Below, in pieces: positions 1 through 41,191 of a stretch of DNA of 41,191 bases. How positions within the stretch are numbered: the first letter of the stretch is position 1; the number at the start of each line of letters is the position of its first letter. The stretch is from a virus (taxonomy: Duplodnaviria > Caudoviricetes), in IMG/VR virus record IMGVR_UViG_3300036376_000001, positions 1 through 41,191 of that record; one strand, given 5' to 3'. A program made the position numbers and the translations under genes. The notes beneath the pieces were generated by a model. That model was not told where the DNA came from. It saw only the letters and a program-made list of their open reading frames with translations, and did not search any database.

Positions 1-2
1 GC

Positions 3-125
3 GTCGGCATCATGATCGGCGGACCGATAGGCGCCATGTCCGTCGCGCTTTGCGTCATGGGCAAGGCCCCTGACCCCGAACCCTCCGCCCTCGACACCCT
101 GCAACGCGTGAGGCGACTGCAATGA
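3..125 (+). CDS. 3' end of a small membrane protein (starts outside the window)
   Basis: Open frame VGIMIGGPIGAMSVALCVMGKAPDPEPSALDTLQRVRRLQ ending at TGA 123-125, with a hydrophobic stretch. Confidence 0.5.
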   Translation, partial: VGIMIGGPIGAMSVALCVMGKAPDPEPSALDTLQRVRRLQ

Positions 126-797
126 AAGGACGGCACCATTCACACCGAGCTGGGGCACCTGCGAATGGTGCTGCTTTGGGCGAAAAAGCGGAGGATGATC
201 GATGCGGTCCCCCACGTTGAGCGACCTGCTAAACCTGCTCCAGCAGAACGGCATCTTACCCGACACCAGTTTGAAAGACTGCTTGATAGTGCTGGGGACG
301 CCTCCCCCCACATTGCCGTATTCTGCCATCTTGCGATTGCGTCAGCGGGGCGAGCCGGAGCACTACTGGACCTTCAATGGGACCGAGTGGATTTTGCGAG
401 AGGGCTCGTCTCCCTCGGGCTACCGAATGCCATCCGCCCGATGAAGGGCCGGGCCACCGTGCCCATGAACGACACCCTTCGCGCCGTGCTTCAGACGGCC
501 AAGGAGAGGGCTCGCAGCCCCTACGTCATCGAGTATGCGGGGGAGAGGGTCGGCAGCGTCAAGAAGGGCCTTGCAGCCGCAGCAAAGCGCGCTGGGCTGG
601 GTCACATCAGCCCGCACGTCCTTCGCCACACGGCTGCCGTATGGATGGCCGAGGCCGGCGTGCCGATGGCAGAGATCGCACAGGTGCTCGGGCATCGCGA
701 CGCGGTCATAACGTCCAGGGTCTACGCGGTATTTTCGCCGCATCATCTGCGCGGCGCCGTGTCGGCGCTGGAGGTGGGGAAGGTGAGGGGGATATGA
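126..797 (+). CDS. int: Tyrosine recombinase/integrase, catalytic domain only; N-terminal part missing
   Basis: Catalytic R (ASAGRAG), K (MKGR), HxxR (HVLRHT), LGH and Y (VYA) are present. Integrase-like sequence KDGTIHTELGHLR continues upstream of ATG 165 to the in-frame TGA at 123-125. Confidence 0.88.
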   Translation, partial: KDGTIHTELGHLRMVLLWAKKRRMIDAVPHVERPAKPAPAERHLTRHQFERLLDSAGDASPHIAVFCHLAIASAGRAGALLDLQWDRVDFARGLVSLGLPNAIRPMKGRATVPMNDTLRAVLQTAKERARSPYVIEYAGERVGSVKKGLAAAAKRAGLGHISPHVLRHTAAVWMAEAGVPMAEIAQVLGHRDAVITSRVYAVFSPHHLRGAVSALEVGKVRGI

Positions 798-996
798 TCC
801 GCTGCGATCTCTGCGGCCGGTTCTGCAAGAGCGGAACATGGGCCGAAATCTACGACATGAGCGGTTGGAGCGGCCTTGAGTATGAGGCGTTCCGTTGCGA
901 CGCCTGCACAGAGAAGGCCGGGCCGGCGACGACTAATGCCCGTCCCTACGATGGCGACTTGACGGGGTATCAAGGTCGGTTTGGCGCTTCTAACAT

Positions 997-1227
<231 letters not shown>

Positions 1228-1240
1228 TGTGGAGGTGCGG

Positions 1241-2209
1241 ATGAACGTCCGCATCACGCAATTGGACGGCAAATTGCCGAACCTTGCACTGATGCGCCTT
1301 TCGGCATGGCATCGGGCGCAGGGCCATGATGTGCGCTTCACGCGCTCGCCCTATCGCCATCTGGACGAGCCGGTTTATGGGCGCGTGTACGGTTCGGCCA
1401 TTTTCGATTTCAGCAAGACACGAGCCGAGCGGCTGGCAGCCGAGTTCCCTGGAGCCATCATCAGCGGGACCGGCGTCGGCAACCCGGTGAACGTCGAGGA
1501 CATCATCGGCGCCGACGTGGGCCTCGATTATTCGCTGTATCCCGACTTCACGGCGTCCATTGGGTTCACGCAACGCGGCTGCCGCCTGTCGTGCAAGTTC
1601 TGCGTCGTGCCGTGGAAAGAGGGCAAGCCGAAGGATGCCAACACGGTTGCCGAACTATGGCGCGGCGAGCCGTGGCCGAGGCACATTCACCTTCTTGATA
1701 ACGATTTTTTTGGAGGGCCGTCCTGGCGCGATCGCATTGCGGAAATTCGCGACGGCGCGTTCAAGGTCAGTTTCACGCAGGGCATCAACGTACGAGCCAT
1801 GACGCCCGAGGTGGCGCAGGCGATCGCGTCCGTCCAGTACCGCGACAACGAGTTCAAGCAACGCCGCCTCTATACGGCGTGGGACAATCTCAAAGACGAG
1901 GAGGTGTTTTTTTGCGGCGTGGACATGCTGGAAGCGGCGGGCGTGCCGCCCACGCACCTCATGGCCTTCATGCTGATTGGTTTCGACAAGCGCGAGACTT
2001 GGGAGCGGATCATGCACCGTTTCGAACGCATGGTCGCGCGCGGCATTCGCCCCTATCCCATGGTCTTTGACAACGACCGCCGCGACCTCAAGCGCTTTCA
2101 GCGGTGGGTTGTGACCGGGCTCTACAGGGCCGTTCCGTTTTCTGAATATGACCCAAGCCGAAAGGCGTCGGACAAGCCTTCTGTTGAACAGATGGAGCTG
2201 TTCGCGTGA
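1241..2209 (+). CDS. Phage radical SAM protein
   Basis: CxxxCxxC motif (GCRLSCKFC); N-terminal PNLALMRLSAWH; GGAGG RBS before ATG 1241. Confidence 0.88.
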   Translation: MNVRITQLDGKLPNLALMRLSAWHRAQGHDVRFTRSPYRHLDEPVYGRVYGSAIFDFSKTRAERLAAEFPGAIISGTGVGNPVNVEDIIGADVGLDYSLYPDFTASIGFTQRGCRLSCKFCVVPWKEGKPKDANTVAELWRGEPWPRHIHLLDNDFFGGPSWRDRIAEIRDGAFKVSFTQGINVRAMTPEVAQAIASVQYRDNEFKQRRLYTAWDNLKDEEVFFCGVDMLEAAGVPPTHLMAFMLIGFDKRETWERIMHRFERMVARGIRPYPMVFDNDRRDLKRFQRWVVTGLYRAVPFSEYDPSRKASDKPSVEQMELFA

Positions 2210-2301
2210 CCCCGCGCCTCTGGCTCTGGCTCCTCTTCCTCCTTGCCGCCTCTGTCTATGGCTGCGTGGCGATGGAGGGGGCACGGTACGGGGTGCCGTG
2301 A
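2206..2301 (+). CDS. 31-aa hydrophobic peptide
   Basis: GTGA overlap with the rSAM stop; MTPRLWLWLLFLLAASVYGCVAMEGARYGVP. Confidence 0.4.
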   Translation: MTPRLWLWLLFLLAASVYGCVAMEGARYGVP

Positions 2302-2331
2302 AAAAAGTTTCTCCCTCCCTCATTATCTAGC

Positions 2332-2359
2332 TTGACGCTACGTAGCGATGTGCTACATT
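2332..2359 (+). promoter_or_regulatory. Sigma70-type promoter with a palindromic operator
   Basis: TTGACG-N16-TACATT with an extended TG; perfect palindrome CGCTACGTAGCG at 2336-2347; upstream A-tract. Confidence 0.65.
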
Positions 2360-2386
2360 GGGGACATCAGAGAGGGAGACACGGAC

Positions 2387-2554
2387 ATGACCAAGACGAT
2401 CAAGTTTACCACCACTGCAGGCCAGCGCATCGAAGGCGAACTGGTCGAAGATATCGGTCACGCGATTATGGTCCGCGTCACCAAGGGCAAAAAGCTTTAC
2501 GTCGGCCGCGTGATGGGCTTCCCGAAGACCAGCATCGTCGGAGCGGGGGCGTAA
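2387..2554 (+). CDS. Small hypothetical protein (55 aa)
   Basis: GGGAGA RBS; MTKTIKFTTTAGQRIEG; phage-like codon usage. Confidence 0.7.
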   Translation: MTKTIKFTTTAGQRIEGELVEDIGHAIMVRVTKGKKLYVGRVMGFPKTSIVGAGA

Positions 2555-2585
2555 GCCCCCCCCACCCCACACAGGAGACACGCAG

Positions 2586-2825
2586 ATGACCGACCGCATT
2601 CTCAAACGGCAGGACGTCAACGGCAATTACGACTATGTCTGGTTCGCCATTGGCCCGTCCACCTATCGAGCCCGCGCCCTCGGCAACGACGTGTGGGACA
2701 TCCAGCGGGTGTTCAAAACCACGCCGTCCGTCGCAGTGGCGTCCGCGACGTACAACCGTCTCCGCGACATCATGCGCGGGCTGTTGGAAGCCGACGAGCT
2801 TCAGGTCATGCGCAATGCATCCTGA
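2586..2825 (+). CDS. Small hypothetical protein (79 aa)
   Basis: AGGAGA RBS; lies within the small-gene operon. Confidence 0.7.
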   Translation: MTDRILKRQDVNGNYDYVWFAIGPSTYRARALGNDVWDIQRVFKTTPSVAVASATYNRLRDIMRGLLEADELQVMRNAS

Positions 2826-3021
2826 CGAGTTCCGCGCCCTCCTCAAGCGCCTCGGCATCTCCCGCGACACGCTGGCCGACTACCTGCGTGTCCACCCCGT
2901 GACAGCCCGCAGATGGGGCACGCCAAAGGCAACGCAGATGCACCCCCACACGTCCATCCTGCTCAGGCTGGTCGAGCAGGGCAGGGTGACGCTGGACGAG
3001 ATCAAGGAGATGGGACGATGA
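2815..3021 (+). CDS. Small HTH (XRE-like) regulator
   Basis: MHPDEFRALLKRLGISRDTLADYLRVHPVTARRWG fits a helix-turn-helix pattern. Confidence 0.75.
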   Translation: MHPDEFRALLKRLGISRDTLADYLRVHPVTARRWGTPKATQMHPHTSILLRLVEQGRVTLDEIKEMGR

Positions 3022-3302
3022 CGCCGGAAGAGATCGTCGCGAGGGCGATATGGCGCTCGCTGGAGCCCGGCAAGGTGCAAGATGAATGGTGGCAGCACCA
3101 TACCCCCGAAGCCCGCGCCGCCCTCAGTGCGCTGGAGGAGGCGGGGTACGCCGTGGTGCCCGCCGAAGCTACCGGGAAAATGTGGGAAGCGGGGAAGGAA
3201 GCCGACGCGCACCCCGGCGATAGCTACAGCGCCATATGGCGCGCAATGCTAGACGCCGCCGCTCATGTTCCTCCGGGCAGCACGAAGGCGCAGAATGTGT
3301 AA
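3018..3302 (+). CDS. Hypothetical phage protein
   Basis: ATGA overlap; MTPEEIVARAIW...ARAALSALEEAGYAVVP...IWRAMLDAA. Confidence 0.7.
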   Translation: MTPEEIVARAIWRSLEPGKVQDEWWQHHTPEARAALSALEEAGYAVVPAEATGKMWEAGKEADAHPGDSYSAIWRAMLDAAAHVPPGSTKAQNV

Positions 3303-3700
3303 AAGTTGGGATCGGGATTATCTGGACCGAAATGGGACGGGCTGTTCCAGGTTGTGCCCCGTGGCTTTCCACACCACCCCGCCGGGTACGCGGGCGACAT
3401 CGGAGTGACTTCCTTCGTCGTAGCGTTGCGGGGGTAGTCCCAATGGATTTTGACGTTCGGCACGAACACCTTGGCGTGGTAACGCCGCGACAAGATCCAC
3501 ACTCCGTCCGCCGTGTATTGAAGCTGGCTATCTGTCAGGTGTTCGCAATCGGAGCTGGGGTCGTTCATGTCATCTGACCCGCCGCAGCACAGACGACCCG
3601 TTGCGGCGTCGTTCCGTTCGTACACGCCCATCCAGTCATCGTGAGCGTGGGCGAGCGAGGCCGTGGCGGCGAGAGCCGCAGCGAGGACAAATTTTAGCAT
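3263..3700 (-). CDS. Exported Cys-containing protein
   Basis: Signal peptide MLKFVLAAALAATASLAHA; CCGGSD..DC motif. Confidence 0.7.
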   Translation of the reverse strand: MLKFVLAAALAATASLAHAHDDWMGVYERNDAATGRLCCGGSDDMNDPSSDCEHLTDSQLQYTADGVWILSRRYHAKVFVPNVKIHWDYPRNATTKEVTPMSPAYPAGWCGKPRGTTWNSPSHFGPDNPDPNFYTFCAFVLPGGT

Positions 3701-3713
3701 GGGTGCTCCGGGT

Positions 3714-3977
3714 TCAGGCTTCGCGGCCGGTGGTAATCCAACAATCCGTGATGGGGTTCGGTACGTCGTCCACGGGCTTCGGCTCGGCCGCCTTCTGCTT
3801 CCGCCGCAGGAAGGCCAAGGACGCGCCTTTGCGCCATTCGGCAAGCTCGGCCTCCAACTCCTCAATGCGCAGGAAGTCGATGGCGAGGCGGCGGCAGGCG
3901 TCCTCAAAGGCAGCGGGGATGTTGCCGTGGTGCTCGTCCAGAAGGGACTGGCGCACGAGGTCGGTCACGTCACGCAT
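3714..3977 (-). CDS. Hypothetical protein
   Basis: GAGGA RBS; MRDVTDLVRQSLL; overlaps the HNH stop. Confidence 0.55.
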   Translation of the reverse strand: MRDVTDLVRQSLLDEHHGNIPAAFEDACRRLAIDFLRIEELEAELAEWRKGASLAFLRRKQKAAEPKPVDDVPNPITDCWITTGREA

Positions 3978-4446
3978 GGCATCCTCTCTGGGTAATGCCG
4001 TTGCGCAATTCGGCCACCGCTGCGTGATATGCGGCGGACGCGTCTTCTTTGGTCGAATAACCGCCCAGGCTGCGACGTTTGCCGTCCACCTTGATGGAGG
4101 CATACCAGCGTCCGTTTTGCTGATATGCGCCTGTGCAGCGTTTTACGTTCCACATGTTCTGGGACCGCGTGGCCAAGCGCAGATTGGACCACCTATTGTC
4201 GTTGCGAACGCCATTGACGTGGTCGACATCCGCCGGCGGAAGGCTTCCGGTCATGTAGAGAAAGGCCAGTCGGTGCGCGTATGACTTGTACCCGTCCACG
4301 ACCATGGAGACGTAACCGTTCTTGTTGACGGCCCCGCATTCGCTTCCGGCGGAGTATCCCTTGATTGCACAGCGCCGAGTGAAAACACCTTTCTCTGGGT
4401 CATATATAACCAGTTCGCGGAGCCGCTCTGCAGTCAGGCTAGCCAT
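3970..4446 (-). CDS. HNH endonuclease with AP2-like C-terminus
   Basis: AHRLAF...VDHVNGVRNDNRWSNLR; C-terminal RWYASIKVDGKRRSLG. Confidence 0.9.
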   Translation of the reverse strand: MASLTAERLRELVIYDPEKGVFTRRCAIKGYSAGSECGAVNKNGYVSMVVDGYKSYAHRLAFLYMTGSLPPADVDHVNGVRNDNRWSNLRLATRSQNMWNVKRCTGAYQQNGRWYASIKVDGKRRSLGGYSTKEDASAAYHAAVAELRNGITQRGCHA

Positions 4447-5476
4447 ACATCTTCTCCAAGGAAGACATCGGGATAAACCGATGCTCTGTGATGTGTCCGC
4501 CCTGCACGGTTACGTCGTAGATCCCCCAGCTATACCCACCCTGCTCTGCAACGTTGTAGCGCGGGAAGTAGCCATGAGGCATCGCACTTCCAAGGTTCAG
4601 GATCTCGATGGATCTTTGTGGGCCTATCTTCGGAACTCTCAGGAACTGCCCGCGATGGCTGTCACCAAAGACAAGGCTGAAGACAAGATCATTGGCAATC
4701 GGATTTAGAGTTTTACCACGATACGGCTTGTCCATCAAGTTGTGAGGGACATGCGTCCACGCAGTGCCCGCAATAAACAGGTACTTCTTGTAGTCGGTTA
4801 CGCGCCAGTCGTAACGCGCAAACAGATCCATGAGCTGCGTCCATAGAACTCCTTCGAGTTCTGCTGTTGCGCTTTCCCACAACAGGACACGATGTTCATG
4901 GTTTCCGAGCGTGATGTAGTGCTGGATAGGGCTGTCGCCGAGCGCTTTTCGGTAGATGGACAAAGCCTCTTCCAGGCTATCCATCTCGGCGCGAAAAGAC
5001 GCGCGCTGTTTCTGGCTTATGCTGCCGGGCGCGTCGTGCTTCGACAAGCTGTCGAAACTGGCGATGTCGCCAATCTGCACAACCTTGTCCGGCCGCGTCT
5101 CGCGGACATGGTGGCCGATCCAGCGAAGGCGGTCTTTCGGAATTTCTGGCGCGTCGTGGAGGTCGCCAATGGCGCAGATGCGGATCGGCTCGCCCTCCGG
5201 TGCCGCCTCAGAGGCAGCCCGCACAATGACACGCGGCTTTGCCGGTGGCGTAAACTCGACTTCCGGCAGGGGCGGCACCGCCTCCGGTTCCAGCCCGTAT
5301 GTCTGCCGGGCCGTGCGAAGGCGGCTGTGCAGCGTCTTTTCGTTCAGGTTGAGAACTCGAGCCGCCTCGGCGATGGCGCTGGGGTTGGCGTTGAAGACGA
5401 AGCCTCCACGGACTGCGGCGGATACCGCGTCAACCGCCTGCTTCGCCAGTTCGTAGCGCAGCGGGGTGTTGGCCAT
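4439..5476 (-). CDS. Calcineurin-like metallophosphoesterase
   Basis: GDLH, GD, GNHE and GDSH motifs. Confidence 0.85.
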   Translation of the reverse strand: MANTPLRYELAKQAVDAVSAAVRGGFVFNANPSAIAEAARVLNLNEKTLHSRLRTARQTYGLEPEAVPPLPEVEFTPPAKPRVIVRAASEAAPEGEPIRICAIGDLHDAPEIPKDRLRWIGHHVRETRPDKVVQIGDIASFDSLSKHDAPGSISQKQRASFRAEMDSLEEALSIYRKALGDSPIQHYITLGNHEHRVLLWESATAELEGVLWTQLMDLFARYDWRVTDYKKYLFIAGTAWTHVPHNLMDKPYRGKTLNPIANDLVFSLVFGDSHRGQFLRVPKIGPQRSIEILNLGSAMPHGYFPRYNVAEQGGYSWGIYDVTVQGGHITEHRFIPMSSLEKMYG

Positions 5477-5803
5477 TCACGGCCTCGGCGTTGCGTCGAG
5501 CCGGTCGAGCTTCTGCTCGATGCGCCTCAGGACATCGACAGCGGCAGACATCTTTTCTTCGAGCCGCGTCGTCCTCTCGCGCTCGCGATTGATCAACTCC
5601 CACCGCTCGTCGGACAACTTCGTGCTGGCCTCCAAAAACCGCTGCTGGTCCCCGTCATGCACCTCAAGGGTGCTGACCCGTGCGTCCAGCTTGGCCGCCC
5701 ACCACACCAAGGCGCACGTCTGGACGACAATCGCCAGGATGATGGCGATGGGCACCTTCTTGTCGAGGTGCCAGTTCTCATTCGGGGGAAGAGGATCGGT
5801 CAT
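5477..5803 (-). CDS. Single-TM coiled-coil protein, lysis-cassette associated
   Basis: WHLDKKVPIAIILAIVVQT TM helix followed by a coiled coil. Confidence 0.7.
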   Translation of the reverse strand: MTDPLPPNENWHLDKKVPIAIILAIVVQTCALVWWAAKLDARVSTLEVHDGDQQRFLEASTKLSDERWELINRERERTTRLEEKMSAAVDVLRRIEQKLDRLDATPRP

Positions 5804-6086
5804 TCTCGGCCGCTCCATAAGAGTGGGTCACGTCTTCGTAAAACAGGCGTGCCCGGCTCAACCGGGAGTTGGCCTCAACGAGCGCTGCGACGCTTCGCGC
5901 TGCGTATTCTCTTGCGTCCACGCCAGCACGCGGCGGAACGGGGCTGACGGGGGACAGGTCAGCGGGGAACGGGGGAAGGGACGGGCGCACCACCACGGGA
6001 GCGGGAGATGATGTTGCGCAGCCGGACAACGTCGGCGTCGCCAAGCACGCAAGCAGGCTCAGGACGCGCGGCCAGTTCTGCGGCAT
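5778..6086 (-). CDS. o-spanin (Rz1-like lipoprotein)
   Basis: Lipobox LSGC; Pro-rich; overlaps the i-spanin 3' end. Confidence 0.7.
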   Translation of the reverse strand: MPQNWPRVLSLLACLATPTLSGCATSSPAPVVVRPSLPPFPADLSPVSPVPPRAGVDAREYAARSVAALVEANSRLSRARLFYEDVTHSYGAAENDRSSSPE

Positions 6087-6354
6087 AGCGTTCGACCTCG
6101 TCGGAGTTCTCTCGGGCGGCCTGCTCGGCCAGTGCGGCGCGGCGTTCTGCCTGCTCCGTCACATCCTTCAGCGCCTCTGCCTGCCGCTGGTGCTCGGCAA
6201 TGACGGCGTCGCGGGCGTGGATGCCCTGCTCAAGCGCGGCGATTTCCGCCTTGCGATCCGCCCACTTTGCCCCCTGCCAGAAGCCGCCCAGGAAGGTGCC
6301 GACGAACAGGACGATGCCAGCCAGCAGCACGTAGGGGTTCAGGAGCGAAGGCAT
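5959..6354 (-). CDS. i-spanin (Rz-like)
   Basis: N-terminal TM helix, coiled coil and C-terminal Cys; follows the endolysin. Confidence 0.75.
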   Translation of the reverse strand: MPSLLNPYVLLAGIVLFVGTFLGGFWQGAKWADRKAEIAALEQGIHARDAVIAEHQRQAEALKDVTEQAERRAALAEQAARENSDEVERYAAELAARPEPACVLGDADVVRLRNIISRSRGGAPVPSPVPR

Positions 6355-6806
6355 AGCTGCCTCTCGGCTTCCCTGCGGCGCGTCAGGCCGGGGAACACGA
6401 TGCCGCCGGCCCGGTTGAACTTCAGGAAGCTGTCGCAGGCGGCGCGGACGTTGCCGGCGTTGAAGTTGCGGGCGACGGAGGACTTGCAGAACGCGCCTGT
6501 CCCGATGTTGTAGGCAAGCGAGATAGAGGCCGCCATCTGGGCAGGAGTGAGAGGCGCGGTGACACAGGCACGCACGCCCCGTTCGAAGTCTTCCAGACGA
6601 CCCGCCAGCATCTCATCGCATTCCGCCTTGCTGTACGTGTCGCCCCTCTGCACGCCGTCCGTTTCGCCGTAGCAGACCGTCCAGACCCGCGCCGGGCTGA
6701 AGTCCTGGTACGCCTTCTGACGCAGCCCCTCGAACCCCGCCACCAACGGCAACGCAAGCGCGATGGCCGCCGACTTGCGAGGGTTGGCGCGGATGGTCTT
6801 AATCAC
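6339..6806 (-). CDS. Endolysin, GH24 lysozyme with SAR-like N-terminus
   Basis: FEGLRQKAYQD...WTVCYGET, AYNIG and GLTRRREAERQLC motifs; Ala-rich N-terminal anchor; GTG start at 6806. Confidence 0.92.
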   Translation of the reverse strand: MIKTIRANPRKSAAIALALPLVAGFEGLRQKAYQDFSPARVWTVCYGETDGVQRGDTYSKAECDEMLAGRLEDFERGVRACVTAPLTPAQMAASISLAYNIGTGAFCKSSVARNFNAGNVRAACDSFLKFNRAGGIVFPGLTRRREAERQLCLRS

Positions 6807-7029
6807 GATGAAGGCTCGGCTGCTTGATGATGCGGGCGAGCGGGACGATGGCGACGCACAGGAAGCCCAGCACGCACAGGCCGGCAACAAGCTCGATGTA
6901 CTTCCAGTCGCCCAGCTCGTCCGCGAAGACGTAAACGGCGCCCGCCATCACGAAGCAGAAGTTGCTCGCAGCGGCGAACCACACGGATGCGGAGCGCAGG
7001 AGAACCTGACGCCAGTTATCCACTAGCAC
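6799..7029 (-). CDS. Holin-like membrane protein
   Basis: (M)LVDNWRQVLLRSASVW; two TM helices; ends ARIIKQ; immediately upstream of the endolysin. Confidence 0.7.
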   Translation of the reverse strand: MLVDNWRQVLLRSASVWFAAASNFCFVMAGAVYVFADELGDWKYIELVAGLCVLGFLCVAIVPLARIIKQPSLHRD

Positions 7030-7142
7030 CTGTTCGTCTCCACACACCGGACGCCCTTGTACAGGTCGCCCATGCCGTCGTTGTGCCGTCCGCACGCGGA
7101 AAGGGCCACGGCGAGAGCCGCAGCCAGGATCAGGATGCGCAT
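7023..7142 (-). CDS. 39-aa lipoprotein (not in the ORF track)
   Basis: MRILILAAALAVALSACGRHNDGMGDLYKGVRCVETNRC; lipobox LSAC. Confidence 0.65.
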   Translation of the reverse strand: MRILILAAALAVALSACGRHNDGMGDLYKGVRCVETNRC

Positions 7143-7144
7143 GT

Positions 7145-7186
7145 GGAGATTGCCTATATCTAGGACGAAATCCGGGAATTCGTCAA
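7145..7186 (-). promoter_or_regulatory. Putative late promoter of the lysis cassette
   Basis: TTGACG-N18-TAGATATAGGCAATCTCC; the 18-mer is 17/18 identical to the site upstream of terS. Confidence 0.55.
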
Positions 7187-7214
7187 CTGTGACAAATGGT
7201 TAACGGTGATAAGC

Positions 7215-8357
7215 TTACGAATAGAAGATGTTCACCGCACCCGCGTCGAACGTGTCCGTGCCGCCGACAGTCGTCAGCCGCAGGAAGTCGAGCGTGCCGG
7301 ACAGGGACACGTCGCCTCCGCCGAGAGAAACCTGCGTCGTGCTGTTCTTCACCGTATGCGAGGCCACCCACTGGTTGCCCGTCAGGTTGGTGATGACGAC
7401 ATGGCCCGAGGTGACGCTGGCCGCCGCCGACCCCTGGTTGACGATGAAGCCCGCCGTGGAGGACGCGCCGGCCGTGTTGTTGGACTGGTTGAGCACGTTG
7501 CTGGTTGCGACATAGCCCGTCGTCGTGGCCGCACCGCCCGTGCCGATCTGAACGAGAAGCTGGTTTGTGCCGCTGGTCGAGACACCGGCCAGCATGAGCG
7601 TAATCCGTTTGATGCCAGACGGGATGCTGGAGAAGTCGATATTCGTGCCGGACGTCGTGTTCTGCGCCGTGGCGGCAGTCGGACCGGCCTTCAGCGGATT
7701 GGCGACCGTTCCCGTGCCGGACAGGCCGGTGGAGACGGACAGCACGATGGGCAGGCCGCTGGCGCGCTGGTAGTCGACGCAGATCCAGTTGCCGGCGCCC
7801 AGGGACACGAACTCAGCGGTGTCGCCCGCAGCGGTCGTGATGTTGGCCGCGCCTGGCAGGATGAGGCTGGTGCCGTTGTGCGTGAGCGTCAGGGCGCCTG
7901 CAAACTTCAGCCGCCGGTAGGTGCCCGTCGCCACCGTGCCAAACGCCGTGATGGTCGTCGTGCCGGTGATGTTCAGGTTGCGGGACAGGACGGCGCCGAG
8001 GTCCACTGTGGACGCGGAGGCCGTGTCGGTCCACGCTCCCTCGACAATGCCCGTGCTATCAAACTCTGTCACCTTGACGCCGCCAACCGCGACTGCCACC
8101 TTGTTGGCAGCGGGCGAATAGATGCCCGAGTCAAGATCTCCCGTGAAGGTCAATCCGGGGACGGAATTCGACCCCGCATCGAGCTTCAACTGGGCACCGA
8201 CGCCCATCCCCTTGGACCCGTTTGTCGGCAGGGACCCCGTCAGTTCCGAGGCGACGTCGTCGGCGAGGTTGTTGTAGGCATCCGGGTCAATGGTCGTGTC
8301 AAAGACGGCGGTCGTACCGGACGGTTTGGTATATATTCCTGACGAGTCTCGGGGCAC
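7215..8357 (-). CDS. Tail fibre/spike protein
   Basis: Likely GTG start (M)PRDSSGIYTKP with a podovirus fibre-like N-terminus; Thr/Gly-rich; LILPGAANITTAAGD module. Confidence 0.75.
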   Translation of the reverse strand: MPRDSSGIYTKPSGTTAVFDTTIDPDAYNNLADDVASELTGSLPTNGSKGMGVGAQLKLDAGSNSVPGLTFTGDLDSGIYSPAANKVAVAVGGVKVTEFDSTGIVEGAWTDTASASTVDLGAVLSRNLNITGTTTITAFGTVATGTYRRLKFAGALTLTHNGTSLILPGAANITTAAGDTAEFVSLGAGNWICVDYQRASGLPIVLSVSTGLSGTGTVANPLKAGPTAATAQNTTSGTNIDFSSIPSGIKRITLMLAGVSTSGTNQLLVQIGTGGAATTTGYVATSNVLNQSNNTAGASSTAGFIVNQGSAAASVTSGHVVITNLTGNQWVASHTVKNSTTQVSLGGGDVSLSGTLDFLRLTTVGGTDTFDAGAVNIFYS

Positions 8358-8428
8358 TTTCGCACTCCTCTTGCGTTGCGCGGCATAACGCGTCATACTC
8401 GCTGACGTCTCCAGCGAGGTGTTATGCT

Positions 8429-9022
8429 ATGCCGTATAAGGTTGAACCGCCGCTCTACCGTGTGTGGGCGAGCATGTTGCAAAGATGCCGAAACCCACGG
8501 GCGCGGCAATACCAAGACTACGGAGGACGAGGCATCCGTGTTTGTGACAAGTGGCTAACTTACAAGAACTTTGAAGACGACATGCCGCCACGGCCATCAC
8601 TTAGCCATTCGATTGACCGGATTGACAACGACGGCCACTACGAACCTGGAAACGTGCGGTGGGCGACCAAGCGCGAGCAAATGATGAACCAGCGTCGCGC
8701 GGTTTTCGTAACCATTGAAGGCAGCAGATACCGGGCTATCGAACTTGCCGAGAAGGCTGGCGTTAAAGCTGACACAATCATTGCCAGAGCCAATCGCGGT
8801 TTGCCGCTTTCAGAGGTTCTTCGTCCCGACAAGTTGTTGAACCGTCGCGTCCCAGTTGAAGCTGTCGCGAAGCGACTTGCCAATAAGGCCGCCGAGACGC
8901 ATTGCAAGAACGGCCACCCATGGACGCCCGAAAACACCCGCATAACCCCGCAGGGGTGGCGCAACTGTCGGGCATGCCACCGCGAGAAAATGCGCCTGCG
9001 TCAAGGCTACTATTCCGATTAA
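8429..9022 (+). CDS. Free-standing HNH-type endonuclease, antisense to the late operon
   Basis: WASMLQRC...YGGRGIRVC...SIDRIDNDGHYEPGNVRWAT; C-terminal THCKNGH...CRAC Zn module. Confidence 0.85.
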   Translation: MPYKVEPPLYRVWASMLQRCRNPRARQYQDYGGRGIRVCDKWLTYKNFEDDMPPRPSLSHSIDRIDNDGHYEPGNVRWATKREQMMNQRRAVFVTIEGSRYRAIELAEKAGVKADTIIARANRGLPLSEVLRPDKLLNRRVPVEAVAKRLANKAAETHCKNGHPWTPENTRITPQGWRNCRACHREKMRLRQGYYSD

Positions 9023-10353
9023 GCTTCCGGGGCGGCGCGCTGCGGCTGCTTGGCGGCCTTCTCGGCCTCCAGCCCCATCAGAAACTTGACCAGGGCGGCG
9101 CGCGCGTCAGGCGCGACCGCCTCCATTGGCGTGTTGCGAAGCAACTCTTCGTAAAGCGGGGAGCGTTTCCGAACGCCTTCCTCAAGTGCGTTGAAGGCCC
9201 GCTTTGCCAAGGCGTTTTGAACGCCCTTCGCCGCAACGCCGGGGGCGGCACCTGCTACAAAGCCCACTCCCGCCCCAACCGGGCCGCCGATGGCTGCACC
9301 CGCGACGCTTCCGGCCCCTGCTGTCAAGAAGTTGCCCATGCCCCCACCCCCACCAAGGAGGTTAGCAATGTCGCGGGTTGAGTTACGGAGCGGGTCTCCC
9401 CGGATTACCTGCTCAATGGCAGCTTGCTCTGCGTCGTTGAACCCAGCTCCAAGCTTTGGCTTGGCGAGTACGTCAACGAGGCGGTTGCGCATGGAATTGT
9501 CGTAGTTGCGCCCCGAATTGGCGGCAACACTTCGTAGGTCGGCAAGCTCTTCACGTCCTGTGAGGAGGTCGGATCGCTTGGCGGCTGCGTAGTTGCCGCG
9601 AGCGTTCTGGAGGATGCCTGCGGCTTCGGAAGCGGGTCCAGCCACAACACTCGCCGGGTCAGCTTTCGAAATGAAGTCGTCAAGTCCCTCAATGATACGC
9701 TTGGCAGCCAACTGCTCAGTGGGGTTGTTAAAATCTCTAGCCGCGTTGCCGAAGGCACGGCGAGCCGCCTCGATGCCTTGGAGACCGGCGACGCTGCCTT
9801 CCGGAGGTTTCGCGAGGGTGTCGAGGATGCCGAACGACTTGGGAGCGAGCTTGTCAAGGATGCCGTCTTTCTCAAGACTGGCGCGAAGGCCGCCTGCAAG
9901 GTCCGCCACGGACTGCGACGAGTAATCCACGCCGAGGTTGCGCGCCTTATCGTAACCCGCAGACGCGGCGGCGCGCAATGCATCAGCCGATGGGGCCTCC
10001 ACCTCTGGCTGCTTCATCATGCCCATGACCCCAGCGCCACGGGAGGCGGGGCTTACGGGGGAGATAAATCCAGCAAGGTCGTTGGCGCGCCCGATGGCCT
10101 CGTCCGAAAACGGGTCCGTCTTGCCCTGGTACACGTCGCCCGGCAGCGTTGCAGCCCCGACCGCACTGTCCCACAGGCCGGACAGGGCGCGTGGTACGGC
10201 GAGGTGCAGACCCTCCTTGTCTTTGCGAAGCGGCAGGAGCATGCCCGTATATGAACCGTCGTCCTGCGCCGGGGCCTGTTGCTGGTCTTGCACGCGCAAA
10301 CGGGCCTGTGCGACTGCCAGAGCCCTTTTCTGCTCAAGTGTCAGTTCGCCCAT
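9019..10353 (-). CDS. Internal virion/ejection protein
   Basis: Ala-rich helical protein with a Gly-rich hydrophobic C-terminal segment; lies after the SLT ejection protein. Confidence 0.6.
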   Translation of the reverse strand: MGELTLEQKRALAVAQARLRVQDQQQAPAQDDGSYTGMLLPLRKDKEGLHLAVPRALSGLWDSAVGAATLPGDVYQGKTDPFSDEAIGRANDLAGFISPVSPASRGAGVMGMMKQPEVEAPSADALRAAASAGYDKARNLGVDYSSQSVADLAGGLRASLEKDGILDKLAPKSFGILDTLAKPPEGSVAGLQGIEAARRAFGNAARDFNNPTEQLAAKRIIEGLDDFISKADPASVVAGPASEAAGILQNARGNYAAAKRSDLLTGREELADLRSVAANSGRNYDNSMRNRLVDVLAKPKLGAGFNDAEQAAIEQVIRGDPLRNSTRDIANLLGGGGGMGNFLTAGAGSVAGAAIGGPVGAGVGFVAGAAPGVAAKGVQNALAKRAFNALEEGVRKRSPLYEELLRNTPMEAVAPDARAALVKFLMGLEAEKAAKQPQRAAPEA

Positions 10354-12245
10354 AGGGATTTCTCCTCGGGCGTCATGACCTCCCACACCTTGGGGTCAAC
10401 GCCTTCAGGCGCCTTTGCCGGAACGGCCTTGTTCTGCGTTGCTGCCGGGGGCGGGGGCGGGACGAACGGGGGCACCTTGACGCGGAAAAGAGAACGAACC
10501 TGACCGTTCTCCTGCTGCCCCTCGGGGTAGACCTCGTCAATCATGGCGTTGTGCATGTCGACCTTGGCCTGCGCTGCGCGAGTGCCGATATCGATCAGGC
10601 GCCTGATTGTCGCGGGCTCAAGTTTGATGTTCCCGCCCGCCGCCGCGGCGGCAAAGTCGCGGTCGGCGTTCGAAATGCCAGAGCCAGCGCCCAGCCCCTT
10701 GACAAGGCCCAGAACGACCGGCGCCATTGCCGACTGGAAGGTTTCGGCATTCGACGCCGCCGTCGCATCAAGCCCGAACAGCGCGCCGATCTTCTGCATG
10801 CCGACACGCATGTCCGCGCCCGCGCCGAGCGTGATGTTCCCGCTGTTTATCAGGCGGCTGGCCTCTTGGAACGCGGGCAAGGACTGTGCGGCGGCTCGGG
10901 CCTCTCCTGCGCGGGTCGAGACTTCCTCGAAAACCTGCTTGGACGGGCCGGGCGTCGTGTTGATGTTGGTCGTCGGGCGACCTACGGCGTCCATCTTGCC
11001 ATAGGGGTCCACCTGATACGGCGTCTTGTCCGATGGATCGATGCCGTACCGTGCGCGCTCTTGCGGGTCCACAAGAGGACGGAACCCCTGCTGTTTGCGT
11101 TGCGCGTCCGTAAGATCGGACAACCCTTTCTGGTTGGTGATCGTTTGCCCTTCGATCTGGCCCGGGATGAGCGCAACCTTCCCCTTCGCCTCTGCTTCCT
11201 GATACGGGAACAATTTGTTTTGGTTCTCGGCGTTCTGGAGCTGCGCCCTTTCCAGCGGCGTCATCGGCTTGGGAATGGCCTGCATGATCATCTGAACCTG
11301 CTGGCGCTGGCTCTCGTTCATGTAGGGCCACATCGCCGAGATCTGCCGCATCATGCCCAGCCGATCCATGCCCTGCGCCGGGGCCGCCTGCTGCGGCTGG
11401 CCGCCGGGGATCTGGTATTCGGCAGGCTGCGCGCCGGGCGCGGGGACGTCAGCGGGGGCGGCCTGTGCGGCCTGTGCGGTCTGTACGGGCTGCTTCTGCC
11501 CGCCGTAACCGTAATAGCTCGTGACATGGTTAGCGAACTGTCCGGCCGTCATGTTGGGATCGCCACCATTGCCCGTGACGGCCTTCACGCCGACGATCTG
11601 CGCCGCCGGGGCGTCGGGGTTGGACAGCAGCTTGATGGCACCGCCCGCGCCCTGCTGGTGGGCAAGCGCCAACGTGGCCTCGTTGACAGGCAACCCGGCG
11701 TTCTTCAGCGCAGCGGCGTTGTCCTGCGTAAACCTCTCCATTGCGACCCGCTGCTGCTGCGGGTCCTTCAATCCGTCGAAGGTCAGGCCGAGGTTGGGAT
11801 ACTTTTCCATCAGCCCGCGCCACGTGCCCGGCATGAACTGGTAGAGCCCGGTTGCGCCCGACCCCTTGTTGACCGCGTTCGGGTTGTTGGCGCTCTCCCG
11901 ATACGCCATGTTCGAGAAGTAGTCGCCACCGCCCCCAGCCGGCATAGAGGAGGCCGTGGACGGCGTCGCCGGGGCAGAGGCGTCACTGCCGCCCGCCTGC
12001 CCGAGAAGGCCCTCCATGACCTTGTTGATGGCCGTGCTGTTGTTCTTCTCGGCCTTGTCCGCCCGAACCTCGTCCAGCGCGCCAAACAAGGCGTCGGACA
12101 GACGCGCGGCGCCCTGCGACCAATGCTGGACCGGAGACGTGTCTGTGCCTTTTTGCTGCAGCAACAGCGCAAGCTTGCGCTTACGGTCGATGCTTTCCGG
12201 CGTCATCATCTCGCCGGGCTGGATGAGGTAATCAATCAGAGGCAT
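10341..12245 (-). CDS. Ejection protein with a lytic transglycosylase domain
   Basis: RESANNPNAVN...ATGLYQFMPGTW...LAHQQG SLT-like motifs. Confidence 0.8.
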   Translation of the reverse strand: MPLIDYLIQPGEMMTPESIDRKRKLALLLQQKGTDTSPVQHWSQGAARLSDALFGALDEVRADKAEKNNSTAINKVMEGLLGQAGGSDASAPATPSTASSMPAGGGGDYFSNMAYRESANNPNAVNKGSGATGLYQFMPGTWRGLMEKYPNLGLTFDGLKDPQQQRVAMERFTQDNAAALKNAGLPVNEATLALAHQQGAGGAIKLLSNPDAPAAQIVGVKAVTGNGGDPNMTAGQFANHVTSYYGYGGQKQPVQTAQAAQAAPADVPAPGAQPAEYQIPGGQPQQAAPAQGMDRLGMMRQISAMWPYMNESQRQQVQMIMQAIPKPMTPLERAQLQNAENQNKLFPYQEAEAKGKVALIPGQIEGQTITNQKGLSDLTDAQRKQQGFRPLVDPQERARYGIDPSDKTPYQVDPYGKMDAVGRPTTNINTTPGPSKQVFEEVSTRAGEARAAAQSLPAFQEASRLINSGNITLGAGADMRVGMQKIGALFGLDATAASNAETFQSAMAPVVLGLVKGLGAGSGISNADRDFAAAAAGGNIKLEPATIRRLIDIGTRAAQAKVDMHNAMIDEVYPEGQQENGQVRSLFRVKVPPFVPPPPPAATQNKAVPAKAPEGVDPKVWEVMTPEEKSLWAN

Positions 12246-12248
12246 CGT

Positions 12249-13019
12249 TTACCTCGGCATGCCAAGGCGGGTTGCCCCGCCGAGAATGGAGCCGCCAAGC
12301 CCGAACAGCCCGCCCATCATGGCCGCGTTCTGCTGGTTCTTCTGGTTGGCGCTGTCGTAGATCATCCCGGCAAGGTTGGTGCCGGCAACCTGCGTCTGGG
12401 GCGTGTTGATGAAGTTCGGCTGCTGGATCTGCGAGCCCGACAACAGCGCCGAAATCTCATTGATCGGCTGGTTGCGCTGCGTCAGCGCTTCCTGATCGAA
12501 CAGCCCCTTGCCCGCCACGTACATGGAATTGTACGCGTCATTGCGGCCCTGGTTGAAATCGCGCTGCATGGAGCTGTAGGCGGCCGAGCCGGGACGAATG
12601 CCACGGTCCACCAGATCCTGCTCAAGCTGCCCCTGCCTCTGCTGCCACAGCGGGTCCAGACGGGACCGCTGCATCTGCTCGTACTTGCTCTCGCTGGCGC
12701 TGTTGAGGTCGAGCGGCGTGTTGAGCTGGTTGCGGATCGCGGCCGACTGCTCGTTGCCGATGGTCGCGATGTTCTGCTTCGTGCCCTGGTTGGTGTCGTA
12801 GATCTTCTGGTTGGCTGGGGACAGCGCCGTCGTGGCCGTGAACTGCGGGACGCTGTCGCCGCCGCCGACATAGATTGAGCCCGTCTTGTCATAGTTCAGG
12901 CTGTAATCGGGCGTGACCTGATTGACCATGTTCATGGCCTGCGTGGCGCGGGCCGTGTTCAGGTTCTGCTTCGTCTGCGCCTCTGCGGTCGCATACGGGT
13001 CGGGAGTGTTCATTTCCAT
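12249..13019 (-). CDS. DNA pilot/ejection protein
   Basis: PDPYATAEAQT N-terminus; Gln/Asn-rich; C-terminal GGLFGLGGSILGG. Confidence 0.65.
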   Translation of the reverse strand: MEMNTPDPYATAEAQTKQNLNTARATQAMNMVNQVTPDYSLNYDKTGSIYVGGGDSVPQFTATTALSPANQKIYDTNQGTKQNIATIGNEQSAAIRNQLNTPLDLNSASESKYEQMQRSRLDPLWQQRQGQLEQDLVDRGIRPGSAAYSSMQRDFNQGRNDAYNSMYVAGKGLFDQEALTQRNQPINEISALLSGSQIQQPNFINTPQTQVAGTNLAGMIYDSANQKNQQNAAMMGGLFGLGGSILGGATRLGMPR

Positions 13020-13020
13020 C

Positions 13021-13428
13021 TTACAACCTCACCAACCGCTGCTCACGCCGCAGCAGGCCGTACTGAATGGCCGAGCAGCCGTCTTCGTAGAAATCCCGGA
13101 GCTTCCCCTCTTCGCGGAAGCCCATGGCCTTGAGCGCCTTGCGGGCCGCCCTGTTGTCCTTGCGTGTCTTGGCACTCACCCGCCGGCAGCCGAAGAAGTC
13201 GAAGCAGATGCGGGCGAGCTCGCGGATGACGGGCACCGTCCAGCAGCCATGACCGATGCCGGACATGTCGACGTTGGCGCCCTTCGTGTAGTTCGACAGC
13301 ACGACGACGCCCCGGATCATGTCGCCCTCGTCCACCACGAGAAAGCCGGACATGCGCTCGGGCGGATACCCGCCTGTAATGTCGAAAACGATGTCACGCG
13401 CCCGCTGGTTGTCGCGGACAAGTCTCAC
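13021..13428 (-). CDS. GNAT-family acetyltransferase
   Basis: DNRAARKALKAMGFREEGKLR motif; usual position in a podovirus tail module. Confidence 0.8.
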   Translation of the reverse strand: MRLVRDNQRARDIVFDITGGYPPERMSGFLVVDEGDMIRGVVVLSNYTKGANVDMSGIGHGCWTVPVIRELARICFDFFGCRRVSAKTRKDNRAARKALKAMGFREEGKLRDFYEDGCSAIQYGLLRREQRLVRL

Positions 13429-15095
13429 CCGAACGCCTCGCCGCTCTCATACGTCATGTCGATGGACGTGACCTTGACCTCGACGTTCTCCACCGTCGCC
13501 ACCGTCACCTGATAGACAGGCGCCACCATCGTCCCGAAGCCGGTCAGGCCACGCCAGCGATTGGACGAGAAGCTTGTGCGCGTCGGCCACTTGTCCCGGC
13601 CCCACTTCGCCACGCCCCACCGCGCGCCCGACAGGATGGGGTTGGACAGGCCCGGGGCGCTCGGCACCGTGAAGTCGTAATCTTTCTTGATGGTGAGCTT
13701 CGTGCCCTGCAGTTCCAGGTTGGACTGCGCGTTGACGCGGCCCATGCCCATCAGCTTCATCACGGCCGGCGCCTTCATGTCGGTGAAGGACCAAAACATC
13801 GTGCCAGTGTAAGGGGCATTCGAGAGGGCCAACTGGCCGGACGTGCCGGACGGGTTGCCCCACCGTGCATTGCCCCACCGCGCCCGGCCCCAGCGTGCAC
13901 CGTCCGTCGTGACGACGTCGCCGGGGTCGCCCACATCGGCCGCACCGACGTAAGCCTCGTTCACCGTCCCCAGGTCCGTGCCGAAGAACAGCCGGTTCTT
14001 GTACACGGCGAAGCAGTTGGCCTGCCAGCCCGTGAACTTGCACCACGCGCCCGTGACGAGGTTGGAGACCAGTTGCGTGGACGACTGCGGCACCGTCACG
14101 AGGAACATCTGCTCGGACGGCCAGCCCGTCATGCTCCACAGCGGCTCGGTAAAGCGCCCCTTCGTCAGGCGCTGGAACTCGGGCGCAATCGGCTTCGTGA
14201 TGGCCGTGTCGATCAGCGCGGCGCGGTCGTAGTTCACCGCCTTTGACAGCGGGATAATGCCGTCCTCGCACAGGACCGCCACGTCACCGCCGGCCTTGAA
14301 CAGGCAGCGATAGCCGAGCGGGCGACCCACCTTGTAAAGGCCCACGCGGGACCACGTGGCGCTGTCGGACGGGCTCGACCCCGTATAGGCCAACACCTCG
14401 CCCTCGGACGACACGAAGACGCACACATCCTGCAGGCCGCCATTGGTCGCCACGGCCCATGAAGCACCGGCCACCAGATACCCGCCGGACGGGAAGTCGG
14501 CGCCAAGCGGCAGTTCCGTGGCAGCGCCGCCAATGGCGTCTGCAGCGAGGTACCACGCCGACAGCGAGTTTTCCTGAATGAAGTACTGCCGCCCCTTGTA
14601 CGTCCAGCAGTTGACCAGCGTGGCGCTGTCGACGCCCGTGATGGCGGGCGAGGTCGTCCAGTTGGTGCCGTCGAACAGGCGACGCACGTCGGAGCCGTTG
14701 ACGGCCACGAGATAGGTGCCACCCGCCCCGGTGAAGTTCATCCATTGCCAGTTGCCGCTGGTCAGGCCCGTCACCGCCGCCGAGGTGATGATGCCGCCGC
14801 CGGACACGTCGAAGATGCGATCCAGCGTGGATGCGAACATGCGTTCCAGCGTCCCCGACTTGTACGTCATCAGGGAATAGATTGGCTGGACCATGTTGGC
14901 GGCATACTGCCGCGATCCGGCGCGCAGGCGCACATAGTCGGCCGCCGGGAAGAAGTTCTCCAGGATGTACGCGGTACCCACCGGGGCGTCGGCCAGAGCC
15001 TGCCCAACATACCACCCCTTCGTCGGGGCCGGCATCGTGACGGCCTTCGCCACGCGCCCGCGCTTGGATTTCTCCCGGAGCGGCGTCGCGAACAT
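13425..15095 (-). CDS. Tail hub/DNA stabilization protein (P22 gp10-like)
   Basis: Start MFATPLREK; PAPTKGW; beta-rich; ARWG repeats; position in the tail module. Confidence 0.75.
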   Translation of the reverse strand: MFATPLREKSKRGRVAKAVTMPAPTKGWYVGQALADAPVGTAYILENFFPAADYVRLRAGSRQYAANMVQPIYSLMTYKSGTLERMFASTLDRIFDVSGGGIITSAAVTGLTSGNWQWMNFTGAGGTYLVAVNGSDVRRLFDGTNWTTSPAITGVDSATLVNCWTYKGRQYFIQENSLSAWYLAADAIGGAATELPLGADFPSGGYLVAGASWAVATNGGLQDVCVFVSSEGEVLAYTGSSPSDSATWSRVGLYKVGRPLGYRCLFKAGGDVAVLCEDGIIPLSKAVNYDRAALIDTAITKPIAPEFQRLTKGRFTEPLWSMTGWPSEQMFLVTVPQSSTQLVSNLVTGAWCKFTGWQANCFAVYKNRLFFGTDLGTVNEAYVGAADVGDPGDVVTTDGARWGRARWGNARWGNPSGTSGQLALSNAPYTGTMFWSFTDMKAPAVMKLMGMGRVNAQSNLELQGTKLTIKKDYDFTVPSAPGLSNPILSGARWGVAKWGRDKWPTRTSFSSNRWRGLTGFGTMVAPVYQVTVATVENVEVKVTSIDMTYESGEAFG

Positions 15096-15481
15096 TACCA
15101 GAGGCCCCCACGGCTGATGCCGCCCGACGCACCGTGCGCATCGCTGTCGCTGCCGAAGCCCGACGGCGCAGCGCTCATGCCGCCCCCGTAGCCGCGTGAG
15201 GCGCCCCAGCCGCCATTGCCCATCCACGTGTTCGCCGGGGACATGAAGCCCATCGGACGGCCCCAGACGGTCGGCGACACGGTGTAGCCGACGTTGGGGT
15301 CAAACTGTTGCTGGTAGGCGTTCAGGCGGCCCGTATAGGGCGGGTCACGGGGGTCGCGCTGCCACCCGCTTATGCCGCCAATCGTGAACGTTTCCGGCTG
15401 CGGCTGGGCTGTCGCGCCCGGCTGCATGGGCTGCATGGGCTGCATGGGCATAAGCCCGTTGATGAGGCCGTCGCGGGGCAT
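15095..15481 (-). CDS. Low-complexity Gly/Pro/Met-rich protein
   Basis: Coupled to both neighbours; (MQP)3 repeat. Confidence 0.55.
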   Translation of the reverse strand: MPRDGLINGLMPMQPMQPMQPGATAQPQPETFTIGGISGWQRDPRDPPYTGRLNAYQQQFDPNVGYTVSPTVWGRPMGFMSPANTWMGNGGWGASRGYGGGMSAAPSGFGSDSDAHGASGGISRGGLW

Positions 15482-16173
15482 CAGACGATCACCGAATAGC
15501 TATTTTTCAGCCTAATCTCGGTCCCGCCCGTGCTCTCGGACTGGCGGATGGTCGGCATGCCGTGGTCAGCATTGACCGCCTTCGCCCGCTCGACCTGCGC
15601 CGTGCGGAACGGCTCGGCATAGTCGAACCCCTTCGCAGCCTTGAACCGCCAGATGGCGCCCAGCTTGAGAAGCCGCTCGGGCAGGAGCGTCGTGTCGCTG
15701 TCGGACTGCCAAGTGGCTTTCGTTTCGCCGTCCGAGCCCACGATCCAGTTGGCGCGGCGGTACTCGCCGTTGATGACGACGCCAAGCTGGGGAGCGCGCC
15801 AGAACTCGACCTTGTTCGACACCAGCCGCCAGACGGGGCGGATCGGCGAGGAGACGGCGGAGCGCAACACGAGGAACTGCTGGTCGCTGACCTGCATCAA
15901 CGGGATGTAGGGGCGCCCGTATTCCCACAGCACCATGCCGGGCATCAGGCGATCCATGTCCGCCGGCAGGTCGAACAGCGTCGTTTCGCCATCGCCCTGC
16001 AGGGTCATGGTCGTCTTGAGCGAGCGCCAGTCATGGAACCGGGACAGCTCCTCGCCCTCGTTCAGAAGAAGGGCGGCTATCTGCTTGTATGCGGGCTCGC
16101 CGGTCAGGGCGACGCCTGTCGCGTCAAGCCCCACCTCGGCGGCAACCGCATTGACCATCGCCAGAAGCGTCAT
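15481..16173 (-). CDS. Head-tail adaptor/tail tubular protein
   Basis: MTLLAMVNAVAAEVGL...LLKLGAIWRFKAAKGFDYAE. Confidence 0.75.
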   Translation of the reverse strand: MTLLAMVNAVAAEVGLDATGVALTGEPAYKQIAALLLNEGEELSRFHDWRSLKTTMTLQGDGETTLFDLPADMDRLMPGMVLWEYGRPYIPLMQVSDQQFLVLRSAVSSPIRPVWRLVSNKVEFWRAPQLGVVINGEYRRANWIVGSDGETKATWQSDSDTTLLPERLLKLGAIWRFKAAKGFDYAEPFRTAQVERAKAVNADHGMPTIRQSESTGGTEIRLKNSYSVIV

Positions 16174-16679
16174 TCTTTCACCGCCGACAGAATGATGATT
16201 GTCGAACCGTTCGACACCGAGTTGTTGAGGGTCTTGAAATGCCCCCGGTACCACGGCCGGTAATCGGTCATCGGAGTGACGCCGATCTGCTTCGTGTACT
16301 CGTCCTGGTCGAGGAAAATCAGGCTTTCCGGCGGGATGACCCGCGTATGCCCCGGGTCGCCCCACGCCCACGGGGAAGACGGGTGCGGCGTCGTGGCGAT
16401 GAAGAACCCACCATGCTTCAGGATGCGCCAGAACTCTTCGAACTGGGCGAAGAAGGTGCGCCAGTCGCCTTGCTGCCCAACGTGCTCCAGCACCTCATAG
16501 GCATGCACCTCGTCAAAGGTGCCTTCCTTGAAGGGAAGCGGAAGGTCGGACAGGTCGTGGACGTAATCCGGCCTGTGCGCCGGGTTCATGTCGAGCGTGA
16601 CGAGATCCGTCCACTGCTCTCGGCCGGGTAGCGAGACGCGCTTGTCGCGCCTCGCCCCGCACCCCAACAGAAGTTCCAC
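16170..16679 (-). CDS. Class I SAM-dependent methyltransferase
   Basis: LLGCG motif I, LDMNP, LPFKEGTFDEVHAYEVLEH, RILKHGG. Confidence 0.85.
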   Translation of the reverse strand: MELLLGCGARRDKRVSLPGREQWTDLVTLDMNPAHRPDYVHDLSDLPLPFKEGTFDEVHAYEVLEHVGQQGDWRTFFAQFEEFWRILKHGGFFIATTPHPSSPWAWGDPGHTRVIPPESLIFLDQDEYTKQIGVTPMTDYRPWYRGHFKTLNNSVSNGSTIIILSAVKE

Positions 16680-16704
16680 TGTAGATATATCTACCGTGGT
16701 TTCG

Positions 16705-16977
16705 TCAGGCAACCGCAGCCTGGAGCTTCGCCGAAAGGTCGGCCAGCTTGGCAGCGACGTCGTCGATGGCCGGCTGGTCAACGACAGCGGCATCGGCGAT
16801 CTGCTTCTTGAGTTCGTCGACCTTGACGATGACGGCGTCCACCTTGGCGGACAGGTCGCCGACATTGGCATTCACAACGGAAAAGTCAGCCATCATAGCC
16901 TCCAGTTTGCACATGAAGTGGGCCATCAGGTCGAGCACATGCACGACCTTGTGGATTTCGCATTTGCAGTGGGTCAT
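16705..16977 (-). CDS. Small coiled-coil protein (start uncertain)
   Basis: Heptad-rich C-terminal part. Confidence 0.55.
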   Translation of the reverse strand: MTHCKCEIHKVVHVLDLMAHFMCKLEAMMADFSVVNANVGDLSAKVDAVIVKVDELKKQIADAAVVDQPAIDDVAAKLADLSAKLQAAVA

Positions 16978-17603
16978 GCCGCCTCCACTTCGGCCTCCGG
17001 GTCCTCCTTGCGGGGGCGGCCGGGCCTGCGCTTGATCGGCTCTTCGGTGTTGTCGCGGCCTTCCAGAGCAGACTGCAGCGCGGCAACCTGCTCCCGAAGC
17101 GTCGCAAGTTCATTGGCGGTGTTGCGCTGGTCGGTGCTGTCGACCCACGCCCGAGCCTGATCGCGCTTCGAGCGCAGGCTGTAGACCCGGATGTCCGGCA
17201 TCTGCCCGTCCGTGATGGCGGCCAAATCCTCAATCGACCGGATGCTGTTGAGGTGGAGGGCGTCGATATCCTCCTCCGTCAGCGTGCCGAGGGCGGCCAG
17301 CGGCGTTCCCCTATTGGGTGCCGTCTCGCCGGCCTTCCAGGCTTCGTACAGCGGCTTGACGTGGTCCCACAGGCTCGGCTGGCCGTGCTCGGGCGGAAGC
17401 GTGCGCTGCAGGTCCTTGATGCGCCACGGCGTGAGCGTCTTGTTCGTGCCGCCGCGCGGGCCAATCAGGGCATACTCGACGGGGACCTTCACCACCTCCT
17501 TCTTGATGATGCGAGGCGGATTGACCGAATGGTCCCAGTCCAGCGTCTCCTTTTCCACGTACTTGACGTAAAAACGTTGTACCACCACGCCGAAATCGTT
17601 CAT
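16974..17603 (-). CDS. Phage protein with a C-terminal AT-hook-like motif
   Basis: GTPLAAL..IRSIEDLAA, coiled coil, KRRPGRPRK. Confidence 0.7.
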   Translation of the reverse strand: MNDFGVVVQRFYVKYVEKETLDWDHSVNPPRIIKKEVVKVPVEYALIGPRGGTNKTLTPWRIKDLQRTLPPEHGQPSLWDHVKPLYEAWKAGETAPNRGTPLAALGTLTEEDIDALHLNSIRSIEDLAAITDGQMPDIRVYSLRSKRDQARAWVDSTDQRNTANELATLREQVAALQSALEGRDNTEEPIKRRPGRPRKEDPEAEVEAA

Positions 17604-18034
17604 GCGATAGTTCTCTCTTTGCGAACGGCCGAGATCAGGCTCTGCGACACGCCGTAACGCGCCGCGAGCGAAATGCCCGGTTCCGATGATGTCTGGATAT
17701 GCGCCCGGTCTTCGGGACTAAGCTTCTTTGGGCGGCCCGCGCGGGTCTGTCGCCCCTTCTTGACTTTGTCACGCATGTTTTCGTCGTGCGTCCCAAGCCA
17801 TAAATGGTCCGGGTTCACGCACGACGGTGTGTCGCACTTATGCAAGACGTGCAGAGTTGGCGGGATCGGACCGTTGGCGATCATCCAAGCGGCTCGATGT
17901 GCTTTGATGACTTTACCGTCGTATCCGATGGTGCCGTAGCCTAGACGGTCTTTTGAACCTGAAAAGTGCCAACAGCCGCTGGCCTCGTCTGGTTTGACTT
18001 TTTCACAGAGCCTGACAGAAAGCGGGCGCCTCAT
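17600..18034 (-). CDS. HNH endonuclease
   Basis: GCWHF..GYG..AHRAAW..VLHKCDTPSCVNPDHLWLGT..NMRD; C-terminal HTH. Confidence 0.9.
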   Translation of the reverse strand: MRRPLSVRLCEKVKPDEASGCWHFSGSKDRLGYGTIGYDGKVIKAHRAAWMIANGPIPPTLHVLHKCDTPSCVNPDHLWLGTHDENMRDKVKKGRQTRAGRPKKLSPEDRAHIQTSSEPGISLAARYGVSQSLISAVRKERTIA

Positions 18035-18042
18035 GGGGGCTC

Positions 18043-18720
18043 CTAGAGCAGATCCACCTGCTTCAGCGCAGCGTCGAAGCGCATGCCGCCTGCGTGGTGG
18101 CCAAGTTTCACGGTCGGATCGATGTAGATGCGGTGTCCGGCGTCCCGCGCTCGCGCGGAGAACGTGTAATCCTCACCGTGGACGTACGTCTTGCCGTCCT
18201 TGATGAGCTTGCCGAAGCTGAAGTACTCGAAGAACTCCTTGTTCTCGTCGGCACTCAGCCCGTCCTCGTGGATCTTGACCACGTTGGGCTTCATGTCCTC
18301 GAAAACCTTGCGGTCGACCCGCAGGAAGCCCGTCGCGGCGCCGTCGACCTCGCAGAGCCCGTGCATGTTGGGCTTCAGGCCCTCGGGCAGGGACGACACC
18401 GCCATTTCGACACGCCCGTTCGGGCTGTGCATTTTCTTCTGGTAGACGCCCGCACAGACGGTAGCGGGAGCCAGGGCGACGCGCTCGAAGGCGTTGATGG
18501 GCCACGACACATCGTCATCGATGAAGAACAGCTTGTCGCAGCCTGCGGCCATGGCCCGGGCGACAAGGGAATTGCGCGCCATATGGATGAGGGACGAGCC
18601 CACATCGGTCAGGAAGATGACTTCCGTGTTTTGCACCGCCCGCAGCGTGGCTGTCAGGGAGATGGCGAAGTGCACATTGACGTTGCCGCTGTAGCACGGC
18701 GTCAGGATGCCAATCTTCAC
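18043..18720 (-). CDS. Glycosyltransferase-like (GT-A fold) protein
   Basis: ILTPCY, ARN, FFIDDDV (DxD), GFLRV, GEDYTF and LGH motifs. Confidence 0.8.
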   Translation of the reverse strand: MKIGILTPCYSGNVNVHFAISLTATLRAVQNTEVIFLTDVGSSLIHMARNSLVARAMAAGCDKLFFIDDDVSWPINAFERVALAPATVCAGVYQKKMHSPNGRVEMAVSSLPEGLKPNMHGLCEVDGAATGFLRVDRKVFEDMKPNVVKIHEDGLSADENKEFFEYFSFGKLIKDGKTYVHGEDYTFSARARDAGHRIYIDPTVKLGHHAGGMRFDAALKQVDLL

Positions 18721-18878
18721 TTGTCACCGTCGAACGTGAAGGCGACCGCGCTGGCCGCATCGGCGTTACCGAGGTTGTGGACAAGGAAGTAACAAATGTC
18801 CGCAACCAGCTTCTGCTTCTCTTCCTTCAGGAACTTTGCCACCTCCTGGGCAACGCGTTCCACTTCTTCGTCGGTCAT
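18717..18878 (-). CDS. 53-aa hypothetical protein (not in the ORF track)
   Basis: GGAGG RBS; MTDEEVERVAQEVAKFLKEEK...; GTGA overlap with the next gene. Confidence 0.6.
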   Translation of the reverse strand: MTDEEVERVAQEVAKFLKEEKQKLVADICYFLVHNLGNADAASAVAFTFDGDK

Positions 18879-18896
18879 CAAGCCTCCATGGTGGGA

Positions 18897-18918
18897 TGCG
18901 GGGGCCGAAACCCCCGCA
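18897..18918 (-). terminator. GC-rich hairpin after the capsid genes (terminator or mRNA stabiliser)
   Basis: TGCGGGGG-TTTCGG-CCCCCGCA; no U-tract. Confidence 0.4.
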
Positions 18919-18925
18919 CCGAGTG

Positions 18926-19414
18926 TTAGAGCGCCACGAACAGGTCGGTAGCCGAGAACGCCGCAGTGGCGGTTGCAGCCGTGATGTTCGCGTTGATGAC
19001 GAGCGGGGCGATCTTGACCTGCGAGGTGGTCGTGTCGTCCACGCTGCCAGCGGTGCCCGAGGTGAACAGCGCAACGGCGGTCGAGCAGGTCGACAGCGCG
19101 TTGACCGTCATGTTGCCGCGCGTCTGCACCCAGCCGTACGAGCCGGCCGAGATGTTGTTCTGCGCGACACCGACGTAGGCCGCCGCAGAGGCGAGGGCAG
19201 ACGTCGCGGGCTGGCCACGGAAGTCCGACGTGATGGCCACGACCTGATAGGACGTGACCGACGTGGACGCCGAGATGAAGACGTAACGGTTGCCGTTGTT
19301 GTCCTCATAGCGGTCGCCGAGGCCGGGGATGGCGCCACTCTCCGCGTTGATGACGGTCGAAGAGTAGGCCGGGTAGACGCCAGAGATGTTGGCGCCAATC
19401 TGAAGCTCAGGCAT
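18926..19414 (-). CDS. Capsid decoration/cement protein
   Basis: Directly after the MCP; GNRYVF, YGWVQTRG; Ala/Thr/Ser-rich. Confidence 0.65.
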   Translation of the reverse strand: MPELQIGANISGVYPAYSSTVINAESGAIPGLGDRYEDNNGNRYVFISASTSVTSYQVVAITSDFRGQPATSALASAAAYVGVAQNNISAGSYGWVQTRGNMTVNALSTCSTAVALFTSGTAGSVDDTTTSQVKIAPLVINANITAATATAAFSATDLFVAL

Positions 19415-19438
19415 TGGTCGTTCTCCTGTATTCTGCGA

Positions 19439-20661
19439 TTACGCGGCGTCGAGGAGGCGGCCCTGCAGCTTGCGATTGCTGCAGACGAGCTGGCCCATCC
19501 AGTAGATCGGCACAACCTCGGCGTCCTGGTTGATCGGGATCTTCTTGTCGTCCTGCGACCACCGCGCCTCGGGATGCTCCACGAGGAAGAGGTAGTCGGA
19601 GTTGATGAAGTAGCCGATCTCGCCGGTCGTGCTGAAGTTCGAGTTGTCGTCAAAGATGACGTCCGCCGACTTGAACTTCAGGCTGTTGAAGCCCGCCGCA
19701 GCCATGTCGCTATCATTGAAGCGCTGATACTGCTGCAGGGAGCCCTCATAACCCGCGTAGAAGTCCTGCGTGAGCAGAACGAGGTCGGGCTTGTCGGTGC
19801 CGCGCACCTGCTTGATCCACAGCGTCGTCATGGCATTGACGATGTTGGTGGGCAGGTTCGTGGTCGCCGTGTAGGCGTTGGTGCCGGGGATCTCCTGGAA
19901 CTGGTTGGCCCAGAAGGTATAGGTGGCGGAGTTGATGCCGCCTACCGTGCCTGTCCCGTCCGTGGTGATGATGGCGCCGAGGCCGCCGATCTGGTTGGTC
20001 AGCGAACCGGAGCCGTAGAGGTCGATGGAGAACTGGTTGGCAGCCGTGCGCATCGCGTTGGTGATGCGGGACTGGACCAGGTTGATCATCGCCTCCTTGC
20101 CCGAGTTCATGCGAAGTTCGCGGCCAGAGGCGGTGACGTGGATCGCGACCTGCGCCCACGGATACTCGGCAGCCGACAGCACGTCCGACGCGTTCACGTT
20201 GAGCGTGTCGTAGCCGGAATATCGCTGATAGGTGCCGTTTTCCGCGTAGTCGAGTTCCTGAACGATGGACCAGCCACCGCTCTTGGTCTTGATCTGACCC
20301 TTTTTCTTCAGACGGTTCAGAAGGGCGTTGTTCTTCGACAGAACATGTTATCGCCGGGGCTCTTTATCCCCGACTTCATACGGTTCGTTTTCCCGTATGG
20401 TCAGACTATCTCATCACCTGTTTTCAACAGGGCCGGGCGCTCGTGGGCGGGTTATTCTTTCGTCACCGCCTAGTCGTTTGGCCTTCCATCGCCCTCGGAT
20501 ACTATCCTACATCGATGGCTTGGTCCAGTGTTCCCATCTCAGGGTTCACTTATTCACCCGGTTTTACAACGTCCCGATTAAACGTTGTCGGTGAGCTTTC
20601 CGCTGTGATTGCGGAAAGTCGTGGTCACCATTTCGGTGAACACAGCATTGGGGGACGGCAT
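19439..20661 (-). CDS. Major capsid protein, two exons (20581-20661 and 19439-20338), 326 aa spliced
   Basis: Exon 1 MPSPNAVFTEMVTTTFRNHSGKLTDNV joins in frame to exon 2 SKNNALLNRLKKKGQIKTKSGG...; AGGAGA RBS; follows the scaffold gene. Confidence 0.9.
20339..20580 (-). mobile_element. Group I self-splicing intron, 242 nt, no ORF
   Basis: Exon ends in U and the intron ends in G. P1 ACAACGUU/GACGUUGU with U-G wobble; P10 UCGG/UCGA; P3 CCGGGUG/CGCCCGG; P7 GACUA/UAGUC; P8 CCUGUU/AACAGG; P9 CAUACGG/CCGUAUG. Confidence 0.93.
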
Positions 20662-20685
20662 GTGCGTCTCCTGAGCGAGAGGGGG

Positions 20686-21780
20686 TTATCCCGCCTTCTG
20701 CGCCGCGCTGTCGTAGAGCGCAGACCAGTAGTCGGGGCTATCGAGCCCGCGGTTGGCCTGTTTCGCGCTAGCTGAGGTCTTGACGTTGAGCTTGGCGACC
20801 TTCGACGCCTTCTCGGCGGCCTTGCGATCCTCTTCGGCACGCTTGGCGGCTTCGTCGGCTATCCTCTTGGCCCGCGTATCGGGATGGCGCCACACCGCAG
20901 TTTCGTAGGCTTTCTCCAGAACCTCACGGGGAGAGAGTTCCGGGTTTTCCTGCCGAATGAGGCGGACTTCCTTCTCGATGTACGGCTCAAGGATGTCGTA
21001 GTCGGGCTTGCTCTTGGCAAACTCGTCGATGACCGAGACGACGGCCTGTCGCTGGGTCTCGACTTCCCTCTGCTCGCGCGAGACGACCCTTTCGCGTGTC
21101 TCGCGGATTTGGCTTTCAAGCTGGGCAATGCGGTTTTGCAGGAACGAAACCTGCGGGTTGTCGCTGCCCGGCTCTCCAGTTGGCAGGGTGACGCCGTACA
21201 TCTGCGCGAGGCGCTGAATGGTAGCGTGGGGGTCCTGTTCCAGAGCGCGCTGCACGGTCAACAGACGGTTGATGCCGTCGTCTGGCGTGAGGCCCTTGGA
21301 GTCAAACAGATCCTTGTGCTGTTCCAGTACCTTCGACAGAGGCTCGAACGCCTTCGCCGCCTGCCCCAGTTGCGTGATCTTGGCGTGGCTCTCGCTTTCC
21401 CGCTTGGCCCAGACCTGCTGGACGTCGGGTGGAAGCGTGTTCCACTTGGCCTTCATCTCGCTGGGCAGCGAGGCGGGGGGAGCGATGGACGGCTCGGCCG
21501 TTTCGCTCGTCTCCACCTCGGGGCTGCTGCCCTCGATTTCCGTTTCCGCCGGTTCCTCAGCCTTTGGGGCGAGCGCGTCGGCTACATGATTGCGCTTGGC
21601 GAACTTGCCGTCGGGGGCACGGTCAGGACCCGTTTCCCGCTCGTGCACCTCGTCCCATACCGCCGAGAGTTCGTCGGCCAGGGATGACCCTGTATCCTGC
21701 TGCGGGGCCTCGTTGACAGGCTCGGGCGCAGGGGTGCTCTCGGCCGGGGCCGGAGCCCCACCGTTCAACTGCTCTTCCAT
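20686..21780 (-). CDS. Capsid scaffolding protein
   Basis: Acidic N-terminus, RAPDGKFAK, helical; directly upstream of the MCP. Confidence 0.8.
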   Translation of the reverse strand: MEEQLNGGAPAPAESTPAPEPVNEAPQQDTGSSLADELSAVWDEVHERETGPDRAPDGKFAKRNHVADALAPKAEEPAETEIEGSSPEVETSETAEPSIAPPASLPSEMKAKWNTLPPDVQQVWAKRESESHAKITQLGQAAKAFEPLSKVLEQHKDLFDSKGLTPDDGINRLLTVQRALEQDPHATIQRLAQMYGVTLPTGEPGSDNPQVSFLQNRIAQLESQIRETRERVVSREQREVETQRQAVVSVIDEFAKSKPDYDILEPYIEKEVRLIRQENPELSPREVLEKAYETAVWRHPDTRAKRIADEAAKRAEEDRKAAEKASKVAKLNVKTSASAKQANRGLDSPDYWSALYDSAAQKAG

Positions 21781-21793
21781 GTGCTCTCTGGGG

Positions 21794-22045
21794 TTAGCGC
21801 CCGATGTAACGCAGGCGGTTTGCTTCGTTCCTGAAGGGCGTCGGGGCCACGTCGCCGGCCTCGACCACGTTGTGCCGCTTCATGTACTCGCGGCGGGCGG
21901 CGCGGCCCTCCAGCCACTTCCCCTCGATGGGGTCGACGCAGCCGGGACTGTCACGCATGACCTGCCAGCCGGGCTGCTCGGGGCGCACGTATTCTGACGC
22001 GAGGATGAACATTTCGCGTTGCTTGTCCCAAATGTAACGTGTCAT
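21794..22045 (-). CDS. Hypothetical phage head-region protein
   Basis: DPIEGKWLEGRAARREYMKRHNVVEAGD. Confidence 0.7.
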   Translation of the reverse strand: MTRYIWDKQREMFILASEYVRPEQPGWQVMRDSPGCVDPIEGKWLEGRAARREYMKRHNVVEAGDVAPTPFRNEANRLRYIGR

Positions 22046-22069
22046 TGTCTTCCTACGCTGGAGGTAACA

Positions 22070-22201
22070 ATGTTGCGGTTAATCAAGCTGTTGTTTCAAA
22101 AAAGACGGCCGACCGTTTGCGCTGTCCCCAAAGACTTGCCAAAACCCGATGGGAACCCTTCTCTTGGCATGCCGCCCTACTGGATACGGAACCGGCACTA
22201 G
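22070..22201 (+). CDS. 43-aa antisense peptide
   Basis: GGAGGT RBS; fills the gap between two minus-strand genes. Confidence 0.4.
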   Translation: MLRLIKLLFQKRRPTVCAVPKDLPKPDGNPSLGMPPYWIRNRH

Positions 22202-24162
22202 CCCCAAGGGGAATACCCGGACGGGACGGGAAACGTGAAGCCGTTGGCAAACAGCACGATCTGGCCGGGGCTGGCGCTGGTTGCGCTGCCCAGCAGCGGA
22301 TAGTACGTGCCGGCCGCCAGCGTCTGGCCGCCCGTGCCCGCCACCGGGTTGGCCGAGTTGAGCCACGTCACGCCGTCGTTGGTGAAGTAAACCCGGTTGT
22401 TCGTCAGGTCGCAGGCGATGCCAAGCCAGCCCGCAGTGCTGAAGCCATAGCTGCCCGCCGTCGCGGAACCGGCAAACGACTTCGTGCCGTCCGTAAACAG
22501 CATGTATGTGTCTGCGTCGGTCCCTGACGCCTTTGTTGGCAGCCCCTTGGTCACGCCGGCCATCATGCGATTGCCGGTGAACCACAACACCTCGAAATAA
22601 TACTTGCCCGTTGAGCGGCCGACGGTGCCGCGCACATAGTCATAGTCCGTCGCGCCCGTGTTTACGCCGCGCCCGGCCAGCGTCAGGCTGATGCCCGCCG
22701 TCTTGTTGGACGAGTCAAGGATGCATGTCGGCTCGACATAGGGCACGGGCGTCGAGTCCGCGCCGGACCCAAGCGTGTAGTTGAGCAGCGTCAGCGTGTA
22801 CTTGCCCGTCACGCCGCCGTCGAAAAAGTCGCCAGCCGCAAGCACGGTGCCCGTCAGGTTCGACACGTTCTTCGGCACGACGGCGGGGTTGTACAGCCCG
22901 TCCTCAAAGCTGCGCTCGGCGAACTTCGTCCACGGTCCCCACGGCGCAGCCGCCTCGTACAGTTCCCACGTGCAAAGCTTCTGGTTCAGCGTGCCCGTCA
23001 CGTCCGTGGCGACGTAGGGATAGTGCCACTGGATCATCACATAGCGCTTGACGGACGGAATGTACTGGATGGACGGCCAGCTTACCTTCTTCGTCTTCGA
23101 AATGATCGGCGCAGCCGAGGCAAGCGCGCCCCAGTTGGCATTCGACGTGCCGTCGCCACCCTGGTAGAACTTCCAGTCGGACGCCGACAGGTTGCCGATG
23201 GCGGTCTTCAGGCAGCGGCCGACAACCAAGCTGTCGCCGTTGTTCCAGAAGCCGTTGTTGCCGTAGGCGTAGACATAGGTGCCCGCGCTGTCGACGCCGG
23301 GGTCGGCGTAATCCTTCCCGTATTGCAAGAACACGGGGTTGGAGAACGTGTCCGCCGGGAACATCGGCGAGCCGTAGGGCTGGTTCGTGGGCGGAAGCGG
23401 CGTCCAGTTCAGGCCCTTGTCCGTCGACTTGATAAGCTGACCGCCGCGCGTGGTCTGCCGGTTCTCGCCCGAGCCGGTAAACCACTTGCCGTAGAAGTTG
23501 CGGCCCACCCACATATAGAGCGTGCCGCCGACCGATATGATGCTGGAGCCCTTCCAGCTTGCGCCGTCCGACCCCAGCGAACTGACGCCGCCAAAGGAGG
23601 GCAGCGCATTGATGTTGGTGCCCGTCGTTGAATTGTCGACCGGCGACGACAGCGAAAACATCGCCACGTTGGAATTGTAAGCGCCGTTGAAGCCGGTCGT
23701 ATCGTCGGCAATCATGTAGACGGTGTCGTTGTCCGCCCACGTGTTGGCGAACGTGTCGCCCTGCATGTACTTCGACGGGTAGTTGCTGTTGTAGCGGAAC
23801 GGCGTTCCGAACGTGATGGAGGTCAGGGCAAACGAGCCGGTGCTGGCCGCCGTCACCGCCGTTGTGGCCGCCGACGTGGCCGGGGCGCTGGCGCCCGCAA
23901 CGTTGGTGGCAGTCACTTCGACCGTGATCGTCTTGCCCACGTCGGACACTTGCAGCGAATAGCTGTTGGCGTTTGAGCCCACGTTGGAGCCGCCCGACTT
24001 CCACTGATAGCTGTAGCTCGTCGGCGAACCCGTCCACGTGCCCGTGGTCGTCGTCAGTGTCTGGCCGACGACGGGAGAGCCGGAAATGACCGGCAGCCCC
24101 ACGTTGGCCGGGGCGCCGACCGAGAACTTCGACATCCCCAGATAGGTGATGAGGTTGAACAT
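22198..24162 (-). CDS. Fibre-like protein: Ig-like + DUF4185-like propeller + SPRY-like domains
   Basis: PVISGSPVVGQTLT...YSYQW; GDTFANTWAD; GKYYFEV. Confidence 0.65.
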   Translation of the reverse strand: MFNLITYLGMSKFSVGAPANVGLPVISGSPVVGQTLTTTTGTWTGSPTSYSYQWKSGGSNVGSNANSYSLQVSDVGKTITVEVTATNVAGASAPATSAATTAVTAASTGSFALTSITFGTPFRYNSNYPSKYMQGDTFANTWADNDTVYMIADDTTGFNGAYNSNVAMFSLSSPVDNSTTGTNINALPSFGGVSSLGSDGASWKGSSIISVGGTLYMWVGRNFYGKWFTGSGENRQTTRGGQLIKSTDKGLNWTPLPPTNQPYGSPMFPADTFSNPVFLQYGKDYADPGVDSAGTYVYAYGNNGFWNNGDSLVVGRCLKTAIGNLSASDWKFYQGGDGTSNANWGALASAAPIISKTKKVSWPSIQYIPSVKRYVMIQWHYPYVATDVTGTLNQKLCTWELYEAAAPWGPWTKFAERSFEDGLYNPAVVPKNVSNLTGTVLAAGDFFDGGVTGKYTLTLLNYTLGSGADSTPVPYVEPTCILDSSNKTAGISLTLAGRGVNTGATDYDYVRGTVGRSTGKYYFEVLWFTGNRMMAGVTKGLPTKASGTDADTYMLFTDGTKSFAGSATAGSYGFSTAGWLGIACDLTNNRVYFTNDGVTWLNSANPVAGTGGQTLAAGTYYPLLGSATSASPGQIVLFANGFTFPVPSGYSPWG

Positions 24163-25676
24163 CAGGGTGTCGCCCAGGCCAGCTTCTGGCTGTTGTAAAT
24201 CGTGGTGCGATCGGTGCTGCCAACGACCGCCGAGAACTGGATGACCTCGGTCACGTGGCCGTTGAAGTAATTCTGACCGGATGCCCAGCTACCCAGCGTC
24301 AGGCCGGCGCTGAGAGCGCCCGCGCCTGAGGTCGAGCCTGTCGTTTCCGTGCCGTTGAAATTCAGGACGGTCGACGCGCCGTTGACGACGCCGGTATGCG
24401 AGTTGAGCACCGTGATGCTCGGCGCGGCGCCGAAGACTGCCGACGTGCCGGCATAGATGCCCGCGACGTTGGTCTGGTCGACATAGCAGCCCGACACGAT
24501 GGCGTCGCCGGAACCGACCACGATCTGGTTTGCACCAGTCAGGGCGACCGGCGAGTAAACCGCGTTGCTGGTGAAGGGCTGCGGCACGCCGTAGCTCACA
24601 GCCTTCAACTGCACGGGGCTGCCGGTCAGAAGAATGGCCGTCTTGCCGTTCTTCTGGATCAGGGCGCCAGACGACACAATCTTGGGCTGGTTGGCCGTGG
24701 TGGCCTGGACAAGGTCGTACGTTCCGACCTGGTCGTACCATGTGTCAATGAAGCCATCGCCCGCGCCAACGAAGGACAGAAGCGACGCTGTATCGAGAAG
24801 GTTGCTGACAAACCCGATATTCTGCGTGGCATTGTCGGACGAACGGCGAACCTTGATGCAGTTCCCGGAATAAGATGTCTTGAGCTTGCGCAGCGAGAAG
24901 GCCGCCGCAGCCGTCGCCGTGAGGTTGCCGCTGTCGAGCAGCAGGCCGGGATTGGTGACCGCCGTCGTCGGGCCGGACGTGGCCGGAAGGCCGTTGCCGC
25001 CGCCATTGCTGGCCGTCACGATGACGCGGATCACCTTGCCCACGTCGCCGATGACAGGCGTGTATGTCGAGCCCGTCGCACCCACGATATTGGCGCCGTC
25101 CGCCGTCCACTGGTAGGTGTAGCCGGTCGGCGAATTGGTCCACGTTCCGGTGCTGGCCGTAAGAAGCGAATTGACCGCAGCCGTGCCGGAAATCGCCGGG
25201 ACGACCGTGTTGACGGGCACGTCCGGAGTTCCGCCACCGCCGCCGCCACCACCACCGCCGCCACCACCACCGCCGCCAGAGCTGGCGACAACGGACGACG
25301 ACAGAAACTTTGCTGCCGTCTGGCCGGGGTTGCTGACGCACACCAGCGAGACGTAGCCATATTGCGTGTTGATGGACGTGGACGAGCCCAGAAGCTGCGC
25401 GTTCTGCGTGAAGCTGAAGCTCACCACGCCCGTGTTGTTCTGGAAGATCAGGCAGTTGAAGCCTACCGGCAGCGTGCCGGGAACCGTGATGGTGATGGAT
25501 GCCGACGTGTCGACCGGCAGGACGCAGCCGCTATCGTCCGGGACCAGCGTATAGTTGGCCGACAGAGGCGGGTCCTTGACGAACGCGGTGAAGCGCGAGA
25601 GCACAGCTCCCTTCAGGTTCCCCGGTGTGCCCGGTTCTCCAAAGGGCTGTAGCGGAGTGAAAGGGAGCTGTGCCAC
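24162..25676 (-). CDS. Fibre-like protein: adaptor, poly-Gly linker, Ig-like and LamG/arabinofuranosidase-B-like domains
   Basis: NYTLVPDDSG; 16 Gly at 25230-25277; PAISGTAAV..YTYQW; FSLRKL..IKVRRSSDN..WYDQ. Confidence 0.65.
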   Translation of the reverse strand: MAQLPFTPLQPFGEPGTPGNLKGAVLSRFTAFVKDPPLSANYTLVPDDSGCVLPVDTSASITITVPGTLPVGFNCLIFQNNTGVVSFSFTQNAQLLGSSTSINTQYGYVSLVCVSNPGQTAAKFLSSSVVASSGGGGGGGGGGGGGGGGTPDVPVNTVVPAISGTAAVNSLLTASTGTWTNSPTGYTYQWTADGANIVGATGSTYTPVIGDVGKVIRVIVTASNGGGNGLPATSGPTTAVTNPGLLLDSGNLTATAAAAFSLRKLKTSYSGNCIKVRRSSDNATQNIGFVSNLLDTASLLSFVGAGDGFIDTWYDQVGTYDLVQATTANQPKIVSSGALIQKNGKTAILLTGSPVQLKAVSYGVPQPFTSNAVYSPVALTGANQIVVGSGDAIVSGCYVDQTNVAGIYAGTSAVFGAAPSITVLNSHTGVVNGASTVLNFNGTETTGSTSGAGALSAGLTLGSWASGQNYFNGHVTEVIQFSAVVGSTDRTTIYNSQKLAWATP

Positions 25677-25696
25677 TGTTGCGCCTCGTTATAGCG

Positions 25697-26281
25697 TCAG
25701 GCCCAGGCCGTATAACCGGTCTGGATTGTGAAGTTGCAGGCTGGAATGATGGTAATCGGTCCGCTTCCGCTCTGGACGACACCCATCGGGAAGTACGTCC
25801 CGGCGGTGATCGCCGTCATGTTTGCGCCTGTACTGACGTTGGCGCTGTTGTACCAGGTCGAGCCGTCGTACCACGCGATTTTGTTGTTCGTCAGGTCGAC
25901 ATAGCAGTCGATAAAGCGATGCGTACCGCCGAACCAGGGGTCGCCCGCCGTATCAACGCCATTGTTGCTGAAGAAGCCGTTGTACCACGTGAAGTAACGG
26001 TTCCCGCCGGGGTTGTACGCCGCCTCGCTGCCCGGAACAGTGGGCGCGATGCCGAGACCGGCCTGCGTGCCATTGGCCGTCAGGTCCATGCCGAACGCCC
26101 ACTTGCCCGTGCTCTTGCTGACGGTGCCGAGCACATAGGACCAGCCGGACCCATTGCTTGACGACGCCGTCAGGTTACCGTTGGACAACGTGACCGACGC
26201 AGTTTTCTGCGCCGGGTCGAAAGTGAGGCTTGAGCCGCCCGCTGACGGGTAGCCAAGGAAGATTTGCTGAAGGGCGGCCAT
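25697..26281 (-). CDS. SPRY/lectin-like protein
   Basis: TFDPAQKTASVTLSNGNLTA..GKWAF..TYFP. Confidence 0.6.
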   Translation of the reverse strand: MAALQQIFLGYPSAGGSSLTFDPAQKTASVTLSNGNLTASSSNGSGWSYVLGTVSKSTGKWAFGMDLTANGTQAGLGIAPTVPGSEAAYNPGGNRYFTWYNGFFSNNGVDTAGDPWFGGTHRFIDCYVDLTNNKIAWYDGSTWYNSANVSTGANMTAITAGTYFPMGVVQSGSGPITIIPACNFTIQTGYTAWA

Positions 26282-26291
26282 GGGCGCCTCC

Positions 26292-26621
26292 TTACGAGGT
26301 GAGGTCGCCGGTCAGGAGCCACACAGCCGCGCCGCCGGAATTCGACTTCACGACAGCCGTGGCGGCTGCATACTGACCGGCGGTCTTGTTCTTCGACCCA
26401 CGCGTGTGGATCGTCGCACCCGAGCCGGCGGAAAAGGTGATCTGCCCGGCGCCCGACTGCGTGAACGACACGATGAAGCCGCGCGGCTTGTCGGCCGGCA
26501 GGGTGATGGTCGTGGCAGACGCGTTGGAATGATCGATCATCGCGCCGGCGTCGCTGTCGGCCACCGTGTAGGTCGTGCCGCCCTGGTTGTAGATCGGAAG
26601 GTCGGTCAGGGGAGAGGACAT
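26292..26621 (-). CDS. Fibre adaptor-type domain protein
   Basis: TYTVADSDAG..ITLP..QSGAGQITF..WLLTGDL. Confidence 0.65.
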   Translation of the reverse strand: MSSPLTDLPIYNQGGTTYTVADSDAGAMIDHSNASATTITLPADKPRGFIVSFTQSGAGQITFSAGSGATIHTRGSKNKTAGQYAAATAVVKSNSGGAAVWLLTGDLTS

Positions 26622-26630
26622 GGATGTCTC

Positions 26631-28220
26631 CTAGGTCGAGATGGAGAAGGTGACGTTTGTGGCGTCGTAGGACGTGGAACCGTTGTTGTTGACGCGCACG
26701 TCGACCGTGTCCCCCACACTGAGTGTGAGAGATGCGGTTCCCGTGACGACGGAAGTCGGCGTGACCGTCTGCGACCAGACGGACGTGCCGTTCTTCAGGA
26801 CCGTGGCAACGATGCCGTTTGAGTTGCTGTCGCCCACCTGAAATGAGAACGAGGCCGTGCAGGCCCCGATATTGCGCGGCGCCGTGTAGCGCGCCTGTGC
26901 GTCGTAGCTGCTCTCGGGGTGCATCTGCGCCTGTTCGATGCGCAGATACGTGCCCGGCAGCCCCTTGACGTACGCGTAGCCCGTGGACACCTGCGAGAGC
27001 GCCGTCAGGGCGCCGTTCGAGGTAGCGCGGGCGTAGAAGCTCCAGTCGGCCGAGTAGTAGTCATCGGCCAGCGTCGTCACGACCGGCGAGGCGGTAATGA
27101 CCACGTTGGAGCCCATATTGACGCCGGACAGGATGTACGGGTCGCTGCCGAACGAGGTCGGGGCAGACACGACGGTCCCGCTCGCATCGCGCACGGTCAC
27201 GCCGCCCGAGATGGTCACGGGATGCCCGGTGCCCCAGATGATCCAGGTGTCGCCGCGCTGGTAGGCATGCAGGCCGTTGTCGAGCAGCGCCTGGCGCCGG
27301 AAGCGCCCCGCACCGCTTGCCAGCAGGCCGGACATGTAGATCGCCGCAGCCCGCACCGACCGGGGAGTTCCGCTGCTATCGTACAAACCCCAATCGGGGA
27401 AACCGTCTGGCGCGGCGCCGTAGCCGCGAAGTGGGTACAGCGTCGCGGTGTGAACGTCGAAGCTGTCGAGGATCGTGACCGCCTTGACGTACCAGCCCGG
27501 CGTGATGTTCGGGCCGCCGAACTCCGTCACCCACAGCGGCTTCGTGCCGATGATGCCCCGCAACTCGGCAAGCCGCCCTTCCCACGTCGACAGGTCGTCG
27601 TAGGGATGGATGGAAACGGCGTCCATGTAGTCAAGGGCGCCATTGTCCTTCAGCGACTGCCAGAAAGGCGAGGCGATGTACACGGTCGCGCCGCCGAGCA
27701 CCGTCACGTTGGCCCGTGCCGCCTTGGCCGCAGGGTAAACGGCTTGCAGCAACGATTTGTAGTAGCCGGGCTTGTCCGTGGCGAAGGTGCCTGTCGTCCA
27801 GGTGCCGCCGTTGATTTCGTTCCAGACCTCGACCGTCTTGATGGACGGATAATGGCCCAGCACCGCCGCTACGTAGTTGGCAAAGGCCGTCTGCCCCGTG
27901 TTGGAATATGGAGTGTTGCCGCTGTCGTAGAGGCTGTTGAAGAAGTCCGCCGTCCAGAGCAGATCGATGCCCGCTGAGGCGTAGGTCGCCACGTAGGCAT
28001 AAGCGGGTTCCGTGAACGTGTATGTGCCCGCACTCGTCTCAATGGCCGCCCAGTACAGTTCGTCACGCGCGACCGACAGGCCGGCGTTCTGCAACTGGCT
28101 GGTCGACGTATCCTTGTCCCACCCTTGAGCGTTGTGCGTCTGGGCGCCGAGACGCATCTGATCGGTGCCGCCCGTGAACAGGGCGACGCCACGGCCGAGA
28201 GCGCGGGGCGTGAACATCAT
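26631..28220 (-). CDS. Clan GH-A glycoside hydrolase (GH5/GH39-like)
   Basis: EVWNE acid/base, SIHPY and LWVTEFG nucleophile motifs. Confidence 0.8.
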   Translation of the reverse strand: MMFTPRALGRGVALFTGGTDQMRLGAQTHNAQGWDKDTSTSQLQNAGLSVARDELYWAAIETSAGTYTFTEPAYAYVATYASAGIDLLWTADFFNSLYDSGNTPYSNTGQTAFANYVAAVLGHYPSIKTVEVWNEINGGTWTTGTFATDKPGYYKSLLQAVYPAAKAARANVTVLGGATVYIASPFWQSLKDNGALDYMDAVSIHPYDDLSTWEGRLAELRGIIGTKPLWVTEFGGPNITPGWYVKAVTILDSFDVHTATLYPLRGYGAAPDGFPDWGLYDSSGTPRSVRAAAIYMSGLLASGAGRFRRQALLDNGLHAYQRGDTWIIWGTGHPVTISGGVTVRDASGTVVSAPTSFGSDPYILSGVNMGSNVVITASPVVTTLADDYYSADWSFYARATSNGALTALSQVSTGYAYVKGLPGTYLRIEQAQMHPESSYDAQARYTAPRNIGACTASFSFQVGDSNSNGIVATVLKNGTSVWSQTVTPTSVVTGTASLTLSVGDTVDVRVNNNGSTSYDATNVTFSIST

Positions 28221-30814
28221 AGCTGCACCCTGTAGAGGCGGCCGGTGTCGGGGTTGACGGTGGACGGGCCTGTCGTGGAGATTGTCCCGTTTGTCGTGCC
28301 GAGCCCGATGTAAAAGTCACCGTTCAGGATGTCGAACGACAAACCCCAAGACGGCGCCGTGAACTCGAACAGCACGGGGAAGGACGCCGCATCGGTCGTC
28401 GTCCTGATGCGAACAGTGTAGTTCCCCGATCCGTCAGGTTTCCCCGTCAGGACATAGACTGTCCCGCTGTACTGCTTCAGGTCGTAGGGTATCTCGCCGC
28501 TGTCGAGCGTCGGCTGCGTGATGGACGCAAAGCCCGACGTGGCGACATACATCTGTTCCGGCGATATCTGGATCTGGTTGCGATACGCTCCAGAGATATA
28601 GATGAGCTTCCCGCTCAACTCTTCCGCCCGATGCATCATGATCTGGTCGGAAGTGGCGTTCGGGGTGATGTTCGATTGGCGCACCCACGCCCCGCTCACC
28701 AGCTTGTACGGATACAAGCCGCCAACGTAGGTGGACGGTGGCGTGTACTGCCATGACCCGTCCAGGTTTCCACTGACGAAAAGGTTGCCGCCGAATGTGA
28801 ACAGGATATGCGTCCGAACCGGGGGGATGCCGCCAGTCGGCATTGACACTTGCGTCCAGGTCGCTCCGTTGTCGCTGGAATAGGCAGTCGGAGGCGAATT
28901 TGTGCCGCCGCTGGCCCAGATATTCCCGCCAAACTCGATCAGGTCAAACCCGTGTTCGGCAAAGGGGAGTACTTCATATTTCGACCACGACCCATTGACG
29001 TACTTGTAGAGCCAGTCGTTGTTGCCGCCGCCGTCCTTATCCCCGCCAGCAGCCCACAATTGACCGCCGATTTCTCGGAACGTCGAGATCTGCTCGTCCG
29101 AAGCCGTGTACTCGTTCGTGACGGTGTTTGTCGCCGGGTTGTAAGAGATGATCTTGCAGCCCGAGTTCGGGGACGGCGTCGAGTTCGACGCATTGCCGTT
29201 GGCGATATAGACCTTGCCGTCCCACGCCTTGATGAACCAAGGCTGGCGCGGGTACGGATCGACCTGATAGGCCTGCGCGGGAATGCCGAGGTCGGTGACC
29301 GCCACACCGGAATACGCGCCCAGGTTGAGGGGCGGGCTGCCGAGCGTCGTGCCGAAGAAGTCCTTCGTCCCGATGGACACGCTGTAGGTCGAGGCGATGT
29401 CCACGCCCGCGCTCTGGGCCGGCGAGCCGGGCTGGATCAGATAGCCCCACGTCACGCCCGCGCCGGGGTTCACCAGCAGCGGGTCGGTCGTGATCTTGTT
29501 GGTGCCGTAGCCGCTGCCGGACCCGCCGTACCAGACGTTCTTGTCCACCGTGATGGCGGGAGAGCCCGACGTGGCCACCTGATTGGCCGAACCCGACGCG
29601 ACAAAGATGTTGTTGGCGACAAAGCCGGTCAGGGTGACGCCGTTCAGAAGCTTCAGGCAGGCTCCGCCCGAGATGTTATTGTAGACGGTGTTGTTGTAGA
29701 CCCGCGCGTTTGAGATTGCGACGCTGTTGGCCGACCACAGCACAATGCCGCCGTAGGTCGTATTCGTGCCGTCGTTCTCGGAGATGCAATAGCGGATCGT
29801 GTTGCGATTGTTCCCCGGCGAGCCGACATAGTCGTACATAAAGAACCCGGCACCCTTGTTGCCGTGGCTGTAGCAGCGCTCGATGATGCAATCGTCGCAT
29901 CCTTCGAGGTCGAAGCCGTCACCGTCGACCGTGTTGGGCGAGGTGTTGTTGTAACTCTCGCAATTGCGAACGACGACGTTCTTCGACATCCACGGAAAGA
30001 TGCCGACGCCGCCACCCGTCGACGCGCCGTTGGAATAGGCTTTCAGCCTTTCCCACGTGCCGCCGGACTGGCCGTACACGATGAAGCCGCTGTAGCCGTT
30101 CGAATAGGCGGTGCAGTCCGTGATGTTGAACGTGGTCAGGTTGTAGGCAAAGCCTGTCGTCGACCACGATCCCACCTTCAGGCCCGTGTCGCCGTTCGAA
30201 TAGAAGGACGAGTTGGTGACGTTGGTCGTCGTAATGCCGCAGGGCGAGGCGGTCGTCGTTTCGAAGTACCCGGCGAGGCCGTTGTTGGTCGCGCCGTGGA
30301 AGGCGCAGCCATCGACCGTCAGCGTGCCCAACATGCCGAAGCCGCTGTGCCCGTAGAGGTCGACGCTGTGCTTGAATGCCCCGGAAATCTCGACGTTCTG
30401 AAGCGTGAAGCTTGTCGCCGAGCCCGAGGCCCAGTTCGTCTCGATGCCGCCCTTCGTGCTGCTGCCCGAGATGATGACGTTGGACAGCGTGAACACGTCC
30501 ACGGTCGCGTTGATGACCGCCGAGCTGCCATTGGGCGGGCTCAGCGTCGCCTTGCCCGTCCCATAGGAGGTGTAGGTGACGCCGGACACGGCAACCAGGG
30601 TGGCGTCGTTGAACGTATCGCCGCCCTTGAACGCCACCGTGTCGCCTGCGTTGAGCGTCAGCGCGTTGACGGCGGCAATCGTCTGCTTGGGCGCGGACGT
30701 GGACAGCCCGTCGTTGGCGTTGTTGCCCGTGGCCGAGACATAATACGTCAGGCCCACATTGCCGCCGCCAGTGAAGATGGCGACACCGGAGCCCAGACCA
30801 CGGGGTGAAAACAT
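28217..30814 (-). CDS. Right-handed beta-helix (pectin-lyase-like) depolymerase with a C-terminal propeller
   Basis: TYYVSATGNNANDG, DGDGFD and NNTVYNN parallel beta-helix repeats. Confidence 0.78.
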   Translation of the reverse strand: MFSPRGLGSGVAIFTGGGNVGLTYYVSATGNNANDGLSTSAPKQTIAAVNALTLNAGDTVAFKGGDTFNDATLVAVSGVTYTSYGTGKATLSPPNGSSAVINATVDVFTLSNVIISGSSTKGGIETNWASGSATSFTLQNVEISGAFKHSVDLYGHSGFGMLGTLTVDGCAFHGATNNGLAGYFETTTASPCGITTTNVTNSSFYSNGDTGLKVGSWSTTGFAYNLTTFNITDCTAYSNGYSGFIVYGQSGGTWERLKAYSNGASTGGGVGIFPWMSKNVVVRNCESYNNTSPNTVDGDGFDLEGCDDCIIERCYSHGNKGAGFFMYDYVGSPGNNRNTIRYCISENDGTNTTYGGIVLWSANSVAISNARVYNNTVYNNISGGACLKLLNGVTLTGFVANNIFVASGSANQVATSGSPAITVDKNVWYGGSGSGYGTNKITTDPLLVNPGAGVTWGYLIQPGSPAQSAGVDIASTYSVSIGTKDFFGTTLGSPPLNLGAYSGVAVTDLGIPAQAYQVDPYPRQPWFIKAWDGKVYIANGNASNSTPSPNSGCKIISYNPATNTVTNEYTASDEQISTFREIGGQLWAAGGDKDGGGNNDWLYKYVNGSWSKYEVLPFAEHGFDLIEFGGNIWASGGTNSPPTAYSSDNGATWTQVSMPTGGIPPVRTHILFTFGGNLFVSGNLDGSWQYTPPSTYVGGLYPYKLVSGAWVRQSNITPNATSDQIMMHRAEELSGKLIYISGAYRNQIQISPEQMYVATSGFASITQPTLDSGEIPYDLKQYSGTVYVLTGKPDGSGNYTVRIRTTTDAASFPVLFEFTAPSWGLSFDILNGDFYIGLGTTNGTISTTGPSTVNPDTGRLYRVQL

Positions 30815-31206
30815 CAGGCAGCCTCATCCAAAATGGGAAGAAGCGCCCGGATGGCGTCTTCCACGTCCTGCTCGTCCAGATAGTCCTCGTACGCCCGCAA
30901 CAGGGCCTTCACCGCCTTGACGTCAGCGGCTACCGCGTCCCAGTCGACCGTCTCCGGTTTTGGCTGTACTTCCCTGGCGACGCGCTCGACGGCCTTGATG
31001 GCCGCCTTGACGGGCTTTGACGGCTCCTCGATGCCGAGAATGCGGTCGTAAATGCCCTCCAGCTCGGCAGCGTCCCAGCGGTCTACCTTGGCTGTGCGCC
31101 CACCGCCCCCAGCGCCCCCGGTCGAGGCCGCCGGTGTGACAACAACAACCGTTTCCCCTTGGAAAATGTTGTTCTGGAAGATGTTGCGCTGGAACAGGGC
31201 CGCCAT
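30814..31206 (-). CDS. Hypothetical protein
   Basis: FQRNIFQNNIFQ N-terminus; translationally coupled. Confidence 0.65.
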   Translation of the reverse strand: MAALFQRNIFQNNIFQGETVVVVTPAASTGGAGGGGRTAKVDRWDAAELEGIYDRILGIEEPSKPVKAAIKAVERVAREVQPKPETVDWDAVAADVKAVKALLRAYEDYLDEQDVEDAIRALLPILDEAA

Positions 31207-31213
31207 TGCAGCC

Positions 31214-31732
31214 TCACGTCAGACCGGAGCCCGTAATCAGCCACTCCGTCGTGCCGATCTTGAGCGCCGTGGCCGAGCCGTACTGCGCAAGCGTGCGGCT
31301 GCCCGTGCCACCGGACGGCCCCCAGGTCAGCGTGTCCGTCGTAATGGCGATGGTCACGTTGCTGGCCGAGCGGTTCACAAAGGTGATCGTCGTTCCCACC
31401 GGATACGCCACCGACCCGTTGGCCGGGATCGTGAACGTGCGCGCGTTGGCGTCCGACGCCGGGTGAAAGACGTGCTTTCCTGCGTCACCCAGAACGAGGG
31501 TGTAGTCGGCCGATTTGCTGTTCTGCGGGACGTTGGCGAAGCCGTAGTCCACGCCTGCGGACCACGACGTAACGCCCGTACCGCCATTGCCAACCGGCAG
31601 CGTGCCCGTAACCTGCGTCGTCAGGTCAAGCGTGCCGGTGATGGTGTGGTCGGCGTTCCACTGCGTCGCGCCGATTTCCGACCCGTCCGTCGGCGTGGCG
31701 GACTGGTAGGCGTGCTTGACGGTGAGCGCCAT
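31214..31732 (-). CDS. Fibre adaptor-type protein
   Basis: VKH..WNADH; GTLPVGNGGTG; ADYTLVLGDAGK..WLITG. Confidence 0.65.
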   Translation of the reverse strand: MALTVKHAYQSATPTDGSEIGATQWNADHTITGTLDLTTQVTGTLPVGNGGTGVTSWSAGVDYGFANVPQNSKSADYTLVLGDAGKHVFHPASDANARTFTIPANGSVAYPVGTTITFVNRSASNVTIAITTDTLTWGPSGGTGSRTLAQYGSATALKIGTTEWLITGSGLT

Positions 31733-34239
31733 CAGGCAATCTCCGCCGCCGCAATGCGCCCGTCAGTGCCGCGCTTGAACTTGACCGAACGTGGCCCTTT
31801 CGGCTTCTTCGCGTCCTCGGTGGCCTTCTGCTTGGCCTGCCATTCCTTGACGCGAATGTCGGCAGCCTGTTGCTCGGCGCCCACCTTCGTCTTGTGCGCC
31901 TCGTCGGCTTGCATCAGGCTCGTGCGGTGCGCCTCGTCCTTCTGCGACAGGCCGATGGTGTGGGCCTCCATGTCGCGCTGCAGCGTGCTTTCGTGGGCCT
32001 GCTGCGCCATTTGCATTTCGCGCTCGTGCCGGTCAGCGGCCATGGCGCTTTCCATCTCGGCCTGCTGCTGCTTCAGAAGCGCTTCCTGCTCGTGCTTCTG
32101 CTGCTCAAGTTGCAGCTTGGCCTGCAGTTCCATCTGCTTCAGCGCGAGTTCGGCCTCCAGCTTTTTCTGTTGCAGGGCGGCGTCGGCCTCAGCCTTCTGC
32201 TGCTCCATCTGCAGGCGCTGCTGCTCCATCTGGATTTCAGCCTGCGCCTTGACCATCTCCGGGTCCTGCTTGGGCGGCTGCGGCTGCTGTGCCTGCTTGG
32301 TCGCGTTCTCGGCGAGCTTTTCCAAGCTGTCCTCGACCTGCTTGCCCAGCTTGAAGTTGCGGGCGAAGGCCGAATAGATGTCCACCGCGACGTTGGCCGG
32401 CATGAGCCCGGCTTGCACCGCAGGACCAACCGCCTGGATGTACGCCGCCGTTCCGTTGACGAACTCGCCCATGACCTGCTGGTTGCGGGTCAGGTCGGCG
32501 CGGATGGTCGAGTCCGACTCCACGTCGATCTTGAACGACCGCATCAGGTCGTCCCTGAGCAGCGGCTTGACCTCCTCCACCGTCGGCAGGTCGAGATAGT
32601 CCAGCATTTTCTGCGGCGGCTGGGGCGGCGGTGCGGGCTGCCCATCGGGACCGACCATGCCCTGCGCCTGTTGCTGGATGACCTGCAGCTTCTGCTGTAT
32701 GATCTTCTTGTCGCGCTCGGTCGCCAGTTCTACGCCCGTCATCTTCGACAGGAAACCGATGTCAAAGTGGTTGGCGATCAGCTCCGCCTTGATGCGGAAG
32801 ATGTCGCGGACATAGCGCGCAATCTCCTGCTGCATGCGCTGGATGCGCAGCGAGCCCCACTGCGACTTGATGTTCTGCGCCGTCGCCGTCTCGCTGGCCT
32901 CTGTCTGGCCGCGCAAGATGTCCGACAGGCCCGAGACCTCGTTGATGGTCTCCTTAATCCGCTCGCGCTGCTCGACAAGCTCCTTGATCGCGGCCACCTG
33001 CGGCTCGATGGGCCACCAGCCGATGATCTTGTTCAGGTCGCCGCCGGCCGTCAGGAAGATGTCTAGGTTCTCAACCGGGACTAGCTCGCCGTCCGCAGCC
33101 TGCGTTAGGTTCTGGATGTCCTGCGCCATGGTCGAGTAGAGACCACGCACGCGGATCTGGCGCGCCAGGCGACGGATGCGGTCGCTGACCTCGTTCAGTT
33201 CCTCCGCAAGCTCCCGATACGCCTCATAGGGCGGCACGGGCGTCATGTCGCCGGGCGTGTCGATGGGCACCAGCGGGCGCGGCAGCGGGAAGAAGCCCTC
33301 CAACTGCAGCGGGTCCTTGACCCGGCACAGCACCTTCCACGGGTAGTCCGTGCACAGCCAAATGACTTCGCGGTTCTTCTTGTCCCAGATTTCCCAGACG
33401 TGGGCGCGCTTGAAGATGTCGCCGTCAGGGCTGCGGCCCGCATTGGCCTGATCCGGCGTCGTCTCGTTCTTCGCGCCTTCCGCGTCCCAGTTCAGCGGGA
33501 TGTCGTCGACCGGGGCCGCATCCTTTCGGCCGTCGAGCAGGTCCTCAAGCTGCTCCTTCGACATGAAGTGCTCGAAGGCGATCCACGGCACGTCGGACCA
33601 CACAAGGCCGGGGCCTTGGCGATAGTTCTTCCAGTGGACGTACTCGTAGCGCACCTCGTGGCCCGTGACCTTCTCGCCCTTTTCGGGCGGGGTCATCAGG
33701 TCGGCGTGCTCGTCGCTCTCCTGCTCGGGCGTCTCCAGCCCGTCCTCGTCATCGTCGTTCTCCGCGCCCTCAATCTTGGGGATGAGGCGCACGCGTCCAA
33801 CGCCACGGCCAGGCACGCAACTGTCGAAGATGGTCGGCTTCAGTTCGGCTTCGAAGTCGTAGCGGTCGAGGCTGTAGGTCAGCGCGCGTTCGAGGATCTG
33901 CGCTACCGCCTTGCCCGGCTTTCCGGGATCGCCGAAGCGGCGGCGAATATCCGGGATGGGCTGCGAGTTGTACAGCGCCGGAAGCAGCGTCTCCGTGTTG
34001 GAGTAAAGCACGTTGAACGCGGTCTGCCGGCCAGGCGTGCGCTCGGCGTTGCCCTGCTCCTTTTCGGAGCGGTAGACCTTGACCACGTCGTCGGCGCGCT
34101 TACGCCAGTCGCCTTCGCTGCCCTTTGAGCGCGCGGCAATGGCGCCCATCCACATCTGCCAATAGCCGGCATCCTTTCCGCCAATCTGGAGAGCCTCTTT
34201 CGGGCTCTCGTATTGCTGGCGGTCAGTATTGTCGGTCAT
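31732..34239 (-). CDS. Portal protein
   Basis: 835 aa directly after terL; FNVLYSN, GRGVGRVR, SGLSDILRG, ETATAQNIK; long Gln-rich coiled-coil C-terminus. Confidence 0.88.
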   Translation of the reverse strand: MTDNTDRQQYESPKEALQIGGKDAGYWQMWMGAIAARSKGSEGDWRKRADDVVKVYRSEKEQGNAERTPGRQTAFNVLYSNTETLLPALYNSQPIPDIRRRFGDPGKPGKAVAQILERALTYSLDRYDFEAELKPTIFDSCVPGRGVGRVRLIPKIEGAENDDDEDGLETPEQESDEHADLMTPPEKGEKVTGHEVRYEYVHWKNYRQGPGLVWSDVPWIAFEHFMSKEQLEDLLDGRKDAAPVDDIPLNWDAEGAKNETTPDQANAGRSPDGDIFKRAHVWEIWDKKNREVIWLCTDYPWKVLCRVKDPLQLEGFFPLPRPLVPIDTPGDMTPVPPYEAYRELAEELNEVSDRIRRLARQIRVRGLYSTMAQDIQNLTQAADGELVPVENLDIFLTAGGDLNKIIGWWPIEPQVAAIKELVEQRERIKETINEVSGLSDILRGQTEASETATAQNIKSQWGSLRIQRMQQEIARYVRDIFRIKAELIANHFDIGFLSKMTGVELATERDKKIIQQKLQVIQQQAQGMVGPDGQPAPPPQPPQKMLDYLDLPTVEEVKPLLRDDLMRSFKIDVESDSTIRADLTRNQQVMGEFVNGTAAYIQAVGPAVQAGLMPANVAVDIYSAFARNFKLGKQVEDSLEKLAENATKQAQQPQPPKQDPEMVKAQAEIQMEQQRLQMEQQKAEADAALQQKKLEAELALKQMELQAKLQLEQQKHEQEALLKQQQAEMESAMAADRHEREMQMAQQAHESTLQRDMEAHTIGLSQKDEAHRTSLMQADEAHKTKVGAEQQAADIRVKEWQAKQKATEDAKKPKGPRSVKFKRGTDGRIAAAEIA

Positions 34240-34247
34240 CGGTCTTC

Positions 34248-35738
34248 CTAGGCGTACGGATCGCGCCGCCGCTTATGCAGGTCGTTGAAGTGCTTCATGC
34301 TGGGAAGCCGCATCCGGCCACCCACCAGCATGTGGCTCTCCTCGACCGGCTTTTCCTCCGGACGCCGCGGTACCCATGGCCGCGACATGCACCCGTAACG
34401 GGCCTCGTCCGCGACGTGGTCCTCGCCGTCCGTGTCCAGGTCTTCCGGATGGTCCGGGTCGTGCTGCAGGCTCGGCACCGTGCGGATGAAGTCCTTGCAC
34501 GTGTCGAACACAAACAGCATGGGCCGTCCGTCGTGGTCACCCTTCAGTCGCTGGCGCATCTGGTCCCAGCCCGACAGCGCGCCCAGCTTGGCGACGCGCT
34601 TGTTGTCGGCAGGGCGCCACGCCACACCGGCCCGCATCATCCGCTCGGCAATCGAAGGACCGCCGTCTACGGCGAAGGCTGCGGGGTCTAGGACGCCGTA
34701 GCTGATTTTGTCGCCGCGCTCTCGGTCCTTGATGCCTTCGGCAACTTCTTCCGCTGTAAGTCGGAGCCCGACGTTTGGCGCACTTGCGCCGTACCACTCT
34801 CGATAGCGGACCATAGCGCCGCGAGGAAGCACTCGACCTCCTCCGAGCGAAGTGTCATCGCCCACGACGGCCCACCAACCAATCGAAAATGGACGCGCGC
34901 TTCCCCAGTCGCCGGATCGAAAGCGCAGCCAGTCATCCGGTAGCTGGAACGGTTCAATGACGTGACGGGCGGTGCTGAAGTTGTCAAAAAACGCGCCTTC
35001 GATTACGGACCAATCGCCGTCCAGCCATGCCTTGACCAGAGCTTCACTACCACTCGCGCGGAGCCGGGCGACGTATCCCTCGTCCAGATGACGGTTGTCC
35101 GTGACACGCGAAGGGATGAAAATGCGCTCCAGACCCGAAGCCTGATCCTTGATGCGAACCCACCCGCGCGGATCGGGGTCAATGTAGCGAGCTTTGACCC
35201 AGGTATGGCCCGGCCCTCCGGGGTTCGCCGTCGCCCTGAAGCCGCACGGCACGCCAGCGCCGGAACGCAGCGTCGCCATGAGCTTCATGACCGGCTTGGG
35301 ATCGGGAAAGTTCGTCAGCTCTTCGATGTAGACGCGGGTGTAGCTGTGGCCCTGGTAGGCTTCCGCGTCGGCGTCGCGCTCGAGGTAGGCAAAGCGCAGG
35401 CGTGCCCCGTTCGGGAACCGCCACATCTTGTCCTGCTCGTGGAACTTGGCGCCCAGCTTCGTGTAGATCGCCCGGCTGCGCTCGATGGTCTCGACGAGCT
35501 GCGTGCGCTCCCGGCGGAGCATCAGGCCAATGGCGTTCTCGCCGTACCTGTCCGCGTGGTTGATGAACTCGCCGAGCATCCCCTCGGTTTTGCCAAGAAC
35601 GTCTAGCCCCCCAGCCCGAAGACCGGGGGGCTAGACGCCTCCACCTCGTGCGCCGCCAAACAACACTTCAAAGACCGGACACGTGACAAGTGCGGTCTGA
35701 GGTCCTGGATTTGGGGTCCATGCGTATTCGTCAGACAT
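34248..35738 (-). CDS. terL: Terminase large subunit interrupted by a 45-nt in-frame insert in Walker A (481 aa if removed)
   Basis: 5' segment MSDEYAWTPNPGPQTALVTCPVFEVLFGGARGGG, then after the insert KTEGML...; Walker B VYIEELT; ATANPGG; nuclease DWG...DHVADEARY. Confidence 0.92.
35592..35639 (-). other. Hairpin insertion with an in-frame UAG, candidate translational-bypass element
   Basis: GGC GUC UAG CCC CCC GGU CUU CGG GCU GGG GGG CUA GAC GUU CUU GGC; 19-bp stem with a cUUCGg loop. Confidence 0.8.
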
Positions 35739-36180
35739 GCTTCCACGTTTCGTTTTTGAGAAGACGATAGACCGTGATTTCCGCAATGCCAAAATGCTCG
35801 GCCAATGCGCGTTGGCTCACGCGGCGCGGCACGTACCATTGACGAATGAGCCGCACCGTTTCTTCCGAAAGCGCTAGAGGTCCGGCGCGCTCACCCTTGG
35901 CCTGTCGCCCCTTCGCAACCTTATCGGCCATGTTGTCCGCTGGCGTTCCCAGCGACAAATGTTCTGGGTTCACGCACTCGCGGACATCGCATTTGTGCAT
36001 GACCAGTTTGTCGGAAGGGACCGCTTCACAGAACACCTCGTAGGCGAGCCGATGCGCCCGCCACGTCTTGCCCTTAAGTTTCGCTTTGCCGTAGCCATCC
36101 TGTCCTATCGTACCCGTCCACAGCCAGCAGCCGGTGTTGGGCTCAGGCTGGCAGCGATCCGTAATGTAGGACTGGCTCAT
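35731..36180 (-). CDS. HNH endonuclease between terS and terL
   Basis: GCWLWTG..GYG..AHRLAY..HKCDVRECVNPEHL..NMAD; C-terminal HTH; overlaps both neighbours. Confidence 0.9.
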   Translation of the reverse strand: MSQSYITDRCQPEPNTGCWLWTGTIGQDGYGKAKLKGKTWRAHRLAYEVFCEAVPSDKLVMHKCDVRECVNPEHLSLGTPADNMADKVAKGRQAKGERAGPLALSEETVRLIRQWYVPRRVSQRALAEHFGIAEITVYRLLKNETWKHV

Positions 36181-36467
36181 CAATGCTCCCGTGTGTTCGG
36201 AAGATACCGCTTTTCCCATTCCTCGACGGACGCGGGCTCTACGGGCATGCGGGCCACCATGTGGTGCACCACGTCTGCATTGATGTCCGTTGAGGACAGG
36301 TCCGGCATGACCTTTCGCATCAACGCAATGGCTGCAGTCACTTGGGTGCTGGTCATCTCGACCTCACCCATGACATGGTCAATCAACCTGTTGAGGATTT
36401 TTGAGTTTGCGATTTTAGTCCGGTGTTCTTCCGGCATCACAAACCCCGGCTTTCGCCCACGGCTCAT
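36180..36467 (-). CDS. terS: Terminase small subunit
   Basis: Small protein upstream of terL; TQVTAAIALMRKVMPDL. Confidence 0.65.
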   Translation of the reverse strand: MSRGRKPGFVMPEEHRTKIANSKILNRLIDHVMGEVEMTSTQVTAAIALMRKVMPDLSSTDINADVVHHMVARMPVEPASVEEWEKRYLPNTREH

Positions 36468-36468
36468 G

Positions 36469-36510
36469 TTATTTCGGCCTCGGCTTTCCCGGCTTCGGTT
36501 TGCACGCCAT
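36469..36510 (-). CDS. 13-aa basic peptide
   Basis: AAAGGA RBS; MACKPKPGKPRPK; stop is 1 nt before the terS ATG. Confidence 0.4.
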   Translation of the reverse strand: MACKPKPGKPRPK

Positions 36511-36614
36511 CAGCGTCGTCCTTTCGACCAATGCGCCCGCAGACGGACGACAAGGCGCCCGCCTTCCAGTGAAGCTACCAGCATGTGGGGAAACCCCGGC
36601 GCGAGGCGCAATTC

Positions 36615-36655
36615 GGAGATTGCCTATCTCTACCCGATTTCCATGACGCGTTCAA
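36615..36655 (-). promoter_or_regulatory. Putative late promoter of the packaging/structural operon
   Basis: TTGAAC-N17-TAGAGATAGGCAATCTCC; matches the site upstream of the lysis genes. Confidence 0.55.
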
Positions 36656-37152
36656 GACCGCCCTCCCTTCCGCCACGCAGCCAGACGCGTCAGCCCACAG
36701 ACCAGCGCCAGAAGCTGCGGGTGACCGACTGGCACGAGGTCATCGACGCATGTCGCCTGGACGCAGGACAGTTCCAACGAATGGCTGCCGATGGCCATGT
36801 CGTAGCTTTCCAGCCGCTTCTGCGCCCTGACGCGGCGGCGGGCTTCCAGCTCCGGGTCCGGTTCGATGGCGAGGCCGTGGACGCGGGAAATGTCCTGTGC
36901 GCGGGCATGGGGCGAGGGGAGGCGCATGGCGGCCACCCATTCCGCCTTGGCCTCGCGATAGGCGCAGCCGGCCTCGTACAGCTCCTGGCTGATCTTGTTC
37001 TGCGCGTAGAGCGTACCGAGAGGCGTGCCGAGAGTGGGGTCACGCATCATGCGGGCGAAGTCGGCCACCCGCTGGAGATGCGGGCGAGGCTTTTCCGCCT
37101 TGACGCGCCCGTCTGCCTGGCGCGCGACGTTCCATTTCCGCTTGCGGCCCAT
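36652..37152 (-). CDS. Hypothetical protein, positional candidate for a late-gene regulator
   Basis: Last early gene before the late promoter; basic N-terminus. Confidence 0.6.
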   Translation of the reverse strand: MGRKRKWNVARQADGRVKAEKPRPHLQRVADFARMMRDPTLGTPLGTLYAQNKISQELYEAGCAYREAKAEWVAAMRLPSPHARAQDISRVHGLAIEPDPELEARRRVRAQKRLESYDMAIGSHSLELSCVQATCVDDLVPVGHPQLLALVCGLTRLAAWRKGGRS

Positions 37153-37161
37153 GAAACCTCC

Positions 37162-37434
37162 TCAAAAGGGTAGAGGGTCTTCCAGTTCGTCACGTCCGCC
37201 GAAATGCTTCTCGACGCCCTGCTTCACGCGCTCGACGGCGTCACGGGGCTGCTTGCGCTTGATGGTTCCCGAGATGAACTTCGCGCCGTTTCCGCTGGTG
37301 CGCGTCCACCCGTCGATGAACCACTCGTTGCCCTCGTCATCGATAAGGGTGCCCGAGGTGTTTGGGTGCTTGTCGGTCTTGCGATCCTTGTTCGGAAACA
37401 GCGTGAAGGTTCCCGGTCGCTTTTCGTAGCTCAT
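37162..37434 (-). CDS. Small OB-fold/SSB-like protein (DUF736-like)
   Basis: LFPNKDRKTDKHPNTSG..W..KFISG; acidic tail EDPLPF. Confidence 0.65.
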   Translation of the reverse strand: MSYEKRPGTFTLFPNKDRKTDKHPNTSGTLIDDEGNEWFIDGWTRTSGNGAKFISGTIKRKQPRDAVERVKQGVEKHFGGRDELEDPLPF

Positions 37435-38315
37435 GCGGCAATCTCCAGAAGAAGTCCCATGACGTAGAGCGATCCGGCGCCCTCGGACGCCATTTCGCGC
37501 TGCGTTGCCTCTGCCTCGATTTCGGGGGCCTGCTCAAGCATGGTGAAAACGCGCTCAGTCAATGTGGCGTCGTCTTTCACTTCAGACATGACTTCCTGCA
37601 TCCAACGGCCTGCTGCAGAGGCTTCCGCGCTGCGGCGGGCCTCGTCGCGCGCTTCCTGTGCAGGCGCAAACGTCAAAGGCTGCCCAGCGCTGGCCTCAAC
37701 AACGGGCTCCTCGGGCTCAATGTCGAGCAAGGCCCTGGCAACCACGGCGCGCCGCTCTTTGATGGCTTCGGCCGCGCTGCGAATGCTGTCAGCCGGGGCT
37801 TTCAGCAGTTCCGTCACCTTGGCCGCGTCGCGCTTGATAAAGCCGAGTTCGTCTGCATCTGGCAGATCGCCCGTGTCCCGAACGAACTCATACAGGCCCA
37901 GCAGATAACCACCGGCATACGCCTCGCCGGCAAGCTGCGTCCCGCGCAGTTTCTGCACGGCGTTCTGTCTGGCCTGCGATGATGACCTGTGCTGCCGCTT
38001 GCGATAACGCTCCAGCTTTTCACCAACGCTTTGAAGGGACGCCTTCGACATCCCCCAGCTTGGGTCGAATTCTCTCGGGTTCTGGCATGGCACCATGTAT
38101 GCCTTGCCTGAAGAGGCGGTGGCGCGCATGAAAGCCGATTGCTTCTGCATGCCTTTGGTGTCGAAATACCGCAGCCACAACCGCCATGTGGCAGTACCAG
38201 GCTCGGCCATGAAGCCCATTGAGCCATCCGGATTTGCGTTCCGGCGCATGAATTCAATGGCGTCACCGGCAACGTGCCCGTTTTCGATGTACGAGTACTT
38301 CTCCGGTTTGCGCAT
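37431..38315 (-). CDS. Hypothetical replication-module protein
   Basis: TGATG coupling to the initiator gene. Confidence 0.6.
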   Translation of the reverse strand: MRKPEKYSYIENGHVAGDAIEFMRRNANPDGSMGFMAEPGTATWRLWLRYFDTKGMQKQSAFMRATASSGKAYMVPCQNPREFDPSWGMSKASLQSVGEKLERYRKRQHRSSSQARQNAVQKLRGTQLAGEAYAGGYLLGLYEFVRDTGDLPDADELGFIKRDAAKVTELLKAPADSIRSAAEAIKERRAVVARALLDIEPEEPVVEASAGQPLTFAPAQEARDEARRSAEASAAGRWMQEVMSEVKDDATLTERVFTMLEQAPEIEAEATQREMASEGAGSLYVMGLLLEIAA

Positions 38316-39094
38316 CAATATGCTCCCATTTCGCGGGCCTCGGCCTCTAGCTCTTCCTCCGTCCACGCGCGGACCGTCGCGGTGCCCAAGGGGACCACGT
38401 TCGCGTACCGGGGTGCGTCATCCTCCCAGCCGCAGGCATTCAGCCAGGAGGCGGGGTTCTTGACGTATTTCTTTTCCCGATTGCCGGTCGCGGCGGCGTA
38501 TCGCCTCGCGCCAGCTAGAATGGCCTCCGGGGATGCTCCCGCTCGGACGGCTTTCTCGTATGCCTTGCGGGCCTGACCCTTCTCGACGTGCTTGGGGTAG
38601 GCCCAATAGAAGGCATCAAAATCGTCATCACTCACTCGCGGCTTCGGCCGCGCTTTTGTCTTGAGTTTTTTATTATCTGTATCTGTATCTGTATCTGTAT
38701 CTGTATGCGCGTTACGTAACGGCTCGTAACGCTCGCGTAACGCGTTACGGTCCTGTGACGTTACGGACTTCGCAAGCGCTTGTTTTTGCCTGTATTTTTT
38801 CTGACGTTCGGCGTTCGTTCGGTCGACGTACTGGCGTTTGTGCCAGTTGTGCGGAACCATGTGTTCGCCGTTGTCGTCAATCAGTCCCGTAACGCGTAAC
38901 GCTTGCAAAATGCTGTCTGCCTGCATCTCCGTAACGCGCAATGTGAAGGCGATTTCCCGCATGCCAGGCAGTGGCCCACCGCGCTCGCAGGCAAGGCAAA
39001 GAATGGTCACCCACGCCTTGAAAAGTTCCGGCTCAAGGAGCTGGACCTTTGGGTCGTGAGCAACCTCTGCGTAGAAGCGGAACCATCTGCTCAT
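38315..39094 (-). CDS. Replication initiator (replisome organizer-like)
   Basis: MSRWFRFY..DPKV; NAERQKKYR; DTDTDT linker; FDAFYWAYPK..PASWLN. Confidence 0.8.
   Translation of the reverse strand: MSRWFRFYAEVAHDPKVQLLEPELFKAWVTILCLACERGGPLPGMREIAFTLRVTEMQADSILQALRVTGLIDDNGEHMVPHNWHKRQYVDRTNAERQKKYRQKQALAKSVTSQDRNALRERYEPLRNAHTDTDTDTDTDNKKLKTKARPKPRVSDDDFDAFYWAYPKHVEKGQARKAYEKAVRAGASPEAILAGARRYAAATGNREKKYVKNPASWLNACGWEDDAPRYANVVPLGTATVRAWTEEELEAEAREMGAY
38674..38935. repeat. Putative origin iterons inside the initiator gene
   Basis: (TATCTG)5 at 38674-38703; nine CGTAAC/GTTACG copies at 38711-38935; adjacent T-tracts. Confidence 0.6.
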
Positions 39095-39098
39095 GGCG

Positions 39099-39527
39099 TC
39101 AGTCCATGTTTGCGGAGGAGGAGCAGCCCGAGCCCTGGTAGCCGCTCGGGTTGTAGGTCAGCGGCTGCCGGTCCCTGACGGACACGCTGGCAGGCTCGCG
39201 CTCGAACCGCCGCAGCACGGCGACGAAATCCTCCTGCGGCTCTGGCTCGGCCCGGCCGCCGCCAATCTTCTTCCGGCGGTCACGGCAGGCAGGACGGGAA
39301 CGGCCGAGGCGCCGGGCGCACTCGCTGTGCGACAGCGGAAGGCGCAGGACGGCGTCCTCCTCAGGTGACCAGTACCGTTTCAGCTCGGAGCCATCGGCCC
39401 TGCGCAGGCGACGCAGGCGCTCGTAACAGGCATGGCGGCTCTTCGGCAGCACCTTGGAAGCCGGACCCGGCTTGCCGATGCGCAGGAGGATGGCGTCCTC
39501 CTCAGGCGTCCACGGCGTATACATCAC
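39099..39527 (-). CDS. Protein with tandem Myb/SANT-like repeats
   Basis: WTPEEDAILLR and WSPEEDAVLR. Confidence 0.65.
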   Translation of the reverse strand: MMYTPWTPEEDAILLRIGKPGPASKVLPKSRHACYERLRRLRRADGSELKRYWSPEEDAVLRLPLSHSECARRLGRSRPACRDRRKKIGGGRAEPEPQEDFVAVLRRFEREPASVSVRDRQPLTYNPSGYQGSGCSSSANMD

Positions 39528-40006
39528 GCCACCTCGCGCATTGCAGCGAGACGGCGCTTGCGTTCCAGAGCCCGAGCCTGCTTTGCCGGGACGACGTAGG
39601 TTTCGCCCCGCAGCGTCGCCTCATAGGCGCGGCATGAATGTAAGATTGAAGTATGGTCTCGGCCAAGGAACCGGCCGATCTGGGGGAGAGACCACGTCGT
39701 CTCTTCTCGCAGGCGCCAGCATATTTCCTGACGCGCCTTCACCAATTCTTTCTGCCGCCGCTGCGACATCACGGCCCGGATCGGAACCGAATGCTTCGCG
39801 CACACCTCTGCCACGACCGCACGGGCAATGTCGCGGGCCGTCAGGACCGGCTCCCATACCGGCCTGTCGTCAGGCAGCGGCGTCGTCGAGATGTACAGAA
39901 CGTCGCGCGGCAAAGGTTTCGAAGCCTCGCGACGCGGCGCGACTGGCGCCGACCACAGGCGACGCTTGATCTCGCGATAGCGCGACAGGAATTCCAGCTC
40001 ACTCAC
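39524..40006 (-). CDS. DnaA C-terminal-like HTH protein
   Basis: ARQ..SLPQIGRFLGRDHTSILH. Confidence 0.8.
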   Translation of the reverse strand: MSELEFLSRYREIKRRLWSAPVAPRREASKPLPRDVLYISTTPLPDDRPVWEPVLTARDIARAVVAEVCAKHSVPIRAVMSQRRQKELVKARQEICWRLREETTWSLPQIGRFLGRDHTSILHSCRAYEATLRGETYVVPAKQARALERKRRLAAMREVA

Positions 40007-40376
40007 CGGAGCGCTCCTTTGTCGAGATGATGTGGACGCGGACGGCCGGGCCGTGTTCGACCCACGCCAGTTCGATGCTCTGGCAATCGCTGTCGTCGCG
40101 GACGAGGCCCGCCTTGACGATTGCGTCTTCCAACGCTTTCAGATTATTGGACAAATCGCGTTTGCGCCGGTCCGGCTTCACGAAGCGGACGAGCATCCCG
40201 TACGGGCCTGAAATCGAGTGGCCGTGAGCCTGCGCGATAAGGCTCGCCACCGCGCTGTCCATCCATTCGCGGTAATGGGCAGCCATCAGGACGCGGCCCT
40301 TGTGGGCGCGCCAGAGCCTGTTCGTGCTCGGCGGCAGCTTATCAAGCGTGACGGTGATTGCTTGACTGATGGCCAT
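39999..40376 (-). CDS. rusA: Holliday junction resolvase RusA
   Basis: PPSTN, RDLSNNLKALEDA and DDS motifs. Confidence 0.88.
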   Translation of the reverse strand: MAISQAITVTLDKLPPSTNRLWRAHKGRVLMAAHYREWMDSAVASLIAQAHGHSISGPYGMLVRFVKPDRRKRDLSNNLKALEDAIVKAGLVRDDSDCQSIELAWVEHGPAVRVHIISTKERSGE

Positions 40377-40396
40377 GGCTGCTCCGGGCGTAAGGG

Positions 40397-40472
40397 GCGC
40401 CCCGATCCGCAGGGAGGGAGTGGCGGACCGGGGCGCAGTACCGGCGGGCTTGGGAGGGGCCGTTGCCGCCGG
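40397..40472 (-). ncRNA. Tandem hairpins with CU-rich loops (cuckoo-like)
   Basis: Loops CCCCUCCCAAG and CACUCCCUCCCU on GC-rich stems between cro and rusA. Confidence 0.45.
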
Positions 40473-40474
40473 GG

Positions 40475-40687
40475 TTACAAACCCCAGATCTCTTCAAGCG
40501 AAAGCGAGACGCCGTGCGCCTTGGCCGCCGCGAGGATCTGGGGAACCTGTTTGTAGGGAATGCGCCCGCCCGTGCCGTACGGGGTCTTCATCTTCCAGCG
40601 CGCAACCCACATGGGGTGAACGCCGAGGATGCGGGCGAGCTTGGTGTTTCCACCGAATTTGGAGATGACAGAAGCTGCTGGTTCCAT
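40475..40687 (-). CDS. Cro-like HTH protein
   Basis: VISKFGGNTKLARILGV..VARW..GGRIP; divergent from cI. Confidence 0.8.
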   Translation of the reverse strand: MEPAASVISKFGGNTKLARILGVHPMWVARWKMKTPYGTGGRIPYKQVPQILAAAKAHGVSLSLEEIWGL

Positions 40688-40694
40688 GCCGAAC

Positions 40695-40722
40695 ACCATA
40701 CACTAATCCGGTATGGCGTCAA
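40695..40722 (-). promoter_or_regulatory. Lytic promoter with operator; probably a leaderless cro mRNA
   Basis: TTGACG-N16-TATGGT ending 7 nt before the ATG; inverted repeat CCATAC-N9-GTATGG. Confidence 0.6.
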
Positions 40723-40874
40723 CACCCGGGCGGTTTGAAAAGGGGCGATTGTGCGCGGTAGCACACACCGAACCCTGCTATTAACTTTTCGTTAGGATAT
40801 ATGGCGGAGCGGGACTATACCCGTCTCGTGTATCGTGGCCCCGGGAGAGTTCGATGGAACTGGGGAAGCTTCTC

Positions 40875-41191
40875 ATGACAGATTTCTCCGCATGGCTCGG
40901 CCATGCGTTAACGCGGTCCGGCATGTCGCAGACCGAACTCGCCAAGATGCTGACTGACAGACTTGGTAGAAACTTTTATCAAACGACAATATCAAAAGTC
41001 ATTGCCGGAGACCGCGAACTTAAATTTGACGAGGTGGTTGCAATAAGTCTCATAACATCTGAACCTTTGCCATTGATCGGCGCAGGCAACCGTGTCATTC
41101 CTGTGACCGGGGGCATACGCGATGGGGGCATCATTGTGGACTACAAATCTCCCGTAGATTTCGTGGAATTGCCTATGGACGGCCGGACAGA
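40875..41191 (+). CDS. CI-like repressor, runs off the window end
   Basis: MTDFSAWLGHALTRSGMSQTELAKML..QTTISKVIAGDRELK HTH, then an IPVTG linker. Confidence 0.75.
   Translation, partial: MTDFSAWLGHALTRSGMSQTELAKMLTDRLGRNFYQTTISKVIAGDRELKFDEVVAISLITSEPLPLIGAGNRVIPVTGGIRDGGIIVDYKSPVDFVELPMDGRT

Follow-up and report, generated by a model that had tools for sequence, protein, structure and literature searches.

To our knowledge, natural programmed ribosomal bypassing has been proven in very few cases, namely gene 60 of phage T4 and its relatives, the byps of yeast mitochondria, and the terminase of phage Hau3. Phage terL genes are also known to hold group I introns and inteins, which are mobile inserts at conserved sites linked to homing endonucleases. 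The MobA cassette, its wobble-matched codons and its mini-Shine-Dalgarno (SD) element have been described by Manning and Atkins (bioRxiv 10.1101/2022.08.31.505936); that account also states that gaps of the T4 type have no premature landing sites in their 3' part and that MobA is often lost in T4-like phages, and the word terminase is absent from its main text. In Streptomyces phage Hau3, PMC10732093, which cites Smith et al. 2013, places UUA-led 10-nt inserts in terL, the first of them (g6/g7) between GWG and KD; bypass was confirmed by mass spectrometry in E. coli with UUA changed to UAA, and a developmental sensor has been proposed for the Hau3 and prophage terminases, given as 3 of 100 genes. 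A further source on the known systems is bioRxiv 10.1101/2024.12.09.627546. Gaps of the stop-led or hairpin kind at GGAxGGGK were reported in none of the main texts searched, which included few subscription journals.

The window, the whole 41-kb virus record analysed here, belongs to a temperate tailed phage; it encodes an integrase and a repressor, has genes for replication, packaging, head, tail and lysis, and contains one terL only. This DNA-packaging motor gene lies on the minus strand (35738−34248), and its ATP-binding loop (Walker A motif or P-loop) is interrupted by 45 nt between Gly34 and the Lys of GGARGGG/KT; the insert preserves the frame and adds 15 codons. The third Gly of the motif (codon 34) is followed by GTC (35636−35634) and TAG (35633−35631), then by 12 further codons, a GGC, and the Lys codon AAA (35591−35589) of the Lys-Thr pair. 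The stem formed with the upstream GGC has 15 Watson-Crick and four G-U pairs; the fold of this region reaches −44.4 kcal/mol as RNA, equalled by 0/200 shuffles, and −19.5 kcal/mol as DNA, and the stem folds better in the sense than in the antisense direction (−38.9 versus −28.6). Three GGY triplets precede the proposed landing codon, at gap positions 13, 21 and 29, all of them within the stem. No second copy of the insert occurs elsewhere in the genome, and a PDB search matched residues 97−291 only, with the P-loop outside the matched part. The original prediction had described a frame-preserving 45-nt insert containing a UAG, a 19-bp UUCG-capped stem that takes in the upstream GGC, and identical GGC codons on either side; the coordinates, codons and fold (z −6.21) agree with all three (Table 1).

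Table 1. Positions of the interrupted terL and its neighbouring genes and elements in the window
Feature	Position	Strand	Basis
terL 5' part, codons 1-34, ends GGARGGG	35637-35738	−	phrog_979 match, residues 3-260
Proposed take-off codon GGC, codon 34	35637-35639	−	End of terL 5' part
45-nt coding gap: GTC, TAG, hairpin body, CTT, GGC	35592-35636	−	Absent in 76/76 homologues covering the motif
19-bp stem with C(UUCG)G loop (35620-35617), its 5' base occupied by the take-off codon	35598-35639	−	Fold z −6.21
Proposed landing codon GGC, abutting the Walker A Lys codon	35592-35594	−	Gly-like last triplet family-wide
Putative Shine-Dalgarno-like GGAGG made by Gly33-Gly34	35638-35642	−	Gly codon bias in insert-bearing genes
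Putative second Shine-Dalgarno-like element, G6 run in 3' arm	35607-35612	−	11-12 nt before landing codon
terL 3' part, 447 codons, Lys-Thr to stop	34248-35591	−	phrog_2, PF03237
Free-standing HNH endonuclease, probable start 36180	35731-36219	−	phrog_59 (6e-33), PF13392
Probable terminase small subunit (terS)	36180-36467	−	Position; weak similarity (6e-08) to an L007 ORF matching terS phrog_641

The insert is probably a gap skipped by a GGC-to-GGC bypass of peptidyl-tRNA-Gly, which would have spread or arrived together with the HNH gene as a homing cassette. The GGC-to-GGC hop put forward in the original prediction is still the best reading and has gained comparative support; the HNH gene overlapping terL and the wider family of inserts had been missed. 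Elsewhere in the genome about 240 nt (window about 20340−20580, minus strand) interrupt the gene for the major capsid protein, and this split looks like a probable group I intron without an ORF; Rfam RF00028 covers it with the whole model on the right strand at 15.8 bits and E 0.14, below the gathering score. A tRNA-Val(GAC) gene (1089−1161, plus strand) that reads the GUC following the take-off codon lies near the integrase gene, and its locus is perhaps the attachment site.

The motif is unbroken in all 76 related terL loci that cover it, from a set of 80 of which the other four are cut by contig ends at the motif. Logan contigs of run X1 carry the insert at depth 45 with no variant letters and no joint across it; as X1 is possibly the source sample, these contigs guard against assembly error and are not independent evidence. 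A contig of run X4, from another study, is continuous from 35410 to 36263 and spans both the insert and the HNH gene, with 148 other letters and 7 gaps relative to the window (roughly 83% identity). In a contig of run X2 the match to the window ends at 35594 and is followed by an insert-free Walker A motif, which represents the empty allele; this contig has 90 other letters over about 950 nt and is about 90% identical to the window. Assembly error was rejected as an explanation on the basis of the X1 contigs and of the family of inserts at the same codon. At three other loci (L061, L062 and L006) the terL 5' part and the rest lie in different frames or segments, with matches from residue 134 and a frameshift before Walker A among them; these splits may be errors or other inserts.

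Lys-Thr/Ser stands directly after the insert in all contexts but one (L404, with Asn), and the gap of the window contains no in-frame start codon ahead of the Lys; the two halves of terL therefore have to be joined. Re-initiation at a canonical start was rejected for the window on the latter ground. Substitution rates show the downstream terL ORFs to be under purifying selection: dN/dS is 0.091/0.429 between the window and L003, its closest intact relative, and among insert-sharing pairs, computed for 17/18 pairs without the window/L687 pair, it is 0.004/0.203 (L716/L696), 0.028/0.809 (L371/L369), 0.018/0.673 (L882/L390) and 0.115/1.85 (L716/L741); conservation extends to the 24 codons upstream. 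Of the downstream ORFs that reach a stop within the locus, 38/40 are 385−495 aa long; two insert-bearing ORFs break early, at 156 and 296 aa, which counts against the bypass reading.

This selection bears on the view that the gap blocks terL, either in a decaying prophage or in a phage with helper-supplied packaging, and that the family survives on background stop-hopping. The integrase and repressor genes mark a temperate phage, and searches of cultured phages found no carrier (the best 60 of 988 tblastn records were all single-piece matches, and DNA searches with three hairpin regions returned nothing or intact genes). In addition, 34414 and 36410 adjoin in a 58-nt X1 contig (depth 19.9), where 1995 bp (34415−36409) with most of terS, the HNH gene and terL would be missing in frame as a minority variant; however, the joint is weak evidence, with a short side of only 28 letters. 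The other structural ORFs are long and open, their sole other break being the intron-like split of the capsid gene, and with purifying selection also in the pairs that share an insert, a blocked terL is considered unlikely.

IMG/VR was scanned for Walker A codons followed by anything but A, by a stop, or by a C run, and matches were retained where the downstream DNA matched a terL profile. This filter passed 109/1602 motif matches, which represent 57 distinct contexts including the window: 42 inserts of 1−9 nt and 15 hairpins of 36−67 nt, each of them placed after the third Gly and before the Lys. One C-run scan of IMG/VR gave 7 of 119, and a metagenome scan for hairpin inserts gave 1 terL in 120 loci, on the same contig as L090. 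In GTDB, 9/11 matches to the 5-nt pattern are terL with an insert, L874 and L878 having been excluded by eye; the record names are Megasphaera (2), Pelotomaculum, Syntrophomonadaceae, Bacillaceae, Isosphaeraceae, Salinisphaerales, Deinococcus and Oculatellaceae, although these are mostly MAG contigs, possibly mis-binned, and three resemble viral matches already counted. The pattern of the 6-nt class found none in GTDB. A stop after the second Gly, one Gly earlier, was seen in 25 terL among 70 loci, 18 of them distinct (L892, L894, L897, L900, L901, L903, L905, L906, L908, L909, L911, L923, L925, L928, L932, L939, L944 and L947); the scan for this position fails as a control for site specificity because inserts occur there too. 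These inserts are stop-led and 5−10 nt long, with the next Gly GGR in 12/18 and a landing GGN in 18/18.

For the GGAAGGG motif, 31/120 loci from the scan for a following letter other than A carry an insert in terL, which scales to about 72 contigs; the intact motif occurs in about 16,000 contigs (114/120 sampled were confirmed as terL), giving an insert share of about 0.5% of terL. On a FastTree phylogeny of 181 terL, which excludes ORFs under 280 aa and has many weak nodes, 23 changes are required to account for the inserts and nine for the hairpins; the gaps have therefore been gained, moved or lost many times. One-base inserts in L369, L371, L416, L321 and L440 create a UAA directly after the third Gly; these inserts, common to diverged relatives under purifying selection, are candidates for a +1 frameshift at the stop.

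In the two scans run with no stop in the pattern, short inserts are stop-led in 22/24 cases; the exceptions, L670 and L578, have 1−2 extra bases at the G run and may be sequence errors. Among inserts of at least 4 nt (n=77), the last triplet has a middle G in 74/77 and begins with G in 51, A in 24 and C in two. The third bases of the take-off and landing triplets are Y/Y in 64, Y/R in seven, R/Y in three and R/R in three (Fisher p=0.026, kinship uncorrected); 37 of the 64 Y/Y pairs are identical and 27 have C and U swapped, so tRNA wobble fits better than a direct repeat. One tRNA-Gly reading both GGC and GGU would thus suit the triplets better than a duplicated target. The wobble-class rule leaks, since GGT to GGA or AGA is seen; many landing triplets are mismatched (e.g. 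AGY and GAC), at position 1 in 26/77 and at position 2 in 3/77, and the 1-nt inserts give poor re-pairing, both of which count against the bypass.

A common GCCCC...GGGGC stem begins 5−6 nt after take-off in 14/15 hairpins, a spacing imposed by the search pattern for some that holds in 9/10 long inserts from unbiased scans. With the stem ends as anchors for the count (a MAFFT alignment of nine hairpins was out of structural register), all 126 cells at nine stem positions are paired, with 114 Watson-Crick, 12 G-U and no A-C pairs; compensatory changes occur at positions 6−9, position 8 alone showing five types of pair. In 14/15 inserts the fold of the sense strand is better than that of the antisense. 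The structure is therefore selected as mRNA; a look for other inserts with covarying stems at this codon had been suggested in the original prediction. The exception is L564, whose 45-nt hairpin insert is of a different sequence type without this stem; its take-off codon is GGT, the insert ends in GGA, and its first and last triplets pair.

The G-U pairs in the mRNA are also what disfavours a loss of the gap at the DNA level, or its skipping by an RNA polymerase that slips between the GGC repeats so that a minority makes normal TerL. The window does have direct GGC repeats flanking a near-perfect palindrome; however, each G-U pair is a mismatch on the template strand, A-C is absent throughout, and exact identity of take-off and landing triplets is found in only 13/50 inserts at the third-Gly codon. 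No joint lies at the insert site in the X1 contigs, which drop rare variants. Slippage or deletion is accordingly considered very unlikely.

All 15 hairpin inserts contain an in-frame stop, including the seven of length 3n; the first stop falls at codon 2 in seven of them, at codons 5−8 in another seven and at codon 1 in the remaining one. It is extremely improbable that the UAG of the window is read through or reassigned, with TerL tolerating a 15-residue loop insertion. Such an insertion would keep the frame, but it would separate the P-loop glycine from its lysine, and 8/15 hairpin inserts shift the frame; in addition TAG ends 5/39 annotated genes, terL among them, and no suppressor tRNA was found in the genome.

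The original prediction had offered a second route: after decoding of GUC the ribosome would stall at the UAG, and peptidyl-tRNA-Val would move over 36 nt to GUU, so that the P-loop gains three residues. In the window the geometry permits such a hop. It would place the stop directly after the take-off codon as in T4, a position matched by the codon-2 stops of six other hairpin inserts, and a single tRNA, encoded by the phage, reads both GUC and GUU. However, the first insert codon recurs by identity or wobble in the last four resume-frame triplets of 0/14 hairpins (L696 has a first-position mismatch only), GUU is a pairing partner in the stem, and the loop length that would grow is constant in 76/76 homologues; with no counterpart in the other 14 hairpins the Val hop is poorly supported, and it is held to be highly improbable.

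A further possibility is that the insert is a micro-intron, excised from the mRNA by an unknown endonuclease-ligase. Selection of the stem as sense-strand RNA, terminal three bases able to pair in 11/15 hairpin inserts, and the probable group I intron elsewhere in the genome are compatible with such excision. An insert of 45 nt is too short to self-splice, and the original prediction had already set aside a group I or II intron on length; Rfam likewise gives no match over the insert site. Moreover, inserts of 1−9 nt led by an in-frame stop occupy the same site and are unable to fold, so RNA excision cannot explain the short class, and the flanking triplets are coupled in wobble class, which speaks for a tRNA; the micro-intron is decidedly unlikely.

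A Gly-to-Gly bypass is preferred because it is the sole reading that covers the stop-led 4−10-nt gaps, the frameshifting hairpins and the in-frame hairpins. The Gly codons themselves differ from those of intact genes: at the first Gly of the GGG run, 29/45 insert genes use GGG versus 13/113 random intact genes (relatedness uncorrected), and at the second, 19/45 use GGA versus 19/113. Comparison of anti-SD energies gave p=0.067 in the GGAAGGG class, which is not significant, and p=0.004 in the rest; together the codons suggest a Shine-Dalgarno role. If the stem is looped out, the GGAGG would stand 5 nt from the landing GGC, and 5 nt is a usual SD spacing. The distance from the G run to the landing codon is 11−12 nt in the window and 2−8 nt in most relatives, as against ~6 nt for the mini-SD of T4 type.

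It is proposed that the G/C stem, with the UAG as a backup, slows a ribosome whose peptidyl-tRNA-Gly is paired with GGC34, and that the anticodon then releases while the stem re-forms over the take-off codon, which would leave the GGY triplets inside the stem unscanned. The register would be set by an SD-like element, either the GGAGG of Gly33-34 or the G run of the 3' arm; the tRNA would re-pair on GGC 35594−35592 and translation would resume at the Lys to give a 481-residue TerL, with the UAG removing ribosomes that fail to hop. The GUC after take-off is a common codon in this phage (32 per 1000), which counts against the proposal, and the tRNA-Val(GAC) carried by the phage speaks against GUC being a hungry codon; with a common sense codon after take-off and GGY triplets in the stem, the stem would have to set off the hop and itself escape scanning.

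The end of the HNH gene overlaps the start of terL by 8 nt, and the gene lies between terL and the probable terS, which has no family match of its own. Among the two nearest upstream ORFs, a Pfam HNH or GIY-YIG nuclease is present at 5/46 insert loci versus 1/128 intact loci (p=0.005). PHROGs adds a nuclease at L701 and L731, as against 0/50 intact ORFs tested, and L699, L731 and L391 have GIY-YIG matches just under the cut-off in a looser test made on insert loci only. Most insert loci are without a detected adjoining nuclease, which counts against the cassette. The closest intact relative, L003, has no upstream nuclease or HNH gene, and its terL DNA identity to the window is 84−99% over codons 75−400 after the Lys and 57−76% before that, with synonymous distance raised upstream; L392 and L755 have the same step in identity at the insertion point, which is the pattern expected of a co-converted tract. 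An endonuclease beside the insert, its absence from the empty allele and the co-conversion tract are the features by which a homing cassette is recognized, and from these comparisons the HNH gene is likely the homing partner of the gap. The insert would shield its allele from the endonuclease encoded beside it, and both would in this way spread into gap-free relatives. Three more HNH genes are found in the window (3970−4446, minus strand; 8222−9022, plus strand; 17600−18034, minus strand), the last of which has a 79-nt stretch in common with the terL-adjacent HNH gene at 75%. In L056 a GIY-YIG gene (2676−2993) stands directly upstream of an uninterrupted terL.

A broader reading, put forward only tentatively, is that the P-loop Gly run offers ordinary bacterial ribosomes a general platform for bypassing, one that homing endonucleases have repeatedly exploited. 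The G-rich codons would anchor the ribosome as an internal Shine-Dalgarno element, and peptidyl-tRNA-Gly could skip gaps as short as 1 nt or as long as a 67-nt hairpin with neither an adjacent stop nor a matched landing codon required, and nucleases of both the HNH and GIY-YIG folds would take part in phages of several bacterial phyla. If this holds, bypassing would be a common, recurrently evolved immunity device. About 80 natural variants at one motif, with gaps of 1−67 nt and with or without a hairpin, an adjacent stop or a matched landing codon, could serve to test which signals bypassing needs, and would generalise the T4 idea of a gap as the immunity part of a homing cassette; the 0.5% or so of terL with the motif that carry inserts would also be mis-annotated, as broken or as starting after Walker A.

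Compared with the known systems, the group I introns and inteins of terL bring their own splicing catalyst and span hundreds of bases, whereas the insert described here has no such catalyst. The GWG/KD junction of Hau3 is presumably the P-loop G/K junction, the same one that holds the window insert. Hau3 is alike in the large terminase gene and apparently in the junction; it differs in that its inserts are 7−10 nt long, led by the rare codon UUA and set in a different terminase family, whereas the window insert has 45 nt and starts with GUC, and the available account of Hau3 describes no long hairpin, no stop-led series and no endonuclease link. The byps of Magnusiomyces mitochondria, as introduced in the account of the MobA cassette, resemble the present inserts in length (27−55 nt), in their mobile-element-like spread, in a wobble or looser match of take-off and landing codons, and in having a sense codon after take-off (bioRxiv 10.1101/2022.08.31.505936); they differ in using mitochondrial ribosomes, in occupying many genes, and in that the codon after take-off has no tRNA, whereas that of the window is common.

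T4 gene 60 with MobA (NC_000866) is the closest in design: both have matched Gly take-off and landing codons (GGC/GGC in the window, a looser match family-wide), a UAG near take-off, a C(UUCG)G stem whose 5' side contains the take-off codon, a G-rich SD-like element (putative in the window) ahead of landing, a gap of similar length (50 nt in T4), and an upstream free-standing HNH gene that is lost in many carriers. The likeness claimed in the original prediction holds for the GGC pair and the UUCG stem of the window; across the family it is looser, with the stop at codons 5−8 in 7/15 hairpins and with mismatched landing triplets, which the window's relatives tolerate. The target also differs, being the terL P-loop, whereas the T4 element, which comprises MobA and its coding extensions, sits in a gene for a topoisomerase large subunit; in the window one sense codon, GUC, stands ahead of the stop, the stem is longer, G/C-rich and nearly fills the gap with no AU-rich 3' part, the gap has internal GGY triplets, and the nascent peptide is the N-terminus of TerL itself. 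The proposed bypass in the window is considered to work like that of T4 gene 60, at a locus that is not a member of the T4 element.
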